From Trichodelitschia bisporula (Eukaryota), in NCBI GenBank assembly GCA_010356995.1, contig ML996701.1, positions 488,963-552,962 on the forward strand: a DNA stretch of 64,000 nt, read 5' to 3'. Made by a program: the position numbers and the translations under genes. The notes under the pieces were generated by a model, which saw only the letters and a list, made by a program, of their open reading frames with translations, was not told the origin of the DNA and did no database searches. Positions 1-64,000 of the stretch are shown piece by piece (positions within the stretch are counted from its first letter, which is position 1; each line of letters begins with the position of its first letter).

Positions 1-959
1 GTTTGGAGAGAGTGCGGGGGCGCGCGCGGTTGATATTTACAGCTATGCGTGGACGAAGGATCCGATTGTTAACGGGTTTATTGCGGAATCGGGCGCGGCG
101 CCGCTGGTCTCCGGCACGAAACATAATCCCGCGACGTGGTTTGAGCTGAGCACGCGGCTCGGGTGCGGCGGCTCCGCGGCTGCGAATAAGACCGTGGAAT
201 GCGTGCGCGGGAAAACGTGGAGGCAGGTGTTGGATGGGATGGGCACGGCGGGGGGGACGAGGCGTCTGCTCAGCTTTGTGCCAGTTGTGGATGAGAAGGT
301 GTATTTCAGCGATTATGATGTCCGGGCGAAGGAGGGGCGGTTTATCAAGCGCGTGAGTGGCCTGGGTTTCGTGTTGGTGGGCTGGCTAATGGGTGCGGCA
401 GCCCATGCTCGTCGGCAACAACGACAACGAAGGCGGTCTCTCCGCCGCCACGCAGAAGGCCAGTCCCGCCGCCGTCGACGCCATAAACGCAGGATACACG
501 TGCGGCGCCGCAGCGGCCGCTGCCCGCCGGCGCGCGCTCGGGATCCCCGCGTGGCGGTACCGCTTTGTCCCCGTGTGGAGCAACCAGGCCTTCGCAGAGG
601 GAGTCGGCGCATACCATTCCTCTGAGATCCCGGCTGTGTTCGGGCTGAGCGAGAGTATCTTCCCCGACATCCCGGCGAGCGAGGAGCAGCTCCGACTCAG
701 CGCGACGATGAATAAGGCTTGGACTATGTTTGCGCAGGATCCGGAAAAGGGGTTGTTGGACCTCCGGTGGCCGTTGTATGATGCGAAGAGTAAGTTCCAC
801 GTGATGCGGGGAAGGGTGGGGCTGATGGTGATTGCAGATGATACGCTTATTATTCTCGGCGAGCAGAATACTCGTAATGTGGGCTTCGATCTCGGGGAGC
901 GGTATGATGCGAAGTGCGCGTCGCTCATGAGCAGCATGTCGAGCGGGAAGGGGGCGTAG
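1..959 (+). CDS. Type-B carboxylesterase/cholinesterase-like alpha/beta hydrolase (5' end outside window)
   Basis: Nucleophile elbow FGESAG at 2-19 (frame +2). Introns 353-401 (GTGAGT..GCTAAT..CAG) and 790-837 (GTAAGT..CAG) join the frames. PMLVGNNDNEG (acid residue) and GAYHSSEIPAVFG (catalytic His) motifs present. Stop TAG at 957-959. Confidence 0.9.
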
Positions 960-1555
960 GATTAGTCATCTCAGCCTTGCCGCGCTGTGGCAAGGCGCAA
1001 GTATCACGAGCCTCCCGAAGCGGACAAATCGGCAAGATCATATGCGCCCAAACCGTCCATCTCTAGGGTTGATCAAGCGGAAGACCTGCTCAAAGCACTC
1101 AATCGGTCTCGCCAACCCTCCCCGGGCTTGTCTCCGTTATATGAACCCCCACATAAAATCCCCGCCACAACCGAGGGCACCCAGACCCCCTGCTCTACGG
1201 CCATCAAGCCGAAACTCGCCAACGCGGAAAGGTTGGGCGATGGGCGCAAGCTCGCTGCTCGGCACGCAGCCCTCCGCGCTGCTCAGTAGAGTGTGCGGCT
1301 GCGATATGCGAGCCTCCAAGCCGGCGGGCGTAGAGCGTAGAGCCCTATCTCCCGCGCGATGCCTAGATCCATATACACATATTACGCCGGGCGCACGCGC
1401 ATGGCACCCGTGCGCGCACATTTGACCCAGCGCATGCCCCAGGTGGCGGGAAGGTGAGAAACAAAAGCTATCGTAGGAATTGCAAAGAACTTTCCTACGC
1501 GGGTTGACACTGGTGGCTCCTTCTTTCTTTTGGTTGTTGAGAGATTTTTGAAGCC

Positions 1556-3021
1556 ATGTTGCTTATTCTTGGGACGGCGCTTGTTGCGCTTGCGGCTGCG
1601 ACGCCGGTGCAGAGGCGCGCGGAGGCGATTCCGTTTGCTGGGCAGCGTATTGCCATGCCTGCGCTTGAGGCGGCGGGGTATACGGCGTATCTTGAGGCCC
1701 CGGAGCCGTGGGCGGATCCGGTGCCTGATAATGAGAGTGAGTTGTTCCGCCTTCCTCCTGTGGCTTCAGCCTGTTTCTAACTAGAGCAGTCGCCGCGCAC
1801 TCGGTGGATCTCACGCCCACCTCGGGCAGCACCCCGAGCCAAAAGATCATGTCGCTGCTCGCAGGCTTCGACGGGTCCGCCGGCTTCGGCGGGTTCGACG
1901 GCGGCGACGACGGGGTCGTAACCTCGGGCAACAGCCCCGTGCAGAACATCGGCAACACCGTGTACCTCACGCCCATCAAAGTCGGTGCACAGGATTTCCA
2001 CGCCGTGCTCGATACCGGCAGCGCTGACACCTGGCTCGTGGGCAACGGCTTCAAGTGCGTCTCCGGGCGCACCAATGCCGCTGTCTCTGCCAAGAACTGC
2101 AAGTTCGCCGGCGAATACAAGCGCACGGCTGGGTTCCAGGAGGTCAAGGGCCAGCGCTTCAGCACCAAGTACGCGGACGGCGAGACGCTGCAGGGCATCA
2201 TTGGGCGCGAGACCGTGGTGCTGGCGGGTATTACGGCGGAGAACCAGACCATTGGCGTTGTTAGCGAGGCGAACTGGCGCGGCGACGGCAAGTCGTCCGG
2301 TCTGATCGGGATGGCGTATCCGAGTATCACGCGCGCTATCCAGGGTGGCAGCGGCCCGATTGGCACTTCGATCCCGTATAACCCGATTTACTTCAGTATG
2401 CACACCAAGGGCCTGATCAAGCCGGTGTTCAGCCTGACGCTCAACCGCCACAACGAGGGGCCGGGTGCGCTGGCGCTCGGGGGGCTGCCGCCGCAGACCA
2501 AGGACGTCAAGTACGAGACCGATAACTGGGCCAAGTCGCCGCTGTTGGCGATGGCGATCCGCGGCATCAGCACCAAGCCCGTGTTCACGGTGTATGTGGT
2601 CAATGCCGAGGGGTTTACGGTGGACGGGGCTGGTGTCGGCGGCTCGGTTAAGGTGCTGGTTGACTCTGGGACTACGCTGTCGTATCTGCCGCAGGCTGTG
2701 GCCGATGCTGTGGGCGCCAAGTTCAGCCCCCCTTCGCGCAAGGCGGCCAATCTGCACCTTGTGAATTGCAATGCCAAGGCGCCGAAGTTTGGGGTCAAGA
2801 TTGGTGGCAAGAGTTTGTGGATTCAGCCGAGGGATATGATTATTGAGCAGGCGAGTGGTGCGCCTGGTGGGAGTGGGGGGGTGTGCATGATGGGGATCCA
2901 GGGGGCGGGGGGAGCGGCTGGTGGGCAGTTCATTCTGGGTGGAGGGTTTATGCGCAGTGTGTTGAGTGTGTTTGACACGGGGGCGAGCGAGATGCGCTTT
3001 GCGAACAGGATAAGAGCGTAG
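1556..3021 (+). CDS. Secreted pepsin-like (A1) aspartic protease
   Basis: Signal peptide MLLILGTALVALAAATP. Intron 1737-1789 (GTGAGT..CTAAC..CAG) restores the frame. Two catalytic motifs VLDTGSADTW and LVDSGTTLSY, flap YADG, and ILGGGFMRS. Confidence 0.93.
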
Positions 3022-3560
3022 GATGGGTGCACAGTAGAATGTCCTGTAGTGAAAGCCGTTACGAGCCCCTGCCAGCGAGAGAATCCACTGTGCAATGGTG
3101 CACTTGACGCCCAACGCTCTATGCCCAGTACATATCGTCCAGCAGCCGGCGTAGCTGACGTCCAGGACAGAGAACATCGTCGTTTTCAGGGCTTGTGGTG
3201 GGAGACGGTCGTGGTGTATCGACAACATCATGAAGACTCCCGAGCCTAGCTACCTCCGTAAATTAGGAGCTCAATACACACGATTTGCCGTAGCAAGCTG
3301 TGTATGAATACGGAGTTAGATCTCCATATCCGAATGACCTCTTCAATCCAAGTGACTAAGATACGTCTCTTTAAGTGATAATGATGATGAGAAACGATGG
3401 GTACGACGTCCCATCCGTCTTCCCTTGATCCGGTTAGGACGCCAAGCCCCGCGAACATTGGCTTCGGCAAGCAATGGCAAGCTCCAAGAGCTCCATCATC
3501 CCGCAACGTCACACTCGCACATCATCTCAGGACAATTCCATCGCCACAGCCGCCGGCGCA

Positions 3561-4997
3561 ATGGAAAACGTGAGGAATGCTCTCTTTGGCGGGCAGAAGC
3601 CCGTGGCGGTTTCCTCAGCGCAATCGAGTGGCGATGCTGGTGCGCCCCTTTCAATCTCGTCAGACCTCAACCTAACCTCACGTAGACTTTGCCGACTTCG
3701 CGGGCGTTCCTGATCCGTCGCCTACGCCATTTGTATCGACTGTCGGCTCCAGCCCGAACACTGTCCCGACCTTGCAAGCTGCGCCAACCGGCGCGCCGTA
3801 TACTAAGTGGTACCGCGTCTGGGAACGCACGTCGCCCTCGGACTTCAAGCAGGAGGCTATCATCTTGCCGTTCATCCTACTGGTCGTGCTCGTTCACCTC
3901 TGGGGTACACGCACAAACAAGCGCCGCGCGAACAAATGGATCGCCGCCGTGGGGCCGGTGCTTACGAGCGAATTTGCGCGCGTAGGCTGGGCGGGGAAGA
4001 AGGACGGAGAGATTGAAGTATGCCGTCTCGCTGATGGGGGCATGATAGGATATGACTGACATTTTCGTAGCAAATGCGCGAAAACTCCCCCGCCGAGTTC
4101 ATCACTTACGCGTCCGGCCGCCTCAACGTCGCGTTCCTTGACGCCAAGCTCACGCTCATCAAGCGCTACAACCCACTGGTGCGCGTGGGCGAACTGCTCA
4201 TGGGTCTTGCCATTGAGTCGATGCCGGCCCCGCAGGAGCGCTTCGAGGTGACGGAGTACCCGTTTGATGGCAAGGAGACGTCGCTGGTGCCGAAGCGTTC
4301 GGGTGACGAGTCCGGCAAGGTGCCCAACTCGGTGTTTGACGGCTTCGTCTGGGCAGTGGTTAACAAAGACATCATGCGTCAATTGCGCGAGGACCGTTAC
4401 GACCTGTCCCTCACGGGTACCCGCGATCACTCCAAGCTGCCGGCCTGGGCTACGGTTATGACCGAGAGTGCGGAGATTACGGAGACGCTGCTCACGCCGG
4501 AGCTGGTGTCCGCGATTGAGCGCGCTGGCGACCTGCTTGATGCGCTCGTCATCACGGATCAGCCGGTGGAGCGGCCGACGAAGTGCGTTCTTTCCTTTTT
4601 GCTGGATGTCAACTGACAAGCCAGGCTCAATGAAACGGTCCCCAAGAAGCGGCTCACGCTGTCCTTCCGCCTGCCGTCCGACGGCAACTACGACAACGTG
4701 CTGCCGCTGTTCCAGTACTTTATCCGGCTGCCGGACTTTTTGGTGTCGCACGGCCGCTTCCGGCCGGAGGCGATGCGTAAGGTCCGCGCGACGCGCGATG
4801 ACGAGATCCGGCGCATCAAGAAGATTGACGAGGAGGAAAAGGCCGAGGAGCGCAAGAGTAATGCTGACCGCGAGAAGAAGGAAAAGCGTGACGCGTCGTT
4901 GCGCAACATGAGCGCTGAACAGCAGCGCAAGTTCCTGGAGAAGGAGAAGGAAAAGGAGGCGCGGAGGGCGCAGAAGGGGCGGACGATGAGGGCGTAG
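3561..4997 (+). CDS. DUF1682 / CCDC47-like ER membrane protein (PAT complex subunit-like)
   Basis: Four exons (introns about 3640-3685, 4018-4070, 4583-4624). KWYRVWERTSPSDFKQE precedes a single TM helix, followed by YASGRLNVAF and a basic coiled-coil C-terminus (MSAEQQRKFLEKEKEK). Alternative upstream in-frame ATG at 3474. Confidence 0.82.
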
Positions 4998-5154
4998 GTA
5001 GATAATTGTGGTGTAGTAAGTAGCCGTAGTCTGGGACGAGGTGTGAATATACTGATTCAAAGTTTCGCTGCAGCATCGTGTGAGAGCCAAAATGTTAATT
5101 CAATGGAGATCCCGCCGACTGCTACATGCATAAGTCATTACTAATTAGATACAC

Positions 5155-6111
5155 TCAGAATCGCTTCATGTTCCCAACCGGCTTCAAATGAGCATAAGCA
5201 GACCGCACATAGTACCCGGCGATCGACACCAGCGTCCGTGGCAGGCCAGACGCCAGCTTCCATACGCGGCCGACAGATGACACCGACGCGGACCGCGCGC
5301 GCTTCGGCGCCGCCTTGCCGCCATCCCACCGGCCCACAGCACCATACAACCAGTTCGACGCCTCGGGCGCGTTATCGTCGAGCTCGACATGCCACTCGTG
5401 CAACATGACCAGGCCGGGCTCCACTAGCTGCAGCTCCTCGAAAATGCGGGCCACGCTGTCCTTCCCGCGGAAGTAAATCGGAATGGGCGTCTGGCTGTAG
5501 ACTTCCTCGACGCGCCGCACCGTCTCCACTTCGTCCCGCTTCCCGTCAAACGTGTCGTGCGTTGCTGCGATGAAGCTCCCCGCCGGAAGAGCGTTGCGGA
5601 TGGTCCCCATGATGCTCCCGATCTCGGCGTCGGTGAAGAAGCACGCGACGCACATGAGCAGCACGCCGACTGGCTTGCGGAAGTCGATCAGGCCGCGGAG
5701 TTCCGGGTTCGCCAGCACAGCCGCCGGGTCGCGCACATCGGCGCAAATAATCCGCGTGCTCCCGTCCGCCGCCAGCAGCTTAGTCCCCAGGTCGCGCACC
5801 GCTTCGTCCATGTCGACGTACACGACCTTGGCGCCTGGGTAGGCCGCCTGCGCCACCTCGTGCGTGTTGTTTTGCGTGGGCAGACCGGAGCCCAGGTCGA
5901 TGAATTGCGTCACGCCCTGCGAGATCATGTAGCGCACGGCGCGGCGGAGGAAGGAGCGGTTTTCGCGGCAGAGGGCGAAGCAGTCGGGCATGGCTTTCGC
6001 CACAGCTTCGACGGCGGCGCGGTCCGTCGGCGTGGCGAAATCGCCGCCCAGGTAGAGGTCGTACATGCGGGCTACGGAGGGTTGGGGGGGGGTGGGTGTG
6101 GTGGACGACAT
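5155..6111 (-). CDS. SAM-dependent methyltransferase, actinobacterial SAV2177 / Methyltransf_19 type; intronless
   Basis: Motifs PSVARMYDLYLGG, NRSFLRRAVRY, QFIDLGSGLPTQNNTHEVAQ, VVYVDMD, ADVRDP, LIDFRKPVGVLL and LVEPGLV..EW match this family. ATG at 6111 has a strong ACAATG context. 318 codons, no intron. Confidence 0.87.
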   Translation of the reverse strand: MSSTTPTPPQPSVARMYDLYLGGDFATPTDRAAVEAVAKAMPDCFALCRENRSFLRRAVRYMISQGVTQFIDLGSGLPTQNNTHEVAQAAYPGAKVVYVDMDEAVRDLGTKLLAADGSTRIICADVRDPAAVLANPELRGLIDFRKPVGVLLMCVACFFTDAEIGSIMGTIRNALPAGSFIAATHDTFDGKRDEVETVRRVEEVYSQTPIPIYFRGKDSVARIFEELQLVEPGLVMLHEWHVELDDNAPEASNWLYGAVGRWDGGKAAPKRARSASVSSVGRVWKLASGLPRTLVSIAGYYVRSAYAHLKPVGNMKRF

Positions 6112-6582
6112 TGTGGTAGTGGTGATGATGATGCTGGTGCTAATGATATGGCGCGGTATGTCCAGGTGTGGTGCTACAGTATGTGACGAAGGACAAGGCT
6201 GAGCAACGAGGCTGACTAAACACAGATGGGATGTACAAGAGCGCGGGAACCAGCTGTCAATGGTGACGATCAGAGGCAGGCCGGGAACTTGCTCTTGGTG
6301 ATCGTTTACGGGCCAACTGGAACCTTTTATACCCAACACAGGTGACAGGTCTCCCCAACAGGCCTCCCTGGGACCGCATCTGCAGCCTCTCCAACCTCGC
6401 ATAGAACGCCCCTCCACTCAAACCCAAAAGCTCAATCGTCGAATCCGCCCCCGCCTCGCGCACTCTCATCACATCACAGCGCCGCACCACAACTGGCCAT
6501 CGTGGCCGTGCCGCACATTCCGCGCTGTAGCGAGCGTGGAGTCGCGCGGAAGAGGAGCGCGGAGGAACGCTAAGGAGCCTGA

Positions 6583-6629
6583 GTAACGTAAAGGAGCACA
6601 AGGAGCCCGTGTAACGTAAAGGAGCACAA
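6583..6629. repeat. 19-bp direct repeat GTAACGTAAAGGAGCACAA x2, upstream of the methyltransferase
   Basis: Identical copies at 6583-6601 and 6611-6629. Confidence 0.8.
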
Positions 6630-9600
6630 AGATCCCAGAGGAATCCCACAGCACCACGAGGGGCACAGGAGGAACTCAACAAATGCTCCATCGCTGTACC
6701 CGAAGCCTCGAAAAAACCCGCGCTGTGGCGTCGCCGACATCAAAGACTGATACGTGCCCTGAGGCATGAGGCGGAATACGTCCTCGAGCCTGCGCGCTGC
6801 GATACGTGCCCTGAGTGAGCTTGCCCGTCCCTGGCTGGGTCCGCGGATTCAGCTCGTCTTGCCCTTTCTCGCGTCCTGTTGGATATGCGCAGGGCATGGC
6901 TCGTCTCGCAGCGTGCCTTGCGCGAGGGGGGAACGTTGGACCTCCGCCAGGCGAAGCCTCTCATTCGCCGACCACACCCACGCCCAAGCTCTCCGCCCTG
7001 CCCCACAGGACGTTGCTTGTCGCCTTCACCCGGGCGCGGGTAGACCAGCGATCCAGCAGGCAATATCATCAGAGGTCAAAAACCCAGGGACAGACTTCCG
7101 CATCGGGCATTGGCTGCAACCCTCGGCACGCAGCCGGTGAAATCCAGCCTCGCGCCCTAGGCCCCATCTCATCACAGCACACACCCGCCAGTCGCACGTT
7201 GGCGGCGCACAACTACCCGCCGCACGCCGCCCTGATACTGTACCCCGCCATGTGACACGCATGCCGCGTAGCCTGATGCGGTAATCCCTCGGACGGAGGC
7301 CGGGACGCGTCACGTGTGCGTAGCCGCCCCGCGGGGCTGGGGGTCAAGTTTGTGCGCCCTTGGGGAAGACGCGTGGGTGGACGGTTGAGAAATATTTACT
7401 AGCGCAGGCATGAAGCATGGCATGGAAGCATGTGCTAGCGGGCTTGTTGGATGGGTAACCAGGTACCTGGTTTTCTTCGAAGCGCTAGAGTAAGTGTTGG
7501 TGGTACAACGTCGGCGGCTTTTATGCACGGCGTGCGCCGGGCAGCGTGGATGACGGGAGGAATGGGCGAGACTAATCTTAGTTCTAGACTGGCGTTTTTC
7601 TGCACCGCACGCGTACGCGGTCGGTTGGCGCCGGGCGGAGGCTGTTTTCTTCGCTGGGGGGTCGCAGCGCGGGGAAGCGGGGAATTGGGCGTCGTGCGCG
7701 GGCCAATGAACGGAAGCCAACGCGCCAAGATGTGGCACCGGGATGTGTAAGGCTCGAGATGCGGGGGAGGGAGACGACGTTGGTGGTTTAGTTAGGCAAT
7801 GACAATATTTACCAAGGGGCGGGAAGGCAAAGTCTCGGCAGTCATAATCGTCTTCTTTCGTGTGATGCTTTCGCAGTGATTTGTATTTCTCGCGTCACGA
7901 TGATGGGGCTGGTGGAGGCGCGAAGTTACTCCTCCGGCTGTCACTCCGCGGGCGTTGCGGGGGAGGCGCACGGCGCTCGGCGATTGGCAGGCGCCCATAG
8001 GGCTATGCGCGCTCAGCACGATATCACACTTGGGCATCGATCACACGATGCATCGCACCGCGCCGTGCCTTTCGCGATTCCCGCTATCTCACAATGCTAC
8101 TCGTCCGCGCTGCGGGTATTGCATTGCGACTGCGAAGAACGCAGCAAATGGGCCCGTTGGCTCTGGGGACTAGCACGGCGCCATCGGCGGGAGGAGCGCG
8201 GACCTGCGCTGGGATCTGGGGGCGAGATGGGAGGAGCGAGGCGAGGCTGGAGTTGGCCGTGGGTTGCGGTTGGATGGTGGAGATGCTAGGGCGGGAGGAG
8301 TGGGGGTTTTGGTGGAGGGTTGGTGATGCTTTGCGCTGTTTCTCGTGCCTGCTGCGGATTGCGTATCAAAGGCGATGTCGCACGAGTGCGTTGACCGGCT
8401 GCGCGATTCTGGCTGTTTTGGCGTCCCCGGTCACGTTGGAGTGGAGTCGGCCATGCTAGAATGGAGTCGGCCATGTTGAAATGGCCCCGGCTCTGCCTTG
8501 CATCTCTCTCGCACGGTGGGCCGGCTAGGCAGGGCGTGGCCGAAACGGGTCAATGCCGAACGACGGCCTATGTGGATGAGGCCCACGTCTCCCTGCGAGT
8601 TGCGCACGGCGGGCCTGTTTCCTTTGCCCTGCATTCAGAATGACGAGATATGCGCTCCTGGAGGAACGTGCAGCTGTCAAAGGCCGCAGGGTGGAGGCAC
8701 AGGCGTGCTAGCCGCTGAGAATGCGACATTGCACCTTGTGGGATAGGGCGCGAGGTGACGATAGATGCCGGGGGGGCGCCAATTGAGAAGCGGTGTTTTT
8801 CAGCGCGCAGTTTCTGCGTGAAGGATTAATGGCGTCGTCACTTTTGGCCCGGCGGTTCGGTACTGAAGGAGCGCTGCGGATAGTGTCAGCTGGAGAGTTT
8901 TTCAGAAGGAATTATTGTGATGATCGTGAGTCCAGCCTCGCTGCCAAGCGGGTAGCAATCTCTCCATCCGTATCGCGGCAAACCCGCCTGTCTGCCACTC
9001 GCTCGAAGGAGAGTAGAGCCGAGTCGGCACCGCAATCACATCCGCCAGACATGCAACGGCAACGCGGCTGACGGGATGAGTCAGATATATGCGGTATGCG
9101 ATGGTAGACCGTGCAGATGGCCAATCGACACGGTAGATGAACATCGTGTACGGCCATTGGGCGGGCGCGGCCGGATCACGTACCTTGGGAGGGAGTTGGA
9201 TCGTCCATCATGCTTTGTGTTACATCGTGGAAAGGTTCTTCCTTTCCGAGGATCGGGTAGACCGGTGCTCGCCAGCTCCCCTACTTGGCATACTGCCCCT
9301 TCATCACAATCCTAAAATCGCTATTCCAAAATCCCACCGCATCCAATCACCCCCTCAAACCTCGCTGCATGTGCTTGCTGAGCAACTTGTAGGCAGCTAA
9401 TCCGCTGCATGCGAGGAATTGCAGGCCCCGATCCTGCGTCTCACGATCCGGTCTCGCCGCGCTCGGCCAGCCTTGTTAATCAGGTTTTGATAGTCGAATC
9501 AGAGAATCCGCGCAGCTGATCAGCTAACCAGGCTTCGGGGGAGCTCCAAGACCCGTCACACACTGGCATTTCACGATACCGGTATGCCTATCACAGTGCC

Positions 9601-9988
9601 TCACGCATTCCTCCTCAACGGGATCAGGGGGATTCGGGATTCCCGACATCGATGTGGCAGAGACAGAAATGCAGGACCCCTAGGGAGGGAGGGAGTGATG
9701 TCCAACATCCATCCCCCCAGTACTACGCTCCACGCTTCCCGCTAGATCCAACCTCCGCGAGAACCTGCCCCGCAAACCGCGTTCTAAACCCAGCTCGGCA
9801 CCGCAAAACCAGGGAAGAGCAAAAACGCAGGATCACCGAGGGGGGCTGATGTGCAACATCCATTCCTCCAGTACTACATCCCACGCCTCCCACGCTTCCC
9901 GCCGGATCTGTCCTCCAAGCCAATCTGCGCAAACCGGGCTCCACATGCGGGCGCGGCGACGTGCAGGCCTGCAAGCACCCACGCTGCA

Positions 9989-10090
9989 TACGCAGCACCC
10001 AGTCCGGAAATGCGAGCATACCATCCCTTCTACGCATAACCCAGCCCGGAAATGCAGACATGCGATCCTTCCACGCAGTCCCGGCCAAAT
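9989..10090. repeat. Degenerate ~42-bp tandem repeat (about 2.3 copies)
   Basis: TACGCA..ACCCAG(T/C)CCGGAAATGC recurs at 9989 and 10031, with a partial third copy near 10072. Confidence 0.6.
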
Positions 10091-10274
10091 CCGGTCCGAT
10101 CTGCTACCATCTACCGCAGCTCATGCTGCTCACCTGCAGCTGTATCTGATACCGGTCTCGGAGCGCGACACAGAGGGTCGGGACGTATCGAGTCGAGCAT
10201 GCGGCGCAGTTGGCTGTAAGCATCGTGTTGGTACTGTTAATGTGCCGTCCTTACTCGTTGAGCCCATCCCTCGC

Positions 10275-12092
10275 TTAGTACCGCAGTATTACAATCCCCA
10301 TGCGCTCCACATCGCACACATCCTTCAAACACGCGCGCACCCTCTCCGGTTCGCTTCCCACACCCTCGAGCATCCGCTCAAGCACGTCGGCCACCAGCGG
10401 CCGCCAGCCAACCTTCCCTCCCTCGGGCCCCATCCCAACATTCTCCCTCACAACCACGGCCTCCGGGTCGACCACGCCGCCTAGCCACCCCACCAACTCA
10501 TCCACCTGCCGCCGAACCTCCCACTCACTCCCACCCGGTGCAGCCTTCTCATCCACGTAAAGTTCACCATACGCCAGCCCGTCGTCTTCCTCCGCGGCAC
10601 CGTCCCCAAGCCACAGCCGATGCTGCCGCACGTACGCTCCCCTCGCCTCGAGGATCTGCCCCACGGTCCATGGACTCCACGCCATGAGCGGGCACGCGCT
10701 GGTAACAGGTAACACGATAACAGGCACATGCGTGAAAAGGTGCAAGCTCAGACGCGCCTCGTTCGGCTGGCGGCTCTGCGACCACGCGGTCAGGGTGCGG
10801 TAAGGCGAAAGCCCGAGGAGGAAGATAGCAAGGCGTGGGCCGGGCGTCGGCGGGGAGAGATCGAGGAGCGGCGTCCGGGTTGTAGGCAGTGATGCGAGGA
10901 GCGTCGGCGCGAGGCGCGTGTCAGCTGGCGGGTTAGCATCGTCAGTAAATGTGTAAAAAGGCGACCGCCTACCTTCAAGCCCCGGCCCCCATACCTCCGC
11001 GACGCCCCACTCCACCGCTCGCGCCATCTTAACCTCCCGCCCACTCGCATACAAATACGGACTCCACCAGCCTCGCGCCACGCAGCGCTCATCGCGCGCC
11101 GGGCGCGTGCCCCAAAAGCGCACCTCAGCTTGTTGTCCAAGCATTTTGTGCGCGACACGTATCTTATGTGTGCACACTCCCACGCGATGCTTGACCCCCT
11201 GTCCCCATCCTCTCACAACCCCCCCCTTGACCGCGCGCTTAAGCCCAAACTCCAACCCCTCCTCCACACTCCACTTCACAGCGTGCACGACGACTTTGTC
11301 TGCCACTGTGAGGAGCGAGGGCGCCAACGCTGCAGCACCTAGGTGCGCAACCCCCGCGAGCGCGACGTCGCGCGCGCGGATGTTGGGCGCTGAGATCGGG
11401 TTATTGTCACCCCAGGGGGAGAAGTGCGTGCTGCGGTCGCGGGTTGAGGATATCGTTGTGAGGCTTGCGCGGGCGAAGCGCCCCGGGAGGCTGTTGGCAA
11501 AGAGGCGCGCTGCGCGGTGGGATTTAGGGGGGGGAGGGGCGGGGGCGTAGGAGCGGCCGGTTGGGGTTGGGAGAATGGAGGAGGTGGGTGAGAGGGGGGT
11601 GGGGGGAGTGATGGGTGAGGAGGCAGAGGGGTCACGGGTTAGGGACGGGCGGGCGGGAATGGTGGGTGGTGTGTCGTGGTAGTCGGGCTGCTTCTCGGCC
11701 CGGCGGGGACGGGGTGGGAGGGCCGGGTTGGAGTCCAGGTAGGGTGGGGGTGCGGGGCCGGACGCGGCGTAGACGGAATCTGTGTACTCGGAGGGGGGGT
11801 GGTAGTGCTGGCAGTTTGTGTCTGGAGCTGCGTGAGCGGAGATGTTTGATGATGGGTAAGTTGCCATGCGGATGGGGTGGGGTTGTGCCGGGCGGGGTTG
11901 TGGAGACAGTATGGGCGCGGAACCGTAGGTGTACCCATCCCTCGTGAAGCGGGCATCGTGACCATCGAGGTCAAGGCGTTCAAGAGGGGGAAGTGTGGGT
12001 GATGGTGGGAGCGAATAATAGCTGCTGACTGGGGAGGAGGGTCGCGGGGAGGCTACGGTGGGCGGGCGGTAGTTGGGTGGGTAGGTAGGCAT
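10275..12092 (-). CDS. Hypothetical protein with Pro/Ser-rich disordered N-terminus (PPPY motif) and globular C-terminal domain
   Basis: Long ORF. ATG at 12092 (ATCATG context). Probable in-frame 48-nt intron 10925-10972 (GTAGGC..GCTAAC..CAG). The C-terminal half has protein-like aromatic/hydrophobic patterns (GWWSPYLYASGR, LGLSPYR, CPLMAWSPWT). Confidence 0.72.
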   Translation of the reverse strand: MPTYPPNYRPPTVASPRPSSPVSSYYSLPPSPTLPPLERLDLDGHDARFTRDGYTYGSAPILSPQPRPAQPHPIRMATYPSSNISAHAAPDTNCQHYHPPSEYTDSVYAASGPAPPPYLDSNPALPPRPRRAEKQPDYHDTPPTIPARPSLTRDPSASSPITPPTPLSPTSSILPTPTGRSYAPAPPPPKSHRAARLFANSLPGRFARASLTTISSTRDRSTHFSPWGDNNPISAPNIRARDVALAGVAHLGAAALAPSLLTVADKVVVHAVKWSVEEGLEFGLKRAVKGGVVRGWGQGVKHRVGVCTHKIRVAHKMLGQQAEVRFWGTRPARDERCVARGWWSPYLYASGREVKMARAVEWGVAEVWGPGLEGRRSPFYTFTDDANPPADTRLAPTLLASLPTTRTPLLDLSPPTPGPRLAIFLLGLSPYRTLTAWSQSRQPNEARLSLHLFTHVPVIVLPVTSACPLMAWSPWTVGQILEARGAYVRQHRLWLGDGAAEEDDGLAYGELYVDEKAAPGGSEWEVRRQVDELVGWLGGVVDPEAVVVRENVGMGPEGGKVGWRPLVADVLERMLEGVGSEPERVRACLKDVCDVERMGIVILRY

Positions 12093-13305
12093 GATGGCGG
12101 GATGATAAGTAATAAGGTGGTTGTTAAGAATGCCGGTTAATTGATGAGTAGAGGGAGGTGAGGTACGTTGTAGGAGTGACGGGTAACTGAGGAGATGAAG
12201 TTGTAGAGATGTGAAGTTTAGACGAGATGGCGAGGTTGAAAAAAGGCGCTGCCCTGGACGTGGCATTGTGTGAAGCGTTGCGAGGCGCCATTGGTGTGGC
12301 GGCGCCTGGCGTGCATCGATTCCTTCGATCGGATACGGATTACTCCGTAAATACTGTTCTTCCGCGCTGCAGCAAGCGGATATAAAAATGCAGTAAAGCT
12401 ACTACTTCATGCAAGGGCAGTCCTGAGGCTCAGGTTTGCTCAAGTGATACACCGCTGTCATTTATCATCACATAAGATGTGGCGACGAGGTGACGCTACT
12501 ACGGATGTACTCAATACGGAGAAGTTACAGAAGAACCCGACTCCCGCAATACTGCAGCTAGGGCGCCACTATTATGTGCAGCAGAGTATGGATATCATGT
12601 CTTGGTGCGGATACTGCTCAAATCCGGGAAAGGCGAAAGTTACCTTCAGAGACAACGGTTAAGCGAAGTCAGACTGCGTGGAGGCCGGGCAGGAGTCACT
12701 CTGGGATCCCCACCAATTTTCCTATCAATACTTACTCGCTTCGCTCGATGGGCACTGCTAAGCCTCAGATAACACACATGCGTATTAGAACTACAGGGCA
12801 AGCGGGGGGAGATATACAAGTTGGATTTGTATAAACGAAGCTTCAACTCAAACTTCAATCGACGAGTTGCAATAGAGAGAAAATAACTCGAACAATGGGA
12901 AGACCCTGAGATGCGGCATTGAAATCCAGGACAGTCAAGTGATGCGGACCCGCAGTAAAAAACACCAATAGTGGGGGAAGAAGATCCGACACCACGATTG
13001 CTGCTCGTCATATGCTGTGCCAACAGTCAGGCCGTACACGAGGATAGTTCTCTCAGTGCGGCTTTACCACTTCGAACGGCTTGCTGATAAGAGTGTCAGT
13101 TGGAAACAGGCTTGCCTTATGACCGCAGGTGATCATAAAACGTTTGAAGAAGCTGAGACAAAGTCTGGACCGGCACTCAAACTTCCATTGCCCAAGTCGC
13201 CTCACTCACGCGGAACAGAGAATCAAGTCGCAAGTACTTTGTACAATTGAGTCTATGAAGCTGCGCCTTTCAGATCGAAGCCCTCTGGATATCCCTAGAT
13301 CAGAT

Positions 13306-13779
13306 CTAGTCTTTTCCGAACCACGTCTTGTGCCCCTACACACCATTAGCACCATCCCCTCCAGCAATATCACACTAAACCTACCAGAACCATACGGCCC
13401 ATCATGAACATAGTACCGCCAACCGCCGTCCACAGGCCAAGGTAGTAGGGATACAGCAAGATCTTGCTACGCGGCGTCTGCACCCATCAGCATCCACCCA
13501 TATATGCCCAGCAACACTCCACGCACCTTGTTCCACTGCCGAAGTCCATCGTGGCGCTGGAACAGCCGCTGGTAGTGCGGGACGCGGTTCTCGCGGTAAA
13601 CGAAGCTGCGCACATTAGCCCGGCTTGTTAACTATCCGTTCCGCGTCATCTGTGCCGAACCCGCGACCCTGTCCGGGAGCTGGACCGAGCTGTCCCGGAG
13701 CTGAGCCCGCGGCCGCGATGCGCCGGGCCGGGGTGTAGACGGACATGGTATAGAGAGAGTGCTAGACTTACCCGGCCAT
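13306..13779 (-). CDS. COX7: Cytochrome c oxidase subunit VII (69 aa, 4 exons; absent from the ORF track)
   Basis: Exons 13772-13779, 13527-13605, 13385-13477 and 13306-13335, with GTAAGT/GTGCGT/GTAGGT donors and GCTAAT/GCTGAT branch sites. They give MAGFVYRENRVPHYQRLFQRHDGLRQWNKTPRSKILLYPYYLGLWTAVGGTMFMMGRMVLGHKTWFGKD, resembling fungal Cox7 (N.V...Q..FQ ... PRS...LYP.Y). Confidence 0.88.
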
Positions 13780-14396
13780 TGTGGTAGTCGGAGCGTGGTG
13801 AGGCGGAGTGGAGAGGCGCAATTGCGGTGTTCGGGTGTGAGGTGGTGGTGCGATGAGCGCACGCCGAGCTTGAGGTGAAGGCCAAGACCGGGAGTGCTCG
13901 GGGCGGGAAATGGTTCTTCCGAGTATTCGATGATGGGATGGTAGTTTGGGACCGAGGAGAGCTTCAACCAATGTGGGACAGGATGGAAAGTTGTAGACTG
14001 AAAGCGGGAAAGTTCTTGATCTCCAACTTCCTCCGCTTAATACTTTTGAGCATGTTACCTGAGAGGTTCATGCTGTTGTAACCTTAATCGAATCCCATTT
14101 TAGCTCATGCAACAGCATCGATCATCTCCAAGTAGCACAAAACTCCGAGTTCCTGGTATCTAGTGAAGCCTACGGCAATACAATATGACCACATCTTCAG
14201 CATGTCTCCAAAGCCTTCGACAACTCCCGCTAATATATGCCAAAAAAGAAGTGAGGAACAAAGGGAAATCGCTGATGCATGAGTCCAGTGTCTCCAACAT
14301 CCAACACGTACAAAGCTCCGTAACCAAATCTCCAAGGCTGGTAGCGACAGACAAGAAGAGCACTCCAATCCCATTATCCCCGAATATTTCCAAAGA

Positions 14397-15746
14397 TCAG
14401 ACCCGAAACGGCGGCTTCTCCTGTCTCAGCGTCGGAATGGAGCTCTTCATCCTGAGCAACGACATCCTACGCGGCGTCCCCGTCCCTCCTTCAGTATCCT
14501 CCGACCGCGTCGATCCCAAACTCAATCTCGACCGCGTGTATTCCTTCCCCTTCACCGACCCTTGCCGAGACAATCGGCTGCTCGGCCGCGGAATCATACT
14601 GGCCTCCTCGTTATAGCTGGTGCGCGAGCTCGTCCGACGCGTAGGGTCGTAGTTCGCAGAGTAGCTGCCCGACTCGTATGCAGACTCCGAGTGATGTGGT
14701 GTTTCGAACGCAGTCGATGCGCGCCGCAGAGGTGTCGAAAACGTGCCCAACGAGGGCCGTAGGTGCGATTCGTAGTTGGAGGCTGAGCGCTGCAGCGTCC
14801 GCTCGAAGTGATCCGGTGTGTTCACGTTGTGCGGCGATTCGAAGTAGCTGGGAGGACGCGAGGTGGTGGGGGAGTCGAAGGAGCCGCCGTCAAAGGGGTT
14901 CGGGGGCTCGAGGAGCTGCGATGAGTCGAGCTGCTGCGATGAATCGAGGTGCTGCGAAGAATCGGTGGGTCCTTCATCCGAGGAATAGAGCTGAGGCACA
15001 TCGCTGTCCTCCACGCTCTTCTCCTTCTCCCTCTTGCGTTCCCTCTCGCGCTCTTCCCGCTTCTCCCGCTCCTTCTCCTCCCCCGCCCTCGCAGCGCACT
15101 CCTCTACCCTCCTCACAATGTTCCTCTCCGCAACCACAAGCCTCTTCTCCAACTCCCCCAACCTCCCCTCCGTCCTTTCCCCAATCACCCCCGCAATCTT
15201 CTCCTGCGCATCCACAATCCGACCCTGCGTCTCCGCCAGCTGTCCCAACGCAACCGCAATCTCCTGCTGAGCATTGGCCAGGAACTTGACGGCGGCGTCG
15301 AGGCTCTCCAGCGTCCGCCGCTCCTCCACCATATTCGCCTTCCGCGTCTCATCCGCTTCTCTTTCTCGCGCCTCCGCTGCCCGTCGCCGCCGCGTTTCTG
15401 TGTAGAGACCGAGGACGCTGCATGTCAGCCCGATGACGAGGAGCGGCAGCCCGATATACGCGCTCAGCACCTGCGACCGCGCATACTCGTGCTGCAGGGG
15501 ATCAGCAGGCGAAAAACCCGCCGCATCGGTGCCGTTCGCTTTATCCATATCGAAAGGAGAGAGTGTAGCGAGGGCAGCGAGCACAGCGACAACGATGCCA
15601 GCAAGCGTAACAACGGGGCCGAGGGCAGGGAGCGAGGCGGTCGAAGCGAGCGAAGCGGTCCTAGCGGTTGAAAAAAGCTTCACCAGGCCGTCTCTCAGAT
15701 CAGACACAGGCTGGGCACGGGTATCGGTCTTCGCAGACGCAGTCAT
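14397..15746 (-). CDS. Hypothetical membrane protein (2 TM helices, coiled coil, Ser-rich tail)
   Basis: 449-aa ORF with two hydrophobic segments (VVTLAGIVVAVLAALATL; AYIGLPLLVIGLTCSVLGLY), an E/R-rich coiled coil and DSSQ(H/Q/L)L x3 repeats. No family recognised. Confidence 0.65.
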   Translation of the reverse strand: MTASAKTDTRAQPVSDLRDGLVKLFSTARTASLASTASLPALGPVVTLAGIVVAVLAALATLSPFDMDKANGTDAAGFSPADPLQHEYARSQVLSAYIGLPLLVIGLTCSVLGLYTETRRRRAAEAREREADETRKANMVEERRTLESLDAAVKFLANAQQEIAVALGQLAETQGRIVDAQEKIAGVIGERTEGRLGELEKRLVVAERNIVRRVEECAARAGEEKEREKREERERERKREKEKSVEDSDVPQLYSSDEGPTDSSQHLDSSQQLDSSQLLEPPNPFDGGSFDSPTTSRPPSYFESPHNVNTPDHFERTLQRSASNYESHLRPSLGTFSTPLRRASTAFETPHHSESAYESGSYSANYDPTRRTSSRTSYNEEASMIPRPSSRLSRQGSVKGKEYTRSRLSLGSTRSEDTEGGTGTPRRMSLLRMKSSIPTLRQEKPPFRV

Positions 15747-16603
15747 GATGCGCGGGCGGTGCTAGTTGTTGTCGTTGCAAAAAAAAAGGACTGCGTAGCA
15801 TATGGTCCCTGCTCAAGACACTACCCGATGCGTTGTGCAAGGCCGGACGCGCGGATTGGTTCGTCTGCGCAAAAGGAACGACGCGTTTGGCGGGGCGCGC
15901 GGGCACGGGGTGCGGACGAGCGTGCGCGCGGAGACCCGGTGGGGTAAATAAACTGCCGGATGCGGCGCTGGGTGATGTTTGAACGAGTGAAGGCAAGAGA
16001 TGCGGCGTCTGTCTCGGGTGAGATCGTCGGGAGATGCGGTCTAGGTGCTGGGATCGCCAGATGCTGGCGGAGCGGCGGTCATGACGACGGTGCAAGCTCA
16101 GGGGCTGGAACTTGTGAACTCCGCTGGAATGGCCGATGCGGATATGGAGGCTCTGGCCGGTGCATTTTGAATCGCGGGGTTTGATGTTGCGGAGGTGCTG
16201 GGATGGCGGAGCAAGGTGCGGAGTGTATCACGTGCATCGCGGAATGCTGACGATGGAGTTGATCGTCACGACTGCTCGGAAGTCTACATTGGCCTGCCAG
16301 AGTATTCTGGTCTCATTGAGACTCATGAAGATGCTGTGTGCTCTCTTTTCCGTGAGAACTAATGAAAACTAGCGTTCTGGTCAGGGTCCTAGATTTACCG
16401 TACATGATTTTCCCTTTGCTCCACAAAGGATTTGAAGCTCAATTCTTTCTGGCATGTGAAGGACCCCTCGTCAAGATAAAGTTATCGTAAGTCCGTCTTC
16501 TATCAGTCAATGAGACGTTTCTAGTGGTCTTGAAGGAAGTACAAATATCATTGTGCACACCACCGCCTTCACAAACCAAACAAAGCTCTATTACCACACC
16601 TAT

Positions 16604-19420
16604 CTACGTAACCAACTGCCACCGCATATCAATCTGCTTTCTCCTCACCAGCGGCCCAACAACCAACACCCCCACCGCCAGCGCCGCCACCGTCATAATC
16701 ATCTGCCCCTTATTAAACTCCTGCCCAAGCACATCAAAGCTCCCGCTCGGCGTAACCCTCGTGCCAAAAACATCAATCCCATAAGCCGCCACCAAACTCG
16801 TGCTCTCAATCACCGCCGGCGCAGTAACGATATCATCAACCAGCACCTCACGCGCATGATTTAAATACCAGCGCCCATCGATATCCACCAGCGGCGCATA
16901 CTTCACCAACCCCTCCGCCGCCTCCTGCGCACTCGCCTCACGCCCAATTGGCCGCCGTGCATCAATCGCACCGAGCGGAATCCCCGCCACGGCCTGACTA
17001 TCCGGCAACACGGCCAGAAGCAGCCGGCTCGTAATACCCTGGCGCGTATGCGTAACCGCAAGGCGCGAAATCGCCTCAGGGACAACATACGCGCGGGTCT
17101 CGACATGTGGCTTCCGGGGGACAGTAGCGCCGGGCGCGGCCTGTAGTGACGAGTAGTTCGCACTCGCGCCCAGCGGGCCGCGATCGTTCGGCATATCCGA
17201 CTCGTAGAGCTCGGCGAACGCGAGTTGGTAGCCCTGGGATGGGGATGTGGGGCCCGCGAGCGTGGTGAATGAGTATGCGAACCAGTTCTCGGATATGGTA
17301 GAGGCGATGGTTTGCGTTGTGTCGACGCCGGCGTGGGCGGCGGCGTAGAGGACGCTGCCTGATACGCCGTCGAGTAGGTAGAGGGTGGCTGTGCGTGCGG
17401 CGTCCGAGACGGCGGTCACGAGGACTGCGTTCGGATTTAGGTACTTGTAGAGTACGCGGCGGTCGCCGAGCACCTTTCCAATGGACGCGACGGGATCGAC
17501 GGCTGGTCGGGGCGAGATGCCGACAACACGCTCGCCATCAGCAGGCGCGAAAGTCCAGAGAGCATCAGACTGGCCATTCAAACGCCCGACCACAGCACCA
17601 TCTTGAAGAGCGAACTTAACCACCGTTGCGTTGCCGGACGTTGACGACGCAGCGTCCGTGCCGCTGCGCAGAAATTTGCCCGTTGACGTATCGAAAACGG
17701 CATGGAAACCACGGCCCTTAACCCGAACGACGCCAGCCGGCGATGCGCGCAGCGCAAGGCTAGGCGTTTCGTCCGCGCGGTAATTAACCAGTGGGGCGTT
17801 CCAAACGATGGCACCACCATTCGCCGCATCGAGACCAATCAGACGCCCGTTCTTTGTAGCTGCAACGAGGAATTTGTGAAACCCAAATGAGTCGGTCTTG
17901 GCTCCCGTCGCAGCAGCCCTACCCGAGAGCGACGCCAGCATACTCGCAGGTAAGCTCGAAAGGAAGGCGGGAAGCTTCTGCAGATCCCTTACGTGCCGCT
18001 TCAGGCGGTGCACGTACGCCGCCACGACCGTTGCGTGCTCCTCGATTTCCAGCTCGCGTGCCAATCCTTCCTTTTGAGGCAGTTCAGCGAAAGTGGCAGC
18101 GGCCGTTAGAGCCAGGGCTTCGGGGCGCGACCACGAAGGCTCACCGTTAAGGATCAGTACCCAATCGCCGCTCGCGAGCAGAACGGCTGCGCGCACCGCG
18201 TGGCGCGTTCCGGCCCGGGGAAGCACCTCGGAAATGGCCTGCACGGGGGACGGATGATCCACAAGGGCCGGTACGCCAAAATCATTTAGCATGTACCGCT
18301 CGATAATGCCATGGGACGCCGATGAGACGACCATCAAGGCGCCTTTGGCCACACGCGTGAAGAAGACATTGGCGTCGGACGTGCTGACGGCGAAGGCACC
18401 GCCACCGGCAAGCTTCGGCAAATCATACGCTTTGCTGATCGACGTCTTCTTCAGGTCGATATGATACACTTCGGCCCAGTGGCTGTCATCCGAGTGGTAT
18501 TGAACCAAGAAATGGGGCAAGGAGTTGACGCGTTGCGGAGCACGGATAGCGACATGTTTGACGGCCTTGTCCAGGGCAAATGTGGAGACGGATTTCGTTC
18601 CGAGCACGTTGACTTTAAGAGCGGTGTTGCCCTTGTTGGTCCACGCCACAATGGGCGTTGCGGCCGAGCCCGTGAAGATGACGTCGTCGGCAGATGCAAC
18701 CTCACTATCCGCGATGGACTGGTGATCCGTCTTCTGACCGGTGACGGTATCAATGGTGGCAACCTTGAGATTGAGGTTGCCGACGACTGTGCTGTGCAGG
18801 GACAGATAGTAGGCGTTGGATGCGGAGATGGACACCTGAAAGGGGGCATCGCCACTTGCACCGTCAGAAAGGAAGCAGAATTCGACATTGACCTACCTCA
18901 CGTCCTCCCACTGCCACTTAGGTTCCCCGGTCTCGCCCTGAAGCCGTAGCATCGTTGGACGAGCGCCGTCCACTAGCACGAGCAGGTCGGGAGCGCCTTC
19001 CGTCTCAACCAACTCCAGGTCCTTCACGCTGACGCCAGTATCAAAAGTGCGCGACCACACCAGACGGCCGTCCGAGGCACTCCAAGCGGCAATCTCATTC
19101 GCCAGGGCACTGAAAACCACATCCGACTTGTCAGCCGCCCGCAATAACGCGCCACGGCCGTCCGGGTGTATGCGACGCAGGTCCTGCCGCCAGACGAGCT
19201 CGCCATTCTTCGGGTTGATTGCCCCCAGAACTGCCTGCTCCGAAAGTGTGTAGATGAGCGAGGCTTTGGTTTCGGGGCGCGGTTGGTGAAAGAGCGTGGT
19301 CTGTTCTTGCGGGAGACCGAGTAGCGCATGGTGGTAATCAATCTGGTAAGCTTCGTCGGCGAAGACGGCCAAGGCAGAGGGGAGCGCCGCGAGGGCCGCA
19401 AAAGCGGCTATTAGGCGCAT
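16604..19420 (-). CDS. EMC1: ER membrane protein complex subunit 1
   Basis: Signal peptide followed by AVFADEAYQIDYHHALLG. PQQ-like beta-propeller repeats, VASIGKVLGDRRVLYKYLNPN, ESTSLVAAYGIDVFGTRVTPSGSFDVL and a C-terminal TM helix. One 42-nt intron 18855-18896. Confidence 0.95.
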
Positions 19421-19642
19421 AGTGAGGGTGTGCGCGGATATCCGCAAGTGCACGAGATGCCCGGAGATAGGCGGACGCGACAATTTGGTGTAGGACGTGG
19501 AGACTCTTCGCGTTGCAGTTACAGACGACGTATTTGCACCGCCGCAGATACGGGGTTCGGTGGAGCGTTCGGCCGGCCCGGTGGCTAGTGAGCGGCTTGT
19601 GGCGGGAGCTAGGTGTGGCGGTGGAATCTTTCGTGGCTCGTT

Positions 19643-19707
19643 GCACGTGGCGGTGTGATCGCTTCTCCACACATGTTGCTCGTGCACGTCGCACGTGGCG
19701 GTGTGAT
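19643..19707. promoter_or_regulatory. Duplicated 17-bp element GCACGTGGCGGTGTGAT (CACGTG core) upstream of EMC1
   Basis: Identical copies at 19643-19659 and 19691-19707, 220-290 bp upstream of the EMC1 ATG. The regulatory role is inferred only. Confidence 0.4.
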
Positions 19708-21642
19708 TGCAAGAAGAAAGACCACAACTAGGGAATTGTCATTGGACAAAGTCTGAAAGCGGATTCTGCTCCGCTTCGACCCTATCATACCGTCGGAACA
19801 CCGAGCATCTGCACAGCGATAGTTCATCTCGTCGGCTCCGCGTCCAAAGTGTCGTCATCAACCGAGTCGATAGCACCCGCCGTTCGTGCTACCGAATGGG
19901 AGCCTTCCGACATATCGTAAATCGCGCGGAACCTTCGACCACGTTGCACCCAACACGCAACCCCCACCCCGTTAGCAACCCACTGCTGCGGCGCACGGCG
20001 GCCACGGCGTCTGTGTCGTGCAATCGGAGCGAGGCACCCGCAGCTCTGGGATCCCGAGCTGGCGCTGGCGCTGCCATGGGGCGAACCGCCGGTCCCTGAC
20101 GGGTAACAACGCACAAAGCGGCGACGCAAAGCCAGAGCGTGTCCTTCGGGACCTCATCGCGGTCCCATCGGGCAGTCGGCTCCCCGCAAAGTTATGGGGA
20201 TTCTCGTTTCCATCTCGCAAAAGTGTAAAAATGATAATACGGATTAAGCAGAGACCAATGGCCGTTGATGCACTTATTGGCCCCCGGCTTCTCCTCTCAT
20301 GAAGTCACCCGGCCGTTTGGGCTCAAGGAAACTCGTTGCCATCAAGAACCCCTCCCCCCCGCTTCCCACGTGTGATTCGCGGCATGCTGCGCGAGGACTG
20401 GCGAATAACACGGCATCGCCGGGTGGGAAACAGGCGTGACAAGGCAAAGTAGAGGGCAAAAGGCAAGGCCGGCGGCGGCGGCGTACGGCGAGGGTTTCTT
20501 TCATAAAGACGGCTGTGCCTGGTGCCTGGTGCCTCTTGACAAATATCAACTGAACCGTCCACTTCCTCGGCTCGATCCAACTCCTTCATCTCATCTGTCG
20601 CATTCCTTTAGCTCTCTTTAGTCCTCTCACATAACAAGCAAGAGACCACTCATAAAGTACGACCAGTATTGCGACTACAGTATTACCATCTACTCCGCAT
20701 GTGCTAGTTCCAACCTAATCGAACCCTGACCACAGCGTTCGCAACCGCCAATTATCCTCATCATCCATAGCACACGCACGGTGACGGCACGAATCCAGGT
20801 GAGCTTCATCCAAATTCGAGCATGCCCTCGTCTCGTCCACAGACCGCCGTCCACAATGACGAAGAAATGGAAAAAAAAGAAAAGACTAGCATGTCATTCG
20901 AAGGGCTTGTCTGCTTTGCCTTGTCGTGGCCCTCCCCTGTTACCCTCCCCTGATCTCTTCCCCTCCCTCCTCTCCCGGCCACGCGAGCCAACGCTCAGCG
21001 GCGCTGCTGCGGCCGGAAACGACCTGCACAGGGCAACAGGAACAGGCAAGACACAAGCACAGGCACGGCTTTATGAATTTCATCATGGCATTGGCATGTG
21101 GTTCGCGTGTCGCCGTCTGAGTCTCTGAGCCTGCGCTGAGAGAGCCTGTGAGCCACTGGCACTCCTCCATTACACATTCACACCAACTTTTTTTCTCTCG
21201 GCAAGCGAGGTGCGTGCTGGAAAGCGGAAGAGCTTACTTATTGAGAGTCCCATCCGCCCACTTCCAGAGGACAGAGAAGCCCCGAAAGCAGCACATCTTG
21301 TGTCTTCCTTCAGCAACCTCGCAAAGCCGAGCATCTCAACGCTTCGTTTCCCGCCCTTCCCCATATCTTATCCTGCAATACCAAGGCAACGCTTTGGCCC
21401 TCTCCAGCTCCAGCCCCACGCACGCTATTCCTCCCTAGCCAGCTTCCCCATCTTCTAGACTTTTACCGCATCCGTCCTTGGGGCGCCCTTAGGTCCCAGT
21501 AGTTCTTCTACCTCATCAGCCCCCGAGAGCTGTGCCCCTTCCCTCGCGACGTCGGGAACCTTTTGGACCCGCCGCCGCCCACATCTTCCGCATTTTCTAT
21601 GGGCAGCATCCTATCGACGCGCACCCGTCATCGCCGCACGCA

Positions 21643-22557
21643 ATGGCCCCGAGGTAGACCTCACTTTCACCACACTATTGGCTGAGATGCGAGGTAGCCG
21701 CTAACGTACCTGTTGAACGCAGAGAATACAACATCGTGGTCCTAGGCGCAGGTGGCGTGGGCAAGAGCTGTCTCACTGGTTCGCTTCCCTTCGTACGGCC
21801 TTGCACGAAACTTTCGGGCTGACGACACGCAGCACAGTTTGTGCAGGAGATTTGGATTGAGAGTTATGACCCAACAATCGAAGATTCGTACCGCAAGCAG
21901 CTCGAAGTCGATGTGCGTTCCTCGATCCGCAACTCACAGAAATTTGGTTGACAAGTCAGGGACGAACTGTGGTGCTTGAGATCCTCGATACCGCCGGCAC
22001 GGAGCAGTTTAGTGAGTTTCTCCGGACCTTCCTCCGCAAGCAGAGCTAACCGCGATTTCGTAGCTGCCATGAGGTACACCCACCCCCGCATATTTTTCCG
22101 ACCAACACTCATATTGTGATTCAGAGAACTCTACATGAAAACCGGGCAGGGCTTCCTCCTCGTCTTCAGCATCACGTCACAGTCTTCACTTGACGAACTC
22201 AACGACCTCCGCGACCAAATTATTCGCATCAAGGACGACGAACGCGTTCCCATTGTTCTTGTAGGCAACAAATCTGACCTTGAGGAGGATCGCGTCGTGT
22301 CGCGTGCGCATGCTTTCCGCGTGTCCCAGCGCTGGGGTAACGCGCCTTATTACGAAACGTCTGCACGGCGTCGCGCGAACGTGGACGAAGTGTTCCGCGA
22401 TCTCTGCCGCCAAATCATCAGACGCGACATGGAAATGACGCGTGGGAGTTACCCGGCACGCGATGACTACGGAGGTAGTGGACGTGACCGGCAGCGCAAG
22501 CGGCGCAGCCGGACCAAGAGCAAAAAAGATAGTGGGATTCATTGTACGATACTCTGA
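21643..22557 (+). CDS. RSR1: Ras-family GTPase Rsr1/Bud1 (Rap1-like)
   Basis: Spliced product [94 protein letters not shown] (CAAX). DTAGTEQF is the Rap/Rsr1 signature. Includes a 10-nt exon at 22064-22073. Confidence 0.95.
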
Positions 22558-25500
22558 TTTCTGAGGCCTGATTCGGAGGCCTATTCTAGGAGTCGGGTTG
22601 TGGGTTCTGGGCAGTTCCTAAGGACGTGGGTTGGGGGCGATACCTGGTTGGAGTTGAGCGGTCCTGGTGGCTTCTCTGTGCGATTACTGTTTCTTTCTTT
22701 CTCGTGTCTTTTTTCCGGTCCTCGGATCTGCGTACGAGGAATGTGGGTACGGCCTGCTGGTTTCTTTTGGGTTTTCACAGGAAGCGCAAGGGATGGGTGT
22801 TGCATCGGCATGACGGTTGGGTGGGGGTTGGATGTCTCTAGGACGTTGGACGCGGATCTGTCTGCTATGCTTTCCGTTGGCTCTGCTTGTTTGATTGCGC
22901 ATATAGACGGGGCTGGTGCACTATAGACTTGCAATTGCTGCTTTGTGTGTCGTCTTGCCTTTTGCGCTCTCTGGACAAAATAAAAAGATGAGATCAGGGA
23001 GGAGAAGCGAGCAATGTCCCCAAGAATAGACCTGCAGCAGCGTTGATCAACGTCATTATGAAACACGCGTCCCCGTCCGCAAATTCCTTCTCGAACGCCC
23101 GGAACACCCAACCCACGTCATAGCCTCTCAGGGCAAGGCACATGGCCATCCTTCATCCTTCCGCCATCCTTCTGGAAGCCGGTTCAATATTCCACTACGG
23201 TCAATGTTACACAACCTGCCCCGCACTTCCCCCTTCCATTGAGCGAAATCAGCGAAAGGCAATGGCTGCGAGCGAATCGCACACCTCTCCCGACGTTGAA
23301 TTGATGTTGCCTGTGCTACGGTATGCTGATGTGCGATTGGTCTAACTTGGAATGAGGTGTGGTGCCGTCATAGCTGTGATGGGTGAGCGTTTCGGCTAAT
23401 GCAGGCACGGGCGGGGCGGCTGGGGGGATCGGCGCTGGGAGGTGGGGTGATGCGCGTGTGGGTTGGATTGGGGAGGGGTGTTCGCGGATTTGGTCGCGAA
23501 GATTATGGTACGGCGACTATGGAGGAGATTGAGTGTTCAACTGTGATATTAAGACGGAGAAGATGCTGTGCTCACTCACGATACTCATACGTAGTGGGGA
23601 AGATAGCAACGGTGCTCTTCACTCCCGACCGCAAGCGGATGTCGGAGAAGCTAGCCAGAGGCGGAAATCTTGGTGGGGTTATCGAGCGGCCAGGGCCGAA
23701 GCCCATTTCCGGAGCCGAAGTCACCTAAAAGAGATCCGCATCGCGAGCGGGTACGATACGTTACGGTCGTGAATTGGTGGGGAAACGCGTCGCGGCCAGA
23801 CCCGTTTACGGGCCGGTTTACGGGCCGTGCTGCGACTTCCGCTGACCGGGTGGTCGGGAGCTGTGATTCGGGAGTGGTGCGGGAGTGATGAACGCGGGGT
23901 AAGGCCCGGGCGGAGGAGGGGCGGGATTTACGGTGCGGGAAGCCGGGTTAGGGCGAGGTGAGTTTGAGATGCGGAGGTGAAGCTTCCGGTATGAAGTGGT
24001 GAGGCGGGTGGAGGACTATGCGCGTGCGACATGACTCGGGATGAACTACTCGTTCAAGATGATATCTCGAGATGATATCGCCTTGGATGGAGGTCGAGAT
24101 TCCAGCCACTTTCGCACGAAGTGTACTGAACGATTTAGGCTTTTCTACTTGTGCCAGTTGGTGCTTAGAGTTTTTACTACAGCCTTAACGACGTAGATCA
24201 ATGCTTCTGAATTTACGCGGGACAGTTGATAGCAACCGGTTGAATTAAAGGTGTACATCATAAACGGTCTTCTTTGGAGATGTCATCATCTTGATATGAT
24301 GATCGTCCAACAGTCCAACGGTCTACGTTGTACGTTGGCATGCTCTATCTATCTCGCTTGTGAGCGATCTGACATCCGATCCGATCATCCCCATGGGACA
24401 CATCCGTCTGTCCCAATCACTGCTCATCCTCTGTGGCATACCCGTCGTTCTTGATCTGACGTCTGTAGGCTGCACTTCTTCTGCCTATCGTATTCATCAT
24501 GCATGCAATGACTAACTGGAGATAGTGTCATTGCTGCAGACTACATCCGTAGTTGTGAGCGTAAGGCTGAAATGGTAATTCTGATGCTGACTCTGAAAGT
24601 GCTGTATGCGAACATGGGAATCGGTCATACTGATTTTACGGAGGAACACGAGCCACCACGATTTAAGAGAGGTGACGAACATGAACAGCTCGGTTAAGAA
24701 AGGGCGAGCATCGAAATTCATCCTTGAAGCAGGAATATCCCAGTTAACACTTCCCGCCCTCAACTCCTGAACGACCCGAGCATGTGGTTAGTGTTGGTAA
24801 CACCAACGTACCAACCGCGGCGCCGGAATTTGTACGGATATACCGTAGTACTTCGTATAAGATTGCAAGCTGAACCGGCCGATAATCAGGCCCATTATTG
24901 AACATCGTAGTATCATAGCGTTGCCGATCCGCACTCTCCTCTCCCCAACCTCCACACCCCGCAGTCAATTCCCGGAGAAGAGGGCCGTCAATAGCGCGTG
25001 GCGTCTCAGCATCCAGCGCAAGAAGATGAGACAAGGCCGCCACAACGGTACGCAGGGTAGAAAAATGGCTTTAGGCGCAGCGGCACAGTACGAATAGGTG
25101 CGGCCCATCGAAAAGAGGGTCGAAGAATATCGAAATGTGGGGCGGCAGAGTCAGCGATCGGCCCTGCAGCCAGTAAGCGGCATATTGAGCTCAAGAGCGC
25201 GGTCCCGTCGGTGTGATGAGGTCCCGTAGCTACTTGAAGGGAAGCCTTGAGGCCGCCAGTTTAGACTTTATGCCAAGTAGCTGTGATGCCGAGTAGCTGT
25301 GCATCATCACGATGTACGGATGTAACCGGCCTCAGCAGTGGATATGCTCGATATCGCCACTCGAGTCACGCAAAGACGAAAAGTGGGGAAGCGCGGACAT
25401 CATATCGGATGCGGTAAAGTTCCAGAAGCTTATTTGACGGCGTCGACGGTAAGCTTTCCCGCAGATGAAAAATTCGAGGTGTCCGCGAGTCAAGCTCGCC

Positions 25501-27136
25501 CCACAGGAACTCCAAACTGCATAACCCCTCTCCCCTCCAACCTCTTCCCATCCAGTCCATTCTGCAGCCTTCGTCTGAAACGCTGAGGGAGTTGCTTGTG
25601 AATGGTCAATTGATGGGAAACCCGTTGAACTGCATGGTATTCTTCGACGTTTGAGTTTGCCAGTTCTGCGCCTTGACAGTCGAGGTTGACGGGGGGCGTC
25701 GTTGTGATATGCAGGGGGTCCTGGTGCGGGAACCGACCTGCCACGCGAGCCTCGCATCGTGTAGGAACCTGCCAAATGGGAAAAGCTTGGGTTGCTTAGG
25801 TTGCTTGTACGGAGGTATGCGGCTTGCTGACTTGGTATTCAGGTTCATAGTGGGTTGAGGCTCCTGAGACCAAATGAAGAATTTTTCAAGGTCGGAGTAA
25901 CCATTGCATAGCGTATTCGTATTTCTTTGATAGTAGGTTAGCGGCTTTTCGCGATCGGCCTGTCGCTCTTCTCGGCGTCAGTGGGACAGCAAGAGCACGA
26001 GATCAACCGCACCGTGCTGCGGGAAGACGGGAAGACGGAAAGCCTGCCGAGATCCTCCCGCGTTTTCGCCCATATGAATGCCAGCCTCGTCGTCCTCGAA
26101 ACACGCATGACAGCCCTACTCCGTACACTTTCATCTTTTTTGCAAAGGCCAACCTATCAGCAGATTCTTTGAAGCGCGCTTGCTCCCACATCCAAACTGT
26201 ATGTTGCGTGCTACTTTGACGTTCGCGGTGGTGGTTGACGTCCCGCCGGCATCTGTACCCCTCGCGCCACGCGCCACACCTCGGACTCCGCATTTCATCC
26301 GCGATGTGCGACAGGATCGAGTCAGGGACTCACCATCCAACCTTGCTCGTATTCGACGACTGTCATTGGATAGCTTGAGCAAAATATGGAGCCTGTTATT
26401 CATGGCTAACCAGATATTAGTGGGGTGGCAAAGCCGCACAGGCCATGGCTCACGGCGGGCGCACTTCTGTGTGGTTGAACTTTACCGAACATGTTAACTC
26501 CATCACGATGTGTGTGGGGAAGTTAGGGAAAGGATCCCCATCAGTGCAGATTTTGCATCGATAAGCCGTGCAGAAACTGTGGAGGTGATCAATGCACTCT
26601 GATAGTCCGCTACCAACGAGAGCGTGTCTGAATTGTCCATGCGCGGAAAGACGATCTTCTGTGGTTACCAGAGGCTTAATTAGCGGGCAGGCTAATCTGA
26701 CTTCGACGGAGCCGTTGCCTCCTTAAGTGTTAACCTGAACTTAAAGCCTGCTGTAGCCCCGTGAAAACTAACGCTTGCCTCAGGAGTGCGGGACGTGATA
26801 AGCGTCTAGAGCGCGTCCTACTGGCACGGCTATGCGAGGTGAAGCCACATAAGCCCTGGAGTTCGTCTCAAGGTGCCGTTTGAATCATTGTGGTGGGGTG
26901 GAAACTGCATATCCGGGGTATGGCGGCGAACCATCGGAAGCGAGCGTAGAGGTTAGCAATCCCCTAGTTGGACCTGCTCCTTTCTTCCCGCAGTTGGTCA
27001 TGTACAAGAGCGCACCGTCCCTCCTGCGCCTGTCGTAAGCTGCATCCGGGTTCCACCTCGATTCCAATCTCGATCACTAGTTCGAGTTCCACCTACCAGG
27101 ACATTGCCGTACCGTGAAGGGATAGCGAAGGCAACG

Positions 27137-28591
27137 ATGGGTGCACCAACTCCTGCGGAGATGGCGGCATGGCCACTGCCAAACTACGTCAATCCAGAGA
27201 CCCGGAAGACCGCTCTCTTTGTGTGTATTGGGATCGGAATAGGATTCGCCTTACCTCTCGTCCTCTCACGCATCTTCATCCGCCTCAGGATGAAGGGTAA
27301 ACTCGGCGCAGATGACTGGGTCATCGTTGCTGCCATGGTATGAAAGTATCCAGGTCACATAGCATCAACTGACAGATCCAGATCTTGTCCATCGGTTCCA
27401 ATGCCCTCGCCGTGTATGGCACCCACTTTGGAGGCGGGTACCACCTATGGGACGTCAAGCCTCAATGGGTTCCAATATTCAGAAAAGTAATGAGTTCGGG
27501 CGATCTGTCGATGTCGACTGACCCTCACAGATTGCAATGGCCGGCGCTATCTTGTTCAACACGCTGGTTGTGCTTCCCAAGATTTCCGTCTGCCTAACCT
27601 ACCTCCGGCTTTTCCCATCGCGGCTAAACCGATACTTCTGCATCATCCTGATCGTGTTTATGATCGGCTTGTGTCTAAGCACGGATCTGGTGACAATCTT
27701 TCAATGCCGGTGGGTAGCCTGCCCAAAACGAAGTATGTGCTGACGACCGCAGACCGGTGAAGTCCTACTGGGACGCGACCGTCACTGCTGAATATTGCGT
27801 CGACCCGCCTGCGTTCAATCTTACGACTGGAAGTCTGAACAGCTTCACCGACCTGCTGTCTTACCTATGGCCTATTCAATTCCTGCTCCGCGTGCAAATC
27901 CCTCTGCGACAACGTTTGGGGATATGTCTCCTTTTTGCTCTCGGCTGCAGCGTGACAGTAGCTGGCCTCGTCCGCTTGTACTATGTCCACAAGACGCTGG
28001 CCGGTTGGGAGTATTTTTGTGAGTTACACCAAAGTACCATTTCGGTAGTCACTAACCACCAACGTATCAGATGATGGAGCTGCCATCTGGGCCTCTTCTT
28101 CGATCGAAGCCAATTTTGGAATTGTATTCGCGTGCCTCCACGCAATAAAGCCGCTCATGAAGGGCCTCACTGGTGCCCTCTTCAACGTCTACGGATCAGG
28201 ACGTCCATCGCGGCGGCAGTACAACAACCGTCCCAGCGGCCAGGACGAGAAGGATATTCCGATGACCTTCGGTTCCGGCTCCGACCGACCTACTCATAAG
28301 GCAGCAAACGGCGCTTCCGGTGTGTGGACGGGAACAGACGCAACGAAATCTGCCGTCACAAGGGCGAGCGTGAACTACTCGTCCCCCGATCTCACCATAC
28401 CACCTAAGGCAACTGTGGCGCCCAGGGATCTCAACGGCAATGGGGTAGTTGCGGATCCACCGGAACACGGGATTCGGTACACGCAGCGGGTGGTGGTGAA
28501 GTCGACGTCAGCCGAATCCGCATTGCGGCGGCCGAGCGCGGACAGCGAGACTTGGATTTTTGGGAAGCCTGGGAGTCCACATGTGGTTTAG
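27137..28591 (+). CDS. PTH11-like (rhodopsin-domain) integral membrane protein without CFEM
   Basis: AAWPLPNYVNPETR, RIFIRLRMKGKLGADDWVI, GGYHLWDV, KISVCLTYLRLFP, FQCRPVKSYWD, SLNSFTDLL..LWP, IEANFGIVFACL. About 5 exons with canonical introns. Confidence 0.9.
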
Positions 28592-29633
28592 ATGCCGCAC
28601 TATGGATTGTAGCCGGGCCGTGTACGTTAGATGTAATGCAGCATGTCACCGTAAAGAAGTGAATGTGATCCCACCCGAGACGATCGCTACGATGACTGAT
28701 GACGCCGAGAGCGCTAGAAAATACATGGAAGGCGCTGAACTGTCGATCACCAGGCGATATGAAGATGCAAGGCTTTACCAGGTCTTCAAGGCATGGTGCG
28801 TGTCTGTTGATATGATGCTTTAAGTGGTTGGCTTCATCATCCTTGAAGTCCTAGTGTCAACAACACTCGGACCGTCCTCCGTTCCGAGCCGGCACCCTTG
28901 TCAGCTGAAAGTCGCCAGTAGATCGACGACCAGCCCTCTCCTCCACCTCCCTTACATGTCAGTTCGCGCCTCGATCTTAATTCACTATTATGCGCGTGCT
29001 CTGGAGCCTCATATATGATGAGCCACACTATTCGCTGCAGCATCGCCCAGACTGCTCGAACCAATCCTAAGCTGCAACGATGTCCTGGCTAAAATCCTCA
29101 ACGTAGCAAGCATTTCCGCTCCTGGCCAAGCTCCGTCCCTGCTTCTTTCATCTCACTTCGGCGCTCGATATTAGCGCTGCGATTGTACGTTTGCAGAAGT
29201 GTTCCACGGGAATCTATTAATCATATGTTGGACATGTGATGGGACTCGAGAATAGGATGCTAGGATACCAAGCCCGACAGCTTCCGTGGCTCCGATGGGG
29301 GATACCAACATTTGACGAAGTCTGGAGGAACAGCATAGCATTCCCGATGGCGCCTGTAGAACCTGTAGGGTATGTACGTCATGCTTAGCCAACCCAGCGC
29401 GCGACCCGATATTGAGCCCGTTCCCAGTACGGGAATTTTCCGCGTTGAATTCCGATACTTGTTATCATCGGCAACCTCCAGCCCTTGGGCTAGGCATGCC
29501 TGTCCAAACCACCTTCTGCTCAAGGCTGGTCCAATCTCCTTAAGGATCACTTGTATCATGTCGCTGTACGACAGCTGGAAGGATTTTAAGGCGACCTCCC
29601 CGCATTGCAAGCTTTATCTGGGCAGTCGTTGCC

Positions 29634-30849
29634 ATGCCTTTCGTTCACCTGTTGTCAGCAACCCTTTTTGCGCAACTCCTGGCAGCTGCGGCGATAGGTA
29701 TGTGGCCATCTGAGGCTTTCGCTTCGCTGACATTTGCAGGCGATTTTACAAACCCTCAAGATGCAGCCTCGAAGGTGATTGAGGAGCGATCTCCGCAACG
29801 GGGAAAACAAGGTGCCCGGCCAAATCCTGCAGCACCTGGATTGCAGGTCTCTTCAGTGGCAATAAGCCCCGTCATGACGGTCTGGGGAGTTGGCGGTGTT
29901 CTGCAGTGGCCGCCACGTGTACAGGTCACTGATGTACCGGCGCCCAATCCATGGCCAGCCGCACCGGTTGCACCAGCACCTGCCGCTCCGGCGCCCAATC
30001 CATGGCCAGCCGCACCGGTCGCACCAGCACCAGCGGCGCCTCTCGCAGCCGCAGCGCCGGCGGTACCTGTACCTCCCGCCGTACAGCAGCCGGCAAGAAT
30101 CCAGGGACCAACGGTCATGACGCAAGCCCAGGAAGTGATGTGCCGGCGGTTTCCGGATATCATAGGCGACGGTAGCGGCCATATGAAGGTCTATAAGGAG
30201 CCCACGGCTTTGCAGATTGATTGCTGGACGACCGCCTCAATAGATGGCGCCAATGGAAGGATCCAAAATGATGGTAAAAAGAACCCGCGTCCGTGAAAAA
30301 GTGACTAAGACCGAAAGGCATTTGGGTCAAGATCAAAGACGACCAAAGTTCCTGCTTCATCAACGAGTTGGAAATTCAGGATAAGGACTATCAGTCCAAA
30401 GTGAAATATTGTGCGCCTCCGAGGCATTGGGTTGGCGTCATTCAGGAACAGTAGGCATTTCCTCAGTCCAGTTTCTGTTGGCTTGCGAGCCCTCATGTTG
30501 CGGCCCCGGAGCAAATTGCTCATGTCATGCTAGATACAACCGCCAGGATTGCTATACTTGCCCTAGCTTGGATTGCCAAAGCTCAAATCTCGGGGCTGGG
30601 CGATATGTCGATGTTGACTGTTTCACAAATGGCGAGGCAGCTGGCGGTAACAGGTTGGTAGGCCCTAATACAGCTACGGAGAACATGCTGATGAAGGCTA
30701 GAACATGGTACAAATCTCACAAGCAAAACTGCTTCTATCCAGGTGCAATATTTGTGGAAAGGGGATGGCTAGGTAAGAGCTTTGGCATGCTTTGAATCAC
30801 AGGCTGACCTCATTTTGAAGGCACACCGGGCTCAAGATGTGTGTCATAA
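29634..30849 (+). CDS. Secreted protein with Pro/Ala-rich repeats and two Cys-containing SH3b-like domains
   Basis: Signal peptide. Introns at about 29698-29739, 30274-30317, 30451-30533, 30654-30702 and 30773-30820 give an open frame to TAA 30847-30849. Two domains follow the pattern C..P...(V/I)xIxCxT..G..(D/N)xxWxK....CF. Confidence 0.72.
29937..30038 (+). repeat. 51-bp coding tandem repeat x2 (PAPNPWPAAPVAPAPAA)
   Basis: Copies start at 29937 and 29988 and are nearly identical. Confidence 0.9.
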
Positions 30850-31609
30850 TTAGCAATGAACGGCGTTTGCCTCTGGAATTGGACTCTTTGCCTGGAGCCC
30901 GCTTGCATTGGAGTGCCTCGAAAGGAGTACTCGTATTGTGCTATGCGAAGTGCCGGCGATGTTAGCACCGCTGACGTCGGAAGCGAGAATTGATCCTAAG
31001 TACTTAGTGCCCATTATAAGAATGGCGCAATGCTTTGCCGGTACATGTGTTGGTGAGTCGGTACTGGCGGTCCGTGTAGTTACACCGAGTCCTACTCGTC
31101 GGGTCTAATCGGCACCTTGCAAACACCGCCAACGACACGTCATCGCTTCTACAACCGCCAGTCTTATTCGTTTGCTTCTTTCTCTTCTTCTGCTGTATCG
31201 AGCTCTTCAGCATCTGCTCCTTTTTACTTCTTATACCCTATACAGATCCTCTACTGCGTATCTCCGTTGTACCTTTGCCGACATCAATCTTCATGAACAT
31301 CTATCGGGCTTCTTGGCACGCCTGCAATGGCGCTCGCTGCCCGTCATAACTTTTTATGTATTTCTGAATCCCTTCAACCTTTGATGGTACTAGCCCCTTC
31401 CCCCACCCCATTCAACGACCTGCTCACTTCACACTTGCAATAACACCCCCAGCCCCCATCGAACAACGGTCTATCTACACACATCTTAACGAAGCATCGC
31501 TCTCTTGGCGCCGGCATGTGGATTTCACGTATTTTCCGCATATTCAATTGGTTCCCCGTCTGCCTATGCCATTGGTAGGTGCCCGCAACACGCCTATAAG
31601 CGTGCGCAG

Positions 31610-31820
31610 CGACACTCAAGAAGGGACGGTCGCAGAGACGCTCAAGAAGGGAAGTTAACTGCCACACTCGCAGAAGGACGCTCAAGAGACGCTCGGGAGG
31701 GACACTCGCACAGACGCTCGAGAAGGACGCTCGCAGAAGACGCTCGACAAGGACACTCACAGAGACGCTCTAGAAGGACACTCACAGAGACGTCCAAGGG
31801 ACGCTCACAGAGACGCTTAC
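31610..31820. repeat. Degenerate minisatellite of 11-13-bp units with GAC(G/A)CTC core
   Basis: More than a dozen GACGCTC/GACACTC-like cores, spaced by purine-rich linkers (gcagaag, acaga, agaag). Confidence 0.8.
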
Positions 31821-31965
31821 AACCTTAGAAATGCGCAGAGACGCATACCCTTGGGCACTTGCCCTTCAAAACGTGCGAAAGTTTATAACTGCACCTGAAG
31901 TGGGCGCCCCACCCTAGTAGGAGTTTGAAACCAAGTGTGTGCTCATTGCTGATGTCTGCAGAGCA

Positions 31966-34183
31966 ATGCCAGATCTACCGGTGGTGCTCGTCAAGCGATC
32001 GTACCATTCAACCCTATCAACCTATTCGGACAGTGTCAACTCTTCATCCTCGCGAATGTCGACGAAGTCTCAGAAACTCTCCGATTCGACAATGCCTGAA
32101 GAAACGCCCGATCCAGCAGCGAAGTCAATATTCGGGACCCCTCATCTTTCAGCGAGCCAAGGTGGGAGTTGGGCATCTAATACCTGCCTATTGCTAACAT
32201 ATTCGTCGCAATCCTAGACCCACCAACGACGCCCAACGTCTTGCAGAGATCAAGACACTCAACTGCGGTAAAATATTCGCACGGTGTCAATTCTTCATCA
32301 TCGCCAATGTCAGCAGAATCTCGCCTACTCTCGGGTTCGACGACGTCTGAGGGGACACCCGACCGAGCACCGAAGTCAGTATTCGGGACGACACTGGAAT
32401 CCCAAATTCAACTGTATTGTGCTATACTTGGCGAGAACGAGCATGCATCGCCCGTTAAAGTCTCGAACTCGGCCACCATTTTCGATGTGGCGTCGAAGTT
32501 TCTGGCGAGGCTTAAACATCCTATTCCAGCAGTCAAGTTTGAGATATATACGGTGTCAATACATCACAGTCCTGAAGTCTTTAATCACTGAGCCTTCCAA
32601 AGGACGGCACGGGAAAAGATCGAGGCTCTTTCGCCGCGACCTGGCCCTTTGAATCCGCGCACTGCAGCGGAGAAATTTGTGGATCCCGATTCCGTCGTTC
32701 TTATCTTGGTCGCCGGAAGTAAGTTAGCCGGGTGCGGCACCTCACGTCCGTTTCCAGCGCTAATCACTAAATCAGAAGAATGACGAAACGAGATCCTGGC
32801 CAGTGGTAAGTTCTTCAATTATCTGGCGTAAAATGTTGACTTTGATAGGCTTCAAACTCCCACCCGAATATCGTTTGCGAACCTTCGTCAGTGGAAGTGG
32901 TGAGCACTGGGAATATCAGCCGCATCCGAATTTGTACCAGCAGTTGAATCGCGAAGCGTTTAAGCATTTCCGGGCCTACAGAAAAGGCCGCATTGATAAG
33001 ACTTCCATCCCGACATACTTCTTCCGAGGCGCCGCCCGGGCGGGCAAGTCCAGAAACGCCCAGGAACTGCATGCGTCCATCAGGAATGCTGTCGCATTGT
33101 CGCCGAACAACCCAGACTTCCCGGAGCTGATAAAACGAATGCAGAACGCGTTCGTGATCAATGTCAGCCTTATTCCACCCCACGACGCGGGTCTCTTGCC
33201 CCACGACGGTCTTCATGAGAGCAATTAGGGACGTGATGCTGGCTGCAATACTAGGGGAACAGCTGGCCGCCCAGATCAGATCCGAGCCCACTCCATCTCC
33301 CTGGGAAGTTCTGGAACTCCTAGCTAAAGGTCGCGGAATTGATCCTTACGACGAGATGACAGTCATTCTTTGTTTGGATGGAGATTTCAGTATCGGCCAT
33401 GGATTTGACAAGTTCTCGGATGCTACACTCCATGAGCTGATCACAGAACTTGGGAACATATCGCTCCAATATCGATCTCCATCCGAGGTACCTGGAAGAA
33501 GCAAGGACGGGGTGTTCGTCCTGGCGTGTATGACGGCTATCACGACGCCAAACGGCGCCATCCCTGGCCAAGATCAAAAGCGAGTTTTCCATCCCATCGC
33601 CCGTCTGGGCTCTCCCGTGTGGGCAGATTCCAAAGTGTCAGTTCTGGACCTGGCCAATCCCACCGTTCTGTGGTGGCAGGAGGACATGCGCGGGCATGCC
33701 GCGGCTTTGGAGTTTCTTGCCGATGGGATCGTCAAGCTAGAAGCACACGGTCAAAGGCACCTGAACAACGAGACGCTGGGTGGCGTAGTCCTCTTGGGGC
33801 CGATGGACAAGTACTGGAAGCTCTGCGACAAAATCCTGCAACGTTTTCATTTTCCTCCGTCACCGATCCTAACCGCCATCAAATTCAACCAGCCCATCAA
33901 TCCGACTGCCCCAGTTCAGTATTCACTTTTTCACGGCATGACGTGGGAGCTGATGACCCTATATGGAATGATGCGGATTGAAGAACGCGTTACTGACGGC
34001 CATCGAGCGTTTTACCTTGATGCACCCCTTATCTTGACTTGGTTTCTGGACCGACCGCCTGAAATCTCACGCTGGGTCATTGGACGATTAAGGTATACTC
34101 TTTTTGCACCGGGACTCATGACATTTCACATTGGCCGTCAGATAGCGGCGCTTACATGGTATACCGATCATTGGACGGGCTAG
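31966..34183 (+). pseudogene. Disrupted Crinkler (CRN)-like gene: CRN ubiquitin-like header plus P-loop NTPase-like domain
   Basis: Header IQLYCAILGENEHASPVKVSNSATIFDV...VVLILVAG resembles the CRN LFCAIVG..FPV.I / HVLV motifs. It is followed by SGEHWEYQPHPNLYQQL..HF..GRIDKTSIPTYFFRGAARAGKSRNAQE (degenerate Walker A, 33028-33051) and TVILCLDG (Walker B-like). In-frame TGA at 32589 and 32781, and a frameshift near 33165-33215. Confidence 0.62.
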
Positions 34184-34444
34184 AGTCGGCAAGAGGAGGA
34201 ATGCGGAGAGTATCGTGGGGAGACAGATGGCACACTGATGGATTACATCAAAGTTGAGATTCTCCGCCATGTGCGTGAATAAGTACTCTTTTCAATTGAG
34301 ATACCAATGCTGCACTGCTAATTTTCAAATTCCATATGCACCGAACGCCTTCTATAATATGCGTCTATTGTCCCCAACAGCGTGTCGCTCGTTCATAACC
34401 TCTAAGCCAAAGCCTCCACTTCTTCAATCAGCCCCCGCCCGCCC

Positions 34445-35941
34445 TCACTCAACCTTGACAACCAACCTCCTCCCACTAACCTCTCCCCTCCTCATCCGAT
34501 CCAAAGCCCCATTAACCCCTCCAAGCCCCTCATGCACAACCTCCGCCTCCGGCGGCGTAACCAACCCCCCCCTCAACAATCCCTCCAGCCAAACCATCAA
34601 CCCCTCCCCCACCTCTCGACACTCATGATGCACCTTAATCGGCACGACATGCTGTCTCACGCCCCCCTCCTCCTTCATGGGCAGCCCCGCGAGACCCACC
34701 AAATGCCCCCCCTCCCCCAGACACTTTCCCAACCATCCTGCTGTCTCCTTCCCGGCAGTATCAACCCCGAACCGCAATTCCTCACCCGTGACACGGCGTA
34801 TAATTGCCACTGCCCGCGCGGGGTCGTGGCTATCGACTAGTAAATCAGCGTGTTTGGTCCAGGAGAGAGCCGCGCCATGCTTCCCCACGTCTACGACTTT
34901 GATCACGCGTAGACCGAGCAGACGGGCTAGTTGGGCGAGCATTTTTGCGCTTGCGGATGAGCCGCCCCAGATTGCGAGCCAGTCCCCTTTCTTCGGCCGC
35001 TCCGCATCTGTCCTGCCGCTCAAACACTCCGCCCGCACGTCCGCCGGAATGACCTCCGGATCCAAGGCCCTGAGCACGGTGGGCAGATTCGGTCCCGGTG
35101 CCCCTTTTGCTCCCGTCCCGCTAAAGTCGCACCCGAGACATACGCCCAGTGCGAGAGCGGCCGCGACGAATGCCACGCCCAACCCGGCGGTTGCGGGGCT
35201 AGGCGAGGACGGGAGCCGCGCAACGTTGAACGAGGACGCGATGGCGTAGTGCTGATACGCCGCCTTTCTTGGGTCGCGGTAGTCCGTTGAGGCAGTGAGG
35301 ACCACATCCCCCACTTTAACCCGCGAATCAGAGGTCGGCGCCCGCACGACGGTCCCGACAATATCCCGCCCGGCGAGGTATGGGAGGGAGGGGATGCCGA
35401 AGTTGAAGTCCCTTCCAGGGTTAGTTTTGAAGGATTTGATCGAGAAGGAAACCTACGGCGCTTTCCAGTCTATCGGGTTGAGTCCGATGTATTCCACCCG
35501 TACGAGGAGCTCGTTGTCGTCTTTGATCTTGGGCACCGCAAAACCGTCCTCGAGCACGTATCGCGATTTTGGTGCGTGGAGGAGGAGGGCTTTTTGTCGT
35601 TCTGGAATATGGTGTTTGGTGCTGGCTGTGGCTGTGGTTCCGTTCGTGGCTTCCGCCCCGGCTGGTGCGGGACTCGGCCCGGGCCGCGGTTTCACGTCCT
35701 CAGCTCGCGGCTCGCTGCGCTCGGATTCTGACTCCAGTGTCCGGCGGCGTTTGGCGCCCTGTTCTGCGGCAGGACTGATGGCACGATAGGCTCGTTTTGG
35801 TGTCGGCGGCCAGAGGGAGGGGGAGGAGTGCGGAGCGGCGGGGGCGCTGAGAAGATGCATTTTTGGGGCTGTGGGGGTCGGCCGCGGAGAAGGAGAGACT
35901 CGGGAGAGGAGGGAGGAGGGGGCTAGAGATGGAGAGTTCAT
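34445..35941 (-). CDS. MDR-superfamily (GroES-like) oxidoreductase, trans-enoyl reductase-like
   Basis: ELLVRVEYIGLNPIDWKAP|DFNFGIPSLPYLAGRDIVGTVV, VKVGDVV, AIWGGSSASA, RRGEVSGRRLVV. Intron 35412-35456. The start could be 35941 or 35860. Confidence 0.88.
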
Positions 35942-36328
35942 GATGCCGTTGATGAATGGGATGGATGGGAGAATGGCCTTTCTGGGACATAAGACGTTGG
36001 GTGAGGGAGCACGGTTTTTGGTGCTCTTAGCTTAGGGTCGGGTTTAGGCTGAGCGCTGCGCACGCAATGCTCTAGCCTCGCCGCGCTTGCGCTATGGCGA
36101 CTGCTGGATAGTGAGTGCATAGGCAGACATGAGCCCCACCGAGCGTAAGTCTCGCTCGCTGATGACGGAAAGCAGCGCGGCGTGCCAATGCGGAAGGACT
36201 CGAGCCCAATTGACATATCACCATTTCGCCGCTTTGATGGCAAGGGAACCCCGCTAGTGGCGAGCAGCGGGAGTGTGGGGACATGCAGTGTGGGCATGGT
36301 GGTGGACGAAATGGAGTGTTGTTGGATG

Positions 36329-36373
36329 TCACGTGTCGTGAGGTGTCGTGCGCGAGGCTCTGGATGGCATCAT
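36329..36373. promoter_or_regulatory. Candidate sulfur-regulon sites: TCACGTG (Cbf1-type) and ATGGCATCAT (CYS3/MetR consensus ATGRYRYCAT)
   Basis: TCACGTG at 36329-36335 and a perfect ATGRYRYCAT match at 36364-36373, about 400 bp upstream of the MDR gene. Short motifs that may be chance. Confidence 0.3.
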
Positions 36374-37253
36374 TTGCGCTTATGGGTTAGCTGCGCCGGA
36401 TGTGGGGATCGGGTGCAGCGTGGGGACTGCGGGGTTGCGTTGTATAAAAATGAAGCTTGGAGTAGATGCATCCCCGGGTCCGCGTTGAGCAAAGAGTTTG
36501 TGAAATCGTGGTCGGCAAGGCTGATGGGTTTGGATCGGGACGATGCTGTGAAGACGTAAGAGGTTAGCCTTCGATGATTGACTACCGCAACTTGGCAACG
36601 CCCCGCGATTTTCTCTCACCGGGAGTTTTGAAGCAAGATGTCGATGTCGCCATCGCACGGGATTGGAATACCTCTGACGGATGGAAGATACCGAGACCGG
36701 AACGGAAAACGTCATCAGCCGGTTATCAGCAGAGGTCCATTATCCACACCAATAGCGGGCAGCAAAACAGTCTGCTTGCTGTAGGCTATTACTGTCTGAG
36801 AGCGGATGAGTTTGTGGGCGTGGTAATGGAAGCACAGGCTTAACACTTGCAATGGCTACGGCGTGAAGTGGAAAGGTTGAAAAAAGGTTGAAAAAGGATG
36901 AAAAAGAGAAGAGAGTCAATAGACGTTCGAAGCTACATACACGATGTGGCAAATGTCCTCCCATGCTCCTTCCTCCCTTCATGTGAACCGTACAAAGTTC
37001 CTTCCCAAGAGTAATATGCTCCTTCCTGCCTAGCAATACGCCTCCCTCATGTCTACATAACGCCGTCGGACATATTCACACCCGCTTCATGGACAGTTGA
37101 TGCGCCAGTGTACGCCCCAACTTTAAGGACGATAGCATGAAAGGTCATTAGTTCTAGTCATTTTGCTATTCAAACAGTGTCCGTTTTACTGCAAACCAGC
37201 GGTAACTCCAATTGAGAAATGAAATGCGCCAATAGACAACCATGATCCAATTT

Positions 37254-38859
37254 TCAATTTACCTTGACGCTCTTACGCCCATTACGAGTAGAAACCTCCT
37301 CATCCAGAGGCCGCTTAAGCCCATTCCCATTCGCCGGCTTCTCTTCCGCAACCTCGAACTCGGCCTCAGAAGGAACAGGCGCATCTTCCGCAGGCACACC
37401 AGCCCTCCAGTGATACCTCGCCGCAGGATGGTCGGGCGACGGTACCTTCTGGCCAGCCTCGCCCCTGATGTTCTCGCGATACGTTCCACCGGGTATAGCG
37501 TACTCTTCCTGGAAAAGACCGCGACTACGCAATTCCGGCAGCAGTAGTTCGATCACGTCCTCGAAAGTGCCGGGTTTGATAGCGTATGCGATGTTGAAGC
37601 CATCCACATCGGCTTCGCGGACCCACCGCTCCAACTCGTCGGCCACCTGCTCGGGCGTACCGATTGTCGTTGCGCCGAGGCCGCCGATGGTGATATGCTT
37701 GGCGACGGTGTGTTTAGTCCACTTCTTGACGGTGGGCGATGCCTTCGACCAGCCTTCCACGGCGGATCTGACTAGATGTTAGAGACACCGCCTGAACCGC
37801 ACAGACGTTGAGATGAGCGGCATACCTGATTGCATTGCTCTCCACATGCCGGAGCTCCTGATCATCCGCATAATGAGCGAGATCGATGCCGGTCCAACCG
37901 CCAAAAAGCGCCAATGCCCCATCGATATCACCGTACTGCTCGAGGTCTTCAAACTTCTTTTGAGCCTCCTCCTCCGTACGTCCAAGGATGGGGCAGATGA
38001 GCGCAATGAATTTGATGCTCGCGGGGTCCCGCCCATTGGCCTTGGCCTGCGCTCGGATTTCTGAGATATTCTTCGCGACCACACTTGGGCTGTGCCCTGC
38101 AACAAAAACCGCCTCGGCATGTTGCGACGAAAATTTCTTGCCTGCCTTTGATGTGCCCGCCTGCAGTAACACCGGTGTGCGCTGAGGCGACGGCTGGCAG
38201 ATGTGTGGGCCAGGGACGGAGTAGAATTTGCCAACATGATTGATCTCGCGCACGAGAGTGGGATCCGTGTAGATGCCCGTTTTGCGATTAAGCTGAACGG
38301 CGTCGTCGCGCCACGAAGACTGCCACAATTTGTACATGACGCGGATGTACTCCTCGGCAAGTGCGTAACGATCGTCGTGCTTCGGTTGGTCCTTGCCCAC
38401 CAGATTGCGCGCGGCTGAGTCCAGGTAGCCCGTTACGATGTTCCAGCCCACTCGACCCTTGGTAAGGTGGTCGGCGGTCGACAGACGCCGCGCCAGGTGG
38501 TAGGGCTGCTCGTAAGTGGTTGCGATGGTGACGCCAAAACCTAGGCTCTTCGTCGCGGCAGCCATTGCGGGAACCATGGAGAGAGGCTCGTTTACGGGCC
38601 ATTGTGCACCGGATTTGATGGCAGGCGCAAGATTGCGCGGACCTTGATAGATATCGTAGCCACCGAGTACGTCGGCAATGAAGAGGCCGTGGAATTTGGC
38701 ATCTTCGAGGAGCTTCGCGAGCCTGATCCAATGGTCTATGTCATTGAAGTCGGTGGATTGATCCTTGGGGTGCTTCCAGAGACCAGGGGACTGATGTCCG
38801 GAGCACGGCTCGACAAAGGCGTGAAGGATGAGCTTCTTCTTTGGGGTTGAGGTCGTCAT
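37254..38859 (-). CDS. FMNH2-dependent monooxygenase, NtaA/SnaA/DszA (bacterial luciferase-like) family
   Basis: GHQSPGLWKHP, AKLLEDAKFHGLFIADVLG, EPLSMVPAMAAATKSLGFGVT, PYHLARRLSTADHLTKGRVGWNIVTG, PSPQRTPVLLQAGTS, GTPEQVADELERW..VDGFNI, LLPELRSRGLF. One intron 37768-37825. Confidence 0.95.
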
Positions 38860-40802
38860 GTTGGCGAAGATGAGTGAGTGAAAAGACTTGAGATGGAAGA
38901 GAGAATTGAAAGTAAAGCTCGCAGCTTGGAGCTCAGGTTATGGCTAGGCGCGCATTTCGGCTATGGGACGCGTCGAATGGCCAGCCGGCACAAGGTCTTG
39001 CCTTACCTCGATGGTGTGCTCGCGGCGATGACGCGCCCAGCTCGAGCTGGTGGCTAGTTAGCTAAGAGCGCGCAGATCCGTGACTTCGAAGACGGTCTGC
39101 AATTGCGTGATCACATTGGACGAGCGCCTTGCGGGGTCCCATGAAGCTGGAGGTGGGGTGCGGTGTGCGCCATTCCAAGTGGTGCCATGGAATGGCTGCA
39201 TATGCTTCGGCCTCGGGTTGCTAACGCTCGCCTTGACAGCCATTTCGCTGCCGAGTGCCGGTTGCTAAGCCAGGAGGGTGCCGGCAGGTACCGGGAATAG
39301 GAAAAGAGCCCAATGCCACACGTCTGCCTTGCATGGTAAGCGTTGAGCACATCATCGATCGCGTCAATTGCGAGAGGTGAACTGCGGATTTCTGGACGCG
39401 CAAAGCTGGAGATCAGCAAAACGATGGATTGAGCTGGCGGCTCTTCGGTGCAATGAGATGTTTGAATTGAGCCCTCCACTTGTGCGATACATACACGGTA
39501 GGACACTATCGCTATCAAGTGAAAGAGGTCGTTGGTGGTTCAAAAGGTCCCAGTGAAGAGCTAACATAAAATATGTTTGCTTGACTGGCCGCCTTGATCT
39601 GCAGCCGATAGGGGCAACGATATCTTTGCTCGTAGATTTTGTGCTGGAAAATCCTTCTTGCGGCCGGCAAGAGCTTCCCACCTCCGATGACCGGCGCTCT
39701 CCCTAGCTCCTCCGCAACCTGCAACCTCCACATTGCATCTCACCCGCCTCCACGCATCCTAGGTCCCCACAATGTCCCCACCATCATCCATGCTATATGC
39801 CAGAGGCCGGGCGTGCAGCATGCTGCTGCTCTCGATTTCACCATCGCCCTGGTGGGTCACACCTTGATCTACCGTAGTATGCGTCGTGAATTTGCTCATG
39901 CGAAGTAGCCACTCCCGAAGTATGGCCTTTGAAAGGCAGTCGGCAGCAGCGTCTGTCTCAACTGCACACCGTTATCAATGGCCACCGAAGACGGTTTGAC
40001 GTGGAAAGTGGCGAGCATGTGCGCTCTGCATGTCCGATACGAGTATCTCCATCCGCCAATAAACCACAGAGCTCTCTGCATCTGTGCCTTCATCCGCAGT
40101 ACTCGCGTGGCGTCCTTGCTATGCTTTGAGATACCCTGCTCAGGTATCATCGTCTGTCCCGGCCATATGGCCGCAGGCTGAATGTAGGCGAGGCGGCAAG
40201 GACGAACAATGTCTGGATTCCTTCGCCAATTGCTGAGCCCTAACCCACAGCCCGTAAGCCTGGACGCTGGAAACGCTAACTCAGCAACTTTGGTGTAGCC
40301 AGCGCTTTTGCCGTGGACTCAAGCCTTTTCCTCCGCGAGCGAGCACGCCATATATAGACCTTTTGATGCCATGAGATTTTCAACGGTCGTACCGCAGACC
40401 CGCAGCGTCCATCAGTTGATTTTCATCCGAGCTCTCAGCCTAGAACTATCAGCAACCCATGCTGCTCTGCACCTAATGGCCAGTCTGGAATTTCCTGGCG
40501 TCAGTTACTCGCGTGTCCGACTGGTCCCCACCGTGCCACCGCGCACACGCATGGAAGAGGCTTCTCAGCTTCGAACGGCATTGACAGCCCGATGGCGCCC
40601 CTTCGTTTGGGCATACGGTAATTGGCCATCCTGAACTTTCCGGATGGCGTTAAGCTGGAAGCCATGGCCCTGGAGGTGCCACCAGTCTGGATTATTTCCG
40701 CAGCCTTGGGGAACAAATGTGGCTTTTTTGGGTTTGGATATCTACCTCGAGCGCGTCTCGCTTTTGAAGACAGTCCTAAATCTCTAGAGACCAATTTGCA
40801 CC

Positions 40803-43240
40803 ATGTCTTTGCATGCTCGTGATGACTTCGTGGCGGTTAAGCCGCCGCTCCACCAATCCGTGGGATATGTTATCGTAGTGGTTGTTGGTCTGATAGTCGC
40901 GGCTCTTATGATATATGCTACGAGAGTGTTGAAAAAGACAGTTGGCGAAGACAATGAGAAAACAGAAATGTAAGCACCCCCCATCGGGTTATGTGATGCT
41001 GCTCACTCTTTCAGGTTCATGACTGCAAACCGCAGTGTGAGGACGGGCTTGACTGCATCCGCCGTGGTGTCGGTACGTCAACGATTGATCTCCATTGAGC
41101 ATTGCTGATTTCATTAGTCGTGGCTCTGGAGTACGGCTATGCTTGGTTCCTCGTTGGTTGGCTACACCGGGGGTTTGGCCGGCCCTTTCTGGTTCGCAGC
41201 AGGCTGCAGTCCCATGATTGTGTTCTTCGCGTTACTTGGGATCTCAGCAAAGCGGAAGATTCCCGAGGCTCACACGCTTCTTGAAATTGTGCGTATCAGA
41301 TATGGTAGGTTGAACCACGATCAGCAAGTGCTTTTGCTAACCGGCCAGGAACCACGGCCCATATCGTTTACATGGTTCTGTGTTTAATCAACAACATCGT
41401 TGCCTGCGCCAACATGCTTTTGGGCGCGTCTGCGGCAATCACTGCCCTGACAGGCATGCATATCATCGCGGCCACATTCCTGCTACCCTTGGGAGTCGCA
41501 ATTTACACCTTCGTCGGCGGTATCAAGGCTACTTTCTTAACTGGTAGTCAATCCCGACCGGAGCCTGTATGATAGAGCGCTAATATTTCAAGATTACTTC
41601 CACACCTTCATCATCCTAATCATTCTTTGCTATTTCTCAGTCAAGGTCTGGACCCTCGAGGAAGTCGGCTCCGTCGGACACCTCTACGACCTCATCAAGG
41701 CGGCATCGGCGCGCAACCCAATCAGCGGAAACCATGAAGGATCGTACCTCACCATGACGTCGAAGAACAGCATCATGTTCGGCATTCTCCACATATGCGC
41801 TAACTGTAAGTTTCCATGCATGAGCAATTTTCACCCTTGGTGGCCGCTGATCACGTGTAGTCGGCCTCGTCGTTATGGATACCTCATTCTTCATCAAAGC
41901 CTTTTCTGCGTCGCCCAAGGCTGTCGTGCCCGGTTACATCATCGGCGGCATTTCCTATTTTGCGATCCCGTGGGCCATCGGAACCCTCGCCAGTGCCACC
42001 GTCCTTGGTCTTGAAGACAATCCTATATTCCCGACATATCCCCGGGTACGTCTTTTTGCATCCCGGCTTTTCCTCGCTAACAATGGCAGCGCATGTCGAG
42101 TACGGAAATCAGCGGAGGTCTTGTACTGCCGTACTTTGCCATTACAATTGCAGGCAAGGGAGGCGCCGTGGCGATGGTCATCGCCACCTTCATGGCTGTC
42201 ACGTCGACACTCTCCGCACAAGTCATCGCCGTGTCATCCATTTTGAGCTTTGATGTTTACAGGGCGTACTTCAACCGCCATGCCACCGACATGGAGGTCA
42301 TCCGCTGGAGCCACTACGGTGTCGTGGGCTTCGCGTTGTTTGCCGCAGCGTTTAGCACCGCGCTGCACTACGGAGGTGTCGATCTGGGCTGGACCCTCTA
42401 CATGCTGGGTACGTATTCCCATAGTTCTCCCGCTTCCGCCACCAGAGCTGACCCTTCAGGCGTCCTAACGTGCCCCGGCATCTTCCCCACCACCTTCCTA
42501 ATCATGTGGCGCGGCCAAAGCCGCGCCGCAGCCATCGTTTCCCCCGTTCTCGGCATGGCGACCGGTATCGCAGTGTGGCTGGGCAGTGCCTACGCGCTCC
42601 ACGGCGAGGTCTCCGTCGCCTCCACGGGCGGCATAGCGCCCTGCGTGTACGGCACCGTCGCCTCCGCCTTCTCACCCATCCTCTACTCCGTGGTCATCTC
42701 CTTCGTCGGGGGTTTGCAGAACTACGACTGGGCGGACTTCCGCAAGGAGAAACTCGCCTTCGAAGTCGACGCCACGCTGGTGTCAGAGGAAGAACTCGCA
42801 GTCGAGCACAACGACCCCGAGAAAATAAAGCAGCTGAAGCGGTGGGGGCGGATCGCGACGTACTGGACCATCGCCACGTTCTTGGGGCACTGGGTCATTT
42901 GGCCGTTGCCGATGTATGCGGCGAAGTATATCTTTGGCAAAGTGGTAAGCATCTTCGCGTTTTACCTTCTTGGCTCGGCTAACGGGGGCAGTTTTTCTCG
43001 GCCTGGCTTATTATCGCAATTATCTGGCTCTGGGGCACGTTGTTCGTCGTCGGCTTCTTCCCGCTTATTGATGGGCGCGCGCAGATTATTGCGGTTGTGA
43101 GGGGGATGCTTGGCAAGAAGCCCGTGGTTGAGGCGCCGACTACAAGGTCGAGCGGTGCCAGCTCGACCGAAGCTGATGGGATCAAGACCTCAGGGCACAG
43201 TGTCTCTGAGGTTAATGTAGTGTCAAAGCTGGAGGCGTAG
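40803..43240 (+). CDS. DUR3-like urea/polyamine active transporter (sodium:solute symporter family)
   Basis: PPLHQSVGYVIVVVVG, EMFMTANRSVRTGLTASAVVSSWLWST, EAHTLLEIVRIRYG, YTFVGGIKATFLTDYFHT, GSYLTMTS, FMAVTSTLSAQVIAVSSILSFDVY, HWVIWPLPMY. About 8 introns. Divergent from the monooxygenase. Confidence 0.93.
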
Positions 43241-44346
43241 AGAGGTGTGAAGCGTGGGATCTGGGCTTCAAAAGTGCGAAGAGTGTGACTAGACTAATTT
43301 CTTTTTGGTTTGACAGCTGCATACCCGTTTTTTTCTCTAAACGGACTGTTTGCGCTCTGGATTGCTATGTAGCAAACTGGATGATGGAATGCGAGACATT
43401 CAGCAATCTCTGTTCATGTCTCATCCCGCCAGCCTTGCCGGCGTTGCTCAAGCCTGTTGACCAATCACCACATGGCTTGGCAGACAGGAACCCCGCGTAA
43501 GACAGCAAACCACAAAGCTCGTGCATCATCGCTTTGTACTCCAGCGGCAAGAGGCAGTATCAACAAACCGTTCATACCACCAACCCTCCAATCCATTACC
43601 CGGCATCGACGTCGTCTCAATAGTTTCCACATCTGGCACTAGCGCGCGGCTCGGGCAGCATACGCTTGGCATCCAATTCCCCATTAGACATAGCGCGTAT
43701 CCCCCCACCATCGCAGAACTGGCCGCTGATCTGAAAAGACAACTAGGACGCCGAGCAAGCAGCTCGGTCCGCTTCGCAAAATCTATCGAGATTCAAGCAA
43801 TTTGGGATGGGATTTCCTTTGAGGTGTGCGCAACGTACGACGAGCGTGGGGGTGTGGAAACGGCAGAGATACGGCGACACCGGATATCCGTTCGAGGAAC
43901 GGCGTAGACGCCACTGCATCACGATCTCCGCTTCCATGAGGCGCGTTATGCGACAGGACGGAAAGGCCAAGTGGGTTGAGAATTGGGTAGCTGCAGAAAC
44001 TGGGGCCGGGCTCTCCATTTGGCGTAAAATGTTAAGGCTAAAATGCACAACTCATGTCGCTTAGCACGCTCGGTAGACGTCCCGACGTTCCCCGTCAACG
44101 CTTCGTGGAGCTGGGTTTGGAAGAGTCAACCGAACGGATAAGTGTCTTCTTGCAATGAACAGTGAGAATCACGACCAGTGGTACAATATCAAACGTCAGG
44201 ATGGGAATGCATGCATCGCTATCCTATTTTTAACTCCAGATGATGGTACTGTCACGTACCCCGTGGGATATATACCCTCATAAACATTCCCAGCGCCGGA
44301 GCTCTAACCCGAGAGCCGTTTCCTCAGCCGAGTCTAATGGAAGGTT

Positions 44347-46142
44347 TCAACCCTGTTCCTTTTTATCGCCAGCAGGACCTTCACCCGTGCGGCCCTGGGC
44401 CCGTTCACCACCGGCGACTTGAGCCTCCACGTCCATCTCCTTCTCCTCACCCACCCTGTTTTCCTCCGAACGTTCACTGCGGGCGAACTGAGCCTCAACA
44501 TCCATCTCTTTCTCCTCCCCACTCACGCTCGTATCAGCGTTCTGCGTCTCGAGGACGTACTCATCGTACTTCTTGCCCGCGCGCTTGGCTGCTTCGCGGA
44601 CATTGCGCGTGCGGTAGAGCCAGACCAGATGCGACGATACGATGCCGATTTCAAGGACGAGGCTGTGGACCGGTTAACGAACGCCCCATGTGTCATCGGT
44701 TTGGCATATGAAGAGGGGTCCAGTAGACAAGGGACTCACACGCAAATGTACGAGACACCTCCGATGACGTCAAAGCTGCGTTGTACCGCTGTGTTTGTCA
44801 GCCCCACCACGATCCCAAGAAAAAGAAGCACACGCACCCAACGCGAGCATCGAAAACAGAGCCCCGGACCAGTCAATGGCCAGAAACATGAAGTCTGTTC
44901 GTCTTAGTCCCGGAAGCAGCCAGTCCACTGGAATTGACGTACTAAGCCCAACGACGCGACCGCGCCGCTTCCATATCTCAAAGTACGGAGGAATGAGTCC
45001 GAGAACGAAGAGCACGACGGCGACGACGCCAATGAGCGTTATCGGCCACTCGACACCGCGAGAGTATGGACCCTGGGACGTCAGCTGGTCTAGACGGCGA
45101 CTGGGGTTGTAAAATCGGGGTACGGACCCGCAATGTCAGGACCAGCACGACTTCCAGCCCGCCGAACACCGTCATCGTGACGAGAGTAATGAGTGTGGCC
45201 TGCCATATCTTGAACTTACTGTTGGACGTAAGCAACCCGGTCCCAAGCCAACATTGTCCCAATGAGCGCTCACTTGTGGTACACCAGCGTTTGCGCCCAG
45301 CAGATGAGGCAAAGGAAGCAGAAAATCTGGGGCTGCGTTTGAATGGGTATGTTGAAATTCTGTCGCCAGTGTAAGCATTGTGGCCCCGCCTCTAGAGTGG
45401 GCTTACTTGGATGATGGAGTAGGCGCCAAATGGAGCCATGCCTAGCCCGTGTTAGGCCTTCTCCACACTTCGTGACAAGGAAGCTCCGTACACACGGCCC
45501 AAAGGAAGAGCATGAGGCCGGGAACGCCCTCAGTCGTTCCCCTACGCCAATTATGCCATATCCTGCGATAGGTTAGTGATCGAGATTCGCCATCTCAACC
45601 GCCGCGAGGTGTACGAACTGCGGTAGAATCTGCCGAGTATCAGTGCCAGTCCATAGTATGCTCGACAACTAGACCAAAAGATAACTCGGACTGCATACCT
45701 GGACACACCAGCAGCTGTCAAACGACAACAATGACCCGGATCAGCTTCCTTCTCGCTAAAGCCAAGCGTGGCAGTGGAAGATTGGGTCGCGAGCTTTACT
45801 CACACTATTCGTCAAGGTAAGTAGTCTGAAAGAGATTTACACGGCATATACGCAACAATGCGCCAAGACGCACACACCATGGGTTGTGGTGGTACAGCGC
45901 CGTGGGTAGCCTCGCAGCCGGGAAGGAAGGGGCCACTCAACTTGTTCCAATGGTCTGTGGGCGTCGCAAAAGGATTCAGCGCGTGCACTCAGCAGTAATT
46001 ATATCCCATGACCAAAAAGGAAGCCTTACACCTAGCACATTGGCAGCCTAGACACCGGGAGGATCAGCTTTCATGCAAAACGTGCGGCGGGACAAGTAGC
46101 GGGCCAGGTACCGACCGGAGGGATGTCGGTTTGGGGCGCCAT
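44347..46142 (-). CDS. PQ-loop repeat membrane transporter (many short exons)
   Basis: Spliced MAPQTDIPP|AANVLG|TIGT|I|CWCVQ|ILPQ|IWHNWRRGTTEGVPGLMLFLWAVC..NFNIPIQTQPQIF; second loop GLIPPYFEIWKRRGRVVG..FLAIDWSGALFS. Stop TGA at 44347-44349. GEEKEMDVEAQ occurs twice in the tail. Confidence 0.88.
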
Positions 46143-49100
46143 GGAGCTGGGGAAGCTTAAATCACGCAAAGAGCGAAACGGCGTAAGGCGGAAGTAAGGA
46201 CCTGACTCGAGGTGGTGTACTCATGTAGGGAAGAAGATGGTGGGTGGATGGCAAAATGAAGGTGGCGCGCTATATATACCGTTGTTTGCGCCTTCACTCC
46301 AAAGCGCTTTCACCCAGCAGTGCCTTCCAGTCAACGGCAAGGCTGACACCTCACCTGTCAAGCAACCGCGATTGACGGGATCCATGTCGAAAGTTAGGCC
46401 CATCTGCGCCGAACGCCTAGATAGCAAAAGGGAAGGCTCGAGCAGAGAAGATAGGAAAGAGGGTGGGGCATCTCCGCAGCAGCCGCGACCCCCCAGATTC
46501 AGCTGCCATGTGGCAAACAGCCAAAGGAAGGTTGGGCAGAGGCGTGCGAACGGAATAATCCCAGCTCACCAGTTGGAGGCCTATAGTCGCATCAGTCTGG
46601 CTTGCCTAGTAGAAGGGAGATACAAGAACCGCAAGCGGTGGCTAAAGGCGAACCGCAGTAGCCAACGAGAATAACGGCCTGAAGTCACAGATACTGAGTG
46701 GGGAAACAGGGCTTAAGCGTCCAGCCAGCCAGCCGCGGAACACAGAGCCTAGACGCGGTGCTTCCTGCGAGTAACCGAACGGGCATCGGGATGCATCCTG
46801 CCTCGCACCAAAATTACTAGTGCCGGGGAAGGGGGATTGGCGACATCAAAGCAGAGTGGCTTGCTGGAACCATCAACAATCGCAGCTTCTTTCAAACGAC
46901 AGTGGCTATAAACAAAGCCAATGGACGCCCGCCGGGATGAACCTGACATGATGTATCAGGTATCGCTCGGAGCACCTATTCGTCCCTTTCCAAGGTGGCG
47001 GAAATCGTGGGAATCGCGATGAACACGCTAGTGGAAAATCTGGCGGCTCCACATCCCCGCACCCAAATGCTCTAGCAACTCTAGGCAAAAACTGGTATGT
47101 TCAAGGCTACGCGCTGGTCCACATATCGAAAGTCCAGCCATCGGATGATCGGGCCTCGGGGAAGGCGGCAGCGCTACAGAACAGAGGCTAGCTGGAAGAA
47201 GCAGGCTACTGCTGACGCCGACAGAGGGATAATACGGTCAAGAGGAAGATTTCGCCCAGCCTGCCATTGGTTGGGGGTCGGGAACATCTGGGTGATTACC
47301 AGCACTTTGGGTTTGCTCCATATTCGACCCGGTTTAGGGCGGGGTCAAGCACTGATGGTGACGGGCGTTTGGCCAACTGGGAGGCACGCGAGCACATCTT
47401 CAGTTCGGAACTATCAGTAGTGGCAGCAACGGCGGCGGCGGCAGCGGTAACGATAACAAGTAGTAGGAATGGTGCTTATGAGGTAGGGATGGGATGGGAT
47501 GGGATGGAGGCCAGGTGCGGGGCTGTGTGTGATTGGCGAAGCTCGGGGTAATTCCCGCTGCCAGGAACAGGCCTGGGAGGTCTCATGGCCAACTGCAAGG
47601 GGATGGACCATCAGCCTCTACACAGCATTAGGAACAGAATGAGCTTGTACATACGACGACGATCACAGGAGACGGTGGTTGGACACCCGGCGTGTGAGAG
47701 GTGGCCGGTGTGAAAGGCCAAGTGATGGGACGTAACGAAGTGACGAGACCGGAGGCTCGACGACGCGGAAGCAAGGAGGGGTAAACGGATGTGATGGCGC
47801 TTCGTGCGGCTGGACCTGCTTCTTGCTGCTGCTGAATGGTGGGACGGCGGAAGAGACGTGGGAATAGTAGAGCAGGCTGGTTAGAGGAGCTACAGTACAT
47901 AGAACTAGTAGTTGGATAACACGGCTAAGAAGCTGGAGCCGTTTGATGCAGGAGGAGACTGCTCAGCCAACTGGAGTGGGGGGAAGTGGTGAAGAGGGTG
48001 GGACGGAAGGCTTCAAGTCGTCATACCGGCATAGGACTAAAGAGAGAGAAGGTGGGTTTGATGCTGAGATGAAAGATTGTCAGCTACAGTAGCTTGATGC
48101 TTCGGCTATGCAGCGAGAAAATGAGCCAGAGAGCTGCGGGTGGAGTGCAGCAGAGGTGCAGTTGCGGGATGCGTCCCGATCACGTGATGAGTAACATCCC
48201 CTCGCTCTTGACTCTTTTTTTGACGGCCTTTTCGCTTGTCCTCCCTCACTCTTTACTCCACTCCATTCCCCTCACATTGCAAACGTATCTGCGCTCTTGA
48301 TAATGTGCTCCAGCAGTGAGTATGTCCTTAACGTCATTCGAAGATGAAAGTATCGTCGATCTCCCCGTAACCGCAGCTCCAAACCACAAGACACCCTGCA
48401 AAATGCGCACGTCAACCCCATCATGCAGACATTCTCACCAAAGACAGCCGCAACATGCGAAGATCTTGCACAGGGCGTCGAAATGTGTAAACTAGCGCCA
48501 AACGACTGAACGGAAGCTGGGATCGAAATGTGCATCCCATAGGCCGCAGTGCAAGCCCGGGTTCCCAGGCCCAAGGTGATCGATAAACACTTACAACCCC
48601 AACTCCATGGCGCGGGACGCTTTCCATAATTACCGTGCGCCAATCGATGCGGGGTTCAATTCTTTAGTCACCGTTTTCTCTTCCCAGCCTCGCGCCACGC
48701 CGCCACGCTCGCCGGATAGATGCTCCGGGCTCCAACCACTACCTCCTTTCTCGTGCTGCGGAGAAGCAGCCATTGAGCCATCAAACGGTGTGATAATGCC
48801 GGAGACACGCGAGGGTGAGATGCACGAGCGGCACAGTAAGGCCGAGTGCAGCGTGGCAGGCCGGTTCAATCCATGCTTTTTATCTTCTGTCCAATTCTTC
48901 CATTCTGATGGGTTCATCAAACCCATAAGGTTAGCCGAACTTCAACCAACCAGCACGTCCGTCCCCTCCATCAGAGATCAGATTATCCTTCTCCTCACCA
49001 GAATGACTGAAATCATGGAAGACGATCATCGATTCATCAGACGGAGGTGCGTCAGGCCGCATATGTGGCGGGAATCAGCGCAATAGACAGGCCAAGCGCC

Positions 49101-50286
49101 AATGCTCACTCCTAGAACTAGACTGCAAGGTGCGAGCGAACTCAACACCTGCGAATTATCGACAGCACGCTACTGCACTCTGCGAAGTGCGCAATAAAGC
49201 ATTGGAGCTAGTGGTCTCCAGCATACCCCTTGGCACATCGGGGACATGCAAAACTCCACTGCCGATCCTTCGACATACGACGGGCGCCTCATCCGCCGTG
49301 ATATTTGACTCTCAACCGTTTTTCGACCACCGGCGTCGCAAGCAGTCCGCCTTGGAACGCGCGGGCTGCCGAAGAGTCCACCCTTGTCAATCCTTCCATG
49401 TACATTTCGGCAGACCCATGTAACGTTGCAATCCTTCCTCCAACCACGCCTCTTGGCATCGCCATGGACGAGGCCCCGAACCACATCACCACATTCTCAC
49501 GGCGGAAAGCGCGTTAACGTCAAGAAATAAGGCTCGCAGACGCCAGTCCATCTCGAACCACCCCCCTAGGCTGTACCCGTCCCGCGCAGCAGCATGCGCT
49601 GAATAAGGCTCCCAGTGCCAATCGCCAGCAGCCAGCAGCGCCGCCGTGTAACCACTTCACCACCCAGCCCCACCCCCGCCGCGGCCAGTCCCGCGCGTCG
49701 TACGGGAAGCGTTTCGTTCCGCGCCGTAGACAGGCAGCTGAGCATCCATAAACCATCCACATACCCTCCTCCCACCGTCGCACCGCATGCGGAGAAAATT
49801 CCGACCCCAAACGCCTCGTCGAGCGTCACACAGCGTCTGGCATCCAAACCACCATGAAGTCCCATCTCCATCTGCCCGGGCCCGTTTGCCGAGTTATTCC
49901 ATACCTGCCCTCCGGACTCGCTCCTCCCCACCTATGCACTCCTGCCTTATTAATCATCTCCACCCCAGCGCCTACGAGCGCCCAGGCGCGGCTTACGCTG
50001 AACACGAAGGCCCCACAGCGGCAGCAGCGTCATATGCGGAAGGAGGTCGAGCAGCGATGTGCGTTGTGGCAGTGGCGTGGCATGCGGGAGGGAAGGAGGG
50101 GGGCGTTCCGCCTGTTGCGCCGCGCCAAAAGCCCACCATGATCGTAGGGCTTGGGCTCCGTGAATTTCTTCTTTCTGACAGTCAGCGAGCGAGCTTCGGC
50201 AGGCCCTCGGACACACGCTACAGTTGACGCGAGTGTGCCTGGATGCACTAATCAGCTTCGCTGGCTGCGTTTCCGGCATCCCTCGC

Positions 50287-50331
50287 GCCCATCCCCCTCG
50301 AGCCCATCCCCCTCGAGCCCATCCCCTTCGA
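50287..50331. repeat. 15-bp tandem repeat GCCCATCCCC(C/T)TCGA x3
   Basis: Copies at 50287, 50302 and 50317, with partial flanking copies. Confidence 0.85.
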
Positions 50332-50904
50332 GCCTAACCCCCCCACTGTACCCTTCAGCGATAAGGCTGCTGCAAGTTGCGCCTCGCGGACCCTTCCCCC
50401 ACACACCAAGGCACGCAGATGCACACCGGTAAGATTAGAGACCTGGTTGAATTACGACTTTACTACATGGGTGCACCCGATATCGGAGAGTGATTCAGAC
50501 AGAGAGAGAGACAGGGGGGGAATAGTATAGGGAAAAAAGGGGAAGCACAAAAAACGTGGGGGGGAACAAAGGCAGACAAGAAGACTGAGCTGCGCAAGGA
50601 AAACAAGCTGGGAGAGGGGGCCGACCGCGTAAATACTCCGCGCGAGACCAAGAGCCCTCCTCCTGCGTCAAAAGGGGGGTCCACAGCATAAAAGGCCCTC
50701 GCTTCCCCCGCACCACTCAGAATCGCTTGGAAAACAAAACACCCGTTTTAACCGCGAATCAAGCACATAGTACGCGCGCACACACGCCCGTCTCTTCGCC
50801 CCTCATGTTGCACCGCGAAATCTTCCTGTATGCCGTACTGTCAGCAACGTACTGCCACCCTCTTGGATTTCCTATGTGAGGATTGCGCCCGTTGTGCCAT
50901 CCGT

Positions 50905-52367
50905 CTATGCCTCGTCCGCATCTTCCGGGTGAAGGGCATTGTGTTGTTCCCGGTTCATCCGAGCCTCGATCTCCTTGAGCTGGCTCTCGCGTGCCAAAAG
51001 TTCTTGCCTCTTCTCGTTGATCTCCCTCTGCACCTTGACTTCGATCTCGCGCAGCTTCTCCTCTTCCCGACGCAGCTGTTCCTCCTTTAGGCGCACAGAC
51101 TGGGAAGCAAGATCCTCGGGATTCATAGATGAGTCGCTACCAACTATTAGTGGGTAATTAAGAAGAACGAAATGTGGGAACGTACGCAGCAGCGCCACCC
51201 TCGACGCTCTTGCTGAGCTTCTCCGTCCGGTAATTCTCATATAGGAAGTCGTGCGTGATTTCCTTGAGATCAGCCAGATGGCTGTGCAGAAGCGCGCTCC
51301 GCACCGCGAGGAAGTCCGAGTGCCGGGGGTTGTCAACCTCAACGATACCCCAAGGGTACTGCCGTGCGCGGACTTTGCGGCCGTTGACCTCCACGACATC
51401 CTCGGAGCCAACAATGGCGAACGGCATCAGGCCACGCAGCTCGGCGTTCTCCTCAACCGTGTCCTCGTCGTCCTCCTCAATGTCGTAGGGGAAGTTGTAG
51501 ACGGGGATACGGTAGTGCTCGATATCCTCCATGACGAGCTTCTTCGATTCGGCCAGCTCAGCCGGTGTGAGGGCGTCGGCTTTGCCGATCACAGGGATAA
51601 CGTTGACACGCGGCGACAGGCGCTTCATCAGCTCGATGTCGAGTTCGCGAAGGCTAGCCTCATTTAGCACGCCATGCATGAGATCCTGCAATCAACTCAC
51701 CCGTGCCCAGTGGGCGTAATGAAGTACAGGAGAACATGAACGCGGTTATCCCGGAAGCGTGGGTTACGCTTGATGCGCGATTCCTCAGCAAGAATATCGT
51801 CATACTGCCGCTCGAGGTAGCCGACGATCTCAGAGAAGCTATGCGTGTGAGCCCTTGGTCATGCAGCGTGGCGCTTGTGCAACCGCACTTACCTTGCCTC
51901 GTTGTCAATCTGGTCGCCGAAGCCGGGTGTGTCGACAATGGTAAGCGAGATGCGCGTGCCCTCCTCATCCAGTTCTGTGGTCGTTAGGGGATGTGTGCTT
52001 CGATAATAAGTCGGAAGCCTTACCGACGGTGATTGGCTTGATCTTGACACCCTCCTCGAGGTGTGCCGTGGTGGGATCATCCGAATCCTTGTGATGAAGC
52101 ACCTTCTTGCCGCAGAGAGTGTTGACGAAGGTAGTCCGGCCTATTTGTCGCGTGGGGTTAGCAAGGATCCAACTCTGGGACTGTGGAGAGGCTTACCAGT
52201 GCCTGACGCGCCGCAGACCATCAGACAGAACTGGATGCCCTTCTTGACATTTTTCTTTCGGCGAATCTTTCCAAGCTATCAGCATATTTTGTCTTGTCAG
52301 CTGCCAAACAATGGCATAAAAACAGCGAAGGGCAAATGCATACGGCATTTATGGAGGCGGAAGACAT
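50905..52367 (-). CDS. CDC11: Septin Cdc11/AspA
   Basis: IRRKKNVKKGIQFCLMVCGASGTGRTTFVNTL (Cdc11-type G1 box GRTT), DTPGFGDQIDN, VNVIPVIGKAD, RARQYPWG, HDFLYENYRTEKL and a C-terminal coiled coil. About 6 introns. Confidence 0.95.
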
Positions 52368-53199
52368 GATGTGCGCCGGGGGGGGAATCTTTGGTTTGGT
52401 GATGAATTGGTGGCGTGTCAAGGGACGAGCAGACAATTAAGTCGGCTTGTGGGTTGGATTACAACTGCAGGAGCAGAATTGAACCGCGAAAGACGATGGT
52501 GGAGAACGTGACGATGTTGGGGATGAAAGGTTGATGATGGGGTTTGGACACAGAGTACGTTTGACGGTGAGGTCGTCGCTGCTACTTTTCCTCCGGGGGG
52601 CGGGAGGATTCTGGGGGGACGAGAAAGTCCGCAAAGGGGCTCGTCCACATACGGGCTAGCTCGGCTTGGCAGTGGAGCTTCCCGATCGGGGCCTAACGCA
52701 GCTTGGGTGACTTGAGCCTCAGGCACAAACGTGCAACCTTGAACCGACGACACTCGATTATCCAGACGGAAATTGGTGGGGAGCATCTCGAACTCTGAAT
52801 AAAGACAGCGTCGTCTCTTGACGTTTCTTTGTATCTTCTAGTTTTGAGTGTGCATCATTTGCCCTTTTCCTCATCGGCTGGGACCGCATCTTTGTCCCCG
52901 TTCAACCACCGAACCATCAAACACTCGTCGGCCCACGCAACAAATCCCTGTCTTTCCCCACCAAGCCAACCAAGCCTGTCTGTGGAGGCTCACGGCTCAC
53001 AAGGCCGGGCTGTTGTCACCTGTCCACGTATCACGGCGCCTGTCACTATGCTCTTCAACAAATGCCACTGCTCTGCGTTTGCCATCCAGAGCGAGTGAAA
53101 CGGGGCGCAAAGCTTCATTTCCATCTACGGGCATCACAGATACACCCGAATAGCCGTTGCTGCTGAGATAACCTGTTCGGTCCTTCTTCGGCAGACAAG

Positions 53200-54948
53200 A
53201 TGAATGTTCGGCAGCCGCTCAACTTTTCAGAAGACCCGATTGTTCTCGGGGTGGAGCTGAATGACGAGAGTAAAATATTTACCGTTGGTATCCCCGACGG
53301 ATACAAAGGTCTGCGCAACGATCGCCTCATAAATGTGGTGGCGTTCCACTCTGTTCATCTCTGACAGTTCGTAGTCTACGACGCCAAATTGTGCCGTCTA
53401 ATATATACACGAGGTCAGTCAAGAAAGTCTGAACTTTGTCCATTCACCCTGTGGAGCGCAGTTTACGAGAAGAGAGGATGAAATGTATCGTGATTTTAGA
53501 TCTTACTCTCATCGCTGCATGTTTTTTGATCGTGCTCAACACAAATCTTCCTTAGTTCGATGACACTGTATTGTACTCCTGCTATTTCATGAGCTAGAAT
53601 CCTAAGCTTGGAGGCTAACGGGTTGCAGAGTTTGGCGGTAGCATCTCGTATGCGTCTACGTTGCTCAGAACGCCCTTTGTCGGCATAATAGGTGGCGGTC
53701 CATCGCCCTACTATCCTCCAAACAAGGTAAACCACCTTCGGACATAGACGTCCTATTGCTAAATCTGAACAGTTCGTTCTCTGGAATGACAAACACGCAA
53801 CTGAGGCCTTCAAAATTGAGTTCTCGGCAACGCCAATTCGAGCATGTCTGACAAAGAACCATCTTGCCATGGTCTTCGAGGAAGGGGTGACGTTGAACGA
53901 TCTACAGCCATACTTTCAAGACAATAGGCAGACAAAGCGGCTTGGAATCTACGATACGGCTTCCAATCCCCGTGGACTCTGCTGTCTCGGCCAGAAGCGC
54001 CTCATCTTCCCCGGACGCACAAAGGGCCAAGTGCAAATCGTCCATATCGGCAGTAAGACAATAGATATCATTCCAGCGCACACCAGCGCCCTCAGTGCTC
54101 TCGCCTTGAGCAAGGACGAGACACTCCTTGCAACCACCAGCGATACAGGAACGCTCATCCGTGTATGGTCCGTCGCCAGCAAGTCCCGCCTGCACGAGTT
54201 TCGCCGTGGCCTGGATCCAGCAACCATATTCTCCCTTGCCTTTTCCCCATCCGCCCGTTACCTCGCCGTAACATCTGACAAGTCGACCCTACACATTTTC
54301 GACGTGCCCTCACACGCCCCAGACTCGCATCCACCAACCCCAGAGCCTGTCTCACGACCCAAGCGGCACTCGAATGCCTCCCTCAAGCCCCGCACCGCCT
54401 CCGTTAGCAAGCCCCGCCGACCCACACCGCCACCACCAGTCGACGACGATGATTTCGGCTTGGACGCCCTTTCCTTTTCTGAAGATTCGTTGAGCACATC
54501 CGAGACCGGTAGCCCGCACGCCACGCTGCCCCCCTCTATCATCGAGCCCCCGCATTCACCGTCCGGACCTCGCCGACCTTCCTCGCATCTCAGCTCCAGC
54601 CCCGACGTTATCAAAGCGGCGGATACGGCGGGGTACATGGCGCCACAGAAGTACGGTGCGTTGGCGAGTCTGCCGTATGCGCCACGGATTCTGTCCGATA
54701 CGTATAGTAGCATGTCATGTCGGTTTGAGATTGGGGATGAGAGGTCTAGGGGGAAGGGGCCAGGTGAGAAAGGGATGGGACCGGCGAAGGGGGTTGTGGG
54801 GTGGCTTGAGGAGGATGTGCTTGTTGTGGTTGGGGCGGGGGAAGATGCGCGGTGGGAGAAATTTAGAGTGGGTATGGATGGGGAAGGGAAGAAAGCGGTT
54901 GGGAGAGTTGGATGGAGGAAGTATCTCGAGGAGGATGGGCTGGATTAG
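53200..54948 (+). CDS. HSV2: PROPPIN WD40 phosphoinositide-binding protein (Hsv2/Svp1-like, Atg18 family)
   Basis: MNVRQPL.. start, GGGPSPYYPPNK|FVLWND, IPAHTSALSALALS, ATTSDTGTLIRVW, HEFRRGLDPATIFSLAFSP, SDKSTLHIFD, DARWEKF. Three introns in the 5' part. Confidence 0.85.
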
Positions 54949-55361
54949 GGGACTGTGCGCTTGTGTGTTCAGTTTGACGATGCTTTGTGAATGATTGCAT
55001 GTGGCGCATTTTGGGGGTTCAGGGACCGCTGAGAGTTCATGATATGATGTCTGTTCTTGATAGAAATTGCATATGGAGAGGAGCTACGAAGACCTTGGGC
55101 ACTTCAGCTTCAATGTTCGAAACTTGGTATTAGGTCATAATGCTGAGATGATTTATGAACAACCGGGTCGGGTTGCCGGGCCCATTTTGGGCAGATGTAA
55201 AATATGTACATCCACTTGGACTCTCAATTTCTTGAAAAACGTAACTTAGACGCTCCGCTGTGCCCTGAAGGGAAGTGACAAATACCAGTCGCCTCACGAA
55301 CAGTCCTGAAAATCAAGGTTGTGGCCTTCAAGATGCTGCTATCTATTTGCACTCACACAAG

Positions 55362-56318
55362 CTACCGTTTTCTATCCCTCGAGCGGTCCTTCGAGTCGTC
55401 TCTTGACACGCTCTCCTTGGATCGGGGCCTCTCCTGCCTCCGCCTCCTCCGCTTCCCCTCCTCGTATGAGTCGACCGACGGCGACCGCGCAGGCGCCGGC
55501 GAGCGGAGCCTATCTTTAGGTTTCGACTCCTTGCCGCGTTTGTAATCATCCTCCGGCGATCGATGCCGCTCTCTCTCCCGCCTCCGCCGCTTCACCCGAC
55601 TCTCATCCGAATCATCAGCCTCAACCGGCGTCCCCGTCCTTTCCCTCCGCGAATGTCGACTCTCCTTCTCCCGCCTCCTCGATTTATCCTTGTCGCCATC
55701 CTCATCCCCATGCCGTGACCGATGCGACCGATGCTTGTGCTTGCCCCCCTTCTTCTCCTTCAACTCCAACTTCGCCAGCGCCCTTGCCACCTCCTCGCGC
55801 TTCTTCTGCACCATATACGCCTTCATAGGGTCATCATCATCCTCAGTACGAATCAAATCAGCCAACTCCTTCTCCTCCTTCAGCATCGGTCTTTGCGGAA
55901 CCTCCTCCTCACTCTGATCCTCCTCAACCGGCGGCGGCTCATCCCCATACGTATTATCGCGCAGATCCGCGCCCTCCTTGACCTTATACCGCGTGTGATC
56001 CACGCGTAGCACGCGACCCAACACGCTCGCGCCACTCAGGTTGTCCACTGCTAGCTCGCAGCTGCGCTGATCTTCGTACTTGAGGAAAGCAAAGCCTTTG
56101 CTCTTGCCCGTCTCTTTGTCGCGGACGAGGTTGATGTAGACGGGCTCACCGTACTGGGAGAAGATGGTGATGACGTCGCCTTCGGAGAGTTCGAAGGGTA
56201 GCCCGCCGATGTAGATAAAGGCTGTGTCGTCGTAGTCGCGGTGCCAGGAGCCGCCGGAGGGGGTTACGGCGTCGAGTTCGCGCTGGTTGAGGAGCGCAGT
56301 TTGGCGGATTGCGTTCAT
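55362..56318 (-). CDS. IST3: RES-complex RRM protein Ist3/Snu17 (RBMX2)
   Basis: MNAIRQ..LNQREL..SWHRDYDDTAFIYIGGLPFELSEGDVITIFSQYGEP..RDKETGKSKGFAFLKYEDQRS..LAVDNL..RVDHTRY, followed by an R/S/E-rich tail. Intronless. Confidence 0.93.
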   Translation of the reverse strand: MNAIRQTALLNQRELDAVTPSGGSWHRDYDDTAFIYIGGLPFELSEGDVITIFSQYGEPVYINLVRDKETGKSKGFAFLKYEDQRSCELAVDNLSGASVLGRVLRVDHTRYKVKEGADLRDNTYGDEPPPVEEDQSEEEVPQRPMLKEEKELADLIRTEDDDDPMKAYMVQKKREEVARALAKLELKEKKGGKHKHRSHRSRHGDEDGDKDKSRRREKESRHSRRERTGTPVEADDSDESRVKRRRRERERHRSPEDDYKRGKESKPKDRLRSPAPARSPSVDSYEEGKRRRRRQERPRSKESVSRDDSKDRSRDRKR

Positions 56319-56710
56319 CTTCGGGATCGTGCAGGCAAGGCGGTGGGAGGGAGTGGCAGCATGCAGTGAGGAGAGAACAAGGTCAGAATAGGAGAGGCTG
56401 CAGCTTCTATGACGGCGGGAGGTTGCTGAGTGTTTCGTGAAACTTGAAGCTTTGAGCTGCGGGAGGGGATGCACGCACGGGCCAAGACGCCACAAGCCGC
56501 GTTGGCGCGCAAGGCGTAACGGAGGTGCAGATGGCCGTTTGCCAGAGACCACAGGAGAAAGTTGAGATTGAAACAATCACAAGAACCTCATCTACGCCCT
56601 TTTTCGCCTCACAACTCGCGCTGTCGCCATATCCTACCCGCGATCTCGACCAGAGCATCGCTACTACCCCATCCGCATTCCAGGCTCCGCAACCCCCGGT
56701 CACGCCCAAA

Positions 56711-58371
56711 ATGGCTGCCGCATCGCCGCGCCGAACCTCCCTCCTCAATCCCTTCCTCCCCCCGCCTACCGACCGCGACACCATGGGCGCCCGACGACTG
56801 CGCGATGCGCCCAAGAAGGAAATCTGGTCAAGCTTGCTGAAGAGCGTGTCAAGCGGGAAGCGACTGCCAGAGAAGCAGCTGCTAGTGCTCGGTGCGCCCC
56901 ATCACCGCCCGCTGAACCATACAGCTAACCCACGCAGGCGGCTCCCCCTCAACCCAACACGACTTCCTCGAGTCTCTCTCCACCGACACCTCCCCACGGC
57001 GCGACCGCACACGCAAGCCTCCCATCGCAAACCAATTCGCCCTCGGCTACACATACCAAGACGTGCTCGACGCAGACCACGAAGATACGCTCGCGCGGCT
57101 CTCGATATACACCCTCTCCGACCCAAGCCCGGCCTTCACCCCGCTGCTCAAGCCCCTCCTCACGCCCCGCACCCTCCCCAACACCCTCGTCGTCATCCTC
57201 CTCGACTGGTCGAGTCCCTGGCTCTGGGCCGCGCAGCTGCGCGACTGGATCCGCCTGCTCCGCGGACTGGTCATCAGCTTGGACGACGAGTGCAAGGATG
57301 CGCTTGAGGCGAATGTGATTGAGTGGCGGGATCGCAAGCGCGGGGCTGCGGGGCCGGATGGTGCGCCTACTAACAGCTATGACGACGAGGTGCAGGTCCC
57401 GCTGGGTGCGGGCGAGTGGGACGAGCCGCTGGGTGTGCCTCTGTGCGTGGTGTGCCAGAACGCGGATAAGATTGTGAGCTTGGAGCGCGAGCGGGGGTGG
57501 CGCGATGAGCAGTTCGATTTCATTGCGCAGTTTGTGCGTACGGTGCTGCTGAAGCATGGCGCTAGCTTGATCTACACGATGCCAGAGGCTCCTGGCGCGT
57601 TGCAGACGCTGGTACACTCGTCGCTTGGAATCCAGAGCATGTTGCTCAAAAAGCAGCTTAAGCATAATGTGGCGGATAAAGACCACATTCTCGTGCCGCC
57701 GAACTGGGACTCGTGGGGGAAGATTCGCCTCATGACGGACGGGTTCGACGTCGAGGGCGTCAGCCAAGCATGGTCCGAGGAGATCCAGCTGCCAGCCGGG
57801 GACGAGGACTCCGGTTCACCGTCGGAAGAAGAAGACGACACGGCGGTTGGGCTTTACGAAGACACGATCCGGGACCCGAAGACGGACCTCGTGCTCCCCG
57901 GCTTGACGCCCAAAAACGCCAAAGGCTTTGAGATCGAGAGTAAAGACACGCAAGCCTTTCTCTCAGAACAGATTGAAATGCTCGAGAGGCTGCGTGCCGA
58001 GGACGAGCGCGAGAAGCTAGTTCGTGATGCGAAGAAAGCGCCGATGTCGGTATCGTACCTCTCTGCGGACGAGGGACGTAATGTCGAGGAACATATTGGG
58101 CCTGTGCAGTTTAATATGGGTGGGATACAGGTTGATGCGGATGATATGCTGAAGCGGCTCAAGGTTTGTGCAACGTTACTCTTTTGCTACGCGGCACATG
58201 CTAATTCTTTAGGATCGTGAGGCGAGCCGCGCGGCTGAGCTGGAACCGAAGTCACCGACGCTGCCGGCAGACAAGGAGATGGATACGCAGAAGTTGGCCA
58301 ATTTCTTTTCCAGCTTGATGAAGAAATCAGGGAGTTCAGCTGCGAGTAGTCCGCGGCGTGACGAGGTGTAG
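56711..58371 (+). CDS. Cytoplasmic dynein light intermediate chain
   Basis: KKEIWSSLLKSVSSGKRLPEKQLLVLGG, ANQFALGYTYQDV, LVVILLDWSSPW, LGVPLCVVCQNAD, FDFIAQFVRTVLLKHGASLIY, ILVPPNWDSWGKI and C-terminal LANFFSSLMKK. Introns about 56892-56937 and 58164-58212. Confidence 0.92.
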
Positions 58372-58915
58372 TGCCATCGCTGCACTTGAGCTGCTTTTCA
58401 TTCCATGATACCATCGTGCTTAGGTGTTGGGCTGGGGTAGACGAGGCGCTGAGATAGTCCGGGCTGTAAACACCTGGGTCCATCGCTTTGAGCTTTGAGC
58501 GTTCATTGCACGTCGGCTGAGCAGAATTGCTAGTCTTCAACCGTCAAGGAGATGCTTTCGTGCTATATATTTCTCGAACGACAATCTCTATTGACTCGCG
58601 GTTTCGACAGTTTCATTACTGGGTCACGCCCATCAAAACTTGTTCCAAAGCATAAGGAAACAGTGTACTGTAGATGGACGTCGCCTCGTTGCCCGGTTTG
58701 GTCCTCACTGAGGGCTCACTTCACCCATATCACGTGATTCTTGCCTTACAGCCTAACCGAAGCTGACTCCGGCGCGTTCGTGGTGTTTTCCCCACAGTAG
58801 TACGCGTCTTCCACCAACCCTCGATCCTTTACCAACTCCCGGTATCTTACCACTTGCCGTCGCAAGCTTACAATTTCTTGTACTCTCGTCGCGCGGTGCG
58901 CACGCCTGCGCCACG

Positions 58916-61900
58916 ATGTTCATAAAACAGATCATCATCCAGGGCTTCAAGTCCTACAAAGACCAAACCGTTATCGAGCCTTTCTCGAACAAGCTCAACG
59001 TCATCGTCGGCCGCAATGGCTCCGGCAAGAGCAACTTCTTCGCTGCCATCCGCTTTGTCCTCAGCGATGCTTACAACCAGATGGGGCGCGAGGAGCGCCA
59101 GGCGCTATTGCACGAGGGGTCTGGTTCGGCAGTCATGTCGGCGTACGTTGAGATCATCTTCGACAACAGCGACGAGCGTTTTCCCACCGGGAAACCGGAG
59201 CTGGTGCTGCGGCGAACCATTGGGCTTAAGAAGGATGAATACTCCCTCGACCGCAAGAACGCAACCAAGTCGGATGTCATGAATTTGCTCGAATCGGCTG
59301 GCTTTTCGCGCTCCAACCCCTACTACATTGTGCCGCAGGGCCGCGTCACCACCTTGACGAACATGAAGGACACGGAGCGGCTCAATCTGCTCAAGGAGGT
59401 GGCCGGTACGCAGGTGTACGAAGCTCGTCGCGCAGAGAGTTTGAAGATCATGACGGATACCACCAACAAGCAGGCCAAGATTGACGAGCTGCTGGCCAAC
59501 GTGACGGAGCGCTTGAACGAACTGGAGGAGGAAAAAGAGGAGCTGCGCAAATACCAGGAGAAGGACCGCGAGCACCGCAGTCTGCAATACACGATCCTGA
59601 ATCGCGAGCGCGAGGAGTTCCAGCGCGCACTCGATGCCATTGAGGACCAGCGCACCACGGGCGTCGAGGAGACGGACGAGAATCGCCAGATATACCTCGA
59701 CCGCGAGCAAGAGATCGCGGGCATCGATGCGGAGATCGCGGATCTGCGGCAGCAGATTGAGTTTCTCAAGGTCGACCGCCGGCAGTTGGAAGACGAGCGC
59801 AAAGAGCGCGTCAAGGATCGGGCAGGTATCGAACTCGAGATCAGCAACCTGTCGCAGAACCAGTCTGCCGTACAGCAGGCCAAGACTAAGCATGACGCCG
59901 AGCTCCGCGAGGTCCAGCGCTTGATCAAGGAGCGTGAGGCAGAGCTGAACAGGTTAAACCCTGAGTACACCCAACAAAAGGAAGACGAGGCCGATATCAG
60001 GGCACAGCTCACCGAGGCTGAAGCACAAATTAAACGTTTGTATGCTAAGCAAGGTCGGACTGCGCAATTCCGGACCAAGAGGGAGCGGGATGACCACCTG
60101 AAGGCGGAAATTCAAGAGGTCAACATGCAACTGGCGCAGCGGAAAGCCATCTCCGTGCAGACGTCCGAGGACACTGAAGAGCTCAAAAAGCAGATTGCCC
60201 AGCTGGAACAGGAGATTACCGACCTCCGCTCTCGTCTTGAGAATCGCAGCGACAACCTCCAGGATCTCGCGAATGAGGCCGAAAAGGCTCGGGAGCAGCG
60301 GGACAAGCTCAGCGATGAGCGGAAGGAGCTTTGGCGCGAAGACGCGAAGCTGGACTCGGTCATGTACAATGCTAGGGAAGAGCTTGACAAGGCGGAGCAC
60401 AACCTCCAGAGGATGGTGGACCGCAACACCTGGCAGGGCATCAAGGCCATCCGCCGCTACAAGGAGCAAGGACAACTGGACGGTGTTTACGGCACTCTGT
60501 GCGAGCTCTTCCAGGTCAGCGAGCGTTATCAGACCGCCGTTGAGATCACAGCTGGCCAGAGCCTCTTTCACTACGTTGTGGACACGGACGAAACCGCCAC
60601 CAAGCTCCTTGAGATGCTGCAGCGCGAACGCGCCGGCCGCGTCACTTTCATGCCCCTCAACCGCCTGAATCCGAAACCGGTCAACATCCCGAAGGCTAGC
60701 GATGCTGTCCACATGGTGTCGAAGATTGAGTACGACGAGGCGTATGACAAGGCCTTCCAGCAGGTCTTTGGCAAGACTATCATTTGTCCTAACTTGCAGG
60801 TCGCGTCGCAGTATGCGCGCAGCCACGCCGTCAGCGCCATCACACCGGACGGTGACCGTGCGGACAAGAAGGGTGCGCTGACGGGTGGTTTCCACGACCC
60901 GCGCTCTTCGCGCATCGAGGCGGCGCGCCGCGAGGCGCATTGGCGGGCCGAGCTGGAGGACAAGCGCAGCCGCAAGAGCGAGATCAAGGCCCAGCTTGAG
61001 GCTAAGGATCAGGAAATTACGCGTTCTATGGCGGAGATGCAGAAGATCGACTTGCGGCGCCACCAGCTGGATACGAGCTACGCACCACAGCGCCACGAAG
61101 TGCGGCGCAAGGAGCAGGAGCTACAGGACAAGCGCGAGGCGCTCGAGCAGAAGCTCGCTGTCATGGAGAACATCAAGACGGAGGAGCACAACCTGGCTGA
61201 GGAACAGCAGGCCTACCAGTCGGAGCTGGCGTCGCCGTTCAACAAGGCCCTTTCGAAGGCTGAGGAGCAGCAGCTCGAGTCCCTCAGTTCCAAGACTCAG
61301 GAGCTGCGCAAGCAGTTTTCGGAAGTTTCGAAGCAGCGCGCCCAGGTTGAGACCCGCAAGCGTGCACTCGAGGTCGAGCTGCGCGAGAATCTACGCCTGA
61401 GACTTGACCAGTTGGAGGCGCTAGACCCTGATTCTAGCTCCGGTCCAACCACCGGTAAAGGAAGTCGTCTGCAGGAGCGGCAGCGTGAACTCAAGCGCCT
61501 GGATAAGGCCATCGACGCTACCGCGAAAAAGCTCGCGGAGGCAGATAGTGCCATCGCACGCGCCAACACCCAACTGCAGCAACAACAGACGCTACAGGCT
61601 CATCTTCAGCGGCAGAACGAGGAGCTGTCGCGGCAGATTGAGCGGCATCAGAAGCGGATGGAGAAGAGCATGCAGAAGAAGGCATTCCTGCAAGAGAAGC
61701 TAGCGGAGTCGAACCGCAGCGTGCGCGAGCTGGGCGTCCTGCCTGAAGAAGCGTTCGAGAAGTACAAGCGCTGGGAATCGGACAGGGTACGTTCCGTGAC
61801 GAACGAGATGCCAGAGGCTAACCAAGCAGGCCATGAAACGTCTTCACCAAGTCAAAGAGTCACTCAAGAAGTACTCGCATGTCAACAAGAAGGCATTTGA

Positions 61901-62611
61901 GCAGTACAACAACTTCACGAAGCAACGCGAGATTCTGCTCACACGCCGCGGCGAGCTCGACGAGTCGCACCAGGCGATCGGCGGCCTGATTGAGCATCTC
62001 GACCAGCGCAAGGACGAGGCCATCGAGCGCACGTTCAAGCAGGTGTCGCGCGAGTTTGCGAACGTGTTCGAGAAGCTCGTCCCCGCGGGCAAGGGCCGGC
62101 TCATCATCCAGCGGAAGTCAGACCGGGTCGCGCGCGAAAACCCGGAAAGCGGGGACGACGGGCGCGGCGCGGTGGAGAACTACACTGGTGTCGGGATTAG
62201 CGTCAGCTTTAATAGCAAGCACGATGAGCAGCAGCGGATCGGGCAGCTGAGCGGTGGGCAGAAGAGTAAGCCCATTGATATCACGAGTGAGGTTATGCTA
62301 AGGAGACAGGTCTGTGCGCCCTCGCGCTCGTCTTCGCCATCCAGCAGTGCGACCCCGCGCCCTTCTACCTCTTCGACGAAATCGACGCCAATCTCGACGC
62401 GCAGTACCGCACGGCGGTCGCGCAGATGCTGCAGACGCTGTCTGAGACGTCGGAGGGCGGTGGCCAGTTCATCTGCACGACGTTCCGGCCGGAGATGGTG
62501 TTGGTGGCGGAGAAGTGCTATGGCGTCACGTACACCAATAAGACGAGCAGTATCGACGTGGTGAATCGCGAGACGGCGCTTGAGTTCGTTGAGGGTGCGA
62601 CGCGGTCGTAG
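58916..62611 (+). CDS. SMC3: Cohesin subunit SMC3
   Basis: [17 protein letters not shown], Walker [22 protein letters not shown], hinge [11 protein letters not shown], signature LSGGQKS and [16 protein letters not shown]. Introns 61787-61829 and 62266-62309. Confidence 0.98.
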
Positions 62612-62852
62612 GGTCTGGGTGGGGCGTTGGGTGCGTTGCTTAAGGCGGGCGCGGGTGTGTGATACCAGGGTTTCGGGTAAGGGTTTGTAGCTGCATGGTT
62701 TATGGTATGAGTGGTATGGTGCAATGCTAGATGAACTATCAACCGTGTGATGCTGCTGCTGAGGGGGATCCAATGCCCTTTCCTTGCCCAACGCCTCGCC
62801 TACATAACCAAGATCAACGGAAATACTTCTACACGCTCGCTTAACATGCATC

Positions 62853-64000
62853 CTAGATTGAATTCCGCGCCGCATTTTGCCTTCCTCCCGCCACCACTGC
62901 CACAAAATCCGCATCCCTCACCTCCCCATCCGCCACCGGTACCACCGGCACAACTGGCACCGCCTGGACCGGACCTCCAGCTCCAGCTGCAGCCCCAAGC
63001 GGAGGCTCAACCGCAACCGCCGCCGCGACGGGCGTAACATCAGACGTAGTCCTCTGAGGCGGCCTCTTCCCCGGCGCACTCTTCCTCCGAAAATACCCCA
63101 GTAGGCTCGGGACCTTAATCTTCGCCGGCGCATACGCGGCCCTCATCCCCTCACTCGGCGGATCCAGTGCGGCGGCCGCACTCGCCTTTCGCTTAATCTC
63201 CGCCTGGCGCTCCGCATAGCTATCCTTCCACTCCTGATCCAGGTACCGCAGGGCGGCGTCCGCCGCGGATGCGTAGTCTGGGTAGTCTTCGGCGCAGGCC
63301 TGTTTTATGAGGCGCAGTTTCGCCATGTCGGAGGACGCTTTGCGCCGCTCGAAGACGGGGTGCCAGGCGAGGGCTTTGATGTCGTGGGTTAGGGCGCGGT
63401 GGATGGCGGGGGAGGACCCGGTGAGGGTGATGAGGCTGTCGACTTGCGCTCGGATAAAGGAGAGGAAGGTGGGGAAGCGGGTTACGTCGGTTATGGCCCA
63501 GTGTACGGGGGTTACGTCGAGCCCGCGGTTCGTTTCCCAGCGCTGCGCGAGGAGGGCTTCGAGGCGTTCGCGGAAGGATTCAAGTCGGGCGGTGTCGAGG
63601 GAGGGGTAGAAGGCTGAAGAGAGCTTTTTGGGGGGTTTGAGGCCGTGGGTTTGGAGTTGGTGGGTGCGGTCAGTGGTTATTATGCTTTTGATTAGGGTGC
63701 GGAGGGTGGATTCGATGGTCTGGCGGGTGGGTGGGTTGTCTAGTCGCGGATCGCGGGTGCTGTCGGCGTGGGTGAGGTTGAGGGTGTCGGCCCAGGCGAG
63801 GAGGTGGGCTTGCTGGATGCCGAGTTTTACGAGGAGAACTTTTTGAGATGGGTCCCAGTCATTGCTGGGGTGGATTAGGTTGAAGCATTCCTGTCCCCGT
63901 GGCGGTTAGGCGCGGCGCGATGTGAGGCTGGAAGACTTACGACGCAGGTACTGAAGAGCTGGGCTAGACTGAGGATACCGCCTGGGGCATGTGAGGAGGA
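62853..64000 (-). CDS. HeLo (prion-inhibition and propagation) domain protein; start outside window
   Basis: GGILSLAQLFSTCV|ECFNLI..QKVLLVKLGIQQAHLLAWADTL..RDPRLD..RQTIESTL..HWAITDVTRF..FLSFIRAQVDSL matches the HeLo pattern. Intron 63891-63940 (GTAAGT..CTAAC..CAG). The frame is continuous into ORF 62853..63326. Confidence 0.78.

Follow-up and report, generated by a model that had tools for sequence, protein, structure and literature searches.

Evidence for a one-nucleotide exon in a PQ-loop membrane-protein gene of Trichodelitschia bisporula and in its fungal orthologues

Recursive splicing of the Drosophila Ubx gene proceeds through ratchet sites of the form AG-GT, which act as a zero-length exon and leave nothing in the mRNA. 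Exons that consist of a single nucleotide have been described as well. In Arabidopsis thaliana, the APC11 gene contains the single-nucleotide exon A333, which is constitutive and whose existence was demonstrated with reporter constructs and by RT-PCR (Guo and Liu 2015, PMC4674806); according to that report, the base is required to keep the frame and the gene was mis-annotated in public records. More recently, a one-nucleotide exon G (AGGGT) was reported in the CYP621A P450 genes of Fusarium, and it was called there the second known case and the first one in a fungus (Nelson and Syed 2026, PMC12940212). As described by these authors, the base stands in an AG-N-GT arrangement between complete introns, in the middle of a codon that belongs to a conserved motif; it reconciles phase-1 and phase-2 boundaries, is conserved in orthologues, has the support of public RNA and was missed by annotation. 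Judged from the account of Fekete et al. (2017, PMC5587772), who described stwintrons together with 1-nt intron shift in the Pezizomycotina and showed stepwise excision, the nearest fungal concept to the introns considered below is the stwintron, where a splice signal of an external intron (the donor, the branch or the acceptor) is split by an internal one, this signal becomes functional only after the internal intron has been excised, and zero exon bases are left between both.

In this work we analysed a stretch of 64,000 nucleotides from Trichodelitschia bisporula (the window), in which a PQ-loop gene is located on the minus strand with its CDS at 46142-44347. It is very likely that T 45804 of this gene, which encodes a PQ-loop (PF04193) membrane protein, is a constitutive one-nucleotide exon. 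Since one-base exons are already published for APC11 and CYP621A, this T is a further case of a rare, described gene structure. All the features listed above for CYP621A recur in the PQ-loop gene (PMC12940212); however, the base in CYP621A is G, which its authors argue to be favoured, whereas here it is T in all 13 cases, and the CYP621A exon is confined in that report to one genus, whereas the PQ-loop T appears in Dothideomycete-like and Sordariomycete-like lineages. The gene family is also different, and the T is part of a run of micro-exons of 18, 13, 1, 16 and 11 nt. Compared with A333 as described for APC11 (PMC4674806), the T is likewise required for the frame and mis-annotated in public records, but APC11 is a plant gene, its base is A, and the PQ-loop T is known from the lengths of RNA contigs and from comparative data. 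The introns on both sides of the T (introns 3 and 4) resemble the published stwintrons (PMC5587772) in that they are in direct contact, with positions that differ by a single base within a conserved peptide; in contrast with stwintrons, they are complete and independent, the base between them stays in the mRNA, and their stepwise excision would be deduced from the layout of the sites. The juxtaposition of an acceptor and a donor within a long region that is removed in two steps is shared with the Ubx ratchet sites, but AG-T-GT leaves one coding base and the AG-GT of Ubx leaves none. Our literature searches, which were weak and in one case poorly discriminating, returned no printed description of the PQ-loop one-base exon.

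For this gene a model of 14 exons was built, with lengths of 27, 18, 13, 1, 16, 11, 71, 35, 86, 91, 130, 57 and 49 nt plus the last exon; the 5' end is therefore a run of micro-exons formed by the first six of them. When T 45804 is included, the CDS is open for 306 aa, and the frame is broken without it. The introns are short (47-137 nt) and have GT..AG borders. The DNA of the window is G+C-rich (0.51-0.64). Exon 1 (46116..46142, 27 nt) starts with the ATG at 46142-46140, encodes MAPQTDIPP and is followed by the donor GTCGGT; the RNA contig block that covers it extends to 46115. Intron 1 (46048..46115, 68 nt) shows a branch-like CTGAT and is spliced out in the main RNA contigs, and a minor contig spanning 46030-46144 retains it. 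Exon 2 (46030..46047, 18 nt) encodes AANVLG, has the donor GTAAGG and is present in orthologues with the same length; it is separated from exon 3 by intron 2 (45955..46029, 75 nt). Exon 6 (45619..45629, 11 nt, ILPQ) has the donor GTTCGT, and exon 7 (45492..45562, 71 nt), which begins with IWHNWRRGTTEGVPG, corresponds to an RNA contig block at 45491-45562. Exons 8-14 and their introns occupy 44347..45441, the stop codon being TGA at 44349-44347, and all seven introns are spliced out in the RNA contigs.

The public protein 'EJ06DRAFT_480605, partial' of T. bisporula is 100% identical to an exon of this gene. It has 278 aa and starts with RIWHNWRRG, i.e., at exon 7; therefore, exons 1-6 are missing from the annotation. 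The partial protein (P0001) gave 47.4 bits with the Pfam profile PF04193, in two stretches, against a gathering cut-off of 22, and is by this score a PQ-loop repeat protein; the full-length homologues P0021 and P0156 scored 78.4 and 72.7 bits. The product of the gene is a predicted membrane protein or membrane transporter. A decaying pseudogene, in which the N-terminal exons no longer join in frame, could also be represented by a partial model that lacks the N-terminus, but we give this idea practically no credit, given that spliced RNA of in-frame length exists (see below), the ORF of 306 aa is intact with the T, and the N-terminal peptide aligns with its homologues without gaps.

The exon of interest is delimited as follows. 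Exon 3 (45942..45954, 13 nt) encodes TIGT and the first base, A, of an Ile codon; it reads ACCATTGGAACAA and continues into GTTGAG. Intron 3 (45805..45941, 137 nt) has its donor GTTGAG at 45941-45936 and its acceptor TAG at 45807-45805, with a branch-like CTTAC at 45821-45817 whose A (45818) is located 13 nt before the AG; the 3' end of the intron is CTTAC-N11-TAG, and the introns that precede exons 9 and 10, both confirmed by RNA, likewise have a CTTAC 10-12 nt upstream of their AG. The one-nucleotide exon (45804..45804) provides the middle base of the codon A-T-C (Ile). It is followed by intron 4 (45715..45803, 89 nt), with the consensus donor GTGAGT at 45803-45798, a branch-like CTGAT at 45744-45740 and the acceptor CAG at 45717-45715. 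Exon 5 (45699..45714, 16 nt) contributes the third base of the Ile codon, C, and CWCVQ; it reads CTGCTGGTGTGTCCAG and is followed by the donor GTATGC. The T is thus framed as TAG-T-GTGAGT (45807-45798), the two introns on its sides are complete and of workable size (137 and 89 nt), and the resulting ATC restores the frame with an Ile that aligns gap-free with the V or I of homologous proteins, which read ...ANVLGTIGT-[V/I]-xWCxQxxPQIW... in this region.

The letters and coordinates that the preliminary description had given for exons 3 and 5 and for TAG-T-GTGAGT were all found to be correct on the minus strand. It had also maintained that a direct join of exon 3 to exon 5 breaks the frame; this was confirmed, as the frameshifted reading meets stop codons and ends after ~106 codons. 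Two ways around the one-base exon that it had dismissed fail for the reason given there: the CAG acceptor at 45826 would define a 22-nt exon with an in-frame TGA, and an extension of exon 3 runs into a TGA. Its proposal that the T gives A-T-C (Ile) and the reading ...TIGTICWCVQILPQIW agrees with the length of the RNA, with the single one-base site available and with 12 orthologous loci, and the supposed fit to the N-terminal motif of PQ-loop proteins holds, with the Ile aligned gap-free. Its caveat on the donor GTTGAG was fair, this being a poor donor with A instead of G at position 5; the intron is nonetheless spliced out in the RNA contigs.

The conserved peptides fix the frames of exons 2-3 and 5-7, and because of this the extra base must sit between ACA A and C TGC, that is, in the 227-nt gap that separates exon 3 from exon 5. 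All internal exons with AG..GT/GC borders that leave an intron of at least 35 nt on each side were counted in this gap. There are 28 such candidates; the length is 1 mod 3 in 10 of them and exactly 1 in a single case, T 45804, which is also the sole AG-N-GT/GC site of the gap. The nine other candidates of length 1 mod 3 (4-58 nt) were discarded, since the RNA contigs permit only one extra base, and five of the nine contain stops.

RNA of T. bisporula was available from two runs (X1 and X2) of one sample in one study, whose recorded kind is only a guess; the runs were treated as RNA because their contigs are spliced. Contigs of this type can miss minor isoforms, which is to be kept in mind when the word constitutive is used. 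When compared with positions 44250-46300, the contigs showed 100% identity, with no mismatch or indel wherever they aligned. The seven downstream introns are absent from them at the borders of the model (joints 44662/44740, 44788/44838, 44894/44943, 45071/45127, 45218/45274, 45359/45407 and 45440/45491), with borders that read CT..AC on the plus strand and therefore GT..AG in the direction of the gene. An eighth joint, 45562/46115, is found in both runs with 58 letters in between. Position 45562 is the first base of exon 7 and exon 1 ends with CCG at 46116; because base 46115 is G, as is the start of exon 2, the aligner absorbed one letter and the true count between exons 1 and 7 is 59. This number equals 18+13+1+16+11, while the four recognisable micro-exons add up to 58; therefore, the mRNA of T. 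bisporula has exactly one further base, in frame. The contigs are in this way one base longer than the direct join, as established from their length. From the base count, the uniqueness of the site and the orthologues, we infer that this base is T 45804. With regard to the mature mRNA that had been predicted across exons 3-5, the additional base was thus borne out, while its identity as T is reached indirectly. The protein collection contained no full-length protein corresponding to the X1/X2 contigs; only the partial public model was 100% identical.

The same count of 59 letters would be obtained if there were no one-base exon and a single 227-nt intron were removed at a non-canonical junction, displaced by one base (TT..AG or GT..CA). 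The displacement would add a G and turn the codon into AGC, Ser (TIGT-S-CWCVQ), and the weak donor GTTGAG is in its favour. We regard it as very improbable. It needs a border other than GT/AG, whereas all eight RNA joints of the gene are GT..AG; the 69 homologues whose motif is intact never show Ser here, but I (46 of them), V (21), R (1) or T (1); in a pair of relatives described below T is the additional base, and the form with G does not occur; and AG-T-GT with complete introns in 12 distinct loci would be left unexplained. In a cDNA, the junction ACAATCTGC is the form that is incompatible with the added G.

A second way to account for the frame is that one base of exon 3 or exon 5 is missing from the assembly, so that the 227-nt intron is ordinary and the AG-T-GT is a coincidence. 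These two exons are too short for a letter-by-letter alignment with the RNA contigs, and of 5000 dinucleotide shuffles made from the gap sequence 59% contained an AGNGT pentamer, a frequency that makes the bare pentamer unremarkable. On the other hand, AG-N-GTRNGT was obtained in 3.0% of the 5000 shuffles and, when a YTNAY branch motif 4-25 nt upstream was also demanded, in just 0.9%; orthologues share the 13-nt and 16-nt exons and the isolated T; and the RNA contigs are free of mismatches and indels where they align. An error of the assembly is, in our opinion, hardly credible. The site of T 45804 stands above chance because of the RNA count and the conservation in orthologues, the bare AGNGT being ordinary.

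To examine the relatives of this gene, metagenome contigs were scanned with alignment A1, and 80 loci were obtained, 48 of which contain the exon-7 anchor motif and are testable. The 48 loci and the window were processed with a spliced aligner that uses GT/GC..AG introns of 35-450 nt, BLOSUM62, a 23-residue reference and an intron penalty of 8. For the window, the output was 18/13/1/16/11. An AG-T-GT exon with both introns was found in 18 of the 48 loci, which represent 12 distinct sequences (L003, L006/7, L008, L010, L011, L038, L039/41, L046, L049, L055/56/57, L069 and L071/72/73), in line with the conservation in related species that had been proposed as a check. The layout 18/13/1/16 recurs with this exon; the 13-nt length of exon 3 is common to the 12 distinct loci, and exons of 13 and 16 nt flank the T in most of them, exon 5 being fused with later exons in L003 and L049. 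In the one-base-exon loci the codon is always G-T-N or A-T-N, and the base is T in 13 of 13 cases (the window and the 12 loci). In a further locus (L005), which reaches the end of its contig, the T and the downstream intron are visible. As a control, one-nucleotide exons were forbidden in the aligner; the score then fell by 8 to 32 and the G-T-[IL]-G-T motif was destroyed in all 13. CTAAC/CTGAC-type branch motifs precede both acceptors in the 12 orthologues, with CTAAT in the downstream intron of L069. The one-base exon is not universal among orthologues: the codon is uninterrupted in 29 of the 48 testable loci, some of which are spliced transcripts and others genomes without these introns.

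Two of these loci allow the letter itself to be read. The gene in L002 is intron-less and is 100% identical to every exon of the intron-bearing L055 and L057; the joined sequence that includes the T is present in it, and neither a T-less version nor one with G instead of T occurs. The T of L002 must be the isolated one because a one-base shift of either border in L055 would add G. This comparison is direct, letter-level evidence for the T, in a relative and not in T. bisporula itself.

The affiliation of the loci was approached by similarity and with a tree. L003 is 95% identical to an Alternaria protein, and an exon of L071 shows 79-88% identity to several proteins of Sordariales and Diaporthales (for example, those of Podospora, Lasiosphaeria, Cercophora and Cytospora). 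The tree was made with a quick method from 73 rows, i.e., 59 distinct pseudo-proteins built from tblastn pieces and 14 database proteins, for which 5 of the 80 loci had been discarded because of too many gaps and duplicate rows had been collapsed. In this tree, whose deep branches are without resolution, ten of the one-base-exon loci fall in a clade with Pleosporales proteins (SH-aLRT 100), which the window joins with a support of 90, and L069 together with L071-73 form a separate clade. By sequence similarity, the one-base exon thus appears to span Pleosporales-like (Dothideomycete-like) and Sordariomycete-like lineages, and the 12 distinct loci with the same layout would come from at least two of them. 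Because the exon lengths 18/13/1/16 are identical, a single origin before these lineages split may be proposed, and the arrangement would be old. The lichen-type and Tuber-like loci have no introns at this place. The shared 18/13/1/16 layout is a clean marker for intron loss and for the origin of neighbouring intron positions.

Public protein models of other species were also considered. With a Sordariomycete-like query, 120 homologues were selected from the public proteins and judged at the protein level; the motif is intact in 69 of them, with the residues given above, and 51 fail the motif pattern, at least 8 of these as residue variants and ~43 with a truncated or garbled N-terminus. In several models, GTIGT is followed by apparent intron sequence (GTIGTGE..., GTIGTGS...), and others are labelled 'partial' and begin at ...PQIW. 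Such garbled or partial models would fit a missed one-base exon. A spliced aligner that permits 1-nt exons recovers the conserved first helix, and fungal gene finders and RNA-seq aligners should permit AG-N-GT exons.

With regard to the mechanism, one codon is interrupted twice, in phase 1 by an intron of 137 nt and in phase 2 by another of 89 nt; these spliceosomal introns are separate and complete, each with a GT donor, a branch-like motif and an AG acceptor of its own. Once both were removed, ligation of the lone T to the ...ACA A of exon 3 and to the C TGC... of exon 5 would give ATC, so that the conserved first helix (...GTIGT-I-CWCVQ...) receives its Ile. In fungi whose introns are short, the splice sites are paired across the intron (intron definition). 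No minimum exon size would be needed under this regime, because short fungal introns are recognised as units, and the PQ-loop gene supports the view that the splicing of short introns in fungi imposes no lower limit on the size of an exon. The two introns are very probably excised one after the other, since the acceptor AG of intron 3 is a single base away from the donor of intron 4 and so occupies exon-side positions of this donor; the same mRNA would result from either order, including the one that starts with the downstream intron, which the preliminary description had suggested as a possibility. A stwintron was considered and rejected for this site, given that both introns have their own signals intact and that the RNA retains the single base that separates them.

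It could be argued, in addition to the one-base exon and not in its place, that inclusion of the T is facultative and that its skipping, through a frameshifted and prematurely terminated mRNA, works as a switch of expression. The stop reached by the T-less reading is consistent with this idea, and non-productive processing does exist in the gene, as the minor contig that retains intron 1 has a depth of 37.8 versus 93.2. However, no contig with the T-less join, and none of a splicing intermediate, was reported in X1/X2, where rare variants are dropped by the contigs, inclusion is tied to no condition, and the coding need alone explains the conservation; a facultative T therefore seems unlikely to us. 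Equally doubtful is a broader proposal, in which the arrangement would be an ancient and obligatory two-step splicing unit with a fixed order, because an acceptor and a donor separated by one base could not both be engaged at once, the T-less join would lead to decay of the mRNA, the expression of the transporter would be tied to the fidelity and kinetics of splicing, and the PQ-loop T would belong, together with CYP621A, to a class of one-base exons in the Pezizomycotina that has so far been hidden. Returning to the constitutive one-base exon, the PQ-loop T is a deeply conserved fungal addition to the very few documented one-base exons, with T as its base and not G.

Besides the poor donor GTTGAG, the length of the upstream intron is a point against the one-base exon. 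In the orthologues, the upstream intron has 47-57 nt and the downstream one 48-64 nt, and the 137 nt of intron 3 in T. bisporula are more than double the length of the upstream intron of its orthologues.

The intron that precedes the one-nucleotide exon T (45804) of the minus-strand PQ-loop gene, located at window positions 45805-45941, is 137 nt long, whereas its counterparts at 12 orthologous loci measure 47-57 nt. The donor of the window's intron, GTTGAG, is unusually poor. This intron seems to have been expanded in the lineage to which the window belongs. The two introns bordering T seem to occur jointly or to be jointly missing in all loci examined. One relative that shares the N-terminal peptide (metagenomic locus L050, positions 1191-1554) has only one intron in that stretch, placed after ...ILG, and none around its Val codon.

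In the public models of relatives (P0035, P0075, P0119, P0052, P0103, P0154, P0155 and P0172), the conserved V/I is replaced by G, R or T, or else the model reads through into the apparent intron right after GTIGT. Judged from the protein sequences, these odd residues and read-throughs look like the outcome of gene finders forcing the frame around a missed one-base exon.

None of the RNA contigs from the T. bisporula runs X1 and X2, whose kind was guessed as RNA, covers the introns at 45630-45974. Intron 1 (46048-46115) is kept in a minor contig, X1 record 2 (115 nt; window 46030-46144), which has a depth of 37.8 versus 93.2 for the spliced contig, and terminates precisely on the final base of exon 2. 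Retention of intron 1 introduces an in-frame TGA; therefore, the retaining isoform of the PQ-loop gene would be non-productive.

On the upstream side, RNA contigs extend far past 46300 (approx. 640 nt for X2 record 4 and approx. 1735 nt for X1 record 3), so that either the 5' leader is long or a neighbouring transcript overlaps the gene. Approx. 130 nt 5' of the ATG there is a TATA-like tatatata. The spliced, intron-less contig L002 (positions 489-4032) runs on for approx. 3.5 kb upstream of its PQ-loop gene, where it is colinear with the intron-bearing contig L057 save for a single gap of approx. 50 nt; therefore, a single assembled RNA contig covers the PQ-loop gene and its upstream neighbour.

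At the other end of the gene, GEEKEMDVEAQ appears twice, approx. 30 codons apart, as an internal duplication in the last exon (window about 44400-44530, minus strand), within an acidic and poorly conserved region of the C-terminal tail.
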